This document shows positions 1 through 64,000 of a stretch of 64,000 bases of DNA, piece by piece. Below the pieces are notes generated by a model that saw only the letters and a program-made list of their open reading frames with translations, ran no database searches and was not told the origin of the DNA. A program made the translations under genes and the position numbers. Origin of the DNA: Planctomycetota bacterium (lineage in GTDB: Bacteria; Planctomycetota; UBA1135; UBA2386); contig OZ245838.1 of the NCBI GenBank assembly GCA_965228735.1, positions 3,872,001-3,936,000 of the forward strand, in the 5' to 3' direction. Each line of letters starts with the position of its first letter. Within the stretch, counting starts at the first letter, position 1.

Positions 1-1146
1 GTGATGATGGACGCGGCGATCGGCCGCCCCACGCGCCCCGAGGACGCCGACCGCCTGTTCCTCACGGTCAGCCGCTTCGATCAGTACCCGGACGTGTGGA
101 CGACGGACCTGTCGTTCGGCAACAAGAAGAAGCTCACCGACGCCGGCAAGGTCCTCGACCAGTTCCGCTGGGGCTCGGCCGAGCTGGTCACGTGGCGCTC
201 CGACGACGGCGTGGATCTCAAGGGTTACCTCGTCAAGCCGGACGGCTTCGACCCGCAGAAGAAGTACCCGATGATGGTCTACTTCTACGAGAAGAGCAGC
301 AACCGCATCCACAGCTTCGTGACGCCCAACTGCGGCACGTCGCCGAACGCGGCGTACTACGTGTCCAACGGCTACCTGTGGTTCGTGCCGGACATCGTCT
401 ACCGCGACGGCTACCCGGGCGAGTCGTGCGAGAAGTGCGTCGTCTCGGGCGTCAACGCGATGATCGCGAAGGGCTTCGTCGATGCGGACCGGGTCGGCGC
501 CGCCGGCCACTCGTGGGGCGGCTACCAGACCGCGCACCTGATCACGCGGACCGACATCTTCGCGTGCGTCGAGTCGGGCGCGCCGGTGGTCAACATGTAC
601 TCGGCCTACGGCGGCATCCGCTGGGGCTCGGGCATGTCGCGGCAGTTCCAGTACGAGCAGACGCAGTCGCGCATCGGCGGGTCGATCTGGGAACACCCGA
701 TGCGCTACTGGGAGAACTCGCCGCTCTTCCACCTCGACAAGGTCAACACGCCGGTGCTGATCCTGCACAACGACAAGGACGGTGCGGTGCCGTGGTACCA
801 GGGCATCGAGTTCTTCGTCGCGATGCGGCGCCTCGGCAAGGAGGCCTACCTGTTCAACTACAACACCGAGGATCACGGCCTGCGGCAGCGCAAGAACCAG
901 CGCGACTGGACGCGCCGCATGGCGCAGTTCTTCGACCATCACCTCAAGGGCAAGCCCGCGGCCGACTGGATGAAGAACGGCGTGCCCTACCACGAGCGTG
1001 AGGCGGAGAAGATCCCGCACGCGCCGAGCTTCCGCGAGGCCGTCGAGGCCGGGCTGATCACGCCGGAGGGCGAGCCGATCTCGGAGAGCCCGACGCCCGT
1101 CGCCGAAGAGGCGAGCGCCAGCGGCAGCAGCACGGGGTCGAAGTGA
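1..1146 (+). CDS. S9 family prolyl oligopeptidase / acylaminoacyl peptidase (5'-truncated by the window)
   Basis: GHSWGG nucleophile elbow, HNDKDGAV (Asp) and EDHGL (His) triad; KKYPMMVYFYE typical of the S9 C-terminal domain. Confidence 0.92.
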   Translation: MMMDAAIGRPTRPEDADRLFLTVSRFDQYPDVWTTDLSFGNKKKLTDAGKVLDQFRWGSAELVTWRSDDGVDLKGYLVKPDGFDPQKKYPMMVYFYEKSSNRIHSFVTPNCGTSPNAAYYVSNGYLWFVPDIVYRDGYPGESCEKCVVSGVNAMIAKGFVDADRVGAAGHSWGGYQTAHLITRTDIFACVESGAPVVNMYSAYGGIRWGSGMSRQFQYEQTQSRIGGSIWEHPMRYWENSPLFHLDKVNTPVLILHNDKDGAVPWYQGIEFFVAMRRLGKEAYLFNYNTEDHGLRQRKNQRDWTRRMAQFFDHHLKGKPAADWMKNGVPYHEREAEKIPHAPSFREAVEAGLITPEGEPISESPTPVAEEASASGSSTGSK

Positions 1147-1154
1147 ACCGCCAC

Positions 1155-1177
1155 GGGTGGTTCAAGGTGAACCGCCC
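1155..1177. terminator. Hairpin between convergent genes, possible terminator
   Basis: GGGTGGTTCA-agg-TGAACCGCCC stem (one G-U pair) between the stops at 1146 and 1191; no U-tract. Confidence 0.35.
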
Positions 1178-1190
1178 CTGACGCCAACTG

Positions 1191-1580
1191 TCAGTCGCCG
1201 AGCATCGCGTGCGCCGAGCCGATAGCTCGGTGCACGGCGAACGCCAGCACGAACGTCGCGGCCAGAACGGCGAGGCCGGCCGCGAGATAGCAACGCTGCA
1301 CGCCCGGCCGCCGCAGTCGCCAGCCCGGCAGACTCGCGATCACGACGGCGCCGCACCAGATCGCGAGTTCCGTCCGCCCCCGCAGCCAGCCCGCGACGTC
1401 GAGGCCGAGAACGGCGAGCCCGGGCAGCTCGATCTCGAGCACGCTGAGCGCCGCCACGGCATCGCGCGAGACGAGGAGCGGCAGGAGCAGCGCGAACGCG
1501 AGCCCACCGACGATCCAGACGCCGGTGCCGGCCGCGGAGCCCCGCTCGGCCGGGTACGTGGTCGCGGGATCGGATGACAT
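1191..1580 (-). CDS. Hypothetical membrane protein
   Basis: 129 aa with about three hydrophobic segments; fills the gap downstream of the cryptochrome gene. Confidence 0.55.
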   Translation of the reverse strand: MSSDPATTYPAERGSAAGTGVWIVGGLAFALLLPLLVSRDAVAALSVLEIELPGLAVLGLDVAGWLRGRTELAIWCGAVVIASLPGWRLRRPGVQRCYLAAGLAVLAATFVLAFAVHRAIGSAHAMLGD

Positions 1581-1607
1581 ACCCGCATCTTCGGCCGATA
1601 TGGCCCC

Positions 1608-3125
1608 TCAGCCTGAATCGCGAGGCTCGCCCTCCGCCGCCGCTTCCCATTCCTGCCGCGTGCGCTCGACGCCGGCCTCGAGGTCGACGATCGGCTTGTC
1701 ATAGTCGACCCCGAGCATCTGCCGCTCGAGCGGCGGCACGGTCCACGGTGCGTGCACGGTGTCGCGCCCGAGCAGGGCGAACTCCGGACACCAGCGCTTC
1801 ACGTAGTCGCCCTCTTTGTCGTACTTCCTGGCCTGGGTCTCGATGCTGAACCAGCGGAAGCCGCGCGCGTCGTTGCCGACGCCGGCGACGTAGCTCCAGT
1901 TGCCCCAGTTGCTCGCGACGTCGTAGTCGACGAGCTGCGACTCGAACCACTCCGCGCCCCAACGCCAGTCGATCCCGAGGTGCTTCGTGAGGAAGCTGCC
2001 GACGATCTGCCGGCCGCGGTTGGACACGAACCCGGTCGCGAGCAGCTCTCGCATCAACGCGTCGACGAGCGGAATGCCGGTGCGGCCCGTGCGCCAGGCT
2101 TCGAACGCCGCGTCGTCGTGCCGCCACGGCACGGGCCGACCCTGCAGCCCGGACGGCCAGAACAACCTTGCACCGTGCTTCTGGAGCACGAGCTGGAAGA
2201 AGTCGCGCCAGAGCAGCTCGAACGTCAGCCAGTACGTCGAGTCGTTCTTGACGCGCTCCCGTTCGTAGCGCTCGACCTCGCTCTGGACGCGACGCGGCGA
2301 GATGCAGCCGAGCGCGAGCCACGGCGCGAGTCGCGAGGAGAAGTCGGCGCCGTGCAGACCGTTGCGCGTGGCCTTGTAGTCGCGCAAACGATCGCGCTCG
2401 AACGCCCACTGCGCGAGCCGTTCGCGCGCCGCGGCCTCGCCGCCGACGAACGTGAACGCCGCGCGGTCGTCGACCACCGGCTCGCGCAGCTCGAGGTCGG
2501 AGAGCTCCGGCAGTTCACCCGCGCCGCCGCTGGCGACATCGGGCACGACCCCCCGCACCTTCTCGACGGGATCGACCGGCGCCGCGAAGCATCGCGCCCG
2601 TTCGACACGCTGGCGAAACGCCGTGAACACCCCCGGCAGTTCGGCGACCTGGAACGGCAGGTCGGCGAGCTCGAACAGCGTGCGGTCCCAGTGGAGCCGC
2701 AACGCGCACCCCGCATCCGCGAGGGCGGCCGCGACAGCCTGTTCGATGTCCTGCTCTTCCGTGCCGACGAGCCGATGCGCATGGATGCGCGTGAGGCCGA
2801 GCTCGCGGGCGAGCGCCGGCAGAACGTCCTCGGGCCGGCCACGCCGAACGACGAGCTCGCCGCCGATCGCGCGCAGGGTCGCGCGCAGATCGGCGAGCGC
2901 TTCACGCAGGAACCGCGCGCGCCACGACCCCGTGCGCGGGGCACCGATCAGCGGCGTGGCGCCGAACTCGCGCGGGTCGACGCAGTAGACGCAGAGCACC
3001 GGGCGATCCTCGCCGGCGCGGCTCTGGGCCGCCGCCGCGCGCAGCGCCGCGTGGTCGTCGATCCGCAGGTCGCGCCGGAACCACACGGCGACCGGCGCGC
3101 CGGAGTCGTCGGTGCTCGTAGTCAT
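1608..3125 (-). CDS. Cryptochrome DASH / DNA photolyase family protein
   Basis: VWFRRDLRIDDH, YKATRNGLHGADFSSRLAPWLALGCISPR, STYWLTFELLWRDFF, SNRGRQIV, DYDVASNWGNWSYVAGVGND; start placed at ATG 3125, which overlaps the nei stop (ATGA). Confidence 0.93.
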   Translation of the reverse strand: MTTSTDDSGAPVAVWFRRDLRIDDHAALRAAAAQSRAGEDRPVLCVYCVDPREFGATPLIGAPRTGSWRARFLREALADLRATLRAIGGELVVRRGRPEDVLPALARELGLTRIHAHRLVGTEEQDIEQAVAAALADAGCALRLHWDRTLFELADLPFQVAELPGVFTAFRQRVERARCFAAPVDPVEKVRGVVPDVASGGAGELPELSDLELREPVVDDRAAFTFVGGEAAARERLAQWAFERDRLRDYKATRNGLHGADFSSRLAPWLALGCISPRRVQSEVERYERERVKNDSTYWLTFELLWRDFFQLVLQKHGARLFWPSGLQGRPVPWRHDDAAFEAWRTGRTGIPLVDALMRELLATGFVSNRGRQIVGSFLTKHLGIDWRWGAEWFESQLVDYDVASNWGNWSYVAGVGNDARGFRWFSIETQARKYDKEGDYVKRWCPEFALLGRDTVHAPWTVPPLERQMLGVDYDKPIVDLEAGVERTRQEWEAAAEGEPRDSG

Positions 3126-3943
3126 CGCGCCTGACATGCCGGACACGCGTAGAGCCGTCGCCCCGCGCTGGTCTGCTTCTCGATCTGTTCACCACACAGC
3201 CGACACGGCTTGTTCGCGCGGGCGAAGACCCAGTGCCGATAGTCGCGCCGCGGCACGCCCTCGGCCCGCAACCGACGGGCGTCGTCGGGGTCGTTGGTGA
3301 TGCCGCGCGTGCGGTATGCCTGCCGCGCGACGTCGCGGATGCGAAGGGCGAGATCGGTGCGCTGATTGGCCGCGAGATCGCACGGCCGCAGTGCCGGGTC
3401 GAGCCGGGCCAGGAACAGGATCTCGCTCCGCAGATAGTTGCCGAGTCCGCCGACGAAGCTCTGGTCGAGCAGCAGCGCGCCGAGCGAGCGACGCGTGAAC
3501 CGCCGATCGACGAGGCGGCGCTCGATGTCACGGAGGTGCGTGCCATCGTCGAGCACGTCGGGACCGAGCTTCTGGAGGAACGGATGCTCGTCCAGTTCGT
3601 CGTCGGCGAGCACCTCGATCTCCGACGCGCTGTAGAGCAATGCCGAGTGCGCGCCGGTGTGCACCGCGAACCGCAGCTGCCGGTTGGTCTTCGGCTCCTG
3701 CCCGCGTGGCTTCACGTACCAGCGGCCGTAGAGCTGGTTGTGCGAGTAGACGTTGAGCCCCCGTTCGAACCGCACGAGCATCGCCTTCCCACGCGGCTCG
3801 ACGGCGCGCACCGTGCGGCCCTGCAGCGTCGCGGCGAACGGCCGCAGTTGGTCGAACGCGAAGAACACGGACTCCGCCCGCTCGCCGGCCAGAACCCGCG
3901 CGATCTTGTCGGCTTCCTGACGGATCTCGGGACCTTCGGGCAT
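3122..3943 (-). CDS. nei: Endonuclease VIII (Fpg/Nei DNA glycosylase)
   Basis: N-terminal PEGPE, RGKAML, SHNQLYGRW, H2TH motif GLGNYLRSEILF, C-terminal CxxC...CxxC zinc finger. Confidence 0.92.
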   Translation of the reverse strand: MPEGPEIRQEADKIARVLAGERAESVFFAFDQLRPFAATLQGRTVRAVEPRGKAMLVRFERGLNVYSHNQLYGRWYVKPRGQEPKTNRQLRFAVHTGAHSALLYSASEIEVLADDELDEHPFLQKLGPDVLDDGTHLRDIERRLVDRRFTRRSLGALLLDQSFVGGLGNYLRSEILFLARLDPALRPCDLAANQRTDLALRIRDVARQAYRTRGITNDPDDARRLRAEGVPRRDYRHWVFARANKPCRLCGEQIEKQTSAGRRLYACPACQAR

Positions 3944-3969
3944 CGGCAGAACGGTGTGGCATCCGGTCC

Positions 3970-3995
3970 TTCGACACCGCCCCCGGCCAGGATGC
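3970..3995 (-). promoter_or_regulatory. Putative ECF sigma promoter GCATCC-N16-CGAA upstream of nei-cryptochrome operon
   Basis: Same boxes and spacing as the motif at 11266-11291; ends 26 nt before the nei ATG. Confidence 0.5.
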
Positions 3996-4018
3996 GTGAA
4001 CCTACGGAACCGGCACGG

Positions 4019-5572
4019 TCACTCTGGCACCGGCGGAAGCGGCACCGGGCCGCCGCCGATCTCGCGCGGCAGCATCGCATCGGTCCGTTCGAGCCAGCCG
4101 CGGAGCGCGGTCGCCAATTCGCGCAGTTCGGCCGGACGCTGGGCCGCGAGATCGCGCGCCTCGTTGAGGTCCGCGGCGAGGTCGTAGAGCGCCCACGAGC
4201 GGGTCTCGTACCAGTAGATGGCCTTGAGATCCCCGCGCCGGATCACCGAGCCGGGCGTCGTTCGCCACGTGCCGCGCTTGCCGTTGGCCTGCAGATAGCC
4301 CGGGAAGTGCCAGAACAGGTCGCGCCGTTCGACGGCAGCGGGCTGCGCGCGGAACCGCGGTGACAGATCGGTGCCGTCGACCGGCTGCGCCGACTCCGGC
4401 GGCAGCTCGGCCCCGCCGATCGCAGCAAACGTCGGATACAGGTCCAGACTCTGCAGCGGCGTCTCGTCGATCGAGCCCGCGGCGATGCGCCCGTCCCAGC
4501 GCGCGAGGAACGGCACGCGGATGCCGCCCTCGTGCAGCGACCCCTTCCCCGACCGCAGCGGCGTCTGATCGGTGATCTCCTGCCCACCCGCGATCCCGGC
4601 CTTGTTGTAGCCGCCGAGGCCGCCGTTGTCCGACGTGAACACGACGAGCGTGTTGGCGATGAGCTTCTGCTCGGGCGCGAGCGGATCGGGAGTCGTCGAC
4701 AAGAACTCGAGGACGCGGCCGACGTTGTCGTCGAGGTTCTTCAGCATCGCCGCATAGCGCCGGTGGTCGTGGCGGGCGCCGCGTTCGGGGATCGGCGTCG
4801 CCGCGAAGTCGGCTTCGGGCGCCTGGATCGGCGTATGCACCGAATAGTGGCTCAGCACGCAGAACATCGGCTGCGGCTCCTCGGCCGCGATCGCACGCCC
4901 CATCCACAGCAGCGCCTCGTCGGTGAGCCGGTCCGCCATGAATTGTCTGCTCCTGCCGTTCTTCGCGAGCCCGGGGAACGGGAAGCCACCCTCGTCGTCG
5001 GCGAAGTTGCCGACCCGCCCCACGCCGCCGCCGTTGTTGCCCCCGGCGGCGTGATCGAAGCCCTGCTGCTCCGGACTGCCGCCGTTCTTCCGATCCCCGA
5101 GATGCCATTTGCCGAAGTGCGCCGTCGTGTAGCCCGCCTCGCGCAGCAGCTCGGCGAGCGTGATCGTCGCCGGGGTCAACGTCACGACGTTGGGCGCGGC
5201 ATCGAGCTTGCGGAACTGCTCGCGACCGCGGTTGCCGCTGCCGACCGTGTAGATGCCCGTGCGCGGCGCCCACTGCCCGCTCCACAGCGCAGCGCGGGTC
5301 GGCGCGCAGTTGGGCGCGCTGCTGTAGGCGTGCGTGAACGACGTTCCCGCCGCGGCCAGCGCATCGAGGTGCGGCGTGCGGTGATAGGGCGAGCCGTTGC
5401 CCTGACACGTGCTCCCGGTCGACAGATCGGTCCAACCGAGATCGTCGGCCAACACGAAGACGATGTGCGGCCGGCGCGCGCCGTCGACCTCACGTTGCGT
5501 GAGAGCAACCGGCGTCAGCGCGAATCCAGCTGCGAGAATGCAGCGGGCGACAGCGAGGGCGGGCGTGAGCAT
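4019..5572 (-). CDS. Sulfatase (formylglycine-dependent, secreted)
   Basis: Signal-peptide-like N-terminus, PHIVFVLADDLG, CAPTRAAL (CxPxR), GYTTAHFGKWHLG, FTSDNGG, GKGSLHEGGIRVP. Confidence 0.93.
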   Translation of the reverse strand: MLTPALAVARCILAAGFALTPVALTQREVDGARRPHIVFVLADDLGWTDLSTGSTCQGNGSPYHRTPHLDALAAAGTSFTHAYSSAPNCAPTRAALWSGQWAPRTGIYTVGSGNRGREQFRKLDAAPNVVTLTPATITLAELLREAGYTTAHFGKWHLGDRKNGGSPEQQGFDHAAGGNNGGGVGRVGNFADDEGGFPFPGLAKNGRSRQFMADRLTDEALLWMGRAIAAEEPQPMFCVLSHYSVHTPIQAPEADFAATPIPERGARHDHRRYAAMLKNLDDNVGRVLEFLSTTPDPLAPEQKLIANTLVVFTSDNGGLGGYNKAGIAGGQEITDQTPLRSGKGSLHEGGIRVPFLARWDGRIAAGSIDETPLQSLDLYPTFAAIGGAELPPESAQPVDGTDLSPRFRAQPAAVERRDLFWHFPGYLQANGKRGTWRTTPGSVIRRGDLKAIYWYETRSWALYDLAADLNEARDLAAQRPAELRELATALRGWLERTDAMLPREIGGGPVPLPPVPE

Positions 5573-5595
5573 GGGCTGCGCGCCATACTGAGCCC

Positions 5596-6294
5596 ATGAC
5601 GTCCGCAACACAATCGGCCCGCTCCGTTCTGAGTTGGCTCGAACGCAAGGGCAGCAAGAAGGTCAGGGACGGCATGGCGCGCTACGCGATTCCGAGCGAC
5701 AACGCTTTCGGCGTGAGCGTCGGCGACCTGCGCAAGGAAGCCAAACGACTCGGCCGCGATCACGCGCTCGCCGCAGCGCTCTGGGCGACGGGCAAGTACG
5801 AGGCCCGCATGCTCGCCGCGTTCGTGGACGAGCCGAACGCCGTCACGGCACGCCAGATGGATCAGTGGTGCCGCGACTTCGACAGCTGGGCGATCTGCGA
5901 CACGGCCTGCCTGCACCTGTTCGACCGGACGCCGCACGCGTTCAAGAAGGTGCACATCTGGGCGAAACGCCGCGGCGAGTTCCAGAAGCGCGCGGCGTTC
6001 GCGCTCGCTGCCGGGCTCGCGACCCACGACAAGACGAGCCCGGACGCGCCGTTCGCCGCGATCCTGCCGCTCATCGAGGCGGCCGCGACCGACGACCGCA
6101 ACTTCGTCAAGAAGGGCGTCAACTGGGCGCTGCGCGGCATCGGCGAACGCAGCCAGAACCTGCACCGCCGCGCCCTGGCGCTCGGCAAGCGGCTCGCAGC
6201 GGCCACGGAGCCCGCACCGCGGTGGATCGGCAAGGACGCGCTCCGACAGCTGCAGACGCCGGCCGTCAGGCGCCGTCTCGCCCGCCGCGGATGA
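5596..6294 (+). CDS. DNA alkylation repair protein (AlkD-like HEAT-repeat)
   Basis: DFDSWAICDTAC and DDRNFVKKGVNWALRGIG motifs; CATACT-N6-ATG start. Confidence 0.85.
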   Translation: MTSATQSARSVLSWLERKGSKKVRDGMARYAIPSDNAFGVSVGDLRKEAKRLGRDHALAAALWATGKYEARMLAAFVDEPNAVTARQMDQWCRDFDSWAICDTACLHLFDRTPHAFKKVHIWAKRRGEFQKRAAFALAAGLATHDKTSPDAPFAAILPLIEAAATDDRNFVKKGVNWALRGIGERSQNLHRRALALGKRLAAATEPAPRWIGKDALRQLQTPAVRRRLARRG

Positions 6295-6348
6295 CCCGAG
6301 GACGGTTCTGCGGTTGTGGCGCGGGCGCGGCCGGCCTACGGTCGGCTC

Positions 6349-6630
6349 ATGGTCCAAGCCACGTGGAAAGGCCAACTTCTCGCCGAGAGCGACGCGACCG
6401 TGGTCGTCGAAGGCAACCACTACTTCCCGCGCGCAGCGCTCGTCGAGGCCCACCTGCGACCGTCGGACAAGACGACAGTCTGCGGCTGGAAGGGCACCGC
6501 CAACTACTTCGACGTCGTCGTCGGCGACGACGTCAACGAAGGTGCGGCGTTCTACTACGCGACGCCGAAACCGGAGGCCGCGCTCATCTTGGACCACGTC
6601 GCGTTCTGGAAGGGCGTCACGGTCGCATAG
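6349..6630 (+). CDS. DUF427 domain protein
   Basis: ATWKGQLLAESD..VVVEGNHYFP, CGWKGTANYFD, VAFWKGV; ATG at 6349 preceded by TACGGT-N6. Confidence 0.88.
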   Translation: MVQATWKGQLLAESDATVVVEGNHYFPRAALVEAHLRPSDKTTVCGWKGTANYFDVVVGDDVNEGAAFYYATPKPEAALILDHVAFWKGVTVA

Positions 6631-6651
6631 ACCGCCGGGCGAGCACACACC

Positions 6652-7470
6652 ATCGAACTCCGCGCCGTCACCTACCTCGCCCCGGGGATCCCGCTGGCGT
6701 TCTTCGAACGCGTCGTCGAGCACCTCGGCGAAGCGCTCGGGCTCGCGACGTCGGTGACGAGCGAGACGAGCAACTCCGGGCCGATGGCCGGCGACCACGA
6801 CCCGTTCGCCGCGGGCGAAGCCGACCTCGGGTTCCTGTGCTCGCCGTCGATGCTCTACCTGCGCAGCCTGCCGCAGCCGTCGGTCGAGCTGTTGCCGGCG
6901 GGGTTCGTGTTCGGTGATGACCGCAACTCGGGCACGGAGCCCGTCTATTACTCGGACGTGATCGTGCGTCGGGATCACCCGGCCTCCTCGCTCGCCGACC
7001 TCGAGGGCACGACCTGGGGCTACAACGACGAGTGCTCGCTGTCGGGCTACTTCGCGACGCTGCAGGGCCTGCGGGAGATCGGTTGCACGACCGAGTTCTT
7101 CGGCAGGCGACACCGCACGGGCTCGCACCTCGCGTCCCTCGCTGGCGTGCTCGACGGCACGATCGACGCCGCCGCCATCGATTCGACGACCATGGGGCTG
7201 TGGCGGCGGGATAACCCGGAACGGGCCGCCGACCTGCGCGTAATCCGCTCCTGGGGGCCGTTCCCCATCCAGCCGATCGTCGTCCGCACCGGCCTCGACA
7301 GCGCGATCAAGACGTCTCTTGCCAGTGAACTCTTGCGTGTCGACTGCGACACGAGCACCCTCGGCCTCTGTTCGTTCGGGCTCGAACGCATCGTCCCGAT
7401 CGACGAAGACGCCTACGCCGACGAAGCGCAGCAGCTGCGCGCCCTCGGCCAACTCCCGCCCAGCCCATGA
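6652..7470 (+). CDS. PhnD/SsuA-type substrate-binding-fold protein, no signal peptide; start uncertain (ATC 6652 or GTG 6754)
   Basis: DLGFLCSP, PVYYSDVIVRRD, WGYNDECSLSGY, TGSHLASLAGV..G..DAAAIDS, WGPFPIQPIVV; frame is open from 6631 and reads IELRAVTYLAPG upstream of the first GTG. Confidence 0.75.
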   Translation: MELRAVTYLAPGIPLAFFERVVEHLGEALGLATSVTSETSNSGPMAGDHDPFAAGEADLGFLCSPSMLYLRSLPQPSVELLPAGFVFGDDRNSGTEPVYYSDVIVRRDHPASSLADLEGTTWGYNDECSLSGYFATLQGLREIGCTTEFFGRRHRTGSHLASLAGVLDGTIDAAAIDSTTMGLWRRDNPERAADLRVIRSWGPFPIQPIVVRTGLDSAIKTSLASELLRVDCDTSTLGLCSFGLERIVPIDEDAYADEAQQLRALGQLPPSP

Positions 7471-8672
7471 GCCTCTCCCTCGCCGCCGTCGATCGTCAGC
7501 AGCTGGCGCAAGACTTCCGCGCGACGCGGGCGCAGACCCTCGCCCTCTGCGAACCGCTCGCCCCCGAAGACATGGTCGTGCAGACCATGCCGGAGGTCAG
7601 CCCGACGAAGTGGCACCTCGCGCATGTCACGTGGTTCTTCGAGACCATGGTGCTCGCGCGGTTCGCTGGCGACTACGAGCCGTTCGACCGCCGCTTCCAC
7701 GCGCTGTTCAACTCGTACTACCAGGCGCTCGGCCGCCCGTTCCCGCGCGCTCAGCGCGGCAAACTCTCCCGCCCGACCGTCGCGGAGATCATCGCCTATC
7801 GCGAGCACGTCGATGACGCGATGGAGCGGTTGCTCGAAGGCGCCGAAGCGGCCGACCTCGCGGCCATCACCGAGATCGTGACGCTCGGCCTGCACCACGA
7901 GCAGCAGCACCAGGAGCTGCTCGTGATGGATATCCTGCACGTGCTCGCGAGCAATCCGCTGCATCCGGCGTACGACGCCGAGCCGCCGGCCGAGCCGACC
8001 CCGCCGCCGGCCGAGTGGTTCGAGAGCCGCGTCGCGAACACGACGGTCGGGCACGCTGGCACGGGCTTCCACTACGACAACGAAGGCCCGCGTCACTCCG
8101 TGCCGCTGCAACCGTTCGCGATCTGCAACCGGCTCGTGACGAACTGCGAATTCGCCCGGTTCATCGCGGACGACGGGTATCGGCGCCCGGAGCTGTGGCT
8201 CGCCGACGGCTGGGAGTGGCTGCACGAAGAACGCGTCGAGGCGCCGCTCTACTGGCGCCGCGCGGCGGACGAAGCGTGGCTCGAGACCACGTTGCACGGC
8301 CAGCACGAGTTGCGAGCCGACGCGCCGGTGTGTCACGTGAGCTACTACGAGGCCGACGCGTTCGCGCGCTGGTCGGAGTGTCGCCTGCCGACCGAGTTCG
8401 AATGGGAGCACGCGGCCGCCCAGGGCGCCCTCGCACAGGCCAGCGGCGAGGTCTGGCAGTGGACCGCGAGCCCATACTCCGCCTACCCCGGCTACCGCCC
8501 GTTCACGGGCCCCCTCGGCGAGTACAACGGCAAGTTCATGGCCAACCAGTTCGTGCTGCGCGGTGGCTGCCACGCGACGCCGCGCGGTCACGCCCGCCGC
8601 ACCTACCGCAACTTCTACTACCCGCAGCAGCGGTGGATGTTCGCGGGGCTGCGGCTCGCGCGGGACGTCTAG
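7467..8672 (+). CDS. egtB: Ergothioneine biosynthesis sulfoxide synthase EgtB
   Basis: QTMPEVSPTKWHLAHVTWFFE, LFNSYY, HHEQQHQELL (Fe ligands), FGE-like C-domain GEYNGKFM..VLRGG, TYRNFYYP..RWMFAGLRLA. Confidence 0.9.
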   Translation: MSLSLAAVDRQQLAQDFRATRAQTLALCEPLAPEDMVVQTMPEVSPTKWHLAHVTWFFETMVLARFAGDYEPFDRRFHALFNSYYQALGRPFPRAQRGKLSRPTVAEIIAYREHVDDAMERLLEGAEAADLAAITEIVTLGLHHEQQHQELLVMDILHVLASNPLHPAYDAEPPAEPTPPPAEWFESRVANTTVGHAGTGFHYDNEGPRHSVPLQPFAICNRLVTNCEFARFIADDGYRRPELWLADGWEWLHEERVEAPLYWRRAADEAWLETTLHGQHELRADAPVCHVSYYEADAFARWSECRLPTEFEWEHAAAQGALAQASGEVWQWTASPYSAYPGYRPFTGPLGEYNGKFMANQFVLRGGCHATPRGHARRTYRNFYYPQQRWMFAGLRLARDV

Positions 8673-8756
8673 CCCCGGGCATCCTGGGTCCCGGGCAATC
8701 GATCCCGGGACATTCGCGAGACTGTCCGCGCGCGGCCGCGGGCGTATCCTGCGGCG

Positions 8757-11210
8757 ATGCGATCGCCCGCCCTCGTCACGCTGCTCGCCGCGCTCTCTCT
8801 CATCACCGGCGCCGTCGCTCCCGCTCAGGACGACAACGCCGCCGCCGACGAAAAGGGCAAGCTCCAGATGATCGCCGAGTTCACGGCCGGGATGGAGCAC
8901 CTCGCCGGCTTCGTCGACCTCTACGTCGACGCCGAGAAGGACGCGATCCACCTGCGCATCGACCGCTTCGGAGAGGACCTGCTCTACGCCACCGCGCACG
9001 CGTCCGGCCTCGGCAGCAATCCGATCGGGCTCGATCGCGGCTCGCTCGGACCGCAGCACGTGATCGCGTTCCGACGCGCCGGGCGCAAGGTGCTCGTGAT
9101 GACGAAGAACCTCGGCTTCCGCGCCACCTCGGACAACGCCCGCGAACGCCTGGCCGTGGCCGAGTCGTTCGCACCCGGCGTGCTGGCGTCCCTGCCGATC
9201 AAGGCCGCGGACGAGGACGCGGTCGTCGTCGACGCGACGAAGTTCTTCCTCCGCGATGCGACCGGCACGGCGCGGCGGCTGTCGAGCAACGGGGCGACCT
9301 ACAAGGTCGACCGCGAGCGCAGCGCGCTCTGGCTCGAACGAACGAAGGCGTTCCCGCAGAACACCGAGGTCGAGGTGCTGCTGACGTTCGTGAGCAGCGG
9401 CAGCAATCGCGAGGTCGCGCGCACCGCGGCCGACGGCCAGGCGGTCGCGCTGCGTCAGCACCACAGCTTCATCCAGCTGCCCGACCGCAGCTACACGCCG
9501 CGCCGCTTCGACCCGCGCATCGGCTACTTCGGCCCGCAGTTCCTCGACTACGCGGCGCCGATCGGCCAGTCGATGCATCGCCACTACATCGCGCGGCACC
9601 GCCTGGAGAAGAAGGACCCGAACGCGGCCGTGAGCCCCGCCGTCGAACCGCTGGTCTACTACATCGATCCCGGCACTCCCGAGCCCGTGCGGTCGGCCCT
9701 CCTCGAGGGCGCGATGTGGTGGGCCGAGGCGTTCGAGGCCGCCGGTTTCCGCGACGCGTTCCAGGTCCGGATCCTGCCGACCACCGCCGACCCGATGGAC
9801 GTGCGCTACAACATGATCCACTGGGTGCACCGCCAGACGCGTGGCTGGTCCTACGGTGCGAGCATCCGCGATCCGCGCACGGGTGAGATCATCAAGGGCA
9901 ACGTGCTGCTCGGTTCGCTGCGCGTGCGCCAGGACCACCTCAAGTTCATCGGCCTCGAGTCGCCGTACAGCGTTGATGGCTGCGCGGTGTCCGGCTCGCC
10001 CGGCGTGCAGCACCTCGTGCGCGACGACACCCTCGCACGCGAGACGGCACTGGCCCGCATCCGGCAGCTGGCGGCGCACGAGGTCGGGCACACGCTCGGC
10101 CTGTCGCACAACTTCGCCGCGAGCACCTACGGGCGCGCGTCGGTGATGGACTATCCGGCACCGCTCGTGTCGGTCGGCGAGAACGACGAACTCGACTTCA
10201 GCAACGCGTACGACACGGGCATCGGCGAGTACGACATCTGGGCGATCCAGTACGGGTACTCGCAGTTCGCGCCGGGCGCTGACGAAGCCGCCGAGCTGCA
10301 GAAGATCGTCACGGACGGTCTGCGACGCGGCTACGCCTTCCTCACCGATCAGGACGCGCGCGCCGCGAGCTCGGCCCAGCCGCTCGCGAGCCTCTGGGAC
10401 AACGGCCGCGATCCGGTCGAACAGCTCGCGCTCGACCTTCGGGTGCGTGCCATCGGGCTGCGCAAGTTCGGCATCGATGCGCTGCGGCCGGGGCAGACGC
10501 TCGCGTCGCTCGAGGACGCGCTCGTGCCGCTCTACCTGCATCACCGCTATCAGCTCGAGGCCGCGATCAAGGTGATCGGCGGCGTCGATTTCCGCCACGC
10601 GGTGAAGGGCGACGGCCAGGCCCCGGTCACGCCCGTCGACGTCGAGCGGCAACGCCGCGCGCTGCGGGCCGCGGTGGCGACCCTGAAGCCGGAGTTCCTG
10701 CGGCTCGATCCCCGCATCGCGCGGCTGATCCCACCGGCGCCGCCCGGCCACCCGAGCACGGCCGAGCGCTTCGCGCGCTGGACGGGGCAGCCGCTCGATC
10801 CGGTGGCGCTCGCCGTGATCGCCGCCGACCTCACGCTCGGCGGACTGCTGGAACCGCATCGCCTGGCGCGCCTCGCGCATCGCACGGACGGCGGCGGCCT
10901 CACCGCCCATGAACTGATCTCGGCGATCGCCGCGGCCGTGCGCCTCGAGCTGGCCACCCCGATGATGGACGCGGTCCGGGAACGCTACGCCGAGCACCTC
11001 ATGGCGCTCGCCGACAACGCCGGCACGAGCAGCACGGTTCGCGACCTGGCCGAGCTCGCGCTGCGCGAGCATGCGATGTTCGTGAGCAACTCGCTCGGTC
11101 ACCGCATCCGCCGCTTCCTCGACAACCCCGATCGCAGCCTCCAGCGCGGCCGCGCACCCGCGACCCCGCCCGGGTCGCCCATCGGGTCGTCCGACGGGAG
11201 GGGACGGTAG
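8757..11210 (+). CDS. Secreted zinc-dependent metalloprotease (DUF5117/DUF4953, EcxA-like)
   Basis: Signal peptide; PRRFDPRIGYF, DPRTGEIIKG, HEVGHTLGLSHNF zinc motif, SVMDYP Met-turn. Confidence 0.9.
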   Translation: MRSPALVTLLAALSLITGAVAPAQDDNAAADEKGKLQMIAEFTAGMEHLAGFVDLYVDAEKDAIHLRIDRFGEDLLYATAHASGLGSNPIGLDRGSLGPQHVIAFRRAGRKVLVMTKNLGFRATSDNARERLAVAESFAPGVLASLPIKAADEDAVVVDATKFFLRDATGTARRLSSNGATYKVDRERSALWLERTKAFPQNTEVEVLLTFVSSGSNREVARTAADGQAVALRQHHSFIQLPDRSYTPRRFDPRIGYFGPQFLDYAAPIGQSMHRHYIARHRLEKKDPNAAVSPAVEPLVYYIDPGTPEPVRSALLEGAMWWAEAFEAAGFRDAFQVRILPTTADPMDVRYNMIHWVHRQTRGWSYGASIRDPRTGEIIKGNVLLGSLRVRQDHLKFIGLESPYSVDGCAVSGSPGVQHLVRDDTLARETALARIRQLAAHEVGHTLGLSHNFAASTYGRASVMDYPAPLVSVGENDELDFSNAYDTGIGEYDIWAIQYGYSQFAPGADEAAELQKIVTDGLRRGYAFLTDQDARAASSAQPLASLWDNGRDPVEQLALDLRVRAIGLRKFGIDALRPGQTLASLEDALVPLYLHHRYQLEAAIKVIGGVDFRHAVKGDGQAPVTPVDVERQRRALRAAVATLKPEFLRLDPRIARLIPPAPPGHPSTAERFARWTGQPLDPVALAVIAADLTLGGLLEPHRLARLAHRTDGGGLTAHELISAIAAAVRLELATPMMDAVRERYAEHLMALADNAGTSSTVRDLAELALREHAMFVSNSLGHRIRRFLDNPDRSLQRGRAPATPPGSPIGSSDGRGR

Positions 11211-11265
11211 CGCCTGAGGATCGCGGGGCAGGCCGACGCCGGGGCGAGAAACGCTCGCCCACGTT

Positions 11266-11291
11266 GCATCCCGGCGGCGCTTCGGCACGAA
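11266..11291 (+). promoter_or_regulatory. Putative ECF sigma promoter GCATCC-N16-CGAA upstream of selenoprotein operon
   Basis: Identical boxes and spacing to the motif at 3970-3995; intergenic and co-oriented with the ATG at 11346. Confidence 0.5.
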
Positions 11292-11345
11292 AAATGCGTT
11301 GGGTGGCCCGGGTCGCATTCTGACCCGGCTTGCAACACTGAACTC

Positions 11346-12089
11346 ATGGACCGGATTCCCGACAGCTTGTGGCGCGATTTTCCGCTGGCCGGCCGCCATC
11401 TCGGCAGCGACCGGCTCGCGGCGGAGCTCGGCGACACCGACACGCTGCTCGTGTTCCTGCGCCACCTGGGTTGAATCTTCACCCGCGAACTGCTGCGCGA
11501 CGTGCTCGCCGCAACCAAGGACAGCGGGATGCCGACACCGGTCTTCGTCCACCGGGCGAGCGTCGAGGCCGGCGACGAGTTCTTCGCGGAACGCGCGCCG
11601 GACCAGCGCGCGATCGCGGACCCCGACGGCGCACTCTTCCGCGGATTCGGCCTGGAGCGCGGCTCGCTCCTGCAGCTGCTCGGGCCACGCGTGTGGTGGC
11701 GCGGCCTCGTCGCGCTCTTCAAGGGCAACTTCGTCGGCTTGCCGACGGGCAACGAGACCCAGATGCCGGGCGCGTTCGTCGTTCGCGGCCAGCAAATCGT
11801 GTGGGCCCACCGCGCGCGCCACTCCGGCGACCACCCGGACCTCGATGCGATGCGCCGTGCGCTCGACCCGAACGCCGAACCTGCGGCCGAGACCGCGGCG
11901 AAGACCGCTCCGAAGGCCGCCGGCAACACGGCTCGCAAGATCCGCTCCCTCGCAGCCACCCACCGCAAGATCCTCGCCGAGGCCCAGCAGATGCAGCGCG
12001 ATGGCGATCTGCGGACGTTCGCCCAACTCACGGCCGAGGCCGACGAGGTCGCGAAGGAGCTCGACCGGCTCGAGCAGGGACAGACGTGA
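11346..12089 (+). CDS. Putative selenoprotein: AhpC/TSA-2 (SelL/SelU-related) peroxiredoxin-like protein, Sec43, with C-terminal DUF6435-like helical domain
   Basis: ATG 11346 is in frame with the 11502-12089 ORF; the only interruption is TGA 11472-11474 in LLVFLRHLG*IFTRE, where the family has FLRHxGCxFCRE; IADPDGALFRGFGLERG and QMPGAFVV follow; 247 aa with readthrough. Confidence 0.85.
11494..11513 (+). promoter_or_regulatory. Candidate bacterial SECIS hairpin
   Basis: TGC-GCGA/loop CGTGC/TCGC-(C bulge)-GCA; the apical loop starts 26 nt after the UGA and has G at its second position. Confidence 0.5.
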
Positions 12090-12511
12090 GTCCGGGGCCC
12101 GCTGCCGGCCAACCCGCTCCGCGATGGGCGCGCAACTGGCTGCTCGCGGCCGCGGCCTACAACCTGATCTGGGGCGCGTTCATCGTCCTCGCGCCCACCG
12201 CGCTGTTCGCGTTCGCCGACATGGAGCCGCCGCGCTACATGGGCATCTGGCAGTGCGTCGGAATGATCGTCGGGGTCTACGGCGTGGGCTATGCGATCGC
12301 CGCGCGCGATCCGTATCGGCACTGGCCGATCGTTCTCGTCGGCCTGCTCGGCAAAGTGCTCGGGCCGATCGGCTTCGTCGACGCTGCGCTCAGCGGCCAG
12401 CTGCCGTGGCGCTTCGGCTGGACGATCCTGACGAACGACCTGCTGTGGTGGCCCGCGTTCGCGTGGATCCTGTGGCGCGCGCGCCGCGCGCTCCTCGCGG
12501 GCGGTCGCTAG
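12086..12511 (+). CDS. Membrane protein, partner domain of SelL-related/AhpC redox proteins
   Basis: GTG overlaps the upstream TGA (GTGA); YNLIWG, IWQCVGMIVGVYGVGY, HWPIVLVGLLGKVLGPIGF, TNDLLWW; about four TM helices. Confidence 0.8.
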   Translation: MSPGPAAGQPAPRWARNWLLAAAAYNLIWGAFIVLAPTALFAFADMEPPRYMGIWQCVGMIVGVYGVGYAIAARDPYRHWPIVLVGLLGKVLGPIGFVDAALSGQLPWRFGWTILTNDLLWWPAFAWILWRARRALLAGGR

Positions 12512-12524
12512 TGCGGTGTGTCCG

Positions 12525-12956
12525 ATGGCGCTGACCGACTGGGCCCTGCTGACGCACGCATTCGCGACGCTCGCGATGACGGGCGTCATCTGGTTCGTGC
12601 AGGTCGTGCACTATCCACTGATGGCGCGCGTCGGGAGCGACGGGTTCGCGACGTACGAGAAGGCGCACACCGCGCGAACGACCGTCGTCGTCGCACCGCT
12701 GATGCTCGTCGAGCTCGCCACCGCGGCCTGGCTGGCGATCTCGCCGCCCGTCGGCACGGCGACGATCGCCTGGCTCGGCCTCGACCTGCTCGCCGCGACG
12801 TGGCTGTCGACCGCCCTCCTCCAGGTGCCGTGCCACCGCCGCCTCGAGGCCGGCTTCGATCCGGCCGTCCTGCAGCGCCTCGTCCGCACCAACTGGTTGC
12901 GAACGCTCGCCTGGACGGGTCGCGCCATCATCGCGCTCGCGCTCCTCGTGGCCTGA
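12525..12956 (+). CDS. Conserved hypothetical membrane protein
   Basis: MTGVIWFVQVVHYPL, VVAPLMLVE, LQVPCHRRL, LVRTNWLRT; 3-4 TM; 13 nt downstream of the previous gene. Confidence 0.75.
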   Translation: MALTDWALLTHAFATLAMTGVIWFVQVVHYPLMARVGSDGFATYEKAHTARTTVVVAPLMLVELATAAWLAISPPVGTATIAWLGLDLLAATWLSTALLQVPCHRRLEAGFDPAVLQRLVRTNWLRTLAWTGRAIIALALLVA

Positions 12957-12984
12957 GGGGCCGCGCTGGCGCTATCGTGCGGCG

Positions 12985-13194
12985 ATGCCGTACGTGAACG
13001 TCCAGATCACCGCGGGCGCGACCCGCGACCAGAAGTCGAAGCTCGTGGCCGACATCACTGATGCCCTCGTCACCGTGCTCGGCAAGAAGCCGGAACACAC
13101 CCACATCGTGATTCAGGAGATCCTCGAGGAGAACTGGGGCTACGCCGGCCAGCTCACGGACGACTGGAAGAAGTCCCAGGCCGGCGGTTCGTAA
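12985..13194 (+). CDS. 4-oxalocrotonate tautomerase family protein
   Basis: Catalytic N-terminal Pro (MPYVNVQIT), 69 aa, ENWGYAG. Confidence 0.9.
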   Translation: MPYVNVQITAGATRDQKSKLVADITDALVTVLGKKPEHTHIVIQEILEENWGYAGQLTDDWKKSQAGGS

Positions 13195-13212
13195 CCGCCG
13201 CGCCTGGCGGGG

Positions 13213-13277
13213 TTCTGGAACAGTCGTCCAAAAACCATGTCCGCGTTCTTGACTTATCAGTCCAGAACGACGATATT
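13213..13277 (+). promoter_or_regulatory. sigma70 promoter TTGACT-N17-GATATT overlapped by TetR-type operator palindromes
   Basis: -35 at 13249-13254, -10 at 13272-13277, ATG 6 nt later; imperfect palindromes TTCTGGAACAGTCGTCCAAAA (13213) and TTCTTGACTTATCAGTCCAGAA (13246). Confidence 0.6.
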
Positions 13278-13283
13278 CCGGCC

Positions 13284-13868
13284 ATGGCGCGTCCCCGCGA
13301 GTTCGACGAGAACGAGGTCCTTGACCGGGCCATGCTGCAGTTCTGGCAGCACGGCTTCGAGGGCACTTCGATCCACGATCTCGTCGACCGCACCCGCCTG
13401 GGACGCCAGAGCCTCTACAACGCGTTCGGCGACAAACGCGCGATCTTCCTGCGGGCACTGCAGCGCTACGACGACAAGACCAACGCGATGCTCGCGCCGA
13501 TGCTGCGGCCCGACGCCGACCTGCAGACCGTCCGAGACTACGTCGAAGGCGCGATCGCACTGCAGAAGGAGCACCGCTGCCGCGGCTGCCTCGTGACCCG
13601 CAGCGCGCTCGAGCTCGGCAGCGCCGATCCCGACATCCGGAACGCCGTTGCGCGCACGGGCCGCCGCGTGCGCAAGGCCATCGCCAACGCGCTCGCGGGC
13701 GCGGCCGATGCCGGCGAGGCCCGCCGCGACCAGTCGCCGACCGAGCTCGCCGACTACGTGTTCGCCACGCTCAACGGGCTCGCCAGCCTCGCGGGCACGG
13801 GCGCCGGCGAGAAGCAGGCGCGCCGCGTCGTCGACCTGATGTTCGCATCCCTGGCTGCGGCCACCTGA
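13284..13868 (+). CDS. TetR/AcrR family transcriptional regulator
   Basis: MARPREFD..LDRAM..FWQHGFEGTSIHDL..LYNAFGDKRAIF HTH; RGCLVT. Confidence 0.92.
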   Translation: MARPREFDENEVLDRAMLQFWQHGFEGTSIHDLVDRTRLGRQSLYNAFGDKRAIFLRALQRYDDKTNAMLAPMLRPDADLQTVRDYVEGAIALQKEHRCRGCLVTRSALELGSADPDIRNAVARTGRRVRKAIANALAGAADAGEARRDQSPTELADYVFATLNGLASLAGTGAGEKQARRVVDLMFASLAAAT

Positions 13869-13956
13869 CCGGCCTCCCGCCCCCCCTCCTTCAGTTCGCT
13901 CCGGACCGTTTTTGACCTTTCGTTCTATTACCAACAGACCTGACCGAGAACCGACC

Positions 13957-14748
13957 ATGACCCCATCCACGAACACTCCCGAGAACACCTTCCAGGCCGA
14001 GAACACCATCGCATTCGTCACGGGCGCCAACAGGCCGAACGGCATCGGCCGCGCCATCGTCGACGCGCTGCTCGCGGCCGGCGCGCGCAAGATCTACGCG
14101 ACCGCGCGGAACCCGCAGCAGCTCGCCGAGCTCGTCGAGCAGCGCGCCGGGCGCGTCGTCGCCGTGCCGCTCGACGTCACCGACGCGGACTCGATCCGCG
14201 CGGCCGTCGCGAACGCGCCCGACGTCAACCTGCTCGTGAACAACTCGGGTTTCTTCGGCGGCGTCGATTCGCTCGCCGACCTCGACATCATCAAGCGCGA
14301 GATCGACGTGAACTACTACGGCCCGATCGCCCTCACGGCGGCCTTCGCGCCCGTGCTCAGCAACAACGGCGGCGGCCACGTCGTCAACGTCAACTCGATC
14401 GCGAGCTTCGTCAACTTCCCGCTCGGCAGCACCTACTCCGCGTCGAAGGCCGCCTCGCACAGCGTGACGATCGGCCAGCGCCGCGAGCTCGCGCCGCAGG
14501 GCACCCACGTGATCGGCGTCTACCCCGGCCCGATCGCGACGGACCTCGCGAAGGACATCGAGATGGACAAGTTCCCGCCGAGCCTCGTCGCCGACGCGAT
14601 CCTCGCGGGTCTGCGCGACGGCAGCGACGAGGTCTTCCCTGACGCGTTCTCCCAGGGACTGTTCGCGCAGTGGCAGCAGGACGGCAAGGCCGTCGAACGG
14701 GAGATGGCGGCAGCAGCCGCCGAGGCCGCGACGGCGACCGCCTCGTAA
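13957..14748 (+). CDS. SDR family oxidoreductase
   Basis: VTGANRPNGIGRA, LVNNSG, catalytic YSASKAA; a related operator-like site TTTTGACCTTTCGTTCTATT lies at about 13910. Confidence 0.9.
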   Translation: MTPSTNTPENTFQAENTIAFVTGANRPNGIGRAIVDALLAAGARKIYATARNPQQLAELVEQRAGRVVAVPLDVTDADSIRAAVANAPDVNLLVNNSGFFGGVDSLADLDIIKREIDVNYYGPIALTAAFAPVLSNNGGGHVVNVNSIASFVNFPLGSTYSASKAASHSVTIGQRRELAPQGTHVIGVYPGPIATDLAKDIEMDKFPPSLVADAILAGLRDGSDEVFPDAFSQGLFAQWQQDGKAVEREMAAAAAEAATATAS

Positions 14749-14813
14749 GGCGCCACGCAGCACGAAGCGGGAACGCCGGGTGCATCGGCGTTGACGGCGG
14801 GTACCGTCACGGC

Positions 14814-15278
14814 ATGAGCGACCTCCGCCAGCCGATCGACACCGAAGCCGTCATCGCCAATCTCAACACGATCCTCGAGCTCGAGCTCGCGGGCGTCGTG
14901 CGCTACACGCACTACTCGCTCATGGTGTTCGGCCACTCGCGCATCCCGATCATCAGCTGGATGCGCGACCAGGCCAACGAGGGCATGGCGCATGCGGCCG
15001 CGGCCGGCGAACACGTCACGACGCTCGGCGGCCACCCGTCGCTGAAGATCGGCAGCATGACGGAGTCGCACAAGCACGATATCGAACAGATCCTGCGCGA
15101 GGCGCTCGAGCACGAGCGCATCACGCTCGACTCCTACTACGACCTGCTCGGCAAGGTCGAGGGCAAGAACGTGTGGCTCGAGGAGTACGCGCGCGCCCAG
15201 ATCCTGCTCGAGGAGGGCCACATCGCCGAGGTCGAGAAGATGCTGCGGCGCCCGGGCGACCTCACGCCCGCGCTCTGA
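14814..15278 (+). CDS. bfr: Bacterioferritin / ferritin-like protein
   Basis: LELELAGVVRYTHYSLMVFG, EGMAHA, ALEHE, EEGH ferroxidase-type residues; TACCGT-N6-ATG start. Confidence 0.8.
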   Translation: MSDLRQPIDTEAVIANLNTILELELAGVVRYTHYSLMVFGHSRIPIISWMRDQANEGMAHAAAAGEHVTTLGGHPSLKIGSMTESHKHDIEQILREALEHERITLDSYYDLLGKVEGKNVWLEEYARAQILLEEGHIAEVEKMLRRPGDLTPAL

Positions 15279-15280
15279 TC

Positions 15281-15345
15281 CGGTGGACCGCTGACCCGAT
15301 GGAGCTGGCCGGTGGACTGCTGGCTGGTGGACTGCTGGCTGGCCG
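15281..15345. repeat. Degenerate ~15-bp tandem repeat (GGTGGACTGCTGGCT, about 4 copies)
   Basis: cggtggaccgctgac / ccgatggagctggc / cggtggactgctggc / tggtggactgctggc immediately after the bfr stop. Confidence 0.6.
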
Positions 15346-15395
15346 GCGACGGTCCCGCGACAGGAAGGCGGCGGCGCCGGCCACCTTGGTGGACC

Positions 15396-16856
15396 ATGCG
15401 ACCGCGCCACCGGCTGACCGCCAGATTCGCCTCGATCGGAGCCGCCGCCGCGGCGTCGGCGTTCCTCCTTGCCAGCGGTGCACCGGCCCAGGAACAGCGC
15501 TACGACCTCGGAATTCGGGTTCGCGCCTTCGAGTCCGCGTTCGAGCCGCACATCGGGGAGATCGCGATGCGCAACCGGGTCTGCGACTCGCTCGCGGGCG
15601 CGGTGCAGGCGTTCTTCGGAGTTCGGCTCGCCGAGGTGGCCCGCGAGATCGACGCAGCCCGCGCCGCGCTCGACCCGACCTCGGATGCCGAGGCCGGCGC
15701 CAACCGGGCCTGGGCCGCGGCCCTCACCCTGCACCTCGATCGCCGCCTCGTCGACACCACGGCGACGACGCTGCCGTTCGAACTGGTCACGAGCTACGAC
15801 GTGGCGGCCACGGCACCGGCCGGAGCGACCCTGCAGCTGCAGGTCGTGTCGGCCGCCGGCAGCGCACTCGGCGACCCGTTCGCGGTCGCCGTCGGCGAAC
15901 TGCCGCAGACGGGCGAGCTGCCGCTCGCGGCGCTCCCGGAAGGTGACCATCGCGTTCGGGTCCGCGTCACGCACGGCGACGACGTGCTCACCGAGCACGA
16001 GCAGGTGCTGTCCGCGGTGCGTGATCTCGATGCCCGCATTGCGGCGGTGGCGCCGCTCGCGCGCGTGAAGGCGACGACGACTGCCGAACGCACGAGCCGT
16101 GGCCTCGCGCGCGTGCTGCGCGCGCTGAGCAAGGGCGCCACGAACGAGACCGACATCCCGGCCGCGCGGCATCTGCGAGAGCTCGAGCAGCTCCAGGCCG
16201 ACGGGCTCGCCTGGCTCCGGTCCCTCGCACCCGGCGACTACCGCATCTGGCTGCAGACCGACGACAGCAGCGTGGCGACCCGCCTCATGCTCCCGCCCGG
16301 CGTGCGTTCGCTCGCAGATCAACGCCTGCCCGTCGTCATCGCCCGGCACGGCGCCGGCGGCAGCGAGAACCTGTTCTTCGACGCCTACGGTGCGGGCAAG
16401 ATCCGCGGCCTCTGCCGCGAGCGCGGCTTCGTGCTCGTCGCGCCGCGCGCAGGTCTCGGCGGCGGCGCGGACGCTGGCGCGATCGTCGACGCGCTGGCGG
16501 AGTTCTGCCCCGTCGATCCGACCAAGGTGTTCGGCATCGGCCACTCGATGGGCGCAGCGATGGTGATGCGCGAAGCGAGCGCCGATCCGACGACGTTCTG
16601 CGGCATCGCCCTGCTCGGCGGCGGCGGCAGCGCGCGACCGACCGCAGCGCTGCAGCGGCTGCCGGTCTTCATCGCGCCCGGAGAGCGCGACTTCGCGCGG
16701 CGCAACGCCGAGCGCCTGCGTGACGCGTTGCGAGCCAAAGGGCTCGAGACGCTCGAGTTCCGCGCCTATGAGGCCACCGAGCATTTCGCGATCGTCCAGG
16801 TCGCGCTCGACGACGCGTTCGCCTTCTTCGACCGCTGCCTGCAGGCCCGCGACTGA
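15396..16856 (+). CDS. Secreted alpha/beta-hydrolase (esterase/peptidase-like C-terminal domain)
   Basis: Signal-peptide-like start; PVVIARHGAGGSEN, GHSMG nucleophile motif, GERDF, TEH. Confidence 0.75.
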   Translation: MRPRHRLTARFASIGAAAAASAFLLASGAPAQEQRYDLGIRVRAFESAFEPHIGEIAMRNRVCDSLAGAVQAFFGVRLAEVAREIDAARAALDPTSDAEAGANRAWAAALTLHLDRRLVDTTATTLPFELVTSYDVAATAPAGATLQLQVVSAAGSALGDPFAVAVGELPQTGELPLAALPEGDHRVRVRVTHGDDVLTEHEQVLSAVRDLDARIAAVAPLARVKATTTAERTSRGLARVLRALSKGATNETDIPAARHLRELEQLQADGLAWLRSLAPGDYRIWLQTDDSSVATRLMLPPGVRSLADQRLPVVIARHGAGGSENLFFDAYGAGKIRGLCRERGFVLVAPRAGLGGGADAGAIVDALAEFCPVDPTKVFGIGHSMGAAMVMREASADPTTFCGIALLGGGGSARPTAALQRLPVFIAPGERDFARRNAERLRDALRAKGLETLEFRAYEATEHFAIVQVALDDAFAFFDRCLQARD

Positions 16857-16894
16857 CGGAGCACATCGAATCGCTCGCGGGGTAAGGTCGCGGC

Positions 16895-17491
16895 ATGTCC
16901 AACCCGCCCGACAGCAAGATCCGGATCGCCGTCGTCATCGGCACCGTTCGCCCCGGCAACTACACGAGCAAGGCAGCCGCACTCGTCGCCGCCGAACTCG
17001 CGAGCAACAGCAAGATCGAGGTCGACGTGATCGACCCGGCGACGATGAACCTGCCGTTCCCGGGGCAGCAGGTCGACAACCCGTCGAGCGCCGAGCTGCA
17101 GGAACGGATCGGCAAGGCGACGGGCATCGTGCTCACGACACCCGAGTATCACGGCAGCGTGAGCAGCGCGCTCAAGTGCCTGATCGAGAACCTCGGCTTC
17201 CCGTCCGAGCTCGCGGGCAAGCCCGTCGCACTGCTCGGCGTCGCGGCGGGTGTCATCGGTGCGATCAAGTCGCTCGAACAACTGCGCAGCATCTGCTCGC
17301 ACGTCGGCGCGATCGTGCTCCCCGGCCCGGTGTCGGTCGCGGGCGTGCAGCGGGTCTTCAACGAGGCCGGCGAGTGCACGGACGCCGGCGTGGAGCAGCG
17401 AGTCCGGTCCGTCGCGACGACGCTCGTCGATTACATCGAGCGTAGCATCTGCCCCAGCGTCACCCTCGAGCGCATGGCGCGCGACGGCTGA
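16895..17491 (+). CDS. NADPH-dependent FMN reductase
   Basis: IGTVRPG, TPEYHGSVSSALK, GKPVALLG; TAAGGT-N6-ATG start. Confidence 0.9.
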   Translation: MSNPPDSKIRIAVVIGTVRPGNYTSKAAALVAAELASNSKIEVDVIDPATMNLPFPGQQVDNPSSAELQERIGKATGIVLTTPEYHGSVSSALKCLIENLGFPSELAGKPVALLGVAAGVIGAIKSLEQLRSICSHVGAIVLPGPVSVAGVQRVFNEAGECTDAGVEQRVRSVATTLVDYIERSICPSVTLERMARDG

Positions 17492-17521
17492 GAGTCGAGG
17501 GCGGCGCGGCCGTTCGCCGCC

Positions 17522-17923
17522 TCAGTCGCTCTTCTTCTTGCCGCCGCCGTAGCCGCTGCCGCGGCAGGCGATGTAGAGGAAGAGGAACGCGTAGACGAGC
17601 GCGAGCTCGCCGTTGTTCTTCGTCGGCCAGATCATCTCGTCGAACTGGAACTTCCAATGGAACTGCGCGTACGCCACCGCCATGGTGCCGCTCGCCAGGA
17701 AGGCGGCCCAGCGCGTGAACAACCCGACCGCCATGAGCGCACCGGTGACGAGTTCGATCACCCCACCGATCCACAGCTGCGGCTTGTCGGACAGATCGAT
17801 CGCTGCGTCCGTGAGGAAGCCGAACACCTTCTGCGCTCCGTGGACGGCGAACAGGAAGCCCACGACGACGCGGAGCAGGATGTAGGCGCGCCCGGCGTGC
17901 GGGGCGAGAGTCTTGTCGAGCAT
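17522..17923 (-). CDS. DoxX family membrane protein
   Basis: LRVVVGFLFAVHGAQKVFG, GLFTRWAAFLASGTMAVAY, NNGELA. Confidence 0.9.
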   Translation of the reverse strand: MLDKTLAPHAGRAYILLRVVVGFLFAVHGAQKVFGFLTDAAIDLSDKPQLWIGGVIELVTGALMAVGLFTRWAAFLASGTMAVAYAQFHWKFQFDEMIWPTKNNGELALVYAFLFLYIACRGSGYGGGKKKSD

Positions 17924-18087
17924 TCCGGTTTCATACCGGGTTTCCGCTGTCGTTCCGACAGATCGCGCCCGGCGCGATGCTCCCGACTCCCATCACCCGC
18001 ATTCCGGAGCTACCGGCGAGCACCGCGGTGTTCCGCTCCGGGGCCCCCGATGGGAAGATCCCACCGGCCCGACACCTGCAACGAATC

Positions 18088-19710
18088 ATGCGCTCTGCCC
18101 TCCTGCTGTCCCTGCTCTCCGTCCTCCTGGCCGCCTGCGCGGACGCCCCGCCGCTGCACCACGACATCGGCGCCGTGCACCGCGACGTCACGACCGCCTC
18201 CCCGGCCGCCCAGCGGTGGTTCGACCGCGGCCTGGCCAACTGCTTCGGCTTCAACCACGCCGCGGCGCTCGAGTGCTTCGAGCAGGCGATCGCGGCCGAC
18301 CCCGACTGCGCGATGGCGCACTGGGGCGTGGCCTACGCGCTCGGCCCGAACTACAACGCCGCCGAGGTCGAGCCCGAGGCGTGCGAACGCGCTTACAAGG
18401 CGCTCGTCGCGGCGAACAAGGCCAAGGGCAAGTCGCGCCGGGAAACGGCGCTGATCGAGGCGTTCTTCGCACGCCACCCCGACGGTGAAGCCTCTGACCG
18501 TGCCGCCCGCGACGCCGCCTATGCGGCGGCGATGCGCCGACTGCACCGCAAGTATCGCGACGACGCCGACATCGCCGCGTTCACGGCCGAAGCCGTGATG
18601 CAGCTCAACCCGTGGAAGCTCTGGTCGAACACCGGCGAGCCCGCACCGCAGATCCCGGAGATCCGCGGCATCCTCGAGCCGGCGCTGCGCCGCGCGCCGA
18701 ACCACCCCGCGCTCTGCCACCTCTACATCCACGCGATGGAGGCCGGCCCGCTCGCCGACCGCGCGACGCCCGCGGCCGAACGCCTCGAGAACCTGACTCC
18801 CGGTCTCGGTCACCTCGTGCACATGCCAAGCCACATCTACATCTGGACCGGCCGCTACGCGGACTCGCTGCGCGTCAACCAGCGCGCGGTCGCCGTCGAC
18901 GACGAGTTCTTCGGCGACGACCCGAAGGTCGGGATGTACGCGCTGTATCGCATCCACAACCTGCACTTCATCGCCTACAGCGGCATGTGGACTGGCCAGT
19001 CCGAGGTCGCGCTCGCGGCGGCGAAGCAGATCAGCAGCGACATCCCCGCGCCGATGATCACGGCGATGGCCGACTTCGTCGACGTCTTCACCGCGACGCC
19101 CTTCCACGTGATGGTGCGCTTCGGCATGTGGGACGAGATCCTCGCGGAGCCCGAACCGGCGCACCCGGAGCAGTTCGCCGCGCGCGCCATCTGGCGCTAC
19201 GCCCGCGGCATCGCGCTCGCCGTGCTCGGCCGCACGGACGAGGCGACGGCGGAGCTCGCCGAGTTCGAACGCGCGCGTGAAGCGATGCCGGCGAGCCGCC
19301 TGCTGTTCAACAACGCCGCCAAGGACATCCTCGCGGTGGCCGACGACGTGCTCCGCGGCGAGCTCGCGTATCGCCGCGGTGAATACGACAGCGCGTTCGA
19401 GCACCTGCACCGAGCCGTCAAGCTCGACGAGCAACTCAACTACGACGAGCCGTGGGGCTGGATGGAACCGGCGCGCCACGCGCTCGGCGCACTGCTGACC
19501 GAGCAGGGCCGCTTCGCCGAGGCCGCCGTCGTCTACCAGGAGAACCTCGAGCGCTACCCGAACAACGGCTGGGCGCTGCACGGCCTGCGCGAATGCCTGC
19601 GCGGGATGGGCCGCGACACCGAGGCGCGCGCGCTCACGAGCCGTTTCGAAGCCGCGTGGGCGAACGCGGACGTGCAGATCCCCGGGTCGTGCTTCTGCCG
19701 CACGCGGTAG
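18088..19710 (+). CDS. Tetratricopeptide-repeat protein (probable lipoprotein)
   Basis: LLAAC lipobox; AQRWFDRG..FGFNHAAA, HLYIHAME, HLVHMPSHIY, YDEPWGW, C-terminal SCFC. Confidence 0.8.
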   Translation: MRSALLLSLLSVLLAACADAPPLHHDIGAVHRDVTTASPAAQRWFDRGLANCFGFNHAAALECFEQAIAADPDCAMAHWGVAYALGPNYNAAEVEPEACERAYKALVAANKAKGKSRRETALIEAFFARHPDGEASDRAARDAAYAAAMRRLHRKYRDDADIAAFTAEAVMQLNPWKLWSNTGEPAPQIPEIRGILEPALRRAPNHPALCHLYIHAMEAGPLADRATPAAERLENLTPGLGHLVHMPSHIYIWTGRYADSLRVNQRAVAVDDEFFGDDPKVGMYALYRIHNLHFIAYSGMWTGQSEVALAAAKQISSDIPAPMITAMADFVDVFTATPFHVMVRFGMWDEILAEPEPAHPEQFAARAIWRYARGIALAVLGRTDEATAELAEFERAREAMPASRLLFNNAAKDILAVADDVLRGELAYRRGEYDSAFEHLHRAVKLDEQLNYDEPWGWMEPARHALGALLTEQGRFAEAAVVYQENLERYPNNGWALHGLRECLRGMGRDTEARALTSRFEAAWANADVQIPGSCFCRTR

Positions 19711-19733
19711 CGGGGCGCTAGAATCCCAAGACC

Positions 19734-20039
19734 ATGGCCATTCTACTTCCCACACCTCCGGACCAGCTCGTCGACAGCGCGGGCCGCCCGTACTTCCTGT
19801 GGGATGTGGACATGACCTTGGCGGAGTTCGAGCAGCGGTTGCGCGAAGAGAACGCGCAGGGCCGCGCCTACCTGGTCGGCAAGCTCATGCGCCAGGCCAA
19901 GCCAGACGACGTGTTCACGTTCGTGACCGTCGACGAGATCGTCGAACTGTGGCCCCTGCTACAGCGCTATCTCGGGCGCCAACGTTCGTTCTGGCGTTGG
20001 CTGCTCGAGTACTGGGGGTGCAAGCTCGATGCAGCTTAG
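19734..20039 (+). CDS. Small hypothetical protein, putative antitoxin
   Basis: RPYFLWD motif; overlaps the downstream nucleotidyltransferase gene; TAGAAT -10 box just upstream. Confidence 0.65.
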   Translation: MAILLPTPPDQLVDSAGRPYFLWDVDMTLAEFEQRLREENAQGRAYLVGKLMRQAKPDDVFTFVTVDEIVELWPLLQRYLGRQRSFWRWLLEYWGCKLDAA

Positions 20040-20673
20040 TCCGCTGCAGAGTCGCGTCCTCGAGCTGCTTGCCGGAGTCGAGCCGCCATGGACGTTGACG
20101 GGGGGAGGGGCGCTCGCCGGATTCCACCTTGGACATCGCACGACTCGCGATCTCGACCTGTTCTTCATTGGCCAGGCATCCATCGCCGAAGTCCGCCGAG
20201 ATGTTACGGCGCGACTCGATACTGCGGGCTTGGACGTCAAGCAACTGCGCACGGGAGATGCGTTCACCGCCCTACGCGTTGCCGGGGAAGGCGAGGTCGT
20301 GATCGTCGACCTGGTGGCTGAACCAGTCGCCTCGATCGAAGAGCCACGGCGCATCGATCATCGCGGAGTATCGATTCTCGTCGACACCCCGCACGAAGTC
20401 CTCGTGAACAAGCTTTGCACCTTGCTGCACCGGTCCGAGCTTCGTGATCTCGTCGATATCCAGGCGCTGCTCGCAAGCGGCGGCGACCTGGACCGGGCAG
20501 TTGCGGACGCTCCGCGCAAGGACGGAGGCTTCTCGGCACTGACGCTGAGCTACACCCTCGAGGGCTGGGGCGTGGGAGACGCGGCCCGAGCGGCCGGCAT
20601 GGCCGATCGCGCCGACGAGCTCGACCGGTTCCGTTCCGACTTGCTTGATCGGGTGGCCGGAGATCGACCGTAG
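20029..20673 (+). CDS. AbiEii/AbiGii-family nucleotidyltransferase toxin
   Basis: [23 protein letters not shown] and [17 protein letters not shown] motifs of DNA-pol-beta-like AbiEii proteins. Confidence 0.82.
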
Positions 20674-20750
20674 CCGGCCCATCGAGGCTCGATCACGGCG
20701 ATCCCCGCCAACCGCTTGAGTCGCGTTTCGGTGCGCCCCATGATCGCGCC

Positions 20751-21218
20751 ATGAAGATCGATATCGGCATCAGCGACGCGCACCGGCAGGCCATCGCCGA
20801 AGGGCTCGGCAAGCTGCTCGCGGACTCCTACACGCTCTACCTCAAGACCCACAACTTCCACTGGAACGTCACGGGTCCGCAGTTCAACACGCTGCACACG
20901 ATGTTCGAGACCCACTACATGGAGCTCGCCACGGCCGTCGACGAGATCGCGGAACGCATCCGCTCGCTCGGGCAGCCGGCGCCCGGTTCGTATGCCGCGT
21001 TCGCGAAGCTCAAGTCGATCGACGAAGAGGAGGGCGTGCCGAGCGCGGAAGAGATGACGCGGCTGCTCGTGCTCGGGCACGAAGCGGTCGTTCGCACCGC
21101 GCGGTCGTGCTTCCCGACGGCCGAGGAAGCCAACGACCAGGCCACGCTCGATCTGCTCACGCGCCGCATCGACGTGCACGAGAAGACCGCGTGGATGCTG
21201 CGATCGATGCTCGCCTGA
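20751..21218 (+). CDS. dps: Dps DNA-protection ferritin-like protein
   Basis: [42 protein letters not shown]. Confidence 0.95.
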
Positions 21219-21279
21219 GACGGCGAATGCGCGGGGCGGGGAACTCCAGCGCCCCGGGGCGTAGCACACGGCACGCCCG

Positions 21280-21669
21280 ATGACGCCCGCTCCGGAAGCC
21301 AGCACGACGAACCGCCCGCCCCGCCGGCCAAGGCAACGGCCGCGCTCGATCGCGGCGCCGTTGGTCGTCACGGGCCTGCTGGCCCTCGCGCTGTGGTCGG
21401 GCTGGCAGCTGCTCGACGCGGCCTGGCGGGCCCCCGCGGCCACCGACCCGGTCGTCGAGTTCTTCGTCGAGAACCTCGACTGTCCGATCTGGTGCGCCGT
21501 GCGGGTCACGGACGCGATCGACGCGCTCGACGGCGCGGAGACCGTCACCTGGGATCCCGCGACCGGGGTCGTCGCGGTGCGCCACGACCCCGCGCGGCAG
21601 AGCGTCGCGGGTCTGAGCGCGATCCTCGAGGACGCGGGCTTCCCCGTGCTCTCCACCGCGGCGCGCTGA
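21280..21669 (+). CDS. Membrane-anchored heavy-metal-associated (HMA) domain protein
   Basis: One TM followed by FFVENLDCPIWCAVRV...L..AGF; HMA fold with CxxxC instead of CxxC. Confidence 0.65.
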   Translation: MTPAPEASTTNRPPRRPRQRPRSIAAPLVVTGLLALALWSGWQLLDAAWRAPAATDPVVEFFVENLDCPIWCAVRVTDAIDALDGAETVTWDPATGVVAVRHDPARQSVAGLSAILEDAGFPVLSTAAR

Positions 21670-21707
21670 CGGCAGCGCCTCCCGACAGCCGGATCCGCCC
21701 CGGTCCG

Positions 21708-23066
<1,359 letters not shown>

Positions 23067-23081
23067 CTGAGTGTTGCGCGT

Positions 23082-24161
23082 CTACGCGGGGGCGAGACGC
23101 ATGCGCTTCGCTTCGGCGAAGCAGACGAGGCGCTGATTGGCCTCGTCCCAGAGCTTGAGACCGAAGGTCTTGATGCCGGCCAGCAGGTCGACGTGCGGCA
23201 CCTCGCGGAACATCGGGTGCGACTCGTGACAGGCCTGCAGATTGTAATTGGGAATGCGGGCGTGCAGGTGATGCACGTGGTGGAACCCGATGTTGCCGGA
23301 GAACCACTGCAGCACGCGCGGCAGCTTGAGATACGAACTCCCGACGAGCGCCGCGGCCGCGTAGTCCCATTCCTTGCCGCGCTGCCAGTAGACGCCCTCG
23401 AACTGGTGCTGCGTATAGAACAACCACACGCCGATCGCGCCCGCGATCGCGAGCACGACGAGCTGCATCACGATGAAGTCGAGGAAGCCCATCGCGAACC
23501 CCATGCCCACGACGATGCCGCCGAGCGCGATGTTGGTGTACCAGACGGAGAAGCGCTCCCACATCCGCACCTTGCCCTTCGCGAAGCGGTTCTCGATCGC
23601 GAACATCCACAGCGGCGCGATCAGGACCAGCGTGAACGGGCTGCGGACGAAACGGTAGAGCGCGCGCTTCCGCCGCGGTGCGGCGTTGTACTCGGCGACG
23701 GTCATCGTCCAGACGTCACCCGTGCCGCGCTTGTCGAGGTTGCCCGACGCGCCGTGGTGCGTGCGATGCGCGGTGTGCCACAGGTGATACGGCGTGAACG
23801 ACAGCACGCCGGTCACGATCCCCCACGCCGTGTTGGCCCACTTGGCGCGGAAGAACGAGCCGTGGCCGCAGTCGTGGAACAGGATGAACGTGCGCACCAT
23901 CAGCGCGCCGTTGATCAGGCAGAGCGGGAAGCACAACCACCAGGAGATGGGCGCGAGAAACACGATCGCGACCCAGATGCCGAAGTAGGGCACGAGGGTG
24001 CTGAGGAGTTGCCAGGACGCGCGACCCGCGCGCGGCTGCGTGAACGGCAGCACGAGCGGCTGCCAGTCGGCCGGGCGCGGCGACGCCGGCGGCGCGGCGA
24101 CATCGGCTGCGGCAACAGGAGAAGCGGCGCCCGGCGTCGCGTTCGTGAATCGGTTCGTCAT
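23082..24161 (-). CDS. Membrane fatty acid desaturase (Bacillus Des-like)
   Basis: His boxes HDCGH, HRTHH, HHVHH; GDVWTMTVAEY, WLFYTQHQFE. Confidence 0.9.
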   Translation of the reverse strand: MTNRFTNATPGAASPVAAADVAAPPASPRPADWQPLVLPFTQPRAGRASWQLLSTLVPYFGIWVAIVFLAPISWWLCFPLCLINGALMVRTFILFHDCGHGSFFRAKWANTAWGIVTGVLSFTPYHLWHTAHRTHHGASGNLDKRGTGDVWTMTVAEYNAAPRRKRALYRFVRSPFTLVLIAPLWMFAIENRFAKGKVRMWERFSVWYTNIALGGIVVGMGFAMGFLDFIVMQLVVLAIAGAIGVWLFYTQHQFEGVYWQRGKEWDYAAAALVGSSYLKLPRVLQWFSGNIGFHHVHHLHARIPNYNLQACHESHPMFREVPHVDLLAGIKTFGLKLWDEANQRLVCFAEAKRMRLAPA

Positions 24162-24550
24162 CGAGTTGTAGGGGTCCTGGCCAGTGCGCGCAGCGCGTTG
24201 GTTCGGTCGGCGCCGCGGGCGCGGCGCCCTCGGGCGCCGCAGGAGGCAACTGATTGCCGACAGCGAGTTTGCCGCCGAAGGCACGGACCGCCGGACCGCC
24301 GCCGGGGCACGCGCCTCACGATGCTCATCGACTGGCGTGCGGGGATGCTAGAGGGGATTCGGGCGGCGGTCGCGTGGATTCCGGAATTCCGGCCGGATCG
24401 CCGCAAACAGGCCACAGCAACGCGCCTACGGCGACGCGTTCGAAGGCCATGGACTTGCCGCCGGCCGCCGATCGGGGGATGATCCGGGGGTCTCGTTTCG
24501 GAAGGCGATCGCAACCCCCTCGTCCGCGCCCGCCGTTCCCCCTGCCTGCC

Positions 24551-25087
24551 ATGAAGATCGAGCCTATCTACCTCCTGGCGCCGGAGGCGAAGCCGAAGGT
24601 CAGATCGATGACCTCACGCCGCGCGTTCCTGCTCGCCGGATCGATGTTTGCCGCCGGGACCCTCGTCGGCGGAGCGTGTGGCTACACGCTGGGCGCGGCC
24701 AAGACCGAGGACTCGGCTGGCGCCGCCCCTGGCGTGGTGCCGGAGCCGAAGAAGAAGAAGCCGGACGAGGTCGTTCTCGAGCCGAGCGGCGATGCGACGC
24801 TGGATGAGCTTCGGCGATTGGCGGTGAAGGCGCCGATTGAGGAGTTGGTTGCGCAAAGCTCTCTGTTCCTGGGCCTACGAAGTCGCGACTACCGAGATGA
24901 TCAAACGCTCTGGCAAGGGCTGAATCGACTTGCGAACGAAGTCATCGACAACCCGAATCACCGGCTTTCCCGCTCAACGGTCGTGGTCCTTCGCAATCAG
25001 ATTGAAGGCCAAGACTGGCCGCCGGAACTGAACCTCAAGAACAAGCTCCGGGCACTTCGGACTCGCCTGGAGGCGATGAAACGTTGA
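24551..25087 (+). CDS. Hypothetical protein with Tat-like SRRAFL motif and TM segment
   Basis: MKIEPIYLL...SRRAFLLAGSMFAAGTLVGGACG; many A/T-ending codons. Confidence 0.6.
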   Translation: MKIEPIYLLAPEAKPKVRSMTSRRAFLLAGSMFAAGTLVGGACGYTLGAAKTEDSAGAAPGVVPEPKKKKPDEVVLEPSGDATLDELRRLAVKAPIEELVAQSSLFLGLRSRDYRDDQTLWQGLNRLANEVIDNPNHRLSRSTVVVLRNQIEGQDWPPELNLKNKLRALRTRLEAMKR

Positions 25088-25350
25088 GGCAGGGCGGTGA
25101 AGGCATTCGGGGACCGCAGACCGCCACCCCTGGCGGTTCGATCACCGTCAACGTCGGCACGAACGACCCAACCGTGGACATTGTCGACTCCAGCACTGGG
25201 GACGTGATCGGCACCGTCACCGTTGAGCCGTGGAAGGACACGACGATTACTCTGCCAAACCTGCCTGGCGGAAGTGCAATCCAGCTCATCGCCGGCACCG
25301 GCCTCAAGTCGCAGGTTCTAGACATAGAGATCATCTCCCCGAGCCCCTGA
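25084..25350 (+). CDS. Small beta-rich hypothetical protein
   Basis: TTG start overlaps the previous TGA; 88 aa with alternating beta-strand pattern. Confidence 0.5.
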   Translation: MRQGGEGIRGPQTATPGGSITVNVGTNDPTVDIVDSSTGDVIGTVTVEPWKDTTITLPNLPGGSAIQLIAGTGLKSQVLDIEIISPSP

Positions 25351-25397
25351 TGAGCCGTCCCCCGGTAGCACCACTTCGCCGAACCCCGGAGACCATC

Positions 25398-26486
25398 ATG
25401 CCCAGCTCCAACTTCACCCTCCTCACCGCGGTCGCCCTGACCGCCGCCGTCACGGCGCAGAGCCACATCGTCGCGCCCGCCGCGCACACGTCGACGAACG
25501 CGGTGAGCTACGAGTGGATCGCCGGCGCGAGCCGGCCGCTGCGCCAGCAGACGCTGATCGGGCCGAGCCACCTCAGCGCGATGGTCGGCCGCGCGATCCA
25601 GGCGATCGAGCTGCGCCGCACCGCGGCCAACGAGATCTACCAGGGCGGTTCGATGAACCTCACCGTGTCGCTGTCGACCTCGCCCAACGCCGCGCTCAAC
25701 TGCAGCAACCGCTGGGGTGACAACATCGGGTTCAACGTCGTGCAGGTCTTCCAGGGCACGGTGACGCTGCCGACGTCACCCGCGACGGCGGTCGGCACCG
25801 GCGTGCCGATCGGGTGGACGCCGAACAACACGCTGCGCATCGCGCTGCAGACGCCGTTCGTGTACTCGGGCGGCACGTTGTGCGTCGACATCACGGGGCA
25901 GCCGATCGCCGGGCAGGAGGCCAACTGGTGGATGGCCGATGCCGCCTACGAGATCGTGCCGGGCACCGCGACGGTCGAGATCGGTTCGGGCTGCGGCCCC
26001 TATGGCGGGCCGCAGAAGCGCTGGTCGAGTGTCGCCGAGCGCAGCCTGATCCCGGGCGGCCGTGCGCAGTTCCGCGCCAACGGCATGCCGGGCACGATCG
26101 CGCTCGCGATGTTCGGCGCCCCGGCCGCCGCCCCGATCCCGCTCTCGACGTTCGGCATCCCGACCCCTGGCTGCTTCGGCCACGTCGACCCGTCGCTGAT
26201 CCTCGCGTCGATCGTCACGTTCTTCGAAGGCAATCCGCTGCTGCCGCCGACGTACGGCATGGCCGAGGTGCAGATCCAGATCCCGACCAGCCCCGTGACG
26301 TTCGGCATGCAGCTGACGACGCAGTGGCTCGATCTGCATCATCTCGCGACGAGCAACGCGATCACCTGGACGGTCGCGAGCGCCGCCCCCGCGCTCGACA
26401 TGGCCCTCAACGAAGGCCACCCGTCCGGCACGATCGGCACGGTCACGAACTACCTCGCGCACGTGATGCGCTTCGAATACCAGTAG
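25398..26486 (+). CDS. Secreted hypothetical protein with two-Cys C-terminal domain
   Basis: Signal peptide (LLTAVALTAAVTAQ); GSGCG...TPGC...QWLDL..LATSNA C-terminal pattern. Confidence 0.75.
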   Translation: MPSSNFTLLTAVALTAAVTAQSHIVAPAAHTSTNAVSYEWIAGASRPLRQQTLIGPSHLSAMVGRAIQAIELRRTAANEIYQGGSMNLTVSLSTSPNAALNCSNRWGDNIGFNVVQVFQGTVTLPTSPATAVGTGVPIGWTPNNTLRIALQTPFVYSGGTLCVDITGQPIAGQEANWWMADAAYEIVPGTATVEIGSGCGPYGGPQKRWSSVAERSLIPGGRAQFRANGMPGTIALAMFGAPAAAPIPLSTFGIPTPGCFGHVDPSLILASIVTFFEGNPLLPPTYGMAEVQIQIPTSPVTFGMQLTTQWLDLHHLATSNAITWTVASAAPALDMALNEGHPSGTIGTVTNYLAHVMRFEYQ

Positions 26487-26783
26487 GCCACTGGCCGCCC
26501 GCCGCGGGCGAACAACGCGCCGGCGCCATGCCGGGCGCGACGGGTTGCGAACTGCTCGGCAAGTCCTATCGCTCGAGGACGAGCGAGCCCCAGGCGAGCC
26601 GGAGTGCCCACCGGGCGGAGTCTGAGTCGCGCCAGGCAGCGTGAGCAGGCGTCGACTTCACATCGGGCCGACGAGACGCGGTCAGGACCGAGCCCCTATC
26701 CCGGGCGATGGCGCCGAGGTGGGTCACCGAGATCGCGGACCGGCTCGCGCGCAATATCGCAGTATGGCGAGCAGGATCGAGTG

Positions 26784-27533
26784 ATGACCAGCGTCCCCAA
26801 GAAGGCCGAACTCTACCGAATGGTCCGACCGGGCCATCTCTGCCCCTACGGGCTCAAGGCCCTGCATCTGTTGAGGAGCGAGGGCTTCGAGGTCGAGGAC
26901 CACCATCTCGAGAACGAGGACGAAACCGAGGCGTTCAAGGCGAAGCACGGCGTCACGACCACGCCGCAGATCTGGATCGATGGCAACCGGATCGGCGGCT
27001 ACGACGCGGCCCGCGAGCACTTCGGGCACGTGAGCGCCGACGAAGACACTACGAGCTACCGACCGATCATCATGCTGTTCCTGGTCGCGCTCGCCCTCGC
27101 GGCGGCCGCGCAGTGGGCGGCGACCGGGACGCTGGACTGGTCGGTCCTGCGGGGATTCGTCGCGGTCGCGATGACGCTCCTCGCACTGCTCAAGCTCCAG
27201 GACGTCGAGTCATTCTCGACAACGTTCCTGAACTACGACCTGCTGGCGCGTCGCTGGGTGCCCTACAGCTTCCTCTATCCGTACGCGGAAGCCACGGCAG
27301 GGGTGCTGATGTTCGCCGGCGTCCTGCCCTTGGTCGCAGGCCCGGTCGCCCTCTTCGTCGGAGCGGTCGGCGCCGCCTCGGTCTGCAAGGCCGTGTATCT
27401 CGAGAAGCGAGAGTTGAAGTGCGCGTGCGTCGGCGGCAACTCGAACGTGCCGCTCGGCTTCGTATCGCTCACCGAGAATCTCGCCATGGTCGGCATGGGC
27501 ACCTGGGCATTGATCGAGTTCTTCGTGGGCTGA
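26784..27533 (+). CDS. Glutaredoxin-MauE/DoxX fusion membrane protein
   Basis: HLCPYGLKA, TTPQIWIDG..IGGYD glutaredoxin domain; LKLQDVESFSTTFLNYDLLA, KCACVGGNSNVPLGFVSLTEN. Confidence 0.85.
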   Translation: MTSVPKKAELYRMVRPGHLCPYGLKALHLLRSEGFEVEDHHLENEDETEAFKAKHGVTTTPQIWIDGNRIGGYDAAREHFGHVSADEDTTSYRPIIMLFLVALALAAAAQWAATGTLDWSVLRGFVAVAMTLLALLKLQDVESFSTTFLNYDLLARRWVPYSFLYPYAEATAGVLMFAGVLPLVAGPVALFVGAVGAASVCKAVYLEKRELKCACVGGNSNVPLGFVSLTENLAMVGMGTWALIEFFVG

Positions 27534-27835
27534 TTCCCGCACGCGGCCGTGTCGATCGGGCGAAGCCGCGCACGCTGCCCGGTTCGGCTGACGCGTCGGG
27601 TTCGCGAATCCGGCAGACGGCGGCGGAAACCGGCGGCGAACACTGCCACCAGCACCCGGCTGATCCGCCGGCCCGCTACGCCGCCGTGTACGCGCTGAAC
27701 AACCGCAGTCTTCCTGGCGGTGATCCCCTCGGAAGAACTGCCCTACCCGATAAGCGGCTGTGCTACTATGCGCGGCAGCGGTCTTGGGGTCCGCGCGAGC
27801 GGAGCGACCGCGCCTTGAGGCGTACAACACCACTC

Positions 27836-29239
27836 ATGAAGGAGAGCGAATTGACACCGCAACCAGTACCCAGTCGTCGTCAACGCTTTGCAAGCGCGAA
27901 GGTCGTGATCGGCTTTCTAGCCGGAGCACTTGTGACGTTCCTGTTCTCGCTGTGGGAGCACAACACTGTGGAAGCATCTCCGCTTCCGGAAGGAAAACCA
28001 AGAATCCGAATCTCCTCGGTAAAGCTGAGCAAGGTGTCCGTCGAGCAGACTACGAACCTGACGGACCAGGCGCTCGAAGTCCCGATGCTCACGCTGGAGA
28101 TTCTTCGCCAGCGAGTCGATTTCCCAGTCGCGAACCACACGGCCCAAGAGCTGATCACGCTCACGACGAAGTCCGGTCAACTCCACCGGATGGACGTGGG
28201 CGTCAACAAACAGATCGACATTCTGCGGTGGCTCGCCAACGTAGAAACAGCGCTGCAGGAAATACCCAACTACGCGGCTTTTCAGGCGACACTCGATGCC
28301 CTGATCGGCGCGCTCTCCAACAAGAGTCTGACAGTCGCCGGCCGACAAGAGTCTTTCAAGGACGTGTGCGAGAAGCGTCTCAACGCGCGCGGTGCGTTCA
28401 ACTCCGCCGTGGGTGCGCTGCTCCGATCCAAGGACAATCCGGCCATCAGCGGGGTGCTTGGTAGAATCGAAGAAATCAGAAAGCAGGCAGCCGTTTGGGA
28501 ATACACGAAACATGAAGAAGACCTGACATTCGCTTTCTCCACTCCGACCGTGAGCGTCATTGTCGACTACTACCCGCCAACCCAGGCGCACATCGTGGAG
28601 CGCAATACGATGGCTGAAGCGTTCGCCGACGTCCTCGCGCGACTCAACCCCAGCGATCTGCTACCACTCCTGCAGTTCGGACGAGACGAGATCGCGAAAG
28701 AGCACGCCGTCATGAGCGGGTTCTTGACAGCAACCAATGCAATGCTCCGCGCCACGCTCGTTCCGCGTCTGGAAGTAAGCGTCGTGGTGCTGAACCCGTC
28801 GCGAACCCCCGTGACGATCGCTCCATGGGCGGCCCTCGATGTAATGGGGGCATCTGGTTCGATCGCAGAGATCGTTGGCAAACTGTCTGACCGAGAAACG
28901 AAAGGCGACGAGTTCACGCAATCGTCGCTCAACGGCGTTGCAGAAAGCCTCTTGCGGGACGCGATTGCGAAGTCTAGCCCCGAGTACGTGACCATCCCCG
29001 CTGGAGGAATGGCAACCGTAGCCTGGGAAGGAGATTTCGATGGAGCCCCGGACGATTGGGAGGCCATCAAGTCGGCCTACGACCACGGACTCCTGAAGTG
29101 CCGAATGGCGCTCAAGACGTTCGAAGGCGTTGTCGTTTCCAGCCAACCGACCGAGTTCGGGGAACTCGTGAAGTCCGGACTTGCCACGGCCGCTCAACTC
29201 TTGCATACGTCTAGCGCAGACAGCAAGAAGGCACACTGA
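27836..29239 (+). CDS. Hypothetical membrane-anchored protein, atypical lower-GC codon usage
   Basis: 467-aa open frame from ATG 27836, single N-terminal TM; extended -10 TGcTACTAT at 27761-27769. Confidence 0.65.
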   Translation: MKESELTPQPVPSRRQRFASAKVVIGFLAGALVTFLFSLWEHNTVEASPLPEGKPRIRISSVKLSKVSVEQTTNLTDQALEVPMLTLEILRQRVDFPVANHTAQELITLTTKSGQLHRMDVGVNKQIDILRWLANVETALQEIPNYAAFQATLDALIGALSNKSLTVAGRQESFKDVCEKRLNARGAFNSAVGALLRSKDNPAISGVLGRIEEIRKQAAVWEYTKHEEDLTFAFSTPTVSVIVDYYPPTQAHIVERNTMAEAFADVLARLNPSDLLPLLQFGRDEIAKEHAVMSGFLTATNAMLRATLVPRLEVSVVVLNPSRTPVTIAPWAALDVMGASGSIAEIVGKLSDRETKGDEFTQSSLNGVAESLLRDAIAKSSPEYVTIPAGGMATVAWEGDFDGAPDDWEAIKSAYDHGLLKCRMALKTFEGVVVSSQPTEFGELVKSGLATAAQLLHTSSADSKKAH

Positions 29240-29261
29240 GCCCTACCGACCAGCTTCATAG

Positions 29262-29300
29262 CGGGACTCCAACTGGGTCCGTGCGAAGCTGGGAGTCCCG
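29262..29300. terminator. Inverted repeat between convergent genes
   Basis: CGGGACTCC ... GGAGTCCCG 9-bp arms downstream of the 29239 stop. Confidence 0.3.
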
Positions 29301-29383
29301 ATTCAGCTTCGCCCGCGCTTTCGGGTCGGAACATCCCCGGATGGGCCGCCGATCACTGCCGATCGAGCCCAGGCGCTGAACCT

Positions 29384-30397
29384 CTACGCCGCCGCGTAGG
29401 CGCTCAGCAACCGCGAGACTTCCTGCTCCGGATGGAACCGCCGGCGGAAGTCCTCGCGCACGCGCACGCCGAGCGCGCCGGCCGCCGAACGATTGCGGTA
29501 CAGGGCGAGGATCGCCTTGCACATCGCGTCGTCGTCGTCGAAGAGCAGCCCCGTCTCCTTGTGCCGGATCAGCTCCTTGTTGCCCGGCACGTTCGCGGCA
29601 ACCACCGGGCGGCCGAGCATGCCGGCCTCGAGGATGGTCGGCGCCGCACCCTCGCACTCGCTCGTGTTGAGCACGACGTCCGCGTCGAGGTAGGCCGCGC
29701 CCATGCGGGAGTGCGCGAGTGCGGGCAGCACGCGGATACCGGGTTCGCCCTTGGCCTGCTCGCGCACCTCGCGCGCATACTCGACGTCCTGATCCGGACC
29801 GGCGAGGATCATCTCGACGTCGGCGCCGGCCTTGCGCAGGATGCGCACGACCTTCATCGCGCGGTGCTGGCCCTTGATCGGCCGCAGGCCGCCGGGCAAG
29901 AACACGAGGAACCGCTGGCGCGGAATGCCGAGACTGCGACGCAGATCCGTGCCGTCGGTCGCGAGGCGCTCGGCCGATCGCGGCACGATGTCGATGCGGC
30001 CGACGGCGTCGGGCACCCGTTCTTCGACGAGCAGCGCGGCTTCACTGTTCGGCACGAGCACGCGGTGGCTGCGCGCGAGCACCTCGCAGACGAGCGCGCC
30101 GTGATTCTCGTCGAGCATGTCGTGGTGCAGGTCCTCACCGCTGACGGACACGACCCACGGCAGCTTGAGGCCGAGCAGCGGCACCCCGCTGCGCAGCGCG
30201 TCGTGCGCGTGCACGATGTCCGGCTTGAAGCGTTCGATCGCGCCCTCGAGCGACTGCTTGATGCCGCCCTCGTCGGTGTCGCCGAAGATCTCGCACAGGT
30301 GACCGCGCTCCTGCAACCGTTCGCGGTAGCGCGCCACGGTGGACCAGCCACCGAGGTGCAGGTGCGACGGGGCAGGCGTGAGCAGCAGGACCTTCAT
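29384..30397 (-). CDS. Glycosyltransferase family 4 (SenB/GLT1D1-like features)
   Basis: PDIVHAHDA, VVSVSGEDL, PGGLRPIKG, LNTSECEGAAPTILEA (E-x7-E), PVVAANVPGN; start MKVLLL. Confidence 0.85.
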   Translation of the reverse strand: MKVLLLTPAPSHLHLGGWSTVARYRERLQERGHLCEIFGDTDEGGIKQSLEGAIERFKPDIVHAHDALRSGVPLLGLKLPWVVSVSGEDLHHDMLDENHGALVCEVLARSHRVLVPNSEAALLVEERVPDAVGRIDIVPRSAERLATDGTDLRRSLGIPRQRFLVFLPGGLRPIKGQHRAMKVVRILRKAGADVEMILAGPDQDVEYAREVREQAKGEPGIRVLPALAHSRMGAAYLDADVVLNTSECEGAAPTILEAGMLGRPVVAANVPGNKELIRHKETGLLFDDDDAMCKAILALYRNRSAAGALGVRVREDFRRRFHPEQEVSRLLSAYAAA

Positions 30398-30492
30398 GCT
30401 TTCCGTCCTTTCGGCAATCGCGGCGGTCCCTCTACAGGCCCTCGGGGCGAACCCGCACTCGCGCCGCGGCGGCGGATCCGGCGCCCGAGCCC

Positions 30493-31299
30493 TCAGCTGC
30501 GCCTGCCGGCGCACGCCCGCCGCAGCGCCGCGGCCCGCTTCGGATCGACCGGGTTGTCGACCTTGCCACCGCGCTTGACCGCGCTGCCGACGATCGCGCC
30601 ATCGCACCGCGGCCACAGCGTCTCGGCGTTGTCGATCGCGAGACCCGAGCCGAGCCAGGTCGGGAACGCGCCGACGGCCGCCCGCACGGTGTCGAATACT
30701 GCGACATCCACGGGCTGGCCGGTCCGGTCGCCGGACAGCACGATGCCGGCCGCGCCGCTGCGTTCCGCGAGGTCCGCCGCGGCCACCGCAACGTCGCTGC
30801 TGCCGAGCGGCGTCGCGTGCTTGACGTGCACGTCGGCCAGCACGTCGATGCGCGCGGCCGCCTTGCCGAGCTGCTGCTTGTACGCCAGCAGTCGCGCGGC
30901 CTCGCCCTCGATGATGCCCTGATCGGTCGCATACGCGCCGCTGAGCACGTTGACCCGGATCCATTGTGCGCCGCACACGGCCGCCGCACCGAGCGCGGAG
31001 CGCCCGTCGTTGCGCAGGCAGTTGATCGCGATCGGCAGCTCGTAGCGTTCGGCGAGCTCCGCGCCCACGACCGCGAGCGCAGCGGGTACCGCCGGATCGA
31101 CCGGGTCGTCGGCCGTGCCCTTGCGAAACGGCGCGTCCCCGAAGTTCTCGATCACGAGGCCGTCGAAGCCTGCGGCGTGGTAGGCGGCCGCATCCGCGGA
31201 CGCGCGCTGCCGCACGTCGCGCATGCCGCGATGCCCCACGGAGCCGGGCAACGCGAGCAGGTGCACGACGCCGAGCAACGGCTGCCGGCGCGCGCTCAC
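30493..31299 (-). CDS. BtpA/SgcQ family TIM-barrel protein
   Basis: GVVHLLALPGS, GLVIENFGDAPF, INCLRND, ADVHVKHA, DGAIVGSAVKRGG; GTG overlaps the upstream stop. Confidence 0.9.
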   Translation of the reverse strand: MSARRQPLLGVVHLLALPGSVGHRGMRDVRQRASADAAAYHAAGFDGLVIENFGDAPFRKGTADDPVDPAVPAALAVVGAELAERYELPIAINCLRNDGRSALGAAAVCGAQWIRVNVLSGAYATDQGIIEGEAARLLAYKQQLGKAAARIDVLADVHVKHATPLGSSDVAVAAADLAERSGAAGIVLSGDRTGQPVDVAVFDTVRAAVGAFPTWLGSGLAIDNAETLWPRCDGAIVGSAVKRGGKVDNPVDPKRAAALRRACAGRRS

Positions 31300-32273
31300 G
31301 ACCCGCCTCCGGCGCTGGCCTTCGGGTGCGTTCGCGGCGGCGTGCCGCCGCCCGCGAGCAGCGCCCGCAACCACAGCTTCGAGCCGCGCCAACTGCGACA
31401 GAACGTGCGCGCCTCGCGCATCAACACGCGGGCGCCGGCCGGGTCACGGGCCAGCAGCCGCGCCTCCGCGAGGTCGAGTCGGCTCTCGCACTGCCGCCGC
31501 GCGATCAGCTGCAGGAAGTGCGCCTCGCCGGCGTGCTGGGTCGAGACCTTGCGCATCACCGCGCCGAGGCTCTGCAAGAACACGTCGTCGGCCAGGGCCT
31601 CGCGCGCGGCGACACGATGGAACGCGAGCGGCTCGCCGAGATAGGCCACGGGCTCGCCGTGCGCCAACCGCAACCACAGGTCGTAGTCGGCCAGCGGCGC
31701 GAGCTCGGGCCGTTCGTCGAAACCGCCGGCCGCGAGGAACCGATCGCGCCACACCGCCGTCGTCGAACACACGATCGGGTTGCTCTGGATCAGCCGTTCC
31801 TGCGTAAGCACGGACGCGACCTTCTGGTCCGCGTTCTTCCGGCCGGCGACGCGATCCCCGACGACGAGCCACGCGTCGGTCGCGAGACAACTGGCGCCGA
31901 GATCCGCGAGCTCCTCGAGCACACGGTCGAGCTTGTCCGGCGCGAACCAATCCTCGGCATCGAGGAACGCGACGACGTCGGTGGTGAGTTCCTCGACCCC
32001 GCGGTTGCGCGCCACCGCGAGACTGCCCTCGTGCATCACGCAGCCGAGTCCGAACTCGGCGGCGACGGCCATCACGTCATCGGCGCCGCCGACGCCGCAC
32101 GGCCCGCGGTGGACGACGACGATCGCATCCGCGGCGCGCGTCTGCGCGCTCAGCGATTCGAGCGCGGTCTGCAGGTGCCCGACCGGACCGTCGTGCACCA
32201 CGACGACACCGACCGACTCCGGCTTCCGATCGCCGGCCTCCGTTGCCTGCTCCGCGCTCGTTGTCTCCGCCAC
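31296..32273 (-). CDS. Glycosyltransferase family 2
   Basis: ARNRGV, VAFLDAED (DxD-like), GGFDE, DYDLWLRLA. Confidence 0.85.
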   Translation of the reverse strand: MAETTSAEQATEAGDRKPESVGVVVVHDGPVGHLQTALESLSAQTRAADAIVVVHRGPCGVGGADDVMAVAAEFGLGCVMHEGSLAVARNRGVEELTTDVVAFLDAEDWFAPDKLDRVLEELADLGASCLATDAWLVVGDRVAGRKNADQKVASVLTQERLIQSNPIVCSTTAVWRDRFLAAGGFDERPELAPLADYDLWLRLAHGEPVAYLGEPLAFHRVAAREALADDVFLQSLGAVMRKVSTQHAGEAHFLQLIARRQCESRLDLAEARLLARDPAGARVLMREARTFCRSWRGSKLWLRALLAGGGTPPRTHPKASAGGGS

Positions 32274-32349
32274 GAGCGCTCAAAGGTAGCGTGGCGCCAC
32301 GCGCGCGCCACGGGAACCGCGGCCGATTCGCGGGGCCGGGGCGAGCCAC

Positions 32350-33210
32350 CTACCAGGGCATCTGCCACGTGCGGTAGTCCGCTTCGATCCGCGGCAGCAG
32401 CTCCTCGACGAGCGCGCTGCCGAGCCCGATCGCAGCGCCGGCCTCGGTGTCGAACTCGTGACCTTCCGCAGCGAGCGTCGACGGCAGGTCGGAGCGCCAC
32501 GCGAGGTCGTTGGCCACGTGCACGAGACTCGCGAGATCGCGATGGATCGGCGCGTCCGCGGGATTGTGGTGGTAGCGCACCGCGGTCACGAGCTCTTCCG
32601 GTAGGCGCCAGAGGATGCCGAGCATCGAGCCGACGTCGGCATGGGTGAAGCCGAGGCAATCACGTTCGATCTCGAGCTCGGCATCGGGCCGCGCACTGAC
32701 GGCCTCGAGCAGCTCGCGGTAGCGCACGCCCAAACTCTGCACGAGCACGATGCGGCCGATGTCGTGCAGCAGGCCGGCCATGTAGAGGTGTTCGGGGTTG
32801 CTCTCGGCGAACCGCGGCGAACTCGAACCGAGGATGCGCGCCGCCACGCCCGCGAAGATCGCGTGCCGCCAGAACGCGGCCGGATCGAAGTGCGGCTGTG
32901 GATCGCGCACGTCATCGAACGTCTTGAACACCCCGGCCTGCAGCGCCGTCGCGCGCGTGACATCGAAGCCGAGCACCGAAACTGCGTGGCTGATCGACGT
33001 GACCCGTGACTGCAGTCCGTAGCTGACGGAGTTGACGATGCGCAGCATGTTGGCCGCGATCGCCGGGTCCTTGCTGATGATCTCGGCGGCGTCCTGAGCC
33101 GTGCAATCGGGCGAGCTCAGCGCTTCGTCGAGGCTCACGAGCACCTCGGGCATCGTCGGCAACTCCGTCGCACCGGAGACGACGGCCAGCAGATCAGGAA
33201 CGGTGGACAT
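32350..33210 (-). CDS. HDOD domain protein (paralog 2)
   Basis: LPTMPEVL, SKDPAIAANMLRIVNS, FWRHA, AGLLHDIGRI, GFTHADVG, YHHNP. Confidence 0.9.
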   Translation of the reverse strand: MSTVPDLLAVVSGATELPTMPEVLVSLDEALSSPDCTAQDAAEIISKDPAIAANMLRIVNSVSYGLQSRVTSISHAVSVLGFDVTRATALQAGVFKTFDDVRDPQPHFDPAAFWRHAIFAGVAARILGSSSPRFAESNPEHLYMAGLLHDIGRIVLVQSLGVRYRELLEAVSARPDAELEIERDCLGFTHADVGSMLGILWRLPEELVTAVRYHHNPADAPIHRDLASLVHVANDLAWRSDLPSTLAAEGHEFDTEAGAAIGLGSALVEELLPRIEADYRTWQMPW

Positions 33211-33217
33211 CGTCGTC

Positions 33218-34090
33218 CTACCAGGGCATCTCGGAGGCACGGAAGTCCTCCTCGATCTGCGGCAGCAGCTCTTCGACCTGATCTGGCGACAGCCCGACCT
33301 CGTCGTAGACGTCGTGGTCGAGGCGCGAGGCCACGGTGCCGTTCGTCGACGGCCGCCCCGCGTTCCAGGCCAGGTGGTCCGACAGGTGGATGAGCGAGCT
33401 CAGCGACTTGTGGAACGGATCCTTGCTCGGCGCGTGGTGGTAGCGGATCGCGATCGACAGGTCCTCGGGCAGGAACCACTTGATCGCGAGCACGGAGCCG
33501 ACGTCGGAGTGCGTGAAGCCGAGTTCGTCGAGCTCGACGTCGATGTCGGGCCGGCCCTCGGCGACCGCACGGCGCAGGATCGCGAGGTACCGCGGCGCCA
33601 TGCGCTCCATGAGGATGATCTTGCCGATGTCGTGCAGCAGACCGGCGATGTAGAGGTCCTCACCGTGCGTCTCGGCAAAGACCGAGGAGTTGGTGCCGAG
33701 CGCGCGCGCCGTGACACCGGTGAACACCGCGTGCTTCCAGAAGCCCGCGGCGTCGAAGTGCTGGATCTTCTCGCGCCGCTTGCCGAACGTCGAGAACACG
33801 GCCGCCTTGAGCGCGACCTTCTTCGTCATGTTGAAACCCATGACGGAGATCGCGAGGCTCACCGCGGACACGCGCACCTGCAGGCCATAGTAGGCCGAGT
33901 TGACGATGCGCAGCAGGTTGGTCGCGACCGCCGGGTCCTTGCTGACGACCTCGCCGACCTCCTCGGCCGACACCTCGGGGTCCGCCATGACGTCGTTCAG
34001 CTTGACGAGCACTTCCGGCATCGTCGGTAGCTCGATCGTGTTGTTGACAAGACTGAGGATGTTGGTCGATTGTCCTGTCTGCGAAGTCAT
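33218..34090 (-). CDS. HDOD domain protein (paralog 1)
   Basis: LPTMPEVL, SKDPAVATNLLRIVNSAYYG, FWKHA, AGLLHDIGKI, YHHAP. Confidence 0.9.
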   Translation of the reverse strand: MTSQTGQSTNILSLVNNTIELPTMPEVLVKLNDVMADPEVSAEEVGEVVSKDPAVATNLLRIVNSAYYGLQVRVSAVSLAISVMGFNMTKKVALKAAVFSTFGKRREKIQHFDAAGFWKHAVFTGVTARALGTNSSVFAETHGEDLYIAGLLHDIGKIILMERMAPRYLAILRRAVAEGRPDIDVELDELGFTHSDVGSVLAIKWFLPEDLSIAIRYHHAPSKDPFHKSLSSLIHLSDHLAWNAGRPSTNGTVASRLDHDVYDEVGLSPDQVEELLPQIEEDFRASEMPW

Positions 34091-34117
34091 GGGCTCCCTA
34101 GTGCTCCTCTCGACCCA

Positions 34118-34145
34118 CTATCGGGACTCGCGCGAATCACCTTGA
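34118..34145 (-). promoter_or_regulatory. Possible sigma28-type promoter TCAAG-N15-CCCGATAG
   Basis: Resembles TAAA-N15-GCCGATAA; followed by an SD-like GGAG and the HDOD ATG. Confidence 0.35.
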
Positions 34146-35344
34146 AGGTCATCTTTCTATGTCAGCGCGTGCCCTACCCGCCGGACCGCGGGGACCGCAT
34201 CACGACGTGGCACTTCCTGCAGCATCTGCTGGCGCAGGGCGCCGACGTGCGCGTCGGGTGCTTCGCCGAAGAAGACCGTGACAGCGCGGGAATCGCGTTC
34301 TTGCGCGAGCGCTGCCGACAGGTCTCGGCGCCGCTGCTGCGGCGCGGCACCCGCAAGCTCACGAGCCTACGGGGTCTCCTGACGGGAGAACCCCTGACCC
34401 TGCCGTTCTTCCGCCACCGCGACCTGACCCGGGCGGTGACCGGCTGGCTGCGCGACGATCCGCCGGACCTGGTCTACGTCTACAGCTCGTCGATGGCCCA
34501 ATACGTGATGCGGTCAAACCGCGCGGACCGCCAGGCGCCGCGCGTGATGCAGTTCGCCGAGCTCGACTCCGACAAGTGGCGACAATACGCCACGGCCAGC
34601 GGCTGGCCCGGCAGCTGGATCTACGCGCGCGAGGCGCGGCGGCTGCTCGCGTTCGAGGATCGGGTCGCGCGCGAGTTCGACCTGTCGCTCGTCGTCAGCG
34701 ACGTCGAGAAGGAGCTGTTCATGGCGCGCATTCCGGGCGTCGAACCCGAGGTGCTGCCCAACGGCGTCGACGTCGCGCACTTCCGGACGACGGGCGATGC
34801 GGAACGCCACCCGCGCACCGCGGTGTTCACCGGCGTGATGGACTACGAACCCAACGTCGACGGCGTCTGCTGGTTCGCCGAGGAATGCTGGCCGCGCCTG
34901 CGCGAGCGCTTTCCCGACGCCGAGCTGCTCGTCGTCGGCAGCAAGCCGGTCGCCAGGGTGCAGGCGCTCGACGACCGACCCGGCATCACCGTGACGGGGC
35001 GCGTGCCGGAGACGCCGCCGTTCTTCGACCGCGCGAGCGTCGCGATCGCCCCACTCCGGCTCGCGCGCGGCGTGCAGAACAAGGTGCTCGAAGCGCTCAG
35101 CATGGCGTTGCCCGTCGTCGCGACGCCGCAGGCTTCGCAGGGCCTCGGCCCGGACCTGCCCGCGGGCGCGCTCACCGTCGCGGACGGTGTCGATGCGACG
35201 GTCGAGGGCGTGGCCGAGCTGTTCGCCGATCCCGAACGCGCGCGCCGCATGGGGCAGGCGGCCGGCGCGTGGGTGCGCGAGCACTGGCGCTGGGAACGGA
35301 TGTACGAACGGTTCGACGCGATGCTCGAACGGCTGCGACGCTGA
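34142..35344 (+). CDS. GT4 glycosyltransferase, TIGR03087 (PEP-CTERM/exosortase-associated)-like
   Basis: CQRVPYPPDRGDRI, LDSDKWRQYA, FTGVMDYEPNVDG, PLRLARGVQNKVLEA; TTG start. Confidence 0.88.
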   Translation: MKVIFLCQRVPYPPDRGDRITTWHFLQHLLAQGADVRVGCFAEEDRDSAGIAFLRERCRQVSAPLLRRGTRKLTSLRGLLTGEPLTLPFFRHRDLTRAVTGWLRDDPPDLVYVYSSSMAQYVMRSNRADRQAPRVMQFAELDSDKWRQYATASGWPGSWIYAREARRLLAFEDRVAREFDLSLVVSDVEKELFMARIPGVEPEVLPNGVDVAHFRTTGDAERHPRTAVFTGVMDYEPNVDGVCWFAEECWPRLRERFPDAELLVVGSKPVARVQALDDRPGITVTGRVPETPPFFDRASVAIAPLRLARGVQNKVLEALSMALPVVATPQASQGLGPDLPAGALTVADGVDATVEGVAELFADPERARRMGQAAGAWVREHWRWERMYERFDAMLERLRR

Positions 35345-35365
35345 TGCCCGCGCCGCAGAACTCCG

Positions 35366-36118
35366 CTACTCGGGCGGCGCGCGCAGCTGGAACACGACCG
35401 GCACGTCGACGTCGTCGGCCACGGGCACGCCGTTCTCGGTCGTCGGCGAGAAGCGCCACTTGCGCACCGCGGCGAGCGCGGCGCGGTTGAGCCCCGGGTA
35501 CGGCGAGGCCTCTTTCAGCGCGACCGCGGTCACGTGACCGTCGGGGTCGACGGACGCCGTGACGATGACGGTGCCCTCGCGCCCGAGGCGACGTTCGCGC
35601 TTCGGGTACGGCGGCGGTTCGTTCTCGGCCAGCGGGCTCGCGGTGACGACCGCGGCGACGGGCGGCTCGGGCGGCGGCACCGTCATGGCCTCGACGACGT
35701 CGCGGTCCTCGGGCGTGGCGACGGCCTCGACGGCCGGCCGGGTTGTTTCAGGTCGAGTCGTTTCAGGCCGAGTCGTTTCGGATTGGGGCCGGATGCGCGC
35801 CAGCGAGGCCCGCGGGATCGCGGCCGGCATCACGAGCGGCGGCTCGATCACCTCGGCCGGCGGCCGGCGCTCGGGCAGCGGCGGGGGCAGCTCGATCGGC
35901 TCGGGCGGGAGCTCGAACTCGTCGCGAACGGGCTCGGGCCGCACGGGCGGCGCGGCGTCGTGCTGCGGCTGCGCGGTCGCCTCGGGCACCGGCAGCTGCT
36001 GCCGGATCGCGACCTCGGCGCGCTCACGCGCCGGCCGCGCCGTCGCGCTCGCATACGCGACGACCGCGATCGCGCCGCCGTGGGCGAGCACCGACAGAAT
36101 GAGGAACGAGGTCCGCAC
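35366..36118 (-). CDS. Energy transducer TonB family protein
   Basis: TM with SVLAH motif, Pro/Glu-rich linker, PPYPKRERRLGREGTV...AALAAVRKWRFSP...VPVVFQL; start uncertain. Confidence 0.85.
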   Translation of the reverse strand: MRTSFLILSVLAHGGAIAVVAYASATARPARERAEVAIRQQLPVPEATAQPQHDAAPPVRPEPVRDEFELPPEPIELPPPLPERRPPAEVIEPPLVMPAAIPRASLARIRPQSETTRPETTRPETTRPAVEAVATPEDRDVVEAMTVPPPEPPVAAVVTASPLAENEPPPYPKRERRLGREGTVIVTASVDPDGHVTAVALKEASPYPGLNRAALAAVRKWRFSPTTENGVPVADDVDVPVVFQLRAPPE

Positions 36119-36254
36119 CGGGCGAAGAACGGTAACCGGGCCCGGGGGTTCACGGCCAGTCCCGGGGCGGCGAGCCCCCCTCGACGCCCCCGGACCGACC
36201 TCCGAGCCGCGGCGATTCGCCCGATACGGCCGGAGGAGCCGCCCGGGCGCGGGA

Positions 36255-37526
36255 TCAGTCGGCCGCCGGCGCGAGGCGGAAGATCTTGCCCGTGCGGCCG
36301 CCGTTCTTGACGAAGCACATGACGAGGACCTCGCCATCCGGAGTCTCGGCGAAACTCGCGGGCGGGAACGGCGCGGGCGCGAGCGTGACGACGCGGTGCT
36401 CACCCGTCGTATCGACCGCCCACATGCGCTTCGTCATGAAGTCGCCGTAGACGAAGTGACCGACGAGCTGCGGGATCGCCGTGCCGCGGTAGACGTGACC
36501 GCCCGTGATCGACAGCCCGTCGCGATGCGAGTACTCCGCGATCGGCGGGATCGGATTCGGCGGCGTCTCCTTGCGGCTGCGGCGCGCGACGAACTTCTCG
36601 GTCCCCTCGAACGAGTTCCAACCGTAGAAACCGCCCTTCTCGATGCGGTCGACCTCCTCGAGGCGATTCTGGCCGACATCGCCGGCCCACAACTCGCCGG
36701 TCTTCGGGTCGAACGCCATGCGCCAGACGTTGCGCAGGCCGTAGGCCCAGATCTCGCCGCGCGCACCGTCCCGATCGACGAACGGGTTGTCCTGCGGGAT
36801 CGCATACGGCGAGTCCGCGGACGCCTCGCGCACGTCGATCCGCAGCACCTTGCCGAGCAGGTTCGCGAGGCTCTCGCTGTTGCCGTAGGGATCGTTGGCC
36901 GCGCCGCCGTCGCCGATCGCGACGTAGAGCATCCCGTCGGGACCGAACACGATCGTGCCGCCGTTGTGATTGCCCCACGGCTCGAAGACCTCGAGCAGCC
37001 GCAGTTCGGTCGCCGGGTCGACGACCGGGTGCTCGCCCGAGCGGTCCACGGTCAGACGCGAGATCACCGACTGGCGATCGCTCTTGCGCTTGCGCCCACC
37101 CGCGAGTTCGCCCTCGCGCTCCTCCGTCTGCTCGGACCAGCAGATGTAGACGTGACCGTTCTGCTCGAACGCCGGATCGAACGCGAAGCCGAGCAGGCCC
37201 TCTTCCCAGTTCTTCGTGTAGACGCGTTCGCTGAAGTCGAGGAACGCGTGCCGCGCGCCACTCTCGCCGGCCGCGTCGATGCGCCAGATGTGGCCCGGCT
37301 GCGTGACGACGTAGGCCATGCCCGGATCCGTCTCGTGGTAGGCGACGAAGACCGGCCGATCGAACGGCTCCTGCGCCGGGAACGCCTCGACGAACTCGAT
37401 CGCGGGGCCCGGCCGGGGCTGCCGTTCATCGTCGCCTTGGTCCGACTGCGCGGGCGCGAAGCCGGCCATGGTCACGGCGACGACCAGGGTCCGCGCCAGG
37501 AGGTTCACTGCGAGTGTAGGCTGCAT
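36255..37526 (-). CDS. PQQ-dependent glucose/sorbosone dehydrogenase family
   Basis: EEGLLGFAFDP, NHNGGTIVFGPDGMLY, GKVLRIDV, EIWAYGLRNVWR, SITGGHVYRG. Confidence 0.9.
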   Translation of the reverse strand: MQPTLAVNLLARTLVVAVTMAGFAPAQSDQGDDERQPRPGPAIEFVEAFPAQEPFDRPVFVAYHETDPGMAYVVTQPGHIWRIDAAGESGARHAFLDFSERVYTKNWEEGLLGFAFDPAFEQNGHVYICWSEQTEEREGELAGGRKRKSDRQSVISRLTVDRSGEHPVVDPATELRLLEVFEPWGNHNGGTIVFGPDGMLYVAIGDGGAANDPYGNSESLANLLGKVLRIDVREASADSPYAIPQDNPFVDRDGARGEIWAYGLRNVWRMAFDPKTGELWAGDVGQNRLEEVDRIEKGGFYGWNSFEGTEKFVARRSRKETPPNPIPPIAEYSHRDGLSITGGHVYRGTAIPQLVGHFVYGDFMTKRMWAVDTTGEHRVVTLAPAPFPPASFAETPDGEVLVMCFVKNGGRTGKIFRLAPAAD

Positions 37527-37588
37527 TGCGGTGGGATATAGGACAACGCGGGCTCGCAGAAGCCACAACGGGACGTCAAGATCACCGC

Positions 37589-38350
37589 ATGCTGCGCCTG
37601 ACCGGATTGCGCAAGGCCTACGGGCAGAACGTCGCGCTCTCTAACCTGGACCTCGAGATCCCGGCGGGCGAGATCCTCGCGCTGCTCGGCCCGAACGGCG
37701 CCGGCAAGTCGACGACCGTGAAGTGCATCGTCGGCCTGCTGCGGCCCGATCGCGGCACGGTCGAGATCGACGGCATCGATGCATGGCAGCACCCGACGAA
37801 GACGCGCGGCCTCGTCGGCTACCTGCCGGAGATCGCACGTCTGCACGAGGCGCTCACGCCGTGGGAGTTCCTGCGCCTCAAGGGTCGGCTGTTCGACCTC
37901 GAGGACGATCTGATCCGCGCGCGCGGCGAACGTCTGCTCCAAGGGTTCGAGATCGGCGACCGCGGCGACGAGCCGATGGCCGGCTTCAGCAAGGGCATGA
38001 TGCAGAAGGTCTCGATCGCGGCCGCGCTGCTGACCGAGCCCAAGGTCCTGGTCTTCGACGAACCGCTGTCCGGCCTCGACGTCACGACGACGCTCGTCGT
38101 GAAAGAACTGATGAAGGAGTTCGCGCGTCGCGGTGGCAGCGTCCTCTACTGCAGCCACCTGCTCGACGTCGTCGAGTCGGTCGCGGACCGCATCGCGGTC
38201 ATCGGCAAGGGCGAGTTGCTCGCGGTCGGCACGGGTAAGGAGCTGCGCGATCGCGCGGGCACGGGCGACAGTTCGGCCCTCGACACGGTGTTCCGCTCGC
38301 TCGTGCAGGCCAGCGACCCCGAAGCCGCAGCCCGCTCGATCCTCGGGTGA
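37589..38350 (+). CDS. ABC transporter ATP-binding protein (ABC-2 type)
   Basis: GPNGAGKST, FSKGMMQK, FDEPLSGLD, SH switch. Confidence 0.92.
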   Translation: MLRLTGLRKAYGQNVALSNLDLEIPAGEILALLGPNGAGKSTTVKCIVGLLRPDRGTVEIDGIDAWQHPTKTRGLVGYLPEIARLHEALTPWEFLRLKGRLFDLEDDLIRARGERLLQGFEIGDRGDEPMAGFSKGMMQKVSIAAALLTEPKVLVFDEPLSGLDVTTTLVVKELMKEFARRGGSVLYCSHLLDVVESVADRIAVIGKGELLAVGTGKELRDRAGTGDSSALDTVFRSLVQASDPEAAARSILG

Positions 38351-38463
38351 ACATACGGAACCCCCCGTCGCGTCTCAGCGTGGGGCGCCGTGCCATCGCG
38401 GGTTCGGGCTCTCGGTGACGGTCGGCGGTCAAGCGACCTCACGGGCGAGCCGATGCCCCTCGC

Positions 38464-40185
38464 ATGACGGTTGCTGGCGACCTGTCGACGATCGATCTGC
38501 CGGATCTCCTGCAGAACATCGAATCCCATGGCCGCACGGGGACGCTGCGGCTGACGGGTGAGCACGGGGCGGCCCACGTGCTGTTCCGCGATGGCCATCT
38601 GATGGCCTTGGCCGCGGATTGGCGCAAGAGCCTCGGGGAACGTCTCGTCGCGACGGGTCATCTGACCGAGCGCAAGCTCGCCGGCGCGCGCAAGCGGCAG
38701 CGCGCCGGTCGCAAGTCGCTCGGCCAGGTGCTCACGGCGGCGCGCGCGATGACGGCCGACGAACTGCGCGCAGCGGCCGAGCACTTCCTGTCCGAGGACG
38801 TGATCGATCTGATCTCGTCCGCGCAGGGAGAGTTCGAGTTCGTCGAGGGGCCGCCGCCGAAGGGCGTCTTCGAACGCGACGAGGCCACGCTCGGCCTCGC
38901 GATCGCGGTCGCACCACTGATCCTCGAGGCCAGCCGCCGGGTCGATCAGTGGACCGAGATCCGGCGCTACGTGCCGAACGACGCAGTGCATCTGCGCGTC
39001 CGCGACAACGCCCAGGTCAGCCCCGACTGCGAGGACCCGGAGTTCGCCACGGACGTGCTCGAGGCGCTGGACGGCGCGCTCAGCGTGGTCGAGGTCGCCG
39101 AGCGGTTCCCCGACCGGCGCTTCGAGTGCTTCGAGCTCGTCGCCGCGTTCACGCGCGATCATGTGACGCGCGCGCTGAACGCCGATGACCTGCTGGCCGT
39201 CGCCGAGTCGGTCGGCAAGGCGCGGCCCGGCCGGGCGCGGGTCGTCGCCCGCCGCGGACTGCGCTGCGAGCCGCAGCACGAGGACCTGCTCGCGTTCGAG
39301 GCCGAACTCTCCGAACAGCTCGGTGATCTCACCGCGGCGGTCGAAGCCCACAAACTGCTCGCCCACATTCTCGCGGAGAACGGCAGCAGCGACGACGCAC
39401 TCGCCGAGCTCGAACGGGCCCGCGACCTGGCCCCGAACGATCCCGCGATCGTCGAACGCACCCTCACGCTGCGACAAGAGCTCGGTCATACCCAGGAAGC
39501 GCAGCAGGACGGCCTCCGCCTCGTCGAGCTCTATCGCGCACCCGGCCTGCACGCGCGCGCCAAGGACGTGCTCGTTCGGCTGCAGCGCGCCGACCCGGAG
39601 TCGATCGAGCTCGAGCTCGAAATCGCGCGCACGCGGGTCGACTGCGGCGAGGCTCCGGCGGCCATCCAACAGCTGCTGCGCCGCGGCAAGAGGCTCGTTG
39701 GCGCGGAGAACTACGTCGGCGCGCACCTGCTCTTCGAAGCCGTGCTCGAGATCGAGCCGAGCAACCGCGAAGCCGCGGTCTCGGTCGAGATGATCGACAA
39801 GGAGGAGTTCGCGCGGCGCCGGCAAAGGCAACGCCAGCTGCTGCGGCGGTGCTACACGACGCTGTGGCTGCTGGCGCTGGCGACCGTCGTCTGGATCGAG
39901 GCGTCGGCGCGCATCGCGTACGTCGACCTGCGTTCGCGGATCGGCAGCGACCGGCTGCTCGAACGTGGGGAGCGCGCCGAGGCTGCGCGGCTCTGGCGTG
40001 CGTTCTGCGACGAGCACAGCTGCTCGTTCACCGCGTTGCTCGATGTGCCGACCCTGCTCGCCGAGCTCGAGAGCGCGGCCGGTGAGCGCCCGGGCGACGC
40101 CCCCGAGGACAACAGCGGAGCGCCGAACGATGACGACGGCGCGCGCGTCCTGCGGCGGGCCGGCGACACCACCGGCGGCCAGTGA
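38464..40185 (+). CDS. DUF4388 domain protein with TPR-like repeats
   Basis: GDLSTIDLPDLLQ...RTGTLRL...FRDG, LGERLV, ILEASRRVDQW. Confidence 0.8.
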   Translation: MTVAGDLSTIDLPDLLQNIESHGRTGTLRLTGEHGAAHVLFRDGHLMALAADWRKSLGERLVATGHLTERKLAGARKRQRAGRKSLGQVLTAARAMTADELRAAAEHFLSEDVIDLISSAQGEFEFVEGPPPKGVFERDEATLGLAIAVAPLILEASRRVDQWTEIRRYVPNDAVHLRVRDNAQVSPDCEDPEFATDVLEALDGALSVVEVAERFPDRRFECFELVAAFTRDHVTRALNADDLLAVAESVGKARPGRARVVARRGLRCEPQHEDLLAFEAELSEQLGDLTAAVEAHKLLAHILAENGSSDDALAELERARDLAPNDPAIVERTLTLRQELGHTQEAQQDGLRLVELYRAPGLHARAKDVLVRLQRADPESIELELEIARTRVDCGEAPAAIQQLLRRGKRLVGAENYVGAHLLFEAVLEIEPSNREAAVSVEMIDKEEFARRRQRQRQLLRRCYTTLWLLALATVVWIEASARIAYVDLRSRIGSDRLLERGERAEAARLWRAFCDEHSCSFTALLDVPTLLAELESAAGERPGDAPEDNSGAPNDDDGARVLRRAGDTTGGQ

Positions 40186-40199
40186 CGGACGGCGCCGGG

Positions 40200-40937
40200 C
40201 TACGCGGCCTGGAACTGCGTCATGTCGAGCGCGAAGTGCACCGGCCAGAACCACCAGAGGTCGCGCGTCGCCTGCACGGTGCGGCAGACGCCGAGGCCGA
40301 GCGCGACGTCACCGAGGAGCAGCGCGAAATCGCCGAGGGCGGCCTCACCGTGGACCATCGCCGGGATGTGACCCGAGGCGAACAGTGCGGCCACGAGTCC
40401 GGCGACGACCCACTCGCGCCTGAGCGATGCGCCGAGGCGGACGAGCAGGACGCCGATCGAGAGATCCTCGAGCCCGACCTGCGCGAGTTCGTCGAGGTGC
40501 TCGAAACGGAACGTGTGCTGCAGTCGGCTGCCGAGGCCGACCGACTCGGGCGCGGCGAGGTCGAACGCCTGCAGCGCGATCACGGCGAGCGCGACGCCGA
40601 GCGCGAGCCGCCAGTGCACCTGCGAGAGCGGGAACCACGCCGTGGCCGGATGCTGTCGCCGCACGACCAGCAGCAGCACGATCGGCAGGAAGATGAACAG
40701 CTGGTTGAGCGCCGAGAACACCGGGTTGGTCTCCGGCAGCCGCACGCCGTTCTGCCAGAGCTGACCGACTCCGATCACGAGAACGGCGGCGAGGAACGCG
40801 TAGCCCACCTCGCGCCAGGGGCTCTCGAACTCGGCCCGCGGCGCCGGTTCGGGCCTTCCGACGGCACGATGCAGCGCGAGCCGCCCGACGACCACCGCGC
40901 CGTAGCCGGCAAAGAGCGCGACATGATGGTCGATCAC
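40200..40937 (-). CDS. Membrane protein, CPBP/Abi intramembrane protease-like
   Basis: Multiple TMs, LED, LFASGHIP, WPVHFALD; GTG overlaps the TetR stop. Confidence 0.65.
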   Translation of the reverse strand: MIDHHVALFAGYGAVVVGRLALHRAVGRPEPAPRAEFESPWREVGYAFLAAVLVIGVGQLWQNGVRLPETNPVFSALNQLFIFLPIVLLLVVRRQHPATAWFPLSQVHWRLALGVALAVIALQAFDLAAPESVGLGSRLQHTFRFEHLDELAQVGLEDLSIGVLLVRLGASLRREWVVAGLVAALFASGHIPAMVHGEAALGDFALLLGDVALGLGVCRTVQATRDLWWFWPVHFALDMTQFQAA

Positions 40938-41578
40938 GCTGCCCCCTGCGCCGCCGGCGTGAGGTAGGCCGTGAGCATCGCTGCGAGCTCGCGTTCGAGC
41001 GTGCGGTCGGCGAAGTGGCGCGACGTCCGGTGGACCGCGTCCTCGACGAGGATCTTGTCCTTGCAGACCGCCATGAGCGCGACGACCGCGAACTCGGCGG
41101 CGAGCGCCGGTCGCCCCGTCGTCCCCGCGAGCAGGCTGGCGCATCGCGCCACGAGCCGCTGCCGGTCCGCGCGACTCTCGGGGCTGATCGCCTCGGGATG
41201 ACACACCCCGTGGACGAGCACCGCGCGCCACAGCCCCCGCCGCTGCCGATACAGCGTGACCGCGATCTTCGCCATGCGCGCGGCGCGCTCACCGAGCGAC
41301 AGCCCCAGCCACCGTGCCGGATCGAGCGTCATCTGCAGGTCGCCGGCGAGCGCGACCTCGTAGCGTTCGTAGAGCAGCGGCAGCAGCGCCTCCTTGTCGC
41401 GAAAGCGCCGATAGAACGTGCCGACGGCGACGCCCGCCTCCGCAGCGATCTCCGCAACCGACAACTCGTCGAACACGCGCTCTTCGAGCAGCCGCTCCGC
41501 CGCGTCGAGCAACCGCTCGTGCGTCTGCCGACTGCGCGACTGCCGCGCCACGTGACTCGCACCGGGAGCTGCTCGCAT
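40934..41578 (-). CDS. TetR/AcrR family transcriptional regulator
   Basis: RLLDAAERLL..FDELSVAEIAAEAGVAVGTFYRRFRDKEAL HTH. Confidence 0.9.
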   Translation of the reverse strand: MRAAPGASHVARQSRSRQTHERLLDAAERLLEERVFDELSVAEIAAEAGVAVGTFYRRFRDKEALLPLLYERYEVALAGDLQMTLDPARWLGLSLGERAARMAKIAVTLYRQRRGLWRAVLVHGVCHPEAISPESRADRQRLVARCASLLAGTTGRPALAAEFAVVALMAVCKDKILVEDAVHRTSRHFADRTLERELAAMLTAYLTPAAQGAA

Positions 41579-41604
41579 GGAATGCGAATCTATGTTCACA
41601 TTCC
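41579..41604. promoter_or_regulatory. Probable TetR operator palindrome
   Basis: GGAATGCGAA-tctatg-TTCACATTCC, 9 of 10 positions paired, directly at the TetR start. Confidence 0.55.
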
Positions 41605-41648
41605 AAACGAAGCAAGTCCAGACCAGAGGTCTTCGGAAGGTCAGTAGT

Positions 41649-41764
41649 TGGCGGTACCGAACCCGCTTCGAATCCGCCACGCCGGTGCGGCGCTACATCG
41701 CTCGACAACGGTGACTTGCAATCCGCGTCGGGGTGGCGGATTTGAAGCGGGTTTGGTACCGCCA
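41649..41764. repeat. REP-like family A, inverted doublet (REPIN-like hairpin)
   Basis: TGGCGGTACCGAACCCGCTTCGAATCCGCCAC (41649-41680) pairs with 41733-41764; the stem extends to about 42 bp with G-U pairs. Confidence 0.8.
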
Positions 41765-41765
41765 G

Positions 41766-43865
41766 TCAGTCGCCGAGCGCGATCGTGAGACGACCAGTGA
41801 GCGACAGGCCGAGCACGGGACCGCCGTCGAGCACCGCCGACTGGACGAGGATACGGACACCGCGAAGTGTGGGGTCGAACGGCACCGGCATCGGAACGTC
41901 GAGCTGGCCGAACGAGTTCGTGGGCGCGAACAACGAGGTGGCCGGCACGAGCAGCTGATCGCACCCGGGTGTCAGCGTGACCTGCGTCGGCATGAAACCG
42001 TAGATCACGAACGCGGGCTGGCTGGCGGCGCCTTCCACGTGAACGGCCGGAGTGCCGCCGAGCGTCGCGCGGCCGAACAGCCGCAGGTCCGGTGCGCTGC
42101 CGCAGGTCTGCGGAGTCAGGCTCGCGGCCGCCGCTGCGGCAGTCAGGATGCGGGTGTCATACGTCGTGCGCAGCACGAGCTGACCCCGAAGCGGGGCGTG
42201 GATCACGCGCGCTTGCGGGGGCAGAGCGGTCGGCGCGAGGGTCGGGCTCCAATCGACGCCATCCCAGTGCCAGACGGCACCGCTGGTGACGAGCGCGACC
42301 TGCCCGGCCGTGGCGTCGAACGTCGCCTGGTAGTCACCCGGAACCGGCCCGTGCGCCGGGAAGTGTCGCAACCAGTTGATCCCGTCCCACTCCCACGTCT
42401 CGTCAGTGGACTGCGCGAGGATACGACCGCCGAACATGACGGCCCGCTGCCGGATCGGATCCCACGCCATCGCGTGGTCGACCCGACCGACGGGCACCGT
42501 CGCGGGCTGCAGCAACGTCCACTGCACGCCGTCGAACCGCCACGTGTCGTTCAGTCCGCCCCCGCCGAAGAGCAGGACGTCCGCACCCGTGCCGACCATC
42601 GCATGGCCACTGCGTGGCGCCGGCGACGTCGCGGTCACGACCTGCGTCCACGACTGCCCATCCCAGCGCCAGGTATCGCCGAACGAGGTCTCCGGGAACG
42701 TCGATCGGTCCGCCCCCCCGAACAGGACGAGGTCACCGCCGAGCGGCGCGAACGCCGCGTCGCCGCGCGCTGCCGGCCGCGGCCCCGTCGTGACCGCACG
42801 CTGCCAACCCCCGACCGGATCACGCCAGCGCCACGTGTCACCGGACGGCGGCGTCGCGGCCAGCACCGCCTCGCCGCGCGGCGCGTGATAGGCAAACGTC
42901 GGATCCTGCGGCACCTCGGGGTTCCACACCCCGTCCGGCGTCGGGTCGGCGAGGAGCGCGGTCCAACCGCCGCCGGCCCCACGCCGCCAGACGCTCGCGC
43001 GCCCGGTCACGAGCAGCAGGGCGCTCCCGTCGTCACAGCCGAACGCGATGTTCTGCTCGGGCAGCCCCGTCCGCGGCAGCCAGTCCGTTCCGTCCCATTC
43101 GAAGCAGTCGTCAACCAGCTGCCGGGCCAGACCGGTCCCGCCGAGAATGACGACGCGCTGAGCCACTGGATCGAACGCGAGGCGCGTGCGCCGCTTCGCC
43201 GGCACGGTGGACGGCGCCATCTGGCTCCACTGCACGCCGTCCCACTCCCAGGTGTCGTCGAGGAACGCCACACCGTCCGAGCCACCGAACAGGACGACCC
43301 GATTGCGAGCCCGATCGAGGACCATGCCCGCGCCAGAGCGCTTACGCGGCCGCACGGCCGGCGTGAGCTCCGACCACTGACTGCCGTTCCAGCGATGCAT
43401 CGAGTCGAGGGGCTGGAACCCGATCCCGGAGCCGCCGAACACGAGCAGACCGCCGCCGTTCGGGTCCCGAGCTGGCTGGGCGAAACGCGCATACGGCGAC
43501 TGGTTGGGTACGGCCAGCGACCAACCGGCGCCCGACCGGGTCCACGTCCGCGACCAGAACGTGTTGACGCCTTCGCCCGTGACCACGAGGCCGCCGCCGG
43601 TTGCCGGGTCGTTGCCGACGAACAACACCGCGCCGTGTGCCACGGCGCCGAGCCCGGGTTCGATGAGCTGCCAGCGTTGCCCGTCGAAGGCCCAGCAGTC
43701 GACCTCGAAATCACTCACGGCGACGAGTCGATCGGCGGCTGCATCCCAGAAGACATCGGCGATGCGCGGCGGGAGGTCTCGCTCAGGAGCCCAGACCATC
43801 GGAGCCTGAGCGACGAGCGAGCCGGGAAGGACCGCGGCGAACGAGAGCAGGAACGTGCGAACCAT
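41766..43865 (-). CDS. Secreted Kelch/beta-propeller repeat protein with two-Cys C-terminal domain
   Basis: Signal peptide; repeated VLFGG...DTW(E/R)WDG..W units; C-terminal CG..TPGC..QSAVLD. Confidence 0.85.
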   Translation of the reverse strand: MVRTFLLSFAAVLPGSLVAQAPMVWAPERDLPPRIADVFWDAAADRLVAVSDFEVDCWAFDGQRWQLIEPGLGAVAHGAVLFVGNDPATGGGLVVTGEGVNTFWSRTWTRSGAGWSLAVPNQSPYARFAQPARDPNGGGLLVFGGSGIGFQPLDSMHRWNGSQWSELTPAVRPRKRSGAGMVLDRARNRVVLFGGSDGVAFLDDTWEWDGVQWSQMAPSTVPAKRRTRLAFDPVAQRVVILGGTGLARQLVDDCFEWDGTDWLPRTGLPEQNIAFGCDDGSALLLVTGRASVWRRGAGGGWTALLADPTPDGVWNPEVPQDPTFAYHAPRGEAVLAATPPSGDTWRWRDPVGGWQRAVTTGPRPAARGDAAFAPLGGDLVLFGGADRSTFPETSFGDTWRWDGQSWTQVVTATSPAPRSGHAMVGTGADVLLFGGGGLNDTWRFDGVQWTLLQPATVPVGRVDHAMAWDPIRQRAVMFGGRILAQSTDETWEWDGINWLRHFPAHGPVPGDYQATFDATAGQVALVTSGAVWHWDGVDWSPTLAPTALPPQARVIHAPLRGQLVLRTTYDTRILTAAAAAASLTPQTCGSAPDLRLFGRATLGGTPAVHVEGAASQPAFVIYGFMPTQVTLTPGCDQLLVPATSLFAPTNSFGQLDVPMPVPFDPTLRGVRILVQSAVLDGGPVLGLSLTGRLTIALGD

Positions 43866-44078
43866 GCGAGCCACCTGAGAGGCGTTGCGTCACCGAATAG
43901 ATCCCCACCGCGGTGCGGCGGGACGACGTTTCGTCCGCGTAACACCAACCGCGTGACCGGAGAGCGGAACCGCGGCAAACGCATGCGCCACGGCCCGATC
44001 GACGGTCCTGCACGCGGTGTACCAACGCCGCGGGATTCCCGGTCGCGATCGGTCCCGCCCGGTCGATCCGGGCAGCGC

Positions 44079-45281
<1,203 letters not shown>

Positions 45282-45533
45282 TCTTCGTTCTTGTCCGATA
45301 CGGCGTGAACCATGGTCGGGTGCACGCATGAATATTGGGCGCGTGGGCAGGCTGCCGCGCAGCGGCTCACGCAGTTCAGCGCGGGACGGACGCGTATCGT
45401 CGGGTCCGGACTGGCGCTGGCCGATGTTGCGCCGACCGACACTTGCGGTCGCCGCTGGAGAGTGCATCGGCATCGACCCGTCTCGCCTTGAGACCGGCCA
45501 CCCACGTTCGGCGCGGGCTCTCCGTTCGCGGAA

Positions 45534-45562
45534 AGTATAGGGTCCCGGCCCCAAATCGCCAA
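45534..45562 (-). promoter_or_regulatory. sigma70 promoter TTGGCG-N17-TATACT of DEAD helicase, implying a ~245-nt leader
   Basis: -35 at 45562-45557, -10 at 45539-45534, exact 17-nt spacer. Confidence 0.6.
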
Positions 45563-45628
45563 GAGAACCGCAATTGCCGTCGCCGGCCGGCCGCTGCGAC
45601 GGGCTCCTGGGGCCAAGAACCCATCCGT

Positions 45629-45678
45629 TTGGCGGTACCGAACCCGCTTCGAATCCGCCGCCCGGCGTGGCGCCTACA
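45629..45678. repeat. REP-like family A, single copy
   Basis: TTGGCGGTACCGAACCCGCTTCGAATCCGCC is identical to 41648-41678. Confidence 0.8.
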
Positions 45679-46246
45679 GCTCGAGATCGAGGTGGATGCC
45701 GGGCCGGAACTGCGCGAGCAGCAGCTGCAGGAACGACTCGGTGTCGCCCGTGCCCTCGCCGTCGCCGTCCTCGTCATCGCCGTCGCCGAAGAGCGCGTCG
45801 TCGAGACTGCTCGGGCCGTCCCCGCCGAGCAACGCCGCGGCCTGCGCCCCAGCCCCCAGAGTGGCAGCCCCTAGAGGCGCCGCGCCGAGCGTCGCCGCGC
45901 CGGTCTGGTTGAGCGGCACGAACGCCGCGTTGGCCGCCGTCTCGAGCACCGCGGGATCGAAGCCGTGCTCCGTCAGCGCCGCTTCGAGCGCCGCCCGCGC
46001 CACCGCGGCCCGATCCGCCCCGGCCGGGGCATCGCGCAGCGCGTCGCGCACCGCGGCATGCAGCTGCTCGCGGATGTCGAACAGGCTCTGACCCTGCGCG
46101 TTCGTCAGGGTGCCGAGCGCGTTGCCGCCACCGGCCGCCCGCTCGGCCGCAGCCGCCGCGCTGCCACCCGGCGCACCGACGGTGTGAACCTGACCGTTCG
46201 CCGGCGCGTGCGACGGCGAGTTGGAGAGGACCTGGATCTCGCTCAT
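45674..46246 (-). CDS. Hypothetical low-complexity protein
   Basis: MSEIQVL start, Ala/Gly-rich body, acidic stretch, C-terminal PGIHLDLEL. Confidence 0.55.
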   Translation of the reverse strand: MSEIQVLSNSPSHAPANGQVHTVGAPGGSAAAAAERAAGGGNALGTLTNAQGQSLFDIREQLHAAVRDALRDAPAGADRAAVARAALEAALTEHGFDPAVLETAANAAFVPLNQTGAATLGAAPLGAATLGAGAQAAALLGGDGPSSLDDALFGDGDDEDGDGEGTGDTESFLQLLLAQFRPGIHLDLEL

Positions 46247-46427
46247 GCCGATCCCGTCGCAACCGCGGTGCCAGGTCCGGCGGCCGCTCGGAGCGCGACC
46301 TGCGAGCCACCGACTGCACGCATCGGCAACTCCTGCCGACGGCTGCGGCATCCCGTGCCGCGGACCGGCCGATTCTGCCGCCGATGCCGAGCTGCGTCGT
46401 GAGCGGAGCGGGCTAACGTGCCCTGCG

Positions 46428-46892
46428 ATGACCGCCGCCCTCCTCGAGACCTGGCGGGTCCACAATCGTGCGACCTGGCTCATGTTCGACGCCCTCCCGA
46501 GCAAGGCGTTCGGCGATCGCTACACCGACCGCACGCGCACGGTGGCCGCGCAGTTCGCGCACATCCACAACGTTCGCGTGTCCCATCTGCAGCGCCGGGG
46601 GCCGCAGCACCTCGGTGACCTGGAGGCGTTCGAGCGCGGCGCCGAGCCCGGCAAGGCGGCGCTGAAGAAAGCGCTGAAGGCCTCCGAACGCGCGGTCGCG
46701 AACCTGCTCGCCGAGTGCGAGACGACGGGCAAGGTGAGGTCGTGGCAGAACTCGGTGACGACCTACCTCGGCTACTTCATCGCGCACGAGGCGCACCACC
46801 GCGCGCTCATCATGGTGTGTCTGCGGTTCTCCGGCACGAAGGCGCCCGACGCCGCGAAGTACGGCATCTGGGACACGTGGCGCAAGAAGTGA
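46428..46892 (+). CDS. DinB family protein
   Basis: RTVAAQFAHIHNVR and YFIAHEAHHRA His triad; YGIW. Confidence 0.85.
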   Translation: MTAALLETWRVHNRATWLMFDALPSKAFGDRYTDRTRTVAAQFAHIHNVRVSHLQRRGPQHLGDLEAFERGAEPGKAALKKALKASERAVANLLAECETTGKVRSWQNSVTTYLGYFIAHEAHHRALIMVCLRFSGTKAPDAAKYGIWDTWRKK

Positions 46893-46913
46893 GCAGCCGC
46901 GACGCGCCGGCGC

Positions 46914-48368
46914 TCAGACGCCGAGCCGCCGCGACAGATCCGTCTGCATCAGGTTGTCCGGATCGACGCGCTGCTTGAGCGCGCGGAACTGCCGCACCGC
47001 ATCCGCGCCGTGCACCTTCTCGAACGACGAGCTCAGGAGCACCGCGTCCTTGGCGTAGTAGAACCGCCCGCCGGCCTCGAGCACGACCTCGGCGAGCTCC
47101 TGACACAGCCGCCACAATGCGTCGCGCCGGCTCTTGCTCCTGCTGACCGCGAAGTCCATCGCGAGCGAGTAGCCGTCGACCGCGTGCGTCATGAGGAACG
47201 GGTCGGGGCGGTGGCGCTTCAGCACGCCGAGGTACGGCACGAAGCCAGTCTGCTGACACCGCTCGATGAGGCGACGCAGCACGCGCGACGCTTCCTTGGC
47301 CGGCACGAACGGCTGGAACTGGATCAGCCCGCCGGGCTTGGTCATCCAGTGCCAGCGCGGCACGTAGTCGAGCAGGAAGTGGAACGCGCCGTGCGACTGC
47401 AGGTAGGGCGAGCCGCGCTGCTCGCGGAAGCCCGCGAGGAACTTCAGCCAGTTCACGAGCCAGACCTGCCGCGCCTGCACCGCGCACCACATGCCGGGCC
47501 AGAGCCAACCCTTGGGCACCAGCCCAAACAGTTTCATCGGCACGTCCTGCAGCAAGGGATCGAGGTAGCGCAACCCTTCGGGATCCTCGCCCGGCTTGAG
47601 TTGGTCCGCGCGGTGCAGCAGCCCGCGCCCGAGCCCGGCACCCTTGCCGTGCAGGTCGAGCCACGAGACGAGATAGTCGGCCTTGCCCCGCGCCTCCTCG
47701 ATCATCTCGATGTTGTGGTCGAGGTCGCGCGCGACGAGCCCCCAGACGCGCAGCCGACCGCTGTGCACGCGCTTGGTCTCGATCTCGAGCTTCGTGAAGC
47801 AACCGAGCATCCCGAAGCCGCTGATCGCCGCGTGGAAGAGCTCGGGATCCGACTCCCGCGTGACCGTCACCTGTTCGCCAGCCGGCGTGAGCAGATCGAA
47901 CGACCGCACGCACTCGCCGAACGAACCGAGCGCGTAGTTGTTCTTGCCGTGGATGTTCATCGCCGCCGCGCCGCCCATCGACACGGCCATCGTTCCGCTC
48001 ACGACCTTGGGCCAGAACGAGAAGCCGATCGACCGACGCCAGAGATCGCGCACGGTCACGCCCGGCTCACACTGCGCGACGCCGGTCTCGGGGTCGAACG
48101 CGAGGATCCGGTTCATCGCGGTGAGGTCGAGCACGCGCCCCTGCACCGCGGTCGACGCGTCGCCGTAGCTGCAGCCCGCGCCGCGCAGCGCGATCGGCGT
48201 GCCGTCCTTCTTCGCGACCGCGAAGACGTCGGCGATCTGCTCGGCGGTCGTCGGCCGCAGCACGCTGGCCTTGCCGCCCATCGCCATGCCGAACCCGCGC
48301 ACGTCCTCCTGCTGCCACGGCAGCGAGTCGGCGCGATCCGAGGTCGGGTCGGTCGAGAGACTGGTCAC
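46914..48368 (-). CDS. FAD-binding oxidoreductase, DprE1-like
   Basis: RGAGCSYGDAS, VSMGGAAAMNIHGKN, GYSLAMDF, GGRFYYAKDA; GTG start 2 nt after the SDR stop. Confidence 0.85.
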   Translation of the reverse strand: MTSLSTDPTSDRADSLPWQQEDVRGFGMAMGGKASVLRPTTAEQIADVFAVAKKDGTPIALRGAGCSYGDASTAVQGRVLDLTAMNRILAFDPETGVAQCEPGVTVRDLWRRSIGFSFWPKVVSGTMAVSMGGAAAMNIHGKNNYALGSFGECVRSFDLLTPAGEQVTVTRESDPELFHAAISGFGMLGCFTKLEIETKRVHSGRLRVWGLVARDLDHNIEMIEEARGKADYLVSWLDLHGKGAGLGRGLLHRADQLKPGEDPEGLRYLDPLLQDVPMKLFGLVPKGWLWPGMWCAVQARQVWLVNWLKFLAGFREQRGSPYLQSHGAFHFLLDYVPRWHWMTKPGGLIQFQPFVPAKEASRVLRRLIERCQQTGFVPYLGVLKRHRPDPFLMTHAVDGYSLAMDFAVSRSKSRRDALWRLCQELAEVVLEAGGRFYYAKDAVLLSSSFEKVHGADAVRQFRALKQRVDPDNLMQTDLSRRLGV

Positions 48369-48370
48369 GG

Positions 48371-49117
48371 TCAGATCGAGAGCTTGCGGAACACGAACGA
48401 CGGGATGTTGCGGATCACGAACATGACGAACCGCCACTTGCCCGGCACGTATGCGATCGGCTGCTTGCGGTCCCGCGCCTTGAGGATGAGTTCGGCCGCC
48501 TTGTCCGCCGAGATCGCGCCCTTCAGCTCGAGCCCCGCTGTCATCGGCGTCTCGACGAACCCCGGGCGGATCGTCGTGACGTAGACGCCGTGCCGCCAGA
48601 GTCGGTTGCGCAGCGCCTCGAGGTAGGTGTCCATGCCGGCCTTGCTCGCATTGTATACCGGTCGCCCGACGCGGCCGCGGTCCTGCGCGACCGAACTGAT
48701 GCCGACGAGGTGACCGGCCTTGCGCTGCAGGAAGCGCCGGGCCATCGCGTTCATGAACGCGATGCAGCCGAGCATGTTGACCTCGACCTGCTGGCGATCC
48801 TTCTGGAAGTCGAACTCGTCGATCGCGACCTCGGGCATCACGCCCGCCGCGTAGTGCACTTCGTCGACGGTGCCGAGCTCGTTCTCGATGCGGTCGATCA
48901 GCGCGTCCGCCGCGTCGTAGTCCGTCGCATCGTGCGGATACGCGAACGCCGCCTCGCGGCCGAGCACGTCGTTGATCGCGGCCGCCTGCGCCCGCAGCTC
49001 GGGCTCGCGCCGCGCCAGCATCGCGACCTTGCGGCCGCTCAGCGCGAGGCGGCGCGCGAGCGCGGTGCCCATGCCCGAAGAGCTGCCGACGATGATGCAG
49101 GTGCCGCTGGTGGCCAT
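48371..49117 (-). CDS. SDR family oxidoreductase, DprE2-like
   Basis: VGSSSGMG, ISSVAQDRGR, YNASKAG, LRNRL, IRPGFVETPMT. Confidence 0.85.
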   Translation of the reverse strand: MATSGTCIIVGSSSGMGTALARRLALSGRKVAMLARREPELRAQAAAINDVLGREAAFAYPHDATDYDAADALIDRIENELGTVDEVHYAAGVMPEVAIDEFDFQKDRQQVEVNMLGCIAFMNAMARRFLQRKAGHLVGISSVAQDRGRVGRPVYNASKAGMDTYLEALRNRLWRHGVYVTTIRPGFVETPMTAGLELKGAISADKAAELILKARDRKQPIAYVPGKWRFVMFVIRNIPSFVFRKLSI

Positions 49118-49219
49118 GAGCGAGAGAGCAGACCCGGGCGGAAGGGGAATGCAACCCGGGTCCCGACCTGGTCCGGCTGGCCGCTTGTTCCCGGCCGGAG
49201 AACGGTCGATGATGCCGCC

Positions 49220-50350
49220 ATGACGGCTCGGTCAGGCTTTCGGTCCCGCTCGCCGGCGCGGCGCGCCAGCGGCATCGCGTCGACCATCGCGGTCGTGGTG
49301 CTCTCCGCATCGCCCGTGATGACGCAGGAGCCGGCGGCCCCCACGCCTGCCGCACCCGCACCGGCCAAACCCAAGGGGCAGCCGCAACGGATCGATCGGG
49401 TGATCGCGACCGTCAACGACGCGGCGATCATGGAGAGCACGCTGCGGGCGGCGATCGCCGGCCGGCGCAACGCCATGGAGGCGCAGCTGCAACGGCAGCT
49501 GCTACCGCAGGAGGAGCGCGCGCTCATCGGCTTCGCGCTCAACAAGGAGCTCGAGCGGCACCAGCTCGCCCAGTCCGCGAAGACGCTCGGCATTCTGCCG
49601 CCCGAACGGGTCGAGGCCCTGCTGCAGGACGAGATCCAACGCGGCGTCGCCGAACGCGTCCGCGACGTGGGGTCGTGGCAGCAGTTCACCGACGAGCTGC
49701 AGCGCACGGGCTCCTGGCGCAGCTACATGCGCCGCGAGCGGGTCCAGACCCTGTCGAACTTCGCGCGCCAGATCGCCGTCGGCCTGCGGATGCAGAAGCA
49801 GGACAACCTGTTCCTGACGCCCAAGATGATGCGCGACGTCTGGCGCCGCCAGACGACCGGCGAGTTCGCGGGCAACAATCGGTTCGTCAGCCCGGCTTCC
49901 GCGGTGATCGAGCTCGTCCACTTCGCTGGTGAGGACGCCGAGAAGCTCGCCAACGCTGCTCGTAAGCTCTGGACCGAAAAGGACATGGGCGCCAAGGACC
50001 TGCTCGCGGCGCTGCCCGGGGCGACCCCGTCCAACAGCTCCGCGATCGAGGCCCTCACGGTCACCCCGGCAGCGCGCGAGGACCTCGCGGCGCCCGAGAT
50101 CGCCGACTTCGCCCTGGCCGGCCCCGAGGGCGCGGTGAGCGCGCCGATCCCGGTGGCGGACGGCACCCGGATGGTCGTCCGGATCCGGTTCTACACCGCG
50201 GCGCGAAACGCCGAGTTCAGCGATCCGGAAGTGCAGCGGCAGCTGCGGATCATCTGCATGAACGCGATCGAGGAAGGCTTCATCCGCCAGGCTCTCGCGC
50301 GCGCCCAGACCCGAACGCAAATCTGGCTATCGCCTGAACTTAGGCGCTAG
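49220..50350 (+). CDS. SurA-like periplasmic chaperone (SurA N-terminal domain)
   Basis: Signal peptide, then IDRVIATVNDAAI; degenerate parvulin-like region (DFALAGPEGAVSAPI). Confidence 0.65.
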   Translation: MTARSGFRSRSPARRASGIASTIAVVVLSASPVMTQEPAAPTPAAPAPAKPKGQPQRIDRVIATVNDAAIMESTLRAAIAGRRNAMEAQLQRQLLPQEERALIGFALNKELERHQLAQSAKTLGILPPERVEALLQDEIQRGVAERVRDVGSWQQFTDELQRTGSWRSYMRRERVQTLSNFARQIAVGLRMQKQDNLFLTPKMMRDVWRRQTTGEFAGNNRFVSPASAVIELVHFAGEDAEKLANAARKLWTEKDMGAKDLLAALPGATPSNSSAIEALTVTPAAREDLAAPEIADFALAGPEGAVSAPIPVADGTRMVVRIRFYTAARNAEFSDPEVQRQLRIICMNAIEEGFIRQALARAQTRTQIWLSPELRR

Positions 50351-50473
50351 TGCCACGAACTGACCGGAGCCCCGGAGCGAGGGCGCGGCCGCCGACCCGG
50401 AAACCTCGGGGAGAACCCGCGGTCCCGGTTGCCTGAACCCACCGGGTTCGCTCTACTCTTTCGCCCCCTCTCC

Positions 50474-50499
50474 TGAACCTGCCCGCAGGTTCCACCGTT
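50474..50499 (+). promoter_or_regulatory. Putative ECF promoter TGAACC-N16-CGTT
   Basis: Same boxes and spacing as at 54525-54550 upstream of the paralog. Confidence 0.5.
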
Positions 50500-50589
50500 G
50501 TTCGCGGTGCGGTCCCGTCTGTCTTCCGGGGCCCTGATCCAAGCTCGCGCGAACCCAACTTTCGCGACCCAATTCGCCAGGACGTCCCA

Positions 50590-52110
50590 ATGTCGCAGGT
50601 CGACCCAACCAAGATCCACGTCGAGTCCAACCAGGTTCCCATCTGGGAGTCCGAGGTCACGTTCCAGGACATGATGGCTGAGCAGCTGCGCCACGCTCCG
50701 TGGCTGGCCCTCAGCGCGATTCTCCACGCCATCCTCTTCGCGATCCTCTACGCCGTCATCCCGGCGGACAAGAAGGAGGAGCCGAAGAAGAAGGCCGAGA
50801 TGATCCAGAAGATCGAGGAGGACGTCGTCGAGCCGCCGCCCCCGCCGCCGCCGGAGACGCAGCCGGAGGAGACGGTCGACGAGATCGAGCTCACGGAGCA
50901 GGTCATCACCGAGACCGAGAACGTCGAGACGATCAGCGAGGTCAACCAGAAGGAGTCGGCGTTCGACAGCAACCAGTGGAACTCGGCCGTCGGTCTCGGC
51001 GGCGGTGCTGGTGGCAAGTACGGCGGCCGCGGCGGCAAGGGTGGCAAGAAGGGCGGCGGCAAGGCCTACGCCGAAGCCATCGACGCCGGCCTGCGCTGGC
51101 TCAAGAACCACCAGGACGAGGACGGCAAGTGGGACTGCGATCAGTTCATGAAGCACGACCTCGAGGGTGAGATCTGCGACGGTGCCGGCAACGCCGTGCA
51201 CGACGTGGGCGTCACCGGCCTCGCGCTGCTCGCCTTCCTCGGCGACAACAACACGATGCGCGCCGGCCCCTACAAGCAGGTCGTCAAGGACGGCGTGAAG
51301 TGGCTGCGCAGCCAGCAGCAGGAGAACGGGCTGTTCGGCACCAACACGTCGCACGACTTCATCTACGACCACGCGATCGCGTCGTACGCGATGTGCGAGG
51401 CGTTCGGCCTGAGCAACTACACGCTGCTCAAGAGCACGGCGCAGAAGAGCATCAACTACCTCGAGTCGCACCGGAACCCGTACTCGGTCTGGCGCTACCA
51501 GCCGCGCGACAACGACAACGACACGTCGGTCACGGGCTGGGGCATCATGGCCTACAAGTCGGGCGAGTACTTCGGCCTGACGGTCAGCAAGACCGCGCTC
51601 GAACTCTGCGCGACGTGGATGGACCAGGTCTCCGACCCGTCGGGCCGTCACGGCTACAGCAAGCAGGGCGAGCAGTCCTCGCGCAAGCCGGGCGACCACA
51701 AGGTGCGCTTCCCGGTCGACGAAGGCGAGTCGATGACCGCCGTCGGTCTGTTCTGCCGCTTCTTCATGGGCCAGGACCCGAAGGAGAAGCCGATCATGAA
51801 GAAGGCCGCCGACCTGATTCTCAGCAAGCCCCCGGTGTGGGACGAGAAGAAGGGCTCGATCGACCACTACTACTGGTACTACGGCACCTACGCCCTCTTC
51901 CAGATGGGCGGCCGCCACTGGACCACGTGGCAGAAGGAGCTCAACAAGGCGGTCGTGAAGACGCAGGAGCGCGACAAGACCAAGAAGAACCTCTACGGCT
52001 CCTGGGACCCGATCGGTGCCTGGGGTGAGGACGGCGGCCGCGTCTACAGCACGGCGATCCTCACGCTGACGCTGGAGGCGTTCTACCGCTACACGAAGCT
52101 GATTCGCTGA
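50590..52110 (+). CDS. Prenyltransferase/squalene oxidase repeat protein (paralog 1)
   Basis: N-terminal TM (SAILHAIL), Pro/Glu linker, GLRWLKNHQDEDGKW, TGLALLAFLG, WRYQP, DTSVTGW, YYWYYGTYALFQ, GGRVYSTA. Confidence 0.85.
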   Translation: MSQVDPTKIHVESNQVPIWESEVTFQDMMAEQLRHAPWLALSAILHAILFAILYAVIPADKKEEPKKKAEMIQKIEEDVVEPPPPPPPETQPEETVDEIELTEQVITETENVETISEVNQKESAFDSNQWNSAVGLGGGAGGKYGGRGGKGGKKGGGKAYAEAIDAGLRWLKNHQDEDGKWDCDQFMKHDLEGEICDGAGNAVHDVGVTGLALLAFLGDNNTMRAGPYKQVVKDGVKWLRSQQQENGLFGTNTSHDFIYDHAIASYAMCEAFGLSNYTLLKSTAQKSINYLESHRNPYSVWRYQPRDNDNDTSVTGWGIMAYKSGEYFGLTVSKTALELCATWMDQVSDPSGRHGYSKQGEQSSRKPGDHKVRFPVDEGESMTAVGLFCRFFMGQDPKEKPIMKKAADLILSKPPVWDEKKGSIDHYYWYYGTYALFQMGGRHWTTWQKELNKAVVKTQERDKTKKNLYGSWDPIGAWGEDGGRVYSTAILTLTLEAFYRYTKLIR

Positions 52111-52264
52111 TCAGCTTGCTGCTCTTTTGACGGCGCATAGGAGCCCACTCGGGCGCGGGAAGAGGGTTGGCGCGACGCCGTCGGGAGGCGGCTTCGCCGT
52201 CTCGGGGCGGAGAAACGGCTTCGCCTCCTTTCGCTGGGTCGGCGCGCCGCGGAGCGGGAGCTCG

Positions 52265-52310
52265 GGATCCTGCGTACGGTACCCGGATCCTGCGTACGGT
52301 ACCCGGTTCG
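52265..52310. repeat. REP-like family B, 20-bp tandem duplication
   Basis: GGATCCTGCGTACGGTACCC x2 followed by GGTTC; core GCGTACGGTACCCGGTTC shared with 60568. Confidence 0.7.
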
Positions 52311-52345
52311 TGGTGCCGGGCTGGGCGGCGCTTGGTGCCTCTCGT

Positions 52346-53239
52346 TCAGGTCCGCGTCATCGGACTCAGCGCGGCGGGGCCGTTCAGTAACGGCTGTCCG
52401 CGCACCATGAGGATGTCTTCGTTGGGGTGTGGGTGCGGTCTGAAGTCGGCTTCGAAGCGGTCCGGGGTGAACCAGGTTTCGAGCGCTTGGATCGGTTGGT
52501 CGCTGTGGCTGGTCATCGCGGCGAGGATTCGTGGCAGCGGTGGCGGGGTTTCGGCGACGACGTCGTAGAGCCGCAGGACGCCGTCTTCGACCTCGCCCAC
52601 GAGCACGGCCTGGTCCTCCGGCAGTGCGATGAGCAGTGATTCGGACGGGGTAGCCGTCGCTTCGAGCCAGAGCGCGAGGTCGATGTAGAAGTGCCAGCCG
52701 GGGTCCGCTGCCGAAAGCTGCGCCGAGACGGGCTGGCGTCGCTCGAGGGCGGATTGCAGCAGGTCCAGATCTGCTGGTTGATCGAGCGCAAGCGCGTGCG
52801 TGGCGACGCTCTCGTCCGCCGTCTCCACCGCTGCAGCTGGGAGCCGAAACACCGACTCGGGCTCCGGCTCGAAGCCGAACCGGCGGTAGAAGTCGACCTT
52901 CTCCGACCAGAGGATGACGCGCTCGCAGCTCGCGACGTCGACGTCGCGCAACGCGCGCTCGATCGCGCGGCGCGCGTGACCGGCACCGCGATGCGACTCG
53001 CGCACGCAGATGCCGTGCAGCGCCGCGACGCGCCGCACCTTGCCGTCGATCGCGAACCGACAGTCGATGCGCCCGACGTGGGCGATCGGCAGCTCGCCGT
53101 CGAACTCGAGGTAGGGCGTCGACACGTCGAACCAGTGCCCGCCCCACCTCGCCGCGCGTTCGATGCCGCGGGGCACGAACGGCCACACGGTGCCGAGCAG
53201 CTCCATGACGTGACGCCGGATTGTCGCGCGATCCTGCAC
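52346..53239 (-). CDS. GNAT family N-acetyltransferase
   Basis: IAHVG, LHGICVRESHRGAGHARR (acetyl-CoA motif A), DFYRRFGF; start uncertain (GTG 53239 or ATG 53206). Confidence 0.8.
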   Translation of the reverse strand: MQDRATIRRHVMELLGTVWPFVPRGIERAARWGGHWFDVSTPYLEFDGELPIAHVGRIDCRFAIDGKVRRVAALHGICVRESHRGAGHARRAIERALRDVDVASCERVILWSEKVDFYRRFGFEPEPESVFRLPAAAVETADESVATHALALDQPADLDLLQSALERRQPVSAQLSAADPGWHFYIDLALWLEATATPSESLLIALPEDQAVLVGEVEDGVLRLYDVVAETPPPLPRILAAMTSHSDQPIQALETWFTPDRFEADFRPHPHPNEDILMVRGQPLLNGPAALSPMTRT

Positions 53240-53267
53240 GGCGACAGTAGACCCCAGCCAACGCGGT

Positions 53268-53696
53268 TCAGGCCAGGGCCAACGCGCGCAGCAACTTCGA
53301 CCTCGGCCGCAAGAGGTCGGCCAGCGTGTAACCGTCGAGCGCCTGCACGAACGCCGCGGTCGCCTCACCGAGCGCGCGCTGCAGGACGCAGCGGTCGGTC
53401 AGTACGCACGCACTCTCGCTCCGGAAGCACTCCACGATCTCGAGGTTCTCCAGGCTCGACACGAGGGCGCCGAGCCGGATGCGACTCGGCGGACGCCCGA
53501 GCTCGATGCCGCCGCTGCGACCGCGGAAGGTCGCGAGGTGGCCGAGTTCCTGCAGCCGGTGCACGACCTTGACGATGTGATTGCGCGAGATCCCGTAGGC
53601 CTCGCTGACCTCGGTGATCGACGATCGTTCGTCCGGCCGAAGGCCGACGTAGACGAGCACCCGCAGCGAGTAGTCGGTGAACGCAGTGAGCTGCAT
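53268..53696 (-). CDS. nsrR: Rrf2 family NO-sensing repressor NsrR
   Basis: MQLTAFTDYSLRVL, YGISRNHIVKVV, RGRSGGI, three Cys in ECFRSESACVLTDRC. Confidence 0.88.
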   Translation of the reverse strand: MQLTAFTDYSLRVLVYVGLRPDERSSITEVSEAYGISRNHIVKVVHRLQELGHLATFRGRSGGIELGRPPSRIRLGALVSSLENLEIVECFRSESACVLTDRCVLQRALGEATAAFVQALDGYTLADLLRPRSKLLRALALA

Positions 53697-53699
53697 GGC

Positions 53700-53978
53700 T
53701 CACTCGGCCGCGCGGAAGAACTCCAGCTGGAACCGCGCGTCGTCGCTGAGTTCGACCCGGTGCGGCAGGTCCGGCGGCACGGTTCCGGTCTCACCCTGCG
53801 CGATCGCGGTCACCTGGTTCGCGCCCAGGTCCACGAACGTCACGGTTCCCGAGAACACCGTCAATCGGGCCCAGCGACCCGCCGCCAGGGTATGGCGCGA
53901 AAGTAGGGCTGCCGGCACGTTGCCGGGGTCGAACTCGGGCGATCGGCCAGTGGATTCGAGGTTGTCGGGCATGTTCAT
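53700..53978 (-). CDS. DUF1971 / YeaR (TehB N-terminal-like) cupin protein
   Basis: PAALLSRHTLAAGRWARLTV..G.V.F, VPPDLPHRV, FQLEFF. Confidence 0.8.
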   Translation of the reverse strand: MNMPDNLESTGRSPEFDPGNVPAALLSRHTLAAGRWARLTVFSGTVTFVDLGANQVTAIAQGETGTVPPDLPHRVELSDDARFQLEFFRAAE

Positions 53979-53991
53979 GTCGGCTACTCTA

Positions 53992-54014
53992 AAGATGTAA
54001 GCAGTCTACATGTT
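53992..54014. promoter_or_regulatory. NsrR operator (11-1-11 inverted repeat)
   Basis: AAGATGTAAGC-A-GTCTACATGTT in the 57-nt divergent gap; resembles the AAGATGCATTT-N-AAATGCATCTT consensus. Confidence 0.75.
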
Positions 54015-54035
54015 TCAGGGCAACGGAGCAACGGT

Positions 54036-54425
54036 GTGACCATCGACATCTTCGAGATGCGCCGACGGGTCACCGAGACCGACATCGCGAGGCTGGTGGA
54101 CGGCTTCTACGACCGGGTTCGGGAGCACCCGACGCTGGCACCGGTGTTCGATGCTCGCGTCGAGAACGAGGATTGGCCCGAGCACCTCGCCAAGATGAAG
54201 CGCTTCTGGTCGACGGTCCTGCTCGGCACCGGTCGGTATCGCGGCAATCCCATGACGGCGCACGAGTCGATTCCCGGCGTCTCGCGCGCGCACTTCGCGG
54301 ACTGGCTCTCGCTGTTCGAAGACGTGGTTCACGACGTCTTCGCCACGGAGGTCGCGGCCGCGATCGTGCAGCGTGCGCACCGCATGGGTGACAGTCTGAT
54401 GGCGAACCTGCGCCTCGCCGACTGA
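54036..54425 (+). CDS. Group III truncated hemoglobin (trHbP/Ctb-like)
   Basis: LVDGFYDRVR..LAPVF, DWPEHLAKMKRFWSTVL..GRYRGNPM..H, HFADWLSLF. Confidence 0.9.
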   Translation: MTIDIFEMRRRVTETDIARLVDGFYDRVREHPTLAPVFDARVENEDWPEHLAKMKRFWSTVLLGTGRYRGNPMTAHESIPGVSRAHFADWLSLFEDVVHDVFATEVAAAIVQRAHRMGDSLMANLRLAD

Positions 54426-54524
54426 TCCCGCCCGGCCGCCGCTGCACGTTTTCCCATTCCCGGGTGCGAGCCTGCTGAACCGAGCCGCCGCGAAATCGTT
54501 GCCGCGCGGATCGGCCAACGGGCT

Positions 54525-54550
54525 TGAACCACGCGCGAGCCGCCGGCGTT
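54525..54550 (+). promoter_or_regulatory. Putative ECF promoter TGAACC-N16-CGTT
   Basis: Matches 50474-50499; a second TGAACC-N15-CGTT copy lies at 54476-54500. Confidence 0.5.
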
Positions 54551-54595
54551 TCCCGAGCCGTCCGACCGATCCAACGGACGACAGCGGAGCCGACA

Positions 54596-56110
54596 ATGAC
54601 GCAGCTCGATCCCACGAAGTTCTCGGTCTCTTCGAACCTCGAAGACGACATCACGTTCCAGGACATGGTCGCCGAACAACTGCGGCGCTCACCGTGGCTC
54701 ATGATCTCCAGTGCGCTGCACGCGCTCGGCGTGCTCGTGCTCTGGGCGCTCGTGCCGGTGGAACGCCCGCCCGAACCGCAGCACCAGAGCCAGGTACTCA
54801 TGCCGCAAACGCAGCCGGTCGTCGAGCCGCCGCAGCCGGAGAAGACCGAGATCGAACCCGAGCCGACGATCGACGACATCGAGCTCACCCCCGTCGACGT
54901 GCCGATCGAGAACGAAGCGGTGGAGGTCGCCGATGCGACGGCCACCGAATCGACGCTGTCCGCGTTCACGAGCAACGGCGACAACCCGGCGCTCGGCCTC
55001 GGCGGCAACGCGGGCGGCCCCTACGGCAACCGCGGCCCGCGCGGCGGCGGCGTGGGCGGCCGCGCCGCACTCCCGACGATCGACCGCGCTCTCGAGTGGC
55101 TCGCGCGGCATCAGGACGCGGACGGCCGCTGGGACTGCGACCAGTTCATGAAGCACGACCTCGAGGGTGAGATCTGCGACGGTGCCGGCAACGCGGTGCA
55201 CGACGTCGGTGTCACGGGTCTCGCGCTGCTCGCGTTTCTCGGCGACAACCACACGCTGCGCGCCGGCAAGTACCGCGACGTCGTGAAGCGCGGCGTGATG
55301 TGGCTGCGCAGCGAGCAGCAGGACAACGGCCTGTTCGGCTCGGACACGTCGCACGACTACATCTACGACCACGCGATCGCGACCTACGCGATGTGCGAAG
55401 CGTGCGGCCTGTCGCGCTCCCGCCTGCTCCGGCCGGTCGCCCAGCGCGCGCTCAACTACCTCGAGTCGCACCGCAACCCGTACTCGGTCTGGCGCTACCA
55501 GCCGCGCGACGGCGACAACGACACGTCGATCACGGGCTGGGCGATCATGGCCTACGAGGCCGGCAAGTTCTTCGAGCTGCAGGTCAGCGACGCGGCGCTG
55601 CAGTGCTGCGCAGCGTGGCTCGACCAGGTCTGCGACTCGAACGGGCGGCACGGCTACCGCAAGCAGGGCGAGCTCAGTTCGCGCAAGCCCGGCGATCACA
55701 AGACGCGCTTCCCCGTCGACCGTGGCGAGGCGATGACGGCGGTCGGACTGTTCTCCCGCTTCTTCCTCGGGCAGAACCCGAAGGAGGTGCCGGTGATGAA
55801 GCAGGCGGCGACGTTGATCGGCAAGAAGCCGCCCGTGTGGGACGAGGGCGCCGGCGCGATCGACCATTACTACTGGTATTACGCGACCTACGCGCTGTTC
55901 CAGATCGGCGGCCGGCCGTGGCAACAGTGGCAGAAGGCGCTCGGCAAGGCGATCCTGCCGACGCAGCACCAGGACAGATCGCGCCCCAACCACCTCGGCT
56001 CGTGGGATCCGGTCGGCGCCTGGGGCGACGATGGCGGCCGCGTCTACAGCACCGCGATCCTCACCCTCACGCTGCAGGCGCACTACCGGTACTCGCCCCT
56101 GCTGCGGTGA
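54596..56110 (+). CDS. Prenyltransferase/squalene oxidase repeat protein (paralog 2)
   Basis: Colinear and highly similar to 50590-52110 (e.g. identical WDCDQFMKHDLEGEICDGAGNAVHDVGVTGLALLAFLGDN). Confidence 0.85.
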   Translation: MTQLDPTKFSVSSNLEDDITFQDMVAEQLRRSPWLMISSALHALGVLVLWALVPVERPPEPQHQSQVLMPQTQPVVEPPQPEKTEIEPEPTIDDIELTPVDVPIENEAVEVADATATESTLSAFTSNGDNPALGLGGNAGGPYGNRGPRGGGVGGRAALPTIDRALEWLARHQDADGRWDCDQFMKHDLEGEICDGAGNAVHDVGVTGLALLAFLGDNHTLRAGKYRDVVKRGVMWLRSEQQDNGLFGSDTSHDYIYDHAIATYAMCEACGLSRSRLLRPVAQRALNYLESHRNPYSVWRYQPRDGDNDTSITGWAIMAYEAGKFFELQVSDAALQCCAAWLDQVCDSNGRHGYRKQGELSSRKPGDHKTRFPVDRGEAMTAVGLFSRFFLGQNPKEVPVMKQAATLIGKKPPVWDEGAGAIDHYYWYYATYALFQIGGRPWQQWQKALGKAILPTQHQDRSRPNHLGSWDPVGAWGDDGGRVYSTAILTLTLQAHYRYSPLLR

Positions 56111-56299
56111 CGGGTGGCGGCGCGGCAACGCGCCACGCCGCGCGCCGCGATTTGCGGTGATTCTCGCTTCGAGCCCGGCCTGACCGCGGCGGCTGTCGGC
56201 GCGCCCGACAGTCCTGCAACTGCGCCATCCGCGACCGGCGCGCGACCCGTCGATGGCGTGGGCATTGTGGAAAAACCCGCTTCCCGGCGTGAGATTTCC

Positions 56300-56328
56300 T
56301 GAAGTAGGACTCAAGCGGCTGCCGAAGA
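56300..56328 (+). promoter_or_regulatory. Possible sigma28 promoter of flagellin (TGAAG...GCCGAAGA)
   Basis: GCCGAAGA -10-like box at 56321; spacing to TGAAG is slightly long; clear SD AAGGAG before the ATG. Confidence 0.3.
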
Positions 56329-56386
56329 GCCAGGGAGTGAGAGGGCGGATCCAGCTGCCCCGAGAGGACAGGCAAAGGAGTCGACA

Positions 56387-57217
56387 ATGGGCCTACGGGT
56401 CAATTCCAACATCGCATCGCTCAACGCGCGACGGTCACTGTCACGAACGACCGAACAACTGCAGGCGAACTACCGGCGCCTCTCCACGGGTCTGCGCATT
56501 TCCACCGCATCGGACGACGCCGCCGGCCTTGCGATCTCGGAGCGCTTCCGCGCCCAGATCCGGTCGACCAACCAGGCGATCCGGAACGCGCAGGACGGCA
56601 TCTCGCTAACGCAGACGGGTGAGGGCGCACTCAACGAAGTGTCCGCGATCCTCATCCGCATGCGGGAACTGTCGATGCAGGCGAGCAACGGCACGGTCAG
56701 CTCGGCCGACCGGACGACGCTGCATCAGGAGTTCAGCGACCTCATCAACGAGATCGACCGCATCGCGGAATCGACGAGCTTCAACGGCGTCCGCCTGCTG
56801 GACGGCACGGGCTCGACGATCACGTTCCAGGTCGGCACCGGCACGATCGCCGGCATCGACACGATCCAACTCACGACGTCGGACACGCTGGCGTCGACGC
56901 TCGGGCTCTCGAGCCTCGACATCGGTTCGGCCGGCACGCCGACCGTGGCGGTCTCGGCGCTCGACGACGCGATCAACATCGTGTCCCGCATCCGTGGTCA
57001 GTTCGGCGCGGCCCAGAACCGCCTCACGACCACGATCGCGAACCTGCAGATCCAGACCGAGAACCTCAGCGCGGCGGAGTCGCGCATTCGCGACGTCGAC
57101 GTCGCGGTCGAGACCTCGTCGCTGACGCGGAACTCGATCCTGCAGCAGGCCGCGATCTCGGTGCTCGCGCAGGCGAACACGCAACCGCAGGCCGCGCTGC
57201 AGCTGCTGCAGACCTAA
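56387..57217 (+). CDS. fliC: Flagellin
   Basis: RVNSNIASLNA, RLSTGLRISTASDDAAGLAISE, NAQDGIS, GAAQNRL, AESRIRDVD, VLAQAN; 276 aa minimal type. Confidence 0.96.
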   Translation: MGLRVNSNIASLNARRSLSRTTEQLQANYRRLSTGLRISTASDDAAGLAISERFRAQIRSTNQAIRNAQDGISLTQTGEGALNEVSAILIRMRELSMQASNGTVSSADRTTLHQEFSDLINEIDRIAESTSFNGVRLLDGTGSTITFQVGTGTIAGIDTIQLTTSDTLASTLGLSSLDIGSAGTPTVAVSALDDAINIVSRIRGQFGAAQNRLTTTIANLQIQTENLSAAESRIRDVDVAVETSSLTRNSILQQAAISVLAQANTQPQAALQLLQT

Positions 57218-57266
57218 GGGTAGCGGCAGCCGCTCGACCCACGCGGGGGAGCAACCGCTCGGCCGC

Positions 57267-57533
57267 TCAGGCCGACAGGCTCGCGACGGCGCGCGTCACG
57301 AGGCTCTTCTTCCGAGCCGCCGTGTTGGCGTGGATGATGTGGCTCTTGGCCGCCTTGTCGATGAGCTTGTGCACGCCAGAAAGCGCCGCTTCGGCGGTGC
57401 TCTTGTCGCCAGCCTCGACCGCGGTGAGAAGCTTCTTCATCTCGGTCCGCATGCGGGACATCTTGGCCTTGTTGGCCAAACGGTCGCGCTCGGTCTGGCG
57501 AACGCGCTTCTGTGCTTGCTTGCTGTGGGCCAT
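57267..57533 (-). CDS. rpsT: 30S ribosomal protein S20
   Basis: MAHSKQAQKRVRQ, IDKAAK..IIHANTAARKKS. Confidence 0.96.
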   Translation of the reverse strand: MAHSKQAQKRVRQTERDRLANKAKMSRMRTEMKKLLTAVEAGDKSTAEAALSGVHKLIDKAAKSHIIHANTAARKKSLVTRAVASLSA

Positions 57534-57623
57534 TTTGGGGGCGGGGATCCTAGCGGGAAGCGGCGGGGCTGGGAAGGCCGGAAGGGGAAAAGGCGACCCC
57601 GGGTCCGAGACCCCGGAGCGGCG

Positions 57624-58958
57624 TCAGGACGCCTTGAGCTGCTCGACCTTCTCCGTGACGTCACGGAAGCCGATATCGGTCTCCAGAATGCGCGTGAAGT
57701 GCTGCATCGCCTCGTCGCGACGGCCGGCCGCTGCACAGATCTCGCCCATCTCGTAGAGCACCTCGAGCGCCCGATTACCCGAGCTGACGGCCTCGAGGGC
57801 CTTCTCGAACTGGCCCAGGGCAAGGTCCGGCAAGTCCTTTTTCTGAAAGGCCTTACCGAGCAAGAACAGGGCCTCGGCCTTGCGCCGCGGGTCCTTGACG
57901 GCCTGCTGCAGCTCCTTGACGGCCGCATCGGTCTCGCCGGCATCGAGCAGGCAGCTGCCGAGCTCGAAGCGGGCCGCGGTGTCGGACGGGTTGCGGTCCA
58001 GCCGGCGGCGCGCCTCGTCGACCTTCATGCCCGCCAGGGCCTCGCGCGCCCGCGCGGCGGCCGCCTCGTCGCCGCGCTTCTGCGCCTTGTCGACCATCTG
58101 CTGCTGCAGCCGGATGCGCAGATCGCTCGCGTGCGCCGCGAGGTCCGCGTCACCGGGCTCGAGCTGCGCCAGCCGATCGAGCAGATCGAGCGCCCCGGCC
58201 AGGTCCTTCGCCATCTCGCGCAGCTTGGCGATGCGGCGCAGCAGCTGCCGGTCGTCCGGGCTGTCCGGCAGCCTGGCCTCGAGCTCCTCGAGCTCCTGGT
58301 CGATCTCCTCGGCGGAGAGCTGCAGCCGTTCTTCGCGTTCGAGCTGCCGCTGCTGCTCCTTGTCCTTGATGAGCTCGCGCGAGCTCTTCGCCTTGTCGAT
58401 GCCCGTCGACGCGAGCGCGCCCTCGGCCGCGAGGTTCTTGCGCGCCTTCAGCGACTCCTGATCGCGCGGATCGACCTTGAGCGCCTGCTCGTACATCGCG
58501 AGCGCCTCGTTGACCTTGCCGTGCTCGTAGAACAGTCGGCCCGCGGCGCGGCACGCCGGCAGGCAGCGCGGCTCGGCCTCCGCGTAGGCCTCGTAGACCG
58601 CGAGCGCCGACTTGGTGAGGCCGGCGCGCTCGAGCGAGTCGCCGAGCTTGAGGTTGATGCCCTCGCTGAGCGGGTCGTGGGCGAGGTAGCGCTCGAAGCT
58701 CTTGGTGGCGCTGGCGTGCTGCCCGATGAGGCGCATCAACGTGCCGAACAGCAGCGGCAGCCCGCCGATCAGGATCGCCGTGAGCTTGCTGCTGCCCTTG
58801 TGCTTGACCTTGTCGAACAGGGCACGACGAAGCCCCGCACGGGCCTCGCCGAAGTCGGGCTGCAGCTGCAGCACCTGGCCGTAGATCTTGATGGCGAGCG
58901 CATGGTTGCGGCGCTTGACCGCATCCTTCGCGTTCTCGAGGTGCTTGCTGAGGTCCAT
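57624..58958 (-). CDS. Tetratricopeptide-repeat protein
   Basis: Multiple TPR helix pairs; C-terminal LYEMG...F..ILETDIGFRDV. Confidence 0.8.
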   Translation of the reverse strand: MDLSKHLENAKDAVKRRNHALAIKIYGQVLQLQPDFGEARAGLRRALFDKVKHKGSSKLTAILIGGLPLLFGTLMRLIGQHASATKSFERYLAHDPLSEGINLKLGDSLERAGLTKSALAVYEAYAEAEPRCLPACRAAGRLFYEHGKVNEALAMYEQALKVDPRDQESLKARKNLAAEGALASTGIDKAKSSRELIKDKEQQRQLEREERLQLSAEEIDQELEELEARLPDSPDDRQLLRRIAKLREMAKDLAGALDLLDRLAQLEPGDADLAAHASDLRIRLQQQMVDKAQKRGDEAAAARAREALAGMKVDEARRRLDRNPSDTAARFELGSCLLDAGETDAAVKELQQAVKDPRRKAEALFLLGKAFQKKDLPDLALGQFEKALEAVSSGNRALEVLYEMGEICAAAGRRDEAMQHFTRILETDIGFRDVTEKVEQLKAS

Positions 58959-59088
58959 GCCAGTGCGAGGTCAGGCGGGCGCCGGCTCCGGGCCTTCGAG
59001 GAAGCCTTGACGCCGGCGGAGGGGGCGAGGACTCTAACCCTGGCCCGATCCGGTGGCAACCAGAGCGGCCTCGACCCACGACAAGCGC

Positions 59089-59604
59089 ATGGAAATCCGC
59101 GTCTACCCCGACCCAGTCCTCCGCCGCGGCGGTCAGACCGTCACGGACTTCGGCCCCGAGCTCAAGGCGACCGCCGACGCCATGATGGCGGCGATGTACG
59201 AAGAGGGCGGCGTCGGCCTCGCCGCGCCGCAGGTCGGCATCGAGCAGAAGCTGCTCGTGCTCAACCCGACCGGCAGCAAGGACGACACGAGCGGCGAGCT
59301 CGTGCTGCTCAACCCGAAGATCACGCGCAAGAAGGGGCGGGAGTTCGGCGACGAGGGATGCCTCTCGTTCCCCGGCATCCAGGCCGAGGTCGAACGCTCG
59401 ATCAAGATCACCGTGACCTACACGGACCTCGACGGCCAGGAGCAGACGCTGTCGGCCGAGGGGTGGCTCGCGCGCATCATCCAGCACGAGCTCGACCACC
59501 TCGAGGGCGTGCTGTTCGTCGATCGGCTGACGCCGGTCGACAAGCTGCGCGTCAAGCCGCAGCTGACCGAGCTCGAGGAGCGCTACAGCTCCCGGGCGTC
59601 GTAG
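59089..59604 (+). CDS. def: Peptide deformylase
   Basis: YPDPVLR, GVGLAAPQVG, EGCLS, QHELDHLEG. Confidence 0.96.
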   Translation: MEIRVYPDPVLRRGGQTVTDFGPELKATADAMMAAMYEEGGVGLAAPQVGIEQKLLVLNPTGSKDDTSGELVLLNPKITRKKGREFGDEGCLSFPGIQAEVERSIKITVTYTDLDGQEQTLSAEGWLARIIQHELDHLEGVLFVDRLTPVDKLRVKPQLTELEERYSSRAS

Positions 59605-59614
59605 CGGAGCGCCC

Positions 59615-60562
59615 GTGCCGCTGATCGAGGGGCTCGACGCGCTGCTGTCGCTGGACCTCGAGGCGCGCTACGGCAGCGGCACGGCGGCGCGGTCCGTCGT
59701 CGCCGTCGGCGTCTTCGACGGCGTGCACCTCGGCCACCAGCGACTGCTGCATCAGCTGCTCGAGATGGCCTCCGCGCTCGACGCGACGCCGACGGTCGTC
59801 ACGTTCACCAACCACCCGGACCAGGTGCTGCATGGCGAGGCGCCGCCGTTGATCGTCAGCGTCCCGCATCGCCTCCGGCTGCTGCGCCGCGCGGGCGTGC
59901 GCCGAGTCGCCTTGCTCACGTTCGAGGAGCGGCTGCGGGCGATGCCGGCGCGCGAGTTCGCCGAACGCGTGCTGCAGCGGAGCCTGCGCGCGCGCGGACT
60001 GCTGCTCGGCTACGACTCCGCGATGGGGAAGAACCGCGAAGGCACGCCGCAGCGCTTCCGCGAGCTCGGCGCCGAGTTCGGCTTCGAGGTGCGCACCGGG
60101 TCACCGTTCGACGTCGATAGCGAGCCGGTGTCGTCGACGCGGATCCGCAACGCGATCCAGGCCGGCGAGCTCGACCTGGCGCAACGCTTCCTCGGCCGCT
60201 TCCCCGGCGCGTTCGGCAAGGTCGTCCACGGCCACGGTCGCGGCCGCGGGCTCGGCTTCCCGACCGCCAACGTCGCGGTGCAGACCGCCGTGCTGCCTCC
60301 CGACGGCGTCTACGCGGTCGAGGCGGTCCTCGACGGCAGCGTGCATCCCGCGGTCGCCAATCTCGGTCCGAGCCCGACGTTCGAGGGCGAACGCGCCCTC
60401 GAGGTCCACCTGCTCGATTTCACGGGCGACCTCTACGACCGCGAACTCGAGGTGCAGTTCCGCCGCCACCTGCGCCCGGTGCAGAAGTTCACCGACGCGG
60501 CCGCCCTGCGCACCCAGATCGAGCACGATGTGGCCGCCGCGCGCGACTGCCTGACAGCCTGA
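59615..60562 (+). CDS. ribF: Bifunctional riboflavin kinase / FAD synthetase
   Basis: GVFDGVHLGHQ, VSSTRIR, GRGLGFPTAN, LEVHLLDF. Confidence 0.95.
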   Translation: MPLIEGLDALLSLDLEARYGSGTAARSVVAVGVFDGVHLGHQRLLHQLLEMASALDATPTVVTFTNHPDQVLHGEAPPLIVSVPHRLRLLRRAGVRRVALLTFEERLRAMPAREFAERVLQRSLRARGLLLGYDSAMGKNREGTPQRFRELGAEFGFEVRTGSPFDVDSEPVSSTRIRNAIQAGELDLAQRFLGRFPGAFGKVVHGHGRGRGLGFPTANVAVQTAVLPPDGVYAVEAVLDGSVHPAVANLGPSPTFEGERALEVHLLDFTGDLYDRELEVQFRRHLRPVQKFTDAAALRTQIEHDVAAARDCLTA

Positions 60563-60566
60563 CTCC

Positions 60567-60641
60567 GGCGTACGGTACCCGGTTCACGCTGCCGGGCCGG
60601 CAGCGTGAACCAGGTACCGTACGCCAAGGTACCGTACGCCA
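60567..60641. repeat. REP-like family B, 28-bp hairpin plus 15-bp direct duplication
   Basis: 60567-60594 pairs with 60598-60625 (one mismatch, loop GGC); AGGTACCGTACGCCA repeated at 60612 and 60627; between convergent ribF and cfa. Confidence 0.8.
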
Positions 60642-60675
60642 ACCTGACAGCTTGAACATACCGAACCCGGGATGT

Positions 60676-61998
60676 TCACTTCTCGAAGCGGAGGTGGCAG
60701 ACGCTGATGTGGCGTTCGCGGAAGCCGGCTTCGCAGTAGGCGAAGTAGAACGACCAGGCGCGGAGGAGTTCGTCGCCCGCGTCGCGGCCGCCCGCCAGGG
60801 TGGCCACCTCGTCGCGCTTCGTCTGCCACGTCTCGCGCCAGCGCTGCAGCGTGTCCGCGTAGTGCAGGCCGAAGTCCTCGAGGCGGGTCAGGCGCAGGTC
60901 GGTGTGGCGCGTCGCCGCGGCCGTGATGGCCGAGACCGACGGGATGAAGCTGCCAGGGAAGACGTGACGCTTGATGTAGTCGACGTGGCGCAGCGCGGAC
61001 TCGTAGTGCTGGTCGCGGATCGTGATCGCCTGCAGCCCGAGGACGCCGCCGCGGCGCAGGCGCGCGTCACAGGTCTTCAGGTACTCCGGCAGATACTGCG
61101 CGCCGACGGCTTCGATCATCTCGCACGAGATCAGCTTGTCGAACGTGCCGCCCAGCTCGCGGTAGTCGCGTTGCAACGCCGCCACGCGATCGGTCAGTCC
61201 GGCGGCAGCCACGCGCCGCCGCGCCGTCTCGAACTGGTTGCTCGAGATCGTCGTCGTCGTCACGTGCGCGTCGAACTCGGCGGCGGCGGTGATCGCGAGG
61301 CTGCCCCAGCCGGTGCCGATCTCGAGGAGGCGCTCGCCGGGCGCCAGATCGACGAGCCGGCAGAGTCGGCGCAGCTTGTGCCGTTGCGCGTCCTCGAGCG
61401 ACTGGTTCGGTGATTCGAACCACGCCGACGAGTAGGTCATCGTCGGATCGAGGAACAGCTCGAACAGCTCGTCGCTGAGATCGTAGTGCGCCGCGATGTT
61501 GCGCTTGCTGCCGATCTGACTGTTGCGTCGCAGGGCGTGACCGAGGCGCAGCAGCCACTGTCGCGGCGTGCTCCACAGCGAGCGGTCGACGTCGAGCAAC
61601 ACCTCGCGGTCGCGTACGAGCAGCCGCAGAACGGTGACGAGGTCGTCGGTATCCCAGGCCCCGCCGACGAACGCCTCGCCCGCGCCGATCGCGCCCGAGG
61701 TCGCGAGCGCGGAATAGAACGCCGGGTCCCGGATCCAGATCCTGGCGCAACCGAGCGGGCCCGCCGCATCGCCGAAGCGCGCCGTGCCCGCGAAGTCGTG
61801 GATCTCGAGCGCGCCGCTCCGCAGCTGCCGAAGGCGCGCGTGAATGCGCTCCCGCAGCACGCGCTGCCACCAGCTGGCGCGGGCAGCGGATGGCGCCCGC
61901 CAACGCTCGGTCGGGCGCGAGATCGGCGCCGGTGCCGGTCGCGCCGCGCCGCGACGCTGCGGTCGACCGGCCGGAGAAACGAGGATGGGGGCGGTCAT
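60676..61998 (-). CDS. cfa: Cyclopropane-fatty-acyl-phospholipid synthase family SAM methyltransferase (UfaM/CfaS-like)
   Basis: NIAAHYDLS..LFLDPTMTYSSA, LEIGTGWG, EMIEAVG, YFAYCEAGF; ATG overlaps the upstream stop. Confidence 0.9.
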   Translation of the reverse strand: MTAPILVSPAGRPQRRGAARPAPAPISRPTERWRAPSAARASWWQRVLRERIHARLRQLRSGALEIHDFAGTARFGDAAGPLGCARIWIRDPAFYSALATSGAIGAGEAFVGGAWDTDDLVTVLRLLVRDREVLLDVDRSLWSTPRQWLLRLGHALRRNSQIGSKRNIAAHYDLSDELFELFLDPTMTYSSAWFESPNQSLEDAQRHKLRRLCRLVDLAPGERLLEIGTGWGSLAITAAAEFDAHVTTTTISSNQFETARRRVAAAGLTDRVAALQRDYRELGGTFDKLISCEMIEAVGAQYLPEYLKTCDARLRRGGVLGLQAITIRDQHYESALRHVDYIKRHVFPGSFIPSVSAITAAATRHTDLRLTRLEDFGLHYADTLQRWRETWQTKRDEVATLAGGRDAGDELLRAWSFYFAYCEAGFRERHISVCHLRFEK

Positions 61999-62849
61999 GT
62001 GCTTGCGCGCGCCTTCTGGGGATGGGCGTAGAACGGCGCCCGCCGCAGCCAGAGCCGCGCCGCGTGCCAATAGATGCCGGCAATGATCTTCAGGCTCAGC
62101 CACGGGTGCCGAACGAACGCGCGCGCGAGCGCACCCGTTGACCACGGCTGCCGCGTCATGACTAGCGTCGCATCGAACGCCTTGCCGTCCTCGCCGTGGT
62201 TCTCCATGTGCACCGCGAGCCGGTCACCCGGCGGCGAGAACCGCCAGCGATACTCGTGCTCCATCGGCTGGAACGGACTCACGTGGAACGCCTTGTCGAA
62301 CGTGCGCCGCAGCCGTCCGCGTTCGTCCCGTGCCACGACGTAGTGATGTCGCTCCCCCCACGGCGTGTTCGTGATCTCCGCGAGGACCGCGACCGGCCGT
62401 TCCTCCGCATCGCGGTCGAAGCAGTAGTAGAACGTGACCGGGTTGAACGAGTAGCCGAAGCACCGCAGGCCGGTGAGCATGCGCACCGCCCCGGTCGGCC
62501 GCGCGCCCGTCGCCCGTTCGACCGCGTCCTTCACCGCGTCCCCGAGGGGCTGCGCGGGATCGCCGAAGTAGTCCGCGCGGCGGAAGCGCATCGGCGCCGG
62601 CCGCTTCGCCGACCAGAACCACCGCCCGGCGAACGCCGCGTCGATCTCGTCGACGTCGAGATAGACGTAGGCCAGCCGCACGGCAAAGCCGTGATCCACC
62701 GCGTCGAATCGGCGGTGTCGCACGGTTCCGAAGTAGACGCCGCTATGCCGGACGGCACCGTTCTCGACAGCACCGTTCTCGACGGCGCCGCTCTCGACGG
62801 GGCTGCTCGGAACGACACCGCGTCCGACCTCGTTCGCCGCCACGCTCAT
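61995..62849 (-). CDS. DUF1365 family protein (UfaO-like)
   Basis: GTVRHRRF, FGYSFNPVTFYYC, EITNTPWGERHHY, KAFHVSPF, IYWHAARLW. Confidence 0.9.
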   Translation of the reverse strand: MSVAANEVGRGVVPSSPVESGAVENGAVENGAVRHSGVYFGTVRHRRFDAVDHGFAVRLAYVYLDVDEIDAAFAGRWFWSAKRPAPMRFRRADYFGDPAQPLGDAVKDAVERATGARPTGAVRMLTGLRCFGYSFNPVTFYYCFDRDAEERPVAVLAEITNTPWGERHHYVVARDERGRLRRTFDKAFHVSPFQPMEHEYRWRFSPPGDRLAVHMENHGEDGKAFDATLVMTRQPWSTGALARAFVRHPWLSLKIIAGIYWHAARLWLRRAPFYAHPQKARAST

Positions 62850-64000
62850 GCGACGACGAGCTCCGGCACGGTCTTAGGGCCCACACCGCTGTCGATGCCG
62901 AACGCACGCGCGACGCGCAGCGCTGCCTTGACGCCGTCCTCGTGAAAGCCGAACCCGCACCACGCGCCACAGAACCACACGCGGTTGCTGCCGCTGACGG
63001 CGTCGAGTCGCCCCTGCGCCGCGACACCGGCTGCGTCGAACACCGGATGGTGATACTCGAAGCGCTGCACGATCTTCTGCGGATCGATCGCGTCGGTGCT
63101 GTTCAGGCTCACGAGATAGCGCTCGTCGGTTCGCAGCCCCATCAGCGTGTTCATGTCGTAGGTCACCGTCGCGCAATCCGCCTCTGACTTCGGCAACCGG
63201 TAGTTCCACGCCGACCACGCAGCGCGGCGCTCGGGCAACTGCCGTTCGTCGGTGTGCAGGACCACGTCGTTGGGCTGGTACGGGATCGCCGCGAGCAGCT
63301 CGCGTTCGGCCGGGCTGGGATCGACGAGCATCCGCAGCGCGGTGTCGCTGTGCGTCGCGAGCACCGCGTGATCGAAGCGCTCGGGCTCGCGCCCCATGAC
63401 ACGAACGTCGACCCCGGCCGCGGCGCGCTCGACCGCGACGACCGGCGACCGCAGCCGGATGCGATCCGCGAACGTCCGGGTCAGCGGTTCGAGGTATTCG
63501 CGCGAACCGCCGACGACCGTGTACCACTGCGGCCGGCCGCGGACCTGCAGCATCCCGTGGTTCTTGAAGAAGCGCACGAAGAAGCGGGCCGGCATGGCGG
63601 CGAGCGCCTCGGGTCGAGCCGACCAGATCGCGGCCATCATTGGCACGAGGTACCACTCGGCGAACGCCGACCCGAGCCTGGCCCGTTCGAGCACCTCCGC
63701 GAGCGTGAGGTCGGTGTCCTCGAACGACTCGGCCAGATCGTGAAAGCGCAGGATGTCGCGCACCATCCGCAGGAAGCGCGGCCGCAGCAGGTTGCGCTTC
63801 TGGGCGAACAGCCCGCGCAGGCCCGTGCCGCAGTATTCGAGGCCAGTGCGCTCACAGTGCACCGAGAAACTCATCGTCGACGGCCGCAACGCGACGCCGA
63901 GGCGCGCGAGCAACGCGAAGAACTCGGGATACGTTCGGTCGTTGCAGACGATGAACCCCGTGTCGACCGCGACCGACTCGGACCCGCCGCCGGCCTTCTT
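62846..64000 (-). CDS. FAD-dependent oxidoreductase (UfaD/RSP1091-like), 5' end outside the window
   Basis: Frame open to the window edge: VDTGFIVCNDRTYP, PMMAAIWS, FFKNHGML, AAWSAWNY, YHHPVF, FCGAWCGFGFHEDG. Confidence 0.9.
   Translation of the reverse strand, partial: KKAGGGSESVAVDTGFIVCNDRTYPEFFALLARLGVALRPSTMSFSVHCERTGLEYCGTGLRGLFAQKRNLLRPRFLRMVRDILRFHDLAESFEDTDLTLAEVLERARLGSAFAEWYLVPMMAAIWSARPEALAAMPARFFVRFFKNHGMLQVRGRPQWYTVVGGSREYLEPLTRTFADRIRLRSPVVAVERAAAGVDVRVMGREPERFDHAVLATHSDTALRMLVDPSPAERELLAAIPYQPNDVVLHTDERQLPERRAAWSAWNYRLPKSEADCATVTYDMNTLMGLRTDERYLVSLNSTDAIDPQKIVQRFEYHHPVFDAAGVAAQGRLDAVSGSNRVWFCGAWCGFGFHEDGVKAALRVARAFGIDSGVGPKTVPELVVA

Follow-up and report, generated by a model that had tools for sequence, protein, structure and literature searches.

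A predicted cysteine-free UxxT variant of the SelL-related selenoprotein family in a Planctomycetota bacterium

Background

Glutathione peroxidases (GPx, PF00255) have catalytic Gln, Trp and Asn residues around their selenocysteine (Sec). Sec-containing forms are also noted by the curators of the family NF040769, 'SelL-related redox protein' (SelL_rel_redox), to which the gene described here is compared.

Related selenoproteins have been tabulated in inventories of prokaryotic genomes. In the inventory passages (PMC9312934, PMC13188914, PMC2398784), an 'AhpC/TSA family protein' of PF13911/cd02970 is given with a UxxS motif and a 'Prx-like thiol:disulfide oxidoreductase' with UxxC or UxxU, while UxxT is assigned to GPx-like, OsmC-like, distant Grx-like and DUF3179 proteins; UxxT for the PF13911 domain is absent from these passages. 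A model of the bacterial SECIS element set out in part of one of them specifies a loop of 3-9 nt, a stem of 4-16 bp, a spacing of 16-37 nt, a G in the first two loop positions and an energy of at most -7.5 kcal/mol (PMC13188914). Among proteins of known structure the closest system is human prostamide/PGF synthase (PRXL2B; PDB 9US9, 9USA). As described in sections of the report on this enzyme (PMC12938796), it has a CxxC motif with an intramolecular disulfide cycle, attack is proposed for Cys44 beside Arg40/Arg41, and docking brings the peroxide to the first motif residue and to Arg41, with Ser47 in a backbone hydrogen bond.

Here we describe a gene in a 64,000-nucleotide stretch of DNA from a Planctomycetota bacterium (the window) that a sequence-only reading had proposed to encode a UGA-recoded, peroxiredoxin-like selenoprotein with a UxxT active site.

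Results

Reading frame and sequence support

The gene occupies 11346..12089 (+) of the window and would encode 247 amino acids if UGA43 is read as Sec. From ATG 11346, a start that agrees with homologues opening MDRIP or MERIP, the forward frame runs to the TGA stop at 12087-12089 with a sole interruption, the TGA at 11472..11474 (+), codon 43, in the context TLLVFLRHLG*IFTRE. This codon, the predicted Sec43, forms position 1 of a UxxT motif in which Thr46 (ACC, 11481..11483, +) replaces the second Cys, and the frame contains no Cys codon. Translation bore out the sequence-only reading on all these points, namely the frame and its length, the single TGA at codon 43, the UxxT motif and the absence of Cys. 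It was also right that ORF callers truncate the product: the standard ORF listing starts at GTG 11502 and loses the active site, and the ten closest matches in the protein database begin after the UGA. GC3 was 0.88 in the 42 codons before the UGA and 0.90 in the 204 codons after it, and G+C by codon position was the same on both sides.

Assembled contigs (not raw reads) from three of four runs span the TGA codon, and no alternative letter was seen at 11472. Contigs X3 and X6 may be source DNA, X9 comes from another strain and shows 10 differences, each located beyond 12121, downstream of the gene, and X11 (labelled coral metagenome) does not cover the codon. A promoter and terminator scan of 11150-13300 found no promoter before the selenoprotein gene and no terminator; one sigma-70-like site was placed before the TetR gene.

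Sec machinery and conservation of the TGA codon

The genes selA, selB and selD and tRNA-Sec (selC) were all detected above cut-off in the single-contig genome (93% complete), and the genome's own selD carries a TGA. A homologue of the gene was found in 30 of the 61 related genomes searched. Position 43 proved to be an invariant column, with TGA in 26 and Cys in one of the 27 readable loci from other genomes; loci L025 and L028 gave no alignment and lie outside this count. A family search enlarged the set to 42 distinct genes, this gene and its paralogue among them, with TGA in 40 and Cys in two. Identity to the 39 other TGA genes falls to about 27%, and their frames are otherwise open, free of the further disabling mutations that would have marked them as pseudogenes. 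Class-wide, 89 of 92 matches in 339 genomes had one TGA, the column itself being read only for fetched loci. Full-length relatives in the protein database have Cys at column 43, apart from P0087, where a W may be a translation-table artefact. Tests of 14 relatives, among them all 10 other UxxT genomes, found selA and tRNA-Sec in every one; two of the 14 had been chosen for their Cys forms, so the presence of the machinery does not predict the codon. The aligned Cys in homologues, the conserved TGA and the complete Sec machinery together support the earlier interpretation as a selenoprotein. From these sequence comparisons, decoding of UGA43 as Sec appears very nearly certain, and this is a real and almost certainly functional selenoprotein gene of a curated family.

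A crude scan of the same genome turned up 22 candidates for in-frame TGA codons, which would be a large selenoproteome for a single genome; 16 of the 22 were placed by eye in redox-type motifs. These motifs are UxxC, TxxU, CxxU-like and, at 2123, another UxxT, and most candidates have a G-loop hairpin 20-31 nt further on, downstream of the TGA (for example C1:848558+, 2784758+, 4375233+, 6546711+, 5361969-, 3714212-, 6694255-, 4985410-, 3485980- and 2123-).

Candidate SECIS hairpin

A candidate bacterial SECIS element lies at 11482..11528 (+). Its predicted fold has an upper stem at 11494-11513 and an apical loop, CGUGC, at 11501-11505, 26 nt after the UGA. With a 5-nt loop, 7 bp with one bulge, a G at loop position 2, the 26-nt spacing and an energy of -7.9 kcal/mol, this hairpin fits the published bacterial model outlined above, the margin in energy being narrow (-7.9 against -7.5 kcal/mol). 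Its stability was not significant against chance (z -0.77), since 45 of 200 shuffles folded equally well and 28 of 40 synonymous shuffles were as good, and stability was therefore rejected as proof by itself. The hairpin claimed by the sequence-only reading thus stands in its position and its G-containing loop, and is weak evidence when taken by itself.

Comparable loops were seen elsewhere. The selD loop, CGGGC, lies at the same +26 spacing, two other UGA genes of the genome have a CGUGC or CGUGA loop at +26, and the homologue in genome G001 carries the same CGUGC loop on an unbroken stem. When the 40 TGA genes are compared, covariation is seen in a stem that encloses an AGKU loop at +25 (65% paired; matched by 0 of 500 shuffles, and the best among 7 registers), and at least four expected pairs at this family register were present in 23 of 40 TGA genes against 16 of 82 Cys genes, both the covariation and the TGA/Cys contrast being inflated by kinship and by G+C (0.71 vs 0.59). 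A strong stem at the family register is missing in 17 of the 40 TGA genes, and the register used by the stem of this gene is shifted by three columns from the AGKU loop commonest in the family.

Family membership and predicted fold

Residues 11-170 (11376..11855, +) form a thioredoxin-fold redox domain that matches NF040769 at 129.2 bits (cut-off 120) when Sec is read as Cys, covering positions 5-170 of the 173 in the model, and at 121.5 bits when the stop is read through; PF13911 (AhpC-TSA_2) matched with an E value of 3.6e-10. The protein shares with NF040769 the FLRHxG[C/U] site, and many UGA-bearing members occur in the same class. It differs from them in having UxxT in place of the commoner [U/C]xxC, no Cys, a C-terminal DUF6435 domain and a clade of its own. 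The suggestion that a hidden, new type of selenoprotein had been uncovered does not hold, because the protein passes the NF040769 cut-off and PF13911/cd02970 selenoproteins already stand in the inventory passages. Compared with the PF13911 selenoproteins as described in those tables (not as representative sequences), it shares the Pfam domain, Sec at motif position 1 and the loss of the second Cys, already known there as UxxS, and differs in having UxxT. The tabulated Prx-like thiol:disulfide oxidoreductase (PF00578) is different, since the protein here has UxxT and no PF00578 match.

The predicted structure (pLDDT 93.6) was a thioredoxin fold with the UGA site at the start of helix 44-57, followed by a loose linker and a two-helix tail. 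Fold matching of the model returned human prostamide/PGF synthase (9USA) as the best match (E 1.1e-5, TM 0.74 on the target), then PrxQ and AhpE, with the first thioredoxin at rank 45. The synthase is also the only solved sequence relative (E 3.5e-7), and its LRRFGC aligns with LRHLGU. It differs in its CxxC, there being no CxxC dithiol here, in an identity of 19% and in its eukaryotic substrate, PGH2. The modelled fold is thus of the PRXL2/prostamide-synthase type and not that of GPx.

The sequence-only reading had called the active site glutathione-peroxidase-like. The comparison stands for the four-residue UxxT motif and probably for the logic of one Sec recycled in trans. It fails for family and fold: PF00255 gave no match (E up to 1), no GPx was among the 37 fold matches listed, the fold being that of prostamide/PGF synthase and PrxQ, and 37 of 80 Cys-form loci likewise have a Thr there. 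GPx membership was rejected on the first two of these grounds. Membership of the true peroxiredoxins was likewise rejected, PxxxTxx[C/U] being absent and residues 36-43 reading VFLRHLGU.

The UxxT clade and the loss of cysteines

The 40 TGA genes comprised 24 UxxC, 15 UxxT and one UxxA, and the ten best further loci of the class, one of them a repeat, were all UxxC. When both motif positions were masked, a quick version of the tree, which left out L026 (a 92-aa fragment) and 29 of 37 CxxT rows, placed 14 UxxT genes of four genera and 11 genomes on a single branch (SH-aLRT 99); the fifteenth UxxT gene, in genome G013, had a separate origin on this tree. Thr46 is common to the clade of 14, and 13 of these genes contain no Cys at all. 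The single distant, long-branched UxxA member, L034 (genome G035), also has no Cys.

A first contig search with a single protein as query found no relative. A later search pattern required Cys, so that all 80 loci it returned are necessarily Cys forms and say nothing about the ratio of Sec to Cys; 37 of them were CxxT and five CxxS. These forms, found in Verrucomicrobiota fusions and in Kapaibacteria, belong to the same family and have likewise exchanged the second motif Cys for Thr or Ser, but they carry Cys rather than Sec, have separate origins on the tree and, in all 42 cases, keep another Cys in the domain, the 42 representing a few clades and not independent cases. Thr at motif position 4 was rejected as a unique trait in view of the 37 CxxT loci and the independent UxxT gene in G013. 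In the Verrucomicrobiota loci L086-L146, an N-terminal pair of Cys residues is conserved in fused CxxT forms, which also have Cys at +53 and +86; these are candidate resolving thiols.

Downstream membrane genes and the C-terminal tail

The stop codon overlaps, as GTGA, a gene for a 141-aa membrane protein at 12086..12511 (+) with a single Cys57 in a WQC motif. Fused SelL-related proteins have a homologous domain at their N-terminus, to which the product is up to 71% identical (P0098, P0109, P0121, P0079 and P0083), and 117 of 120 homologues of the product keep WQC. A third gene of the likely operon, at 12516..12956 (+), encodes a membrane protein of no known family; its homologues follow the selenoprotein gene or the membrane partner in genomes G001, G002 and G082, and also follow five fused Cys-form genes. 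Pfam and NCBIfam gave no match for either membrane product, and the Atlas held automatic names only for the first.

The gene of the 12086-12511 type adjoins three of 14 UxxT genes and is present in eight of the 10 other UxxT genomes; it was not found with the 12086-12511 query in the remaining two, G002 (88% complete) and G072 (92%). It occurs in 40 of 91 family genomes, mostly without a UxxT gene and often beside a stand-alone DUF6435 gene. Fusions with WQC have an intact CxxC (5/5), and 30 fused CxxT forms lack WQC. The paralogue in this genome, L038 (G000:C1:6884750-6885655, -), has CxxC and is fused to the membrane domain without the WQC cysteine. A homologue of the membrane gene at G076:C302:11309-11710 (-) has one TGA inside the match; if this TGA sits at the WQC cysteine, the membrane partner would be a selenoprotein too.

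Residues 200-242 (11943..12071, +), after a flexible linker, form a fused DUF6435/Lacal_2735-like two-helix domain (PF20027, E 5.1e-11), with predicted helices at 190-219 and 222-243 and low pLDDT at 186-188. Neither this domain nor the coupled membrane gene had been seen in the sequence-only reading. DUF6435 is fused in four of 14 UxxT genes and missing from 10, and occurs in 63 of 339 genomes, stand-alone in most; it was therefore rejected as an essential part. Given that it is fused in so few cases and is often alone beside the membrane gene, the tail would probably be an optional passenger acquired from the adjacent gene. DUF6435 and WQC membrane genes were also observed as pairs no more than about 0.5 kb apart, and separate from the selenoprotein gene, at G033:C80, G030:C4, G011:C5, G105:C53, G109:C145, G107:C120, G111:C35 and G036:C42.

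Wider neighbourhood

A cluster of desaturase, amine-oxidase-like, DUF1365 and CMAS genes adjoins four of the 12 wide UxxT loci, and a photolyase-related gene adjoins the UxxT gene in G001 and G002. The cluster resembles the ufaM/ufaO/ufaD genes for furan fatty acids, UfaO containing DUF1365 in the part of the description drawn on here (PMC7380195). Of 35 other TGA genes, 12 have the same markers within 1.5 kb, against two of 80 Cys genes within 3 kb, the Cys comparison set belonging to other phyla. Among the UxxT genes themselves the count of 7/14 with a marker is circular, as the markers were chosen from these loci; the other seven have no such neighbour, and 49 kb separate the selenoprotein gene of this genome from its CMAS/DUF1365 cluster. 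No paper linking DUF1365 to such stress was found in the open literature searched. The names of near homologues and the domains of a relative point to a host that is probably a planctomycete.

Further genes were noted elsewhere in the window. CMAS methyltransferase, DUF1365 and amine-oxidase-like genes lie at 60676-64000 (-), with a desaturase gene directly outside it. Genes for a photolyase/cryptochrome and an Fpg/Nei-type glycosylase stand in tandem at 1608-3943 (-), 7-8 kb from the selenoprotein gene. At 6754-8672 (+) an egtB gene (TIGR03440 above cut-off; SenA below) is preceded by a phosphonate-type binding protein gene; egtD is elsewhere in the genome.

Discussion

The evidence for recoding also bears on the other ways in which the UGA might be explained. 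Were the TGA a true stop, through decay or a sequence error, the gene would be dead or its product made only from GTG 11502, which would accord with the weak hairpin and with public gene calls that open downstream of the UGA; but the same TGA recurs in the 39 other, otherwise open genes and in the contig of a second strain, the 42 upstream codons are conserved and coding-like, and the genome holds the full machinery, so that this explanation is scarcely credible. We give just as little credence to UGA being read as Trp or Cys through a variant code or leaky read-through. The W in P0087, possibly an artefact, would agree with it, yet the other full-length homologues have Cys and not Trp at this column, UGA also terminates the gene at 12087, where homologues end, and both tRNA-Sec and SelB are present. 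Even taken jointly, a dead gene or another amino acid at the UGA is very improbable.

For the function of the product we favour on balance, from comparative analysis, a wholly predicted explanation in which the cysteine-free protein would reduce peroxides with a single Sec and be recharged by a thiol from outside. SelB with Sec-tRNA would, in all likelihood, bind the hairpin 26 nt downstream and insert Sec43. The Sec43 selenolate, at the N-terminus of helix 44-57 and beside an invariant Arg39-His40, may then quite plausibly attack an organic or lipid hydroperoxide or endoperoxide, by analogy with Cys44 beside Arg40/Arg41 in prostamide/PGF synthase. Thr46 would serve as a structural stand-in that keeps the hydrogen-bonding role of the second Cys. 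Because Thr46 cannot form a selenenylsulfide, the oxidised Sec would need a reductant in trans, for which glutathione or a thioredoxin is the likeliest candidate; gshB is present in the genome, and the choice of reductant is a guess. To judge from the neighbouring genes, the setting would probably be light or oxygen stress of membranes. The proposed function is suggested by prostamide/PGF synthase, which is both the only solved sequence relative and the top fold match, with PrxQ next; against it stand the identity of only 19% to that enzyme and the absence of PxxxTxxU, which means that the usual peroxidase signature is missing.

The position of Sec at the start of a thioredoxin-type motif, together with the missing peroxiredoxin TxxU motif and the presence of gshB, would also suit a selenoprotein that is a monothiol disulfide reductase or isomerase, or a deglutathionylase of glutaredoxin type, and no activity was found in the literature searched for bacterial members of the family. 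We consider this unlikely, since the closest solved relative reduces a lipid endoperoxide and the next fold matches are the PrxQ and AhpE peroxidases, ahead of any thioredoxin. A different source of the resolving thiol is offered by the membrane protein encoded at 12086-12511, whose Cys57 might resolve oxidised Sec43 in a two-protein relay, a split version of the fusions between membrane domain and CxxC enzyme. The GTGA overlap, the same domain fused N-terminally to Cys relatives (the paralogue of this genome among them), the near-invariant WQC and the occurrence of the membrane gene in most other UxxT genomes speak for such a relay. It is nevertheless decidedly unlikely: adjacency holds for 3/14 UxxT genes only, the query found no membrane gene in G002 or G072, most genomes with this gene have no UxxT gene and often pair it with stand-alone DUF6435, and WQC occurs in fusions that keep CxxC and is missing from fused CxxT forms, whereas a resolving role would predict the reverse. 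Cys57 as an obligatory resolver was thereby weakened. Equally doubtful is the wider scenario in which a PRXL2-type dithiol enzyme became a cysteine-free, single-selenium lipid-peroxide reductase in the service of the furan-fatty-acid/photolyase stress module, recharged by the near-invariant Cys of the membrane partner in a split Sec/Cys relay, with Sec allowing the loss of every internal resolving Cys; the Cys versions examined never lose every internal Cys (0/42 CxxT/CxxS forms).

What is new is a modest variant, namely a UxxT clade free of cysteine, together with an optional tail and a membrane neighbour; the recoding and the family were already known. In the open literature, no paper was found on a UxxT form of this family, on NF040769 or on DUF6435/Lacal_2735.

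Conclusions

At the least, the annotation of these genes is corrected. Public calls open after the UGA, and one database protein, P0007, is named 'DUF6435 family protein' after its tail only, so that the active site is hidden. The locus also provides an initial functional clue to DUF6435 and to two unnamed membrane families. The family forms a natural series of CxxC, UxxC, CxxT, CxxS, UxxT and UxxA enzymes in which only Sec forms are without any other Cys, and whether Sec frees a thioredoxin-fold enzyme from its resolving cysteine is thus testable in one small soluble scaffold.
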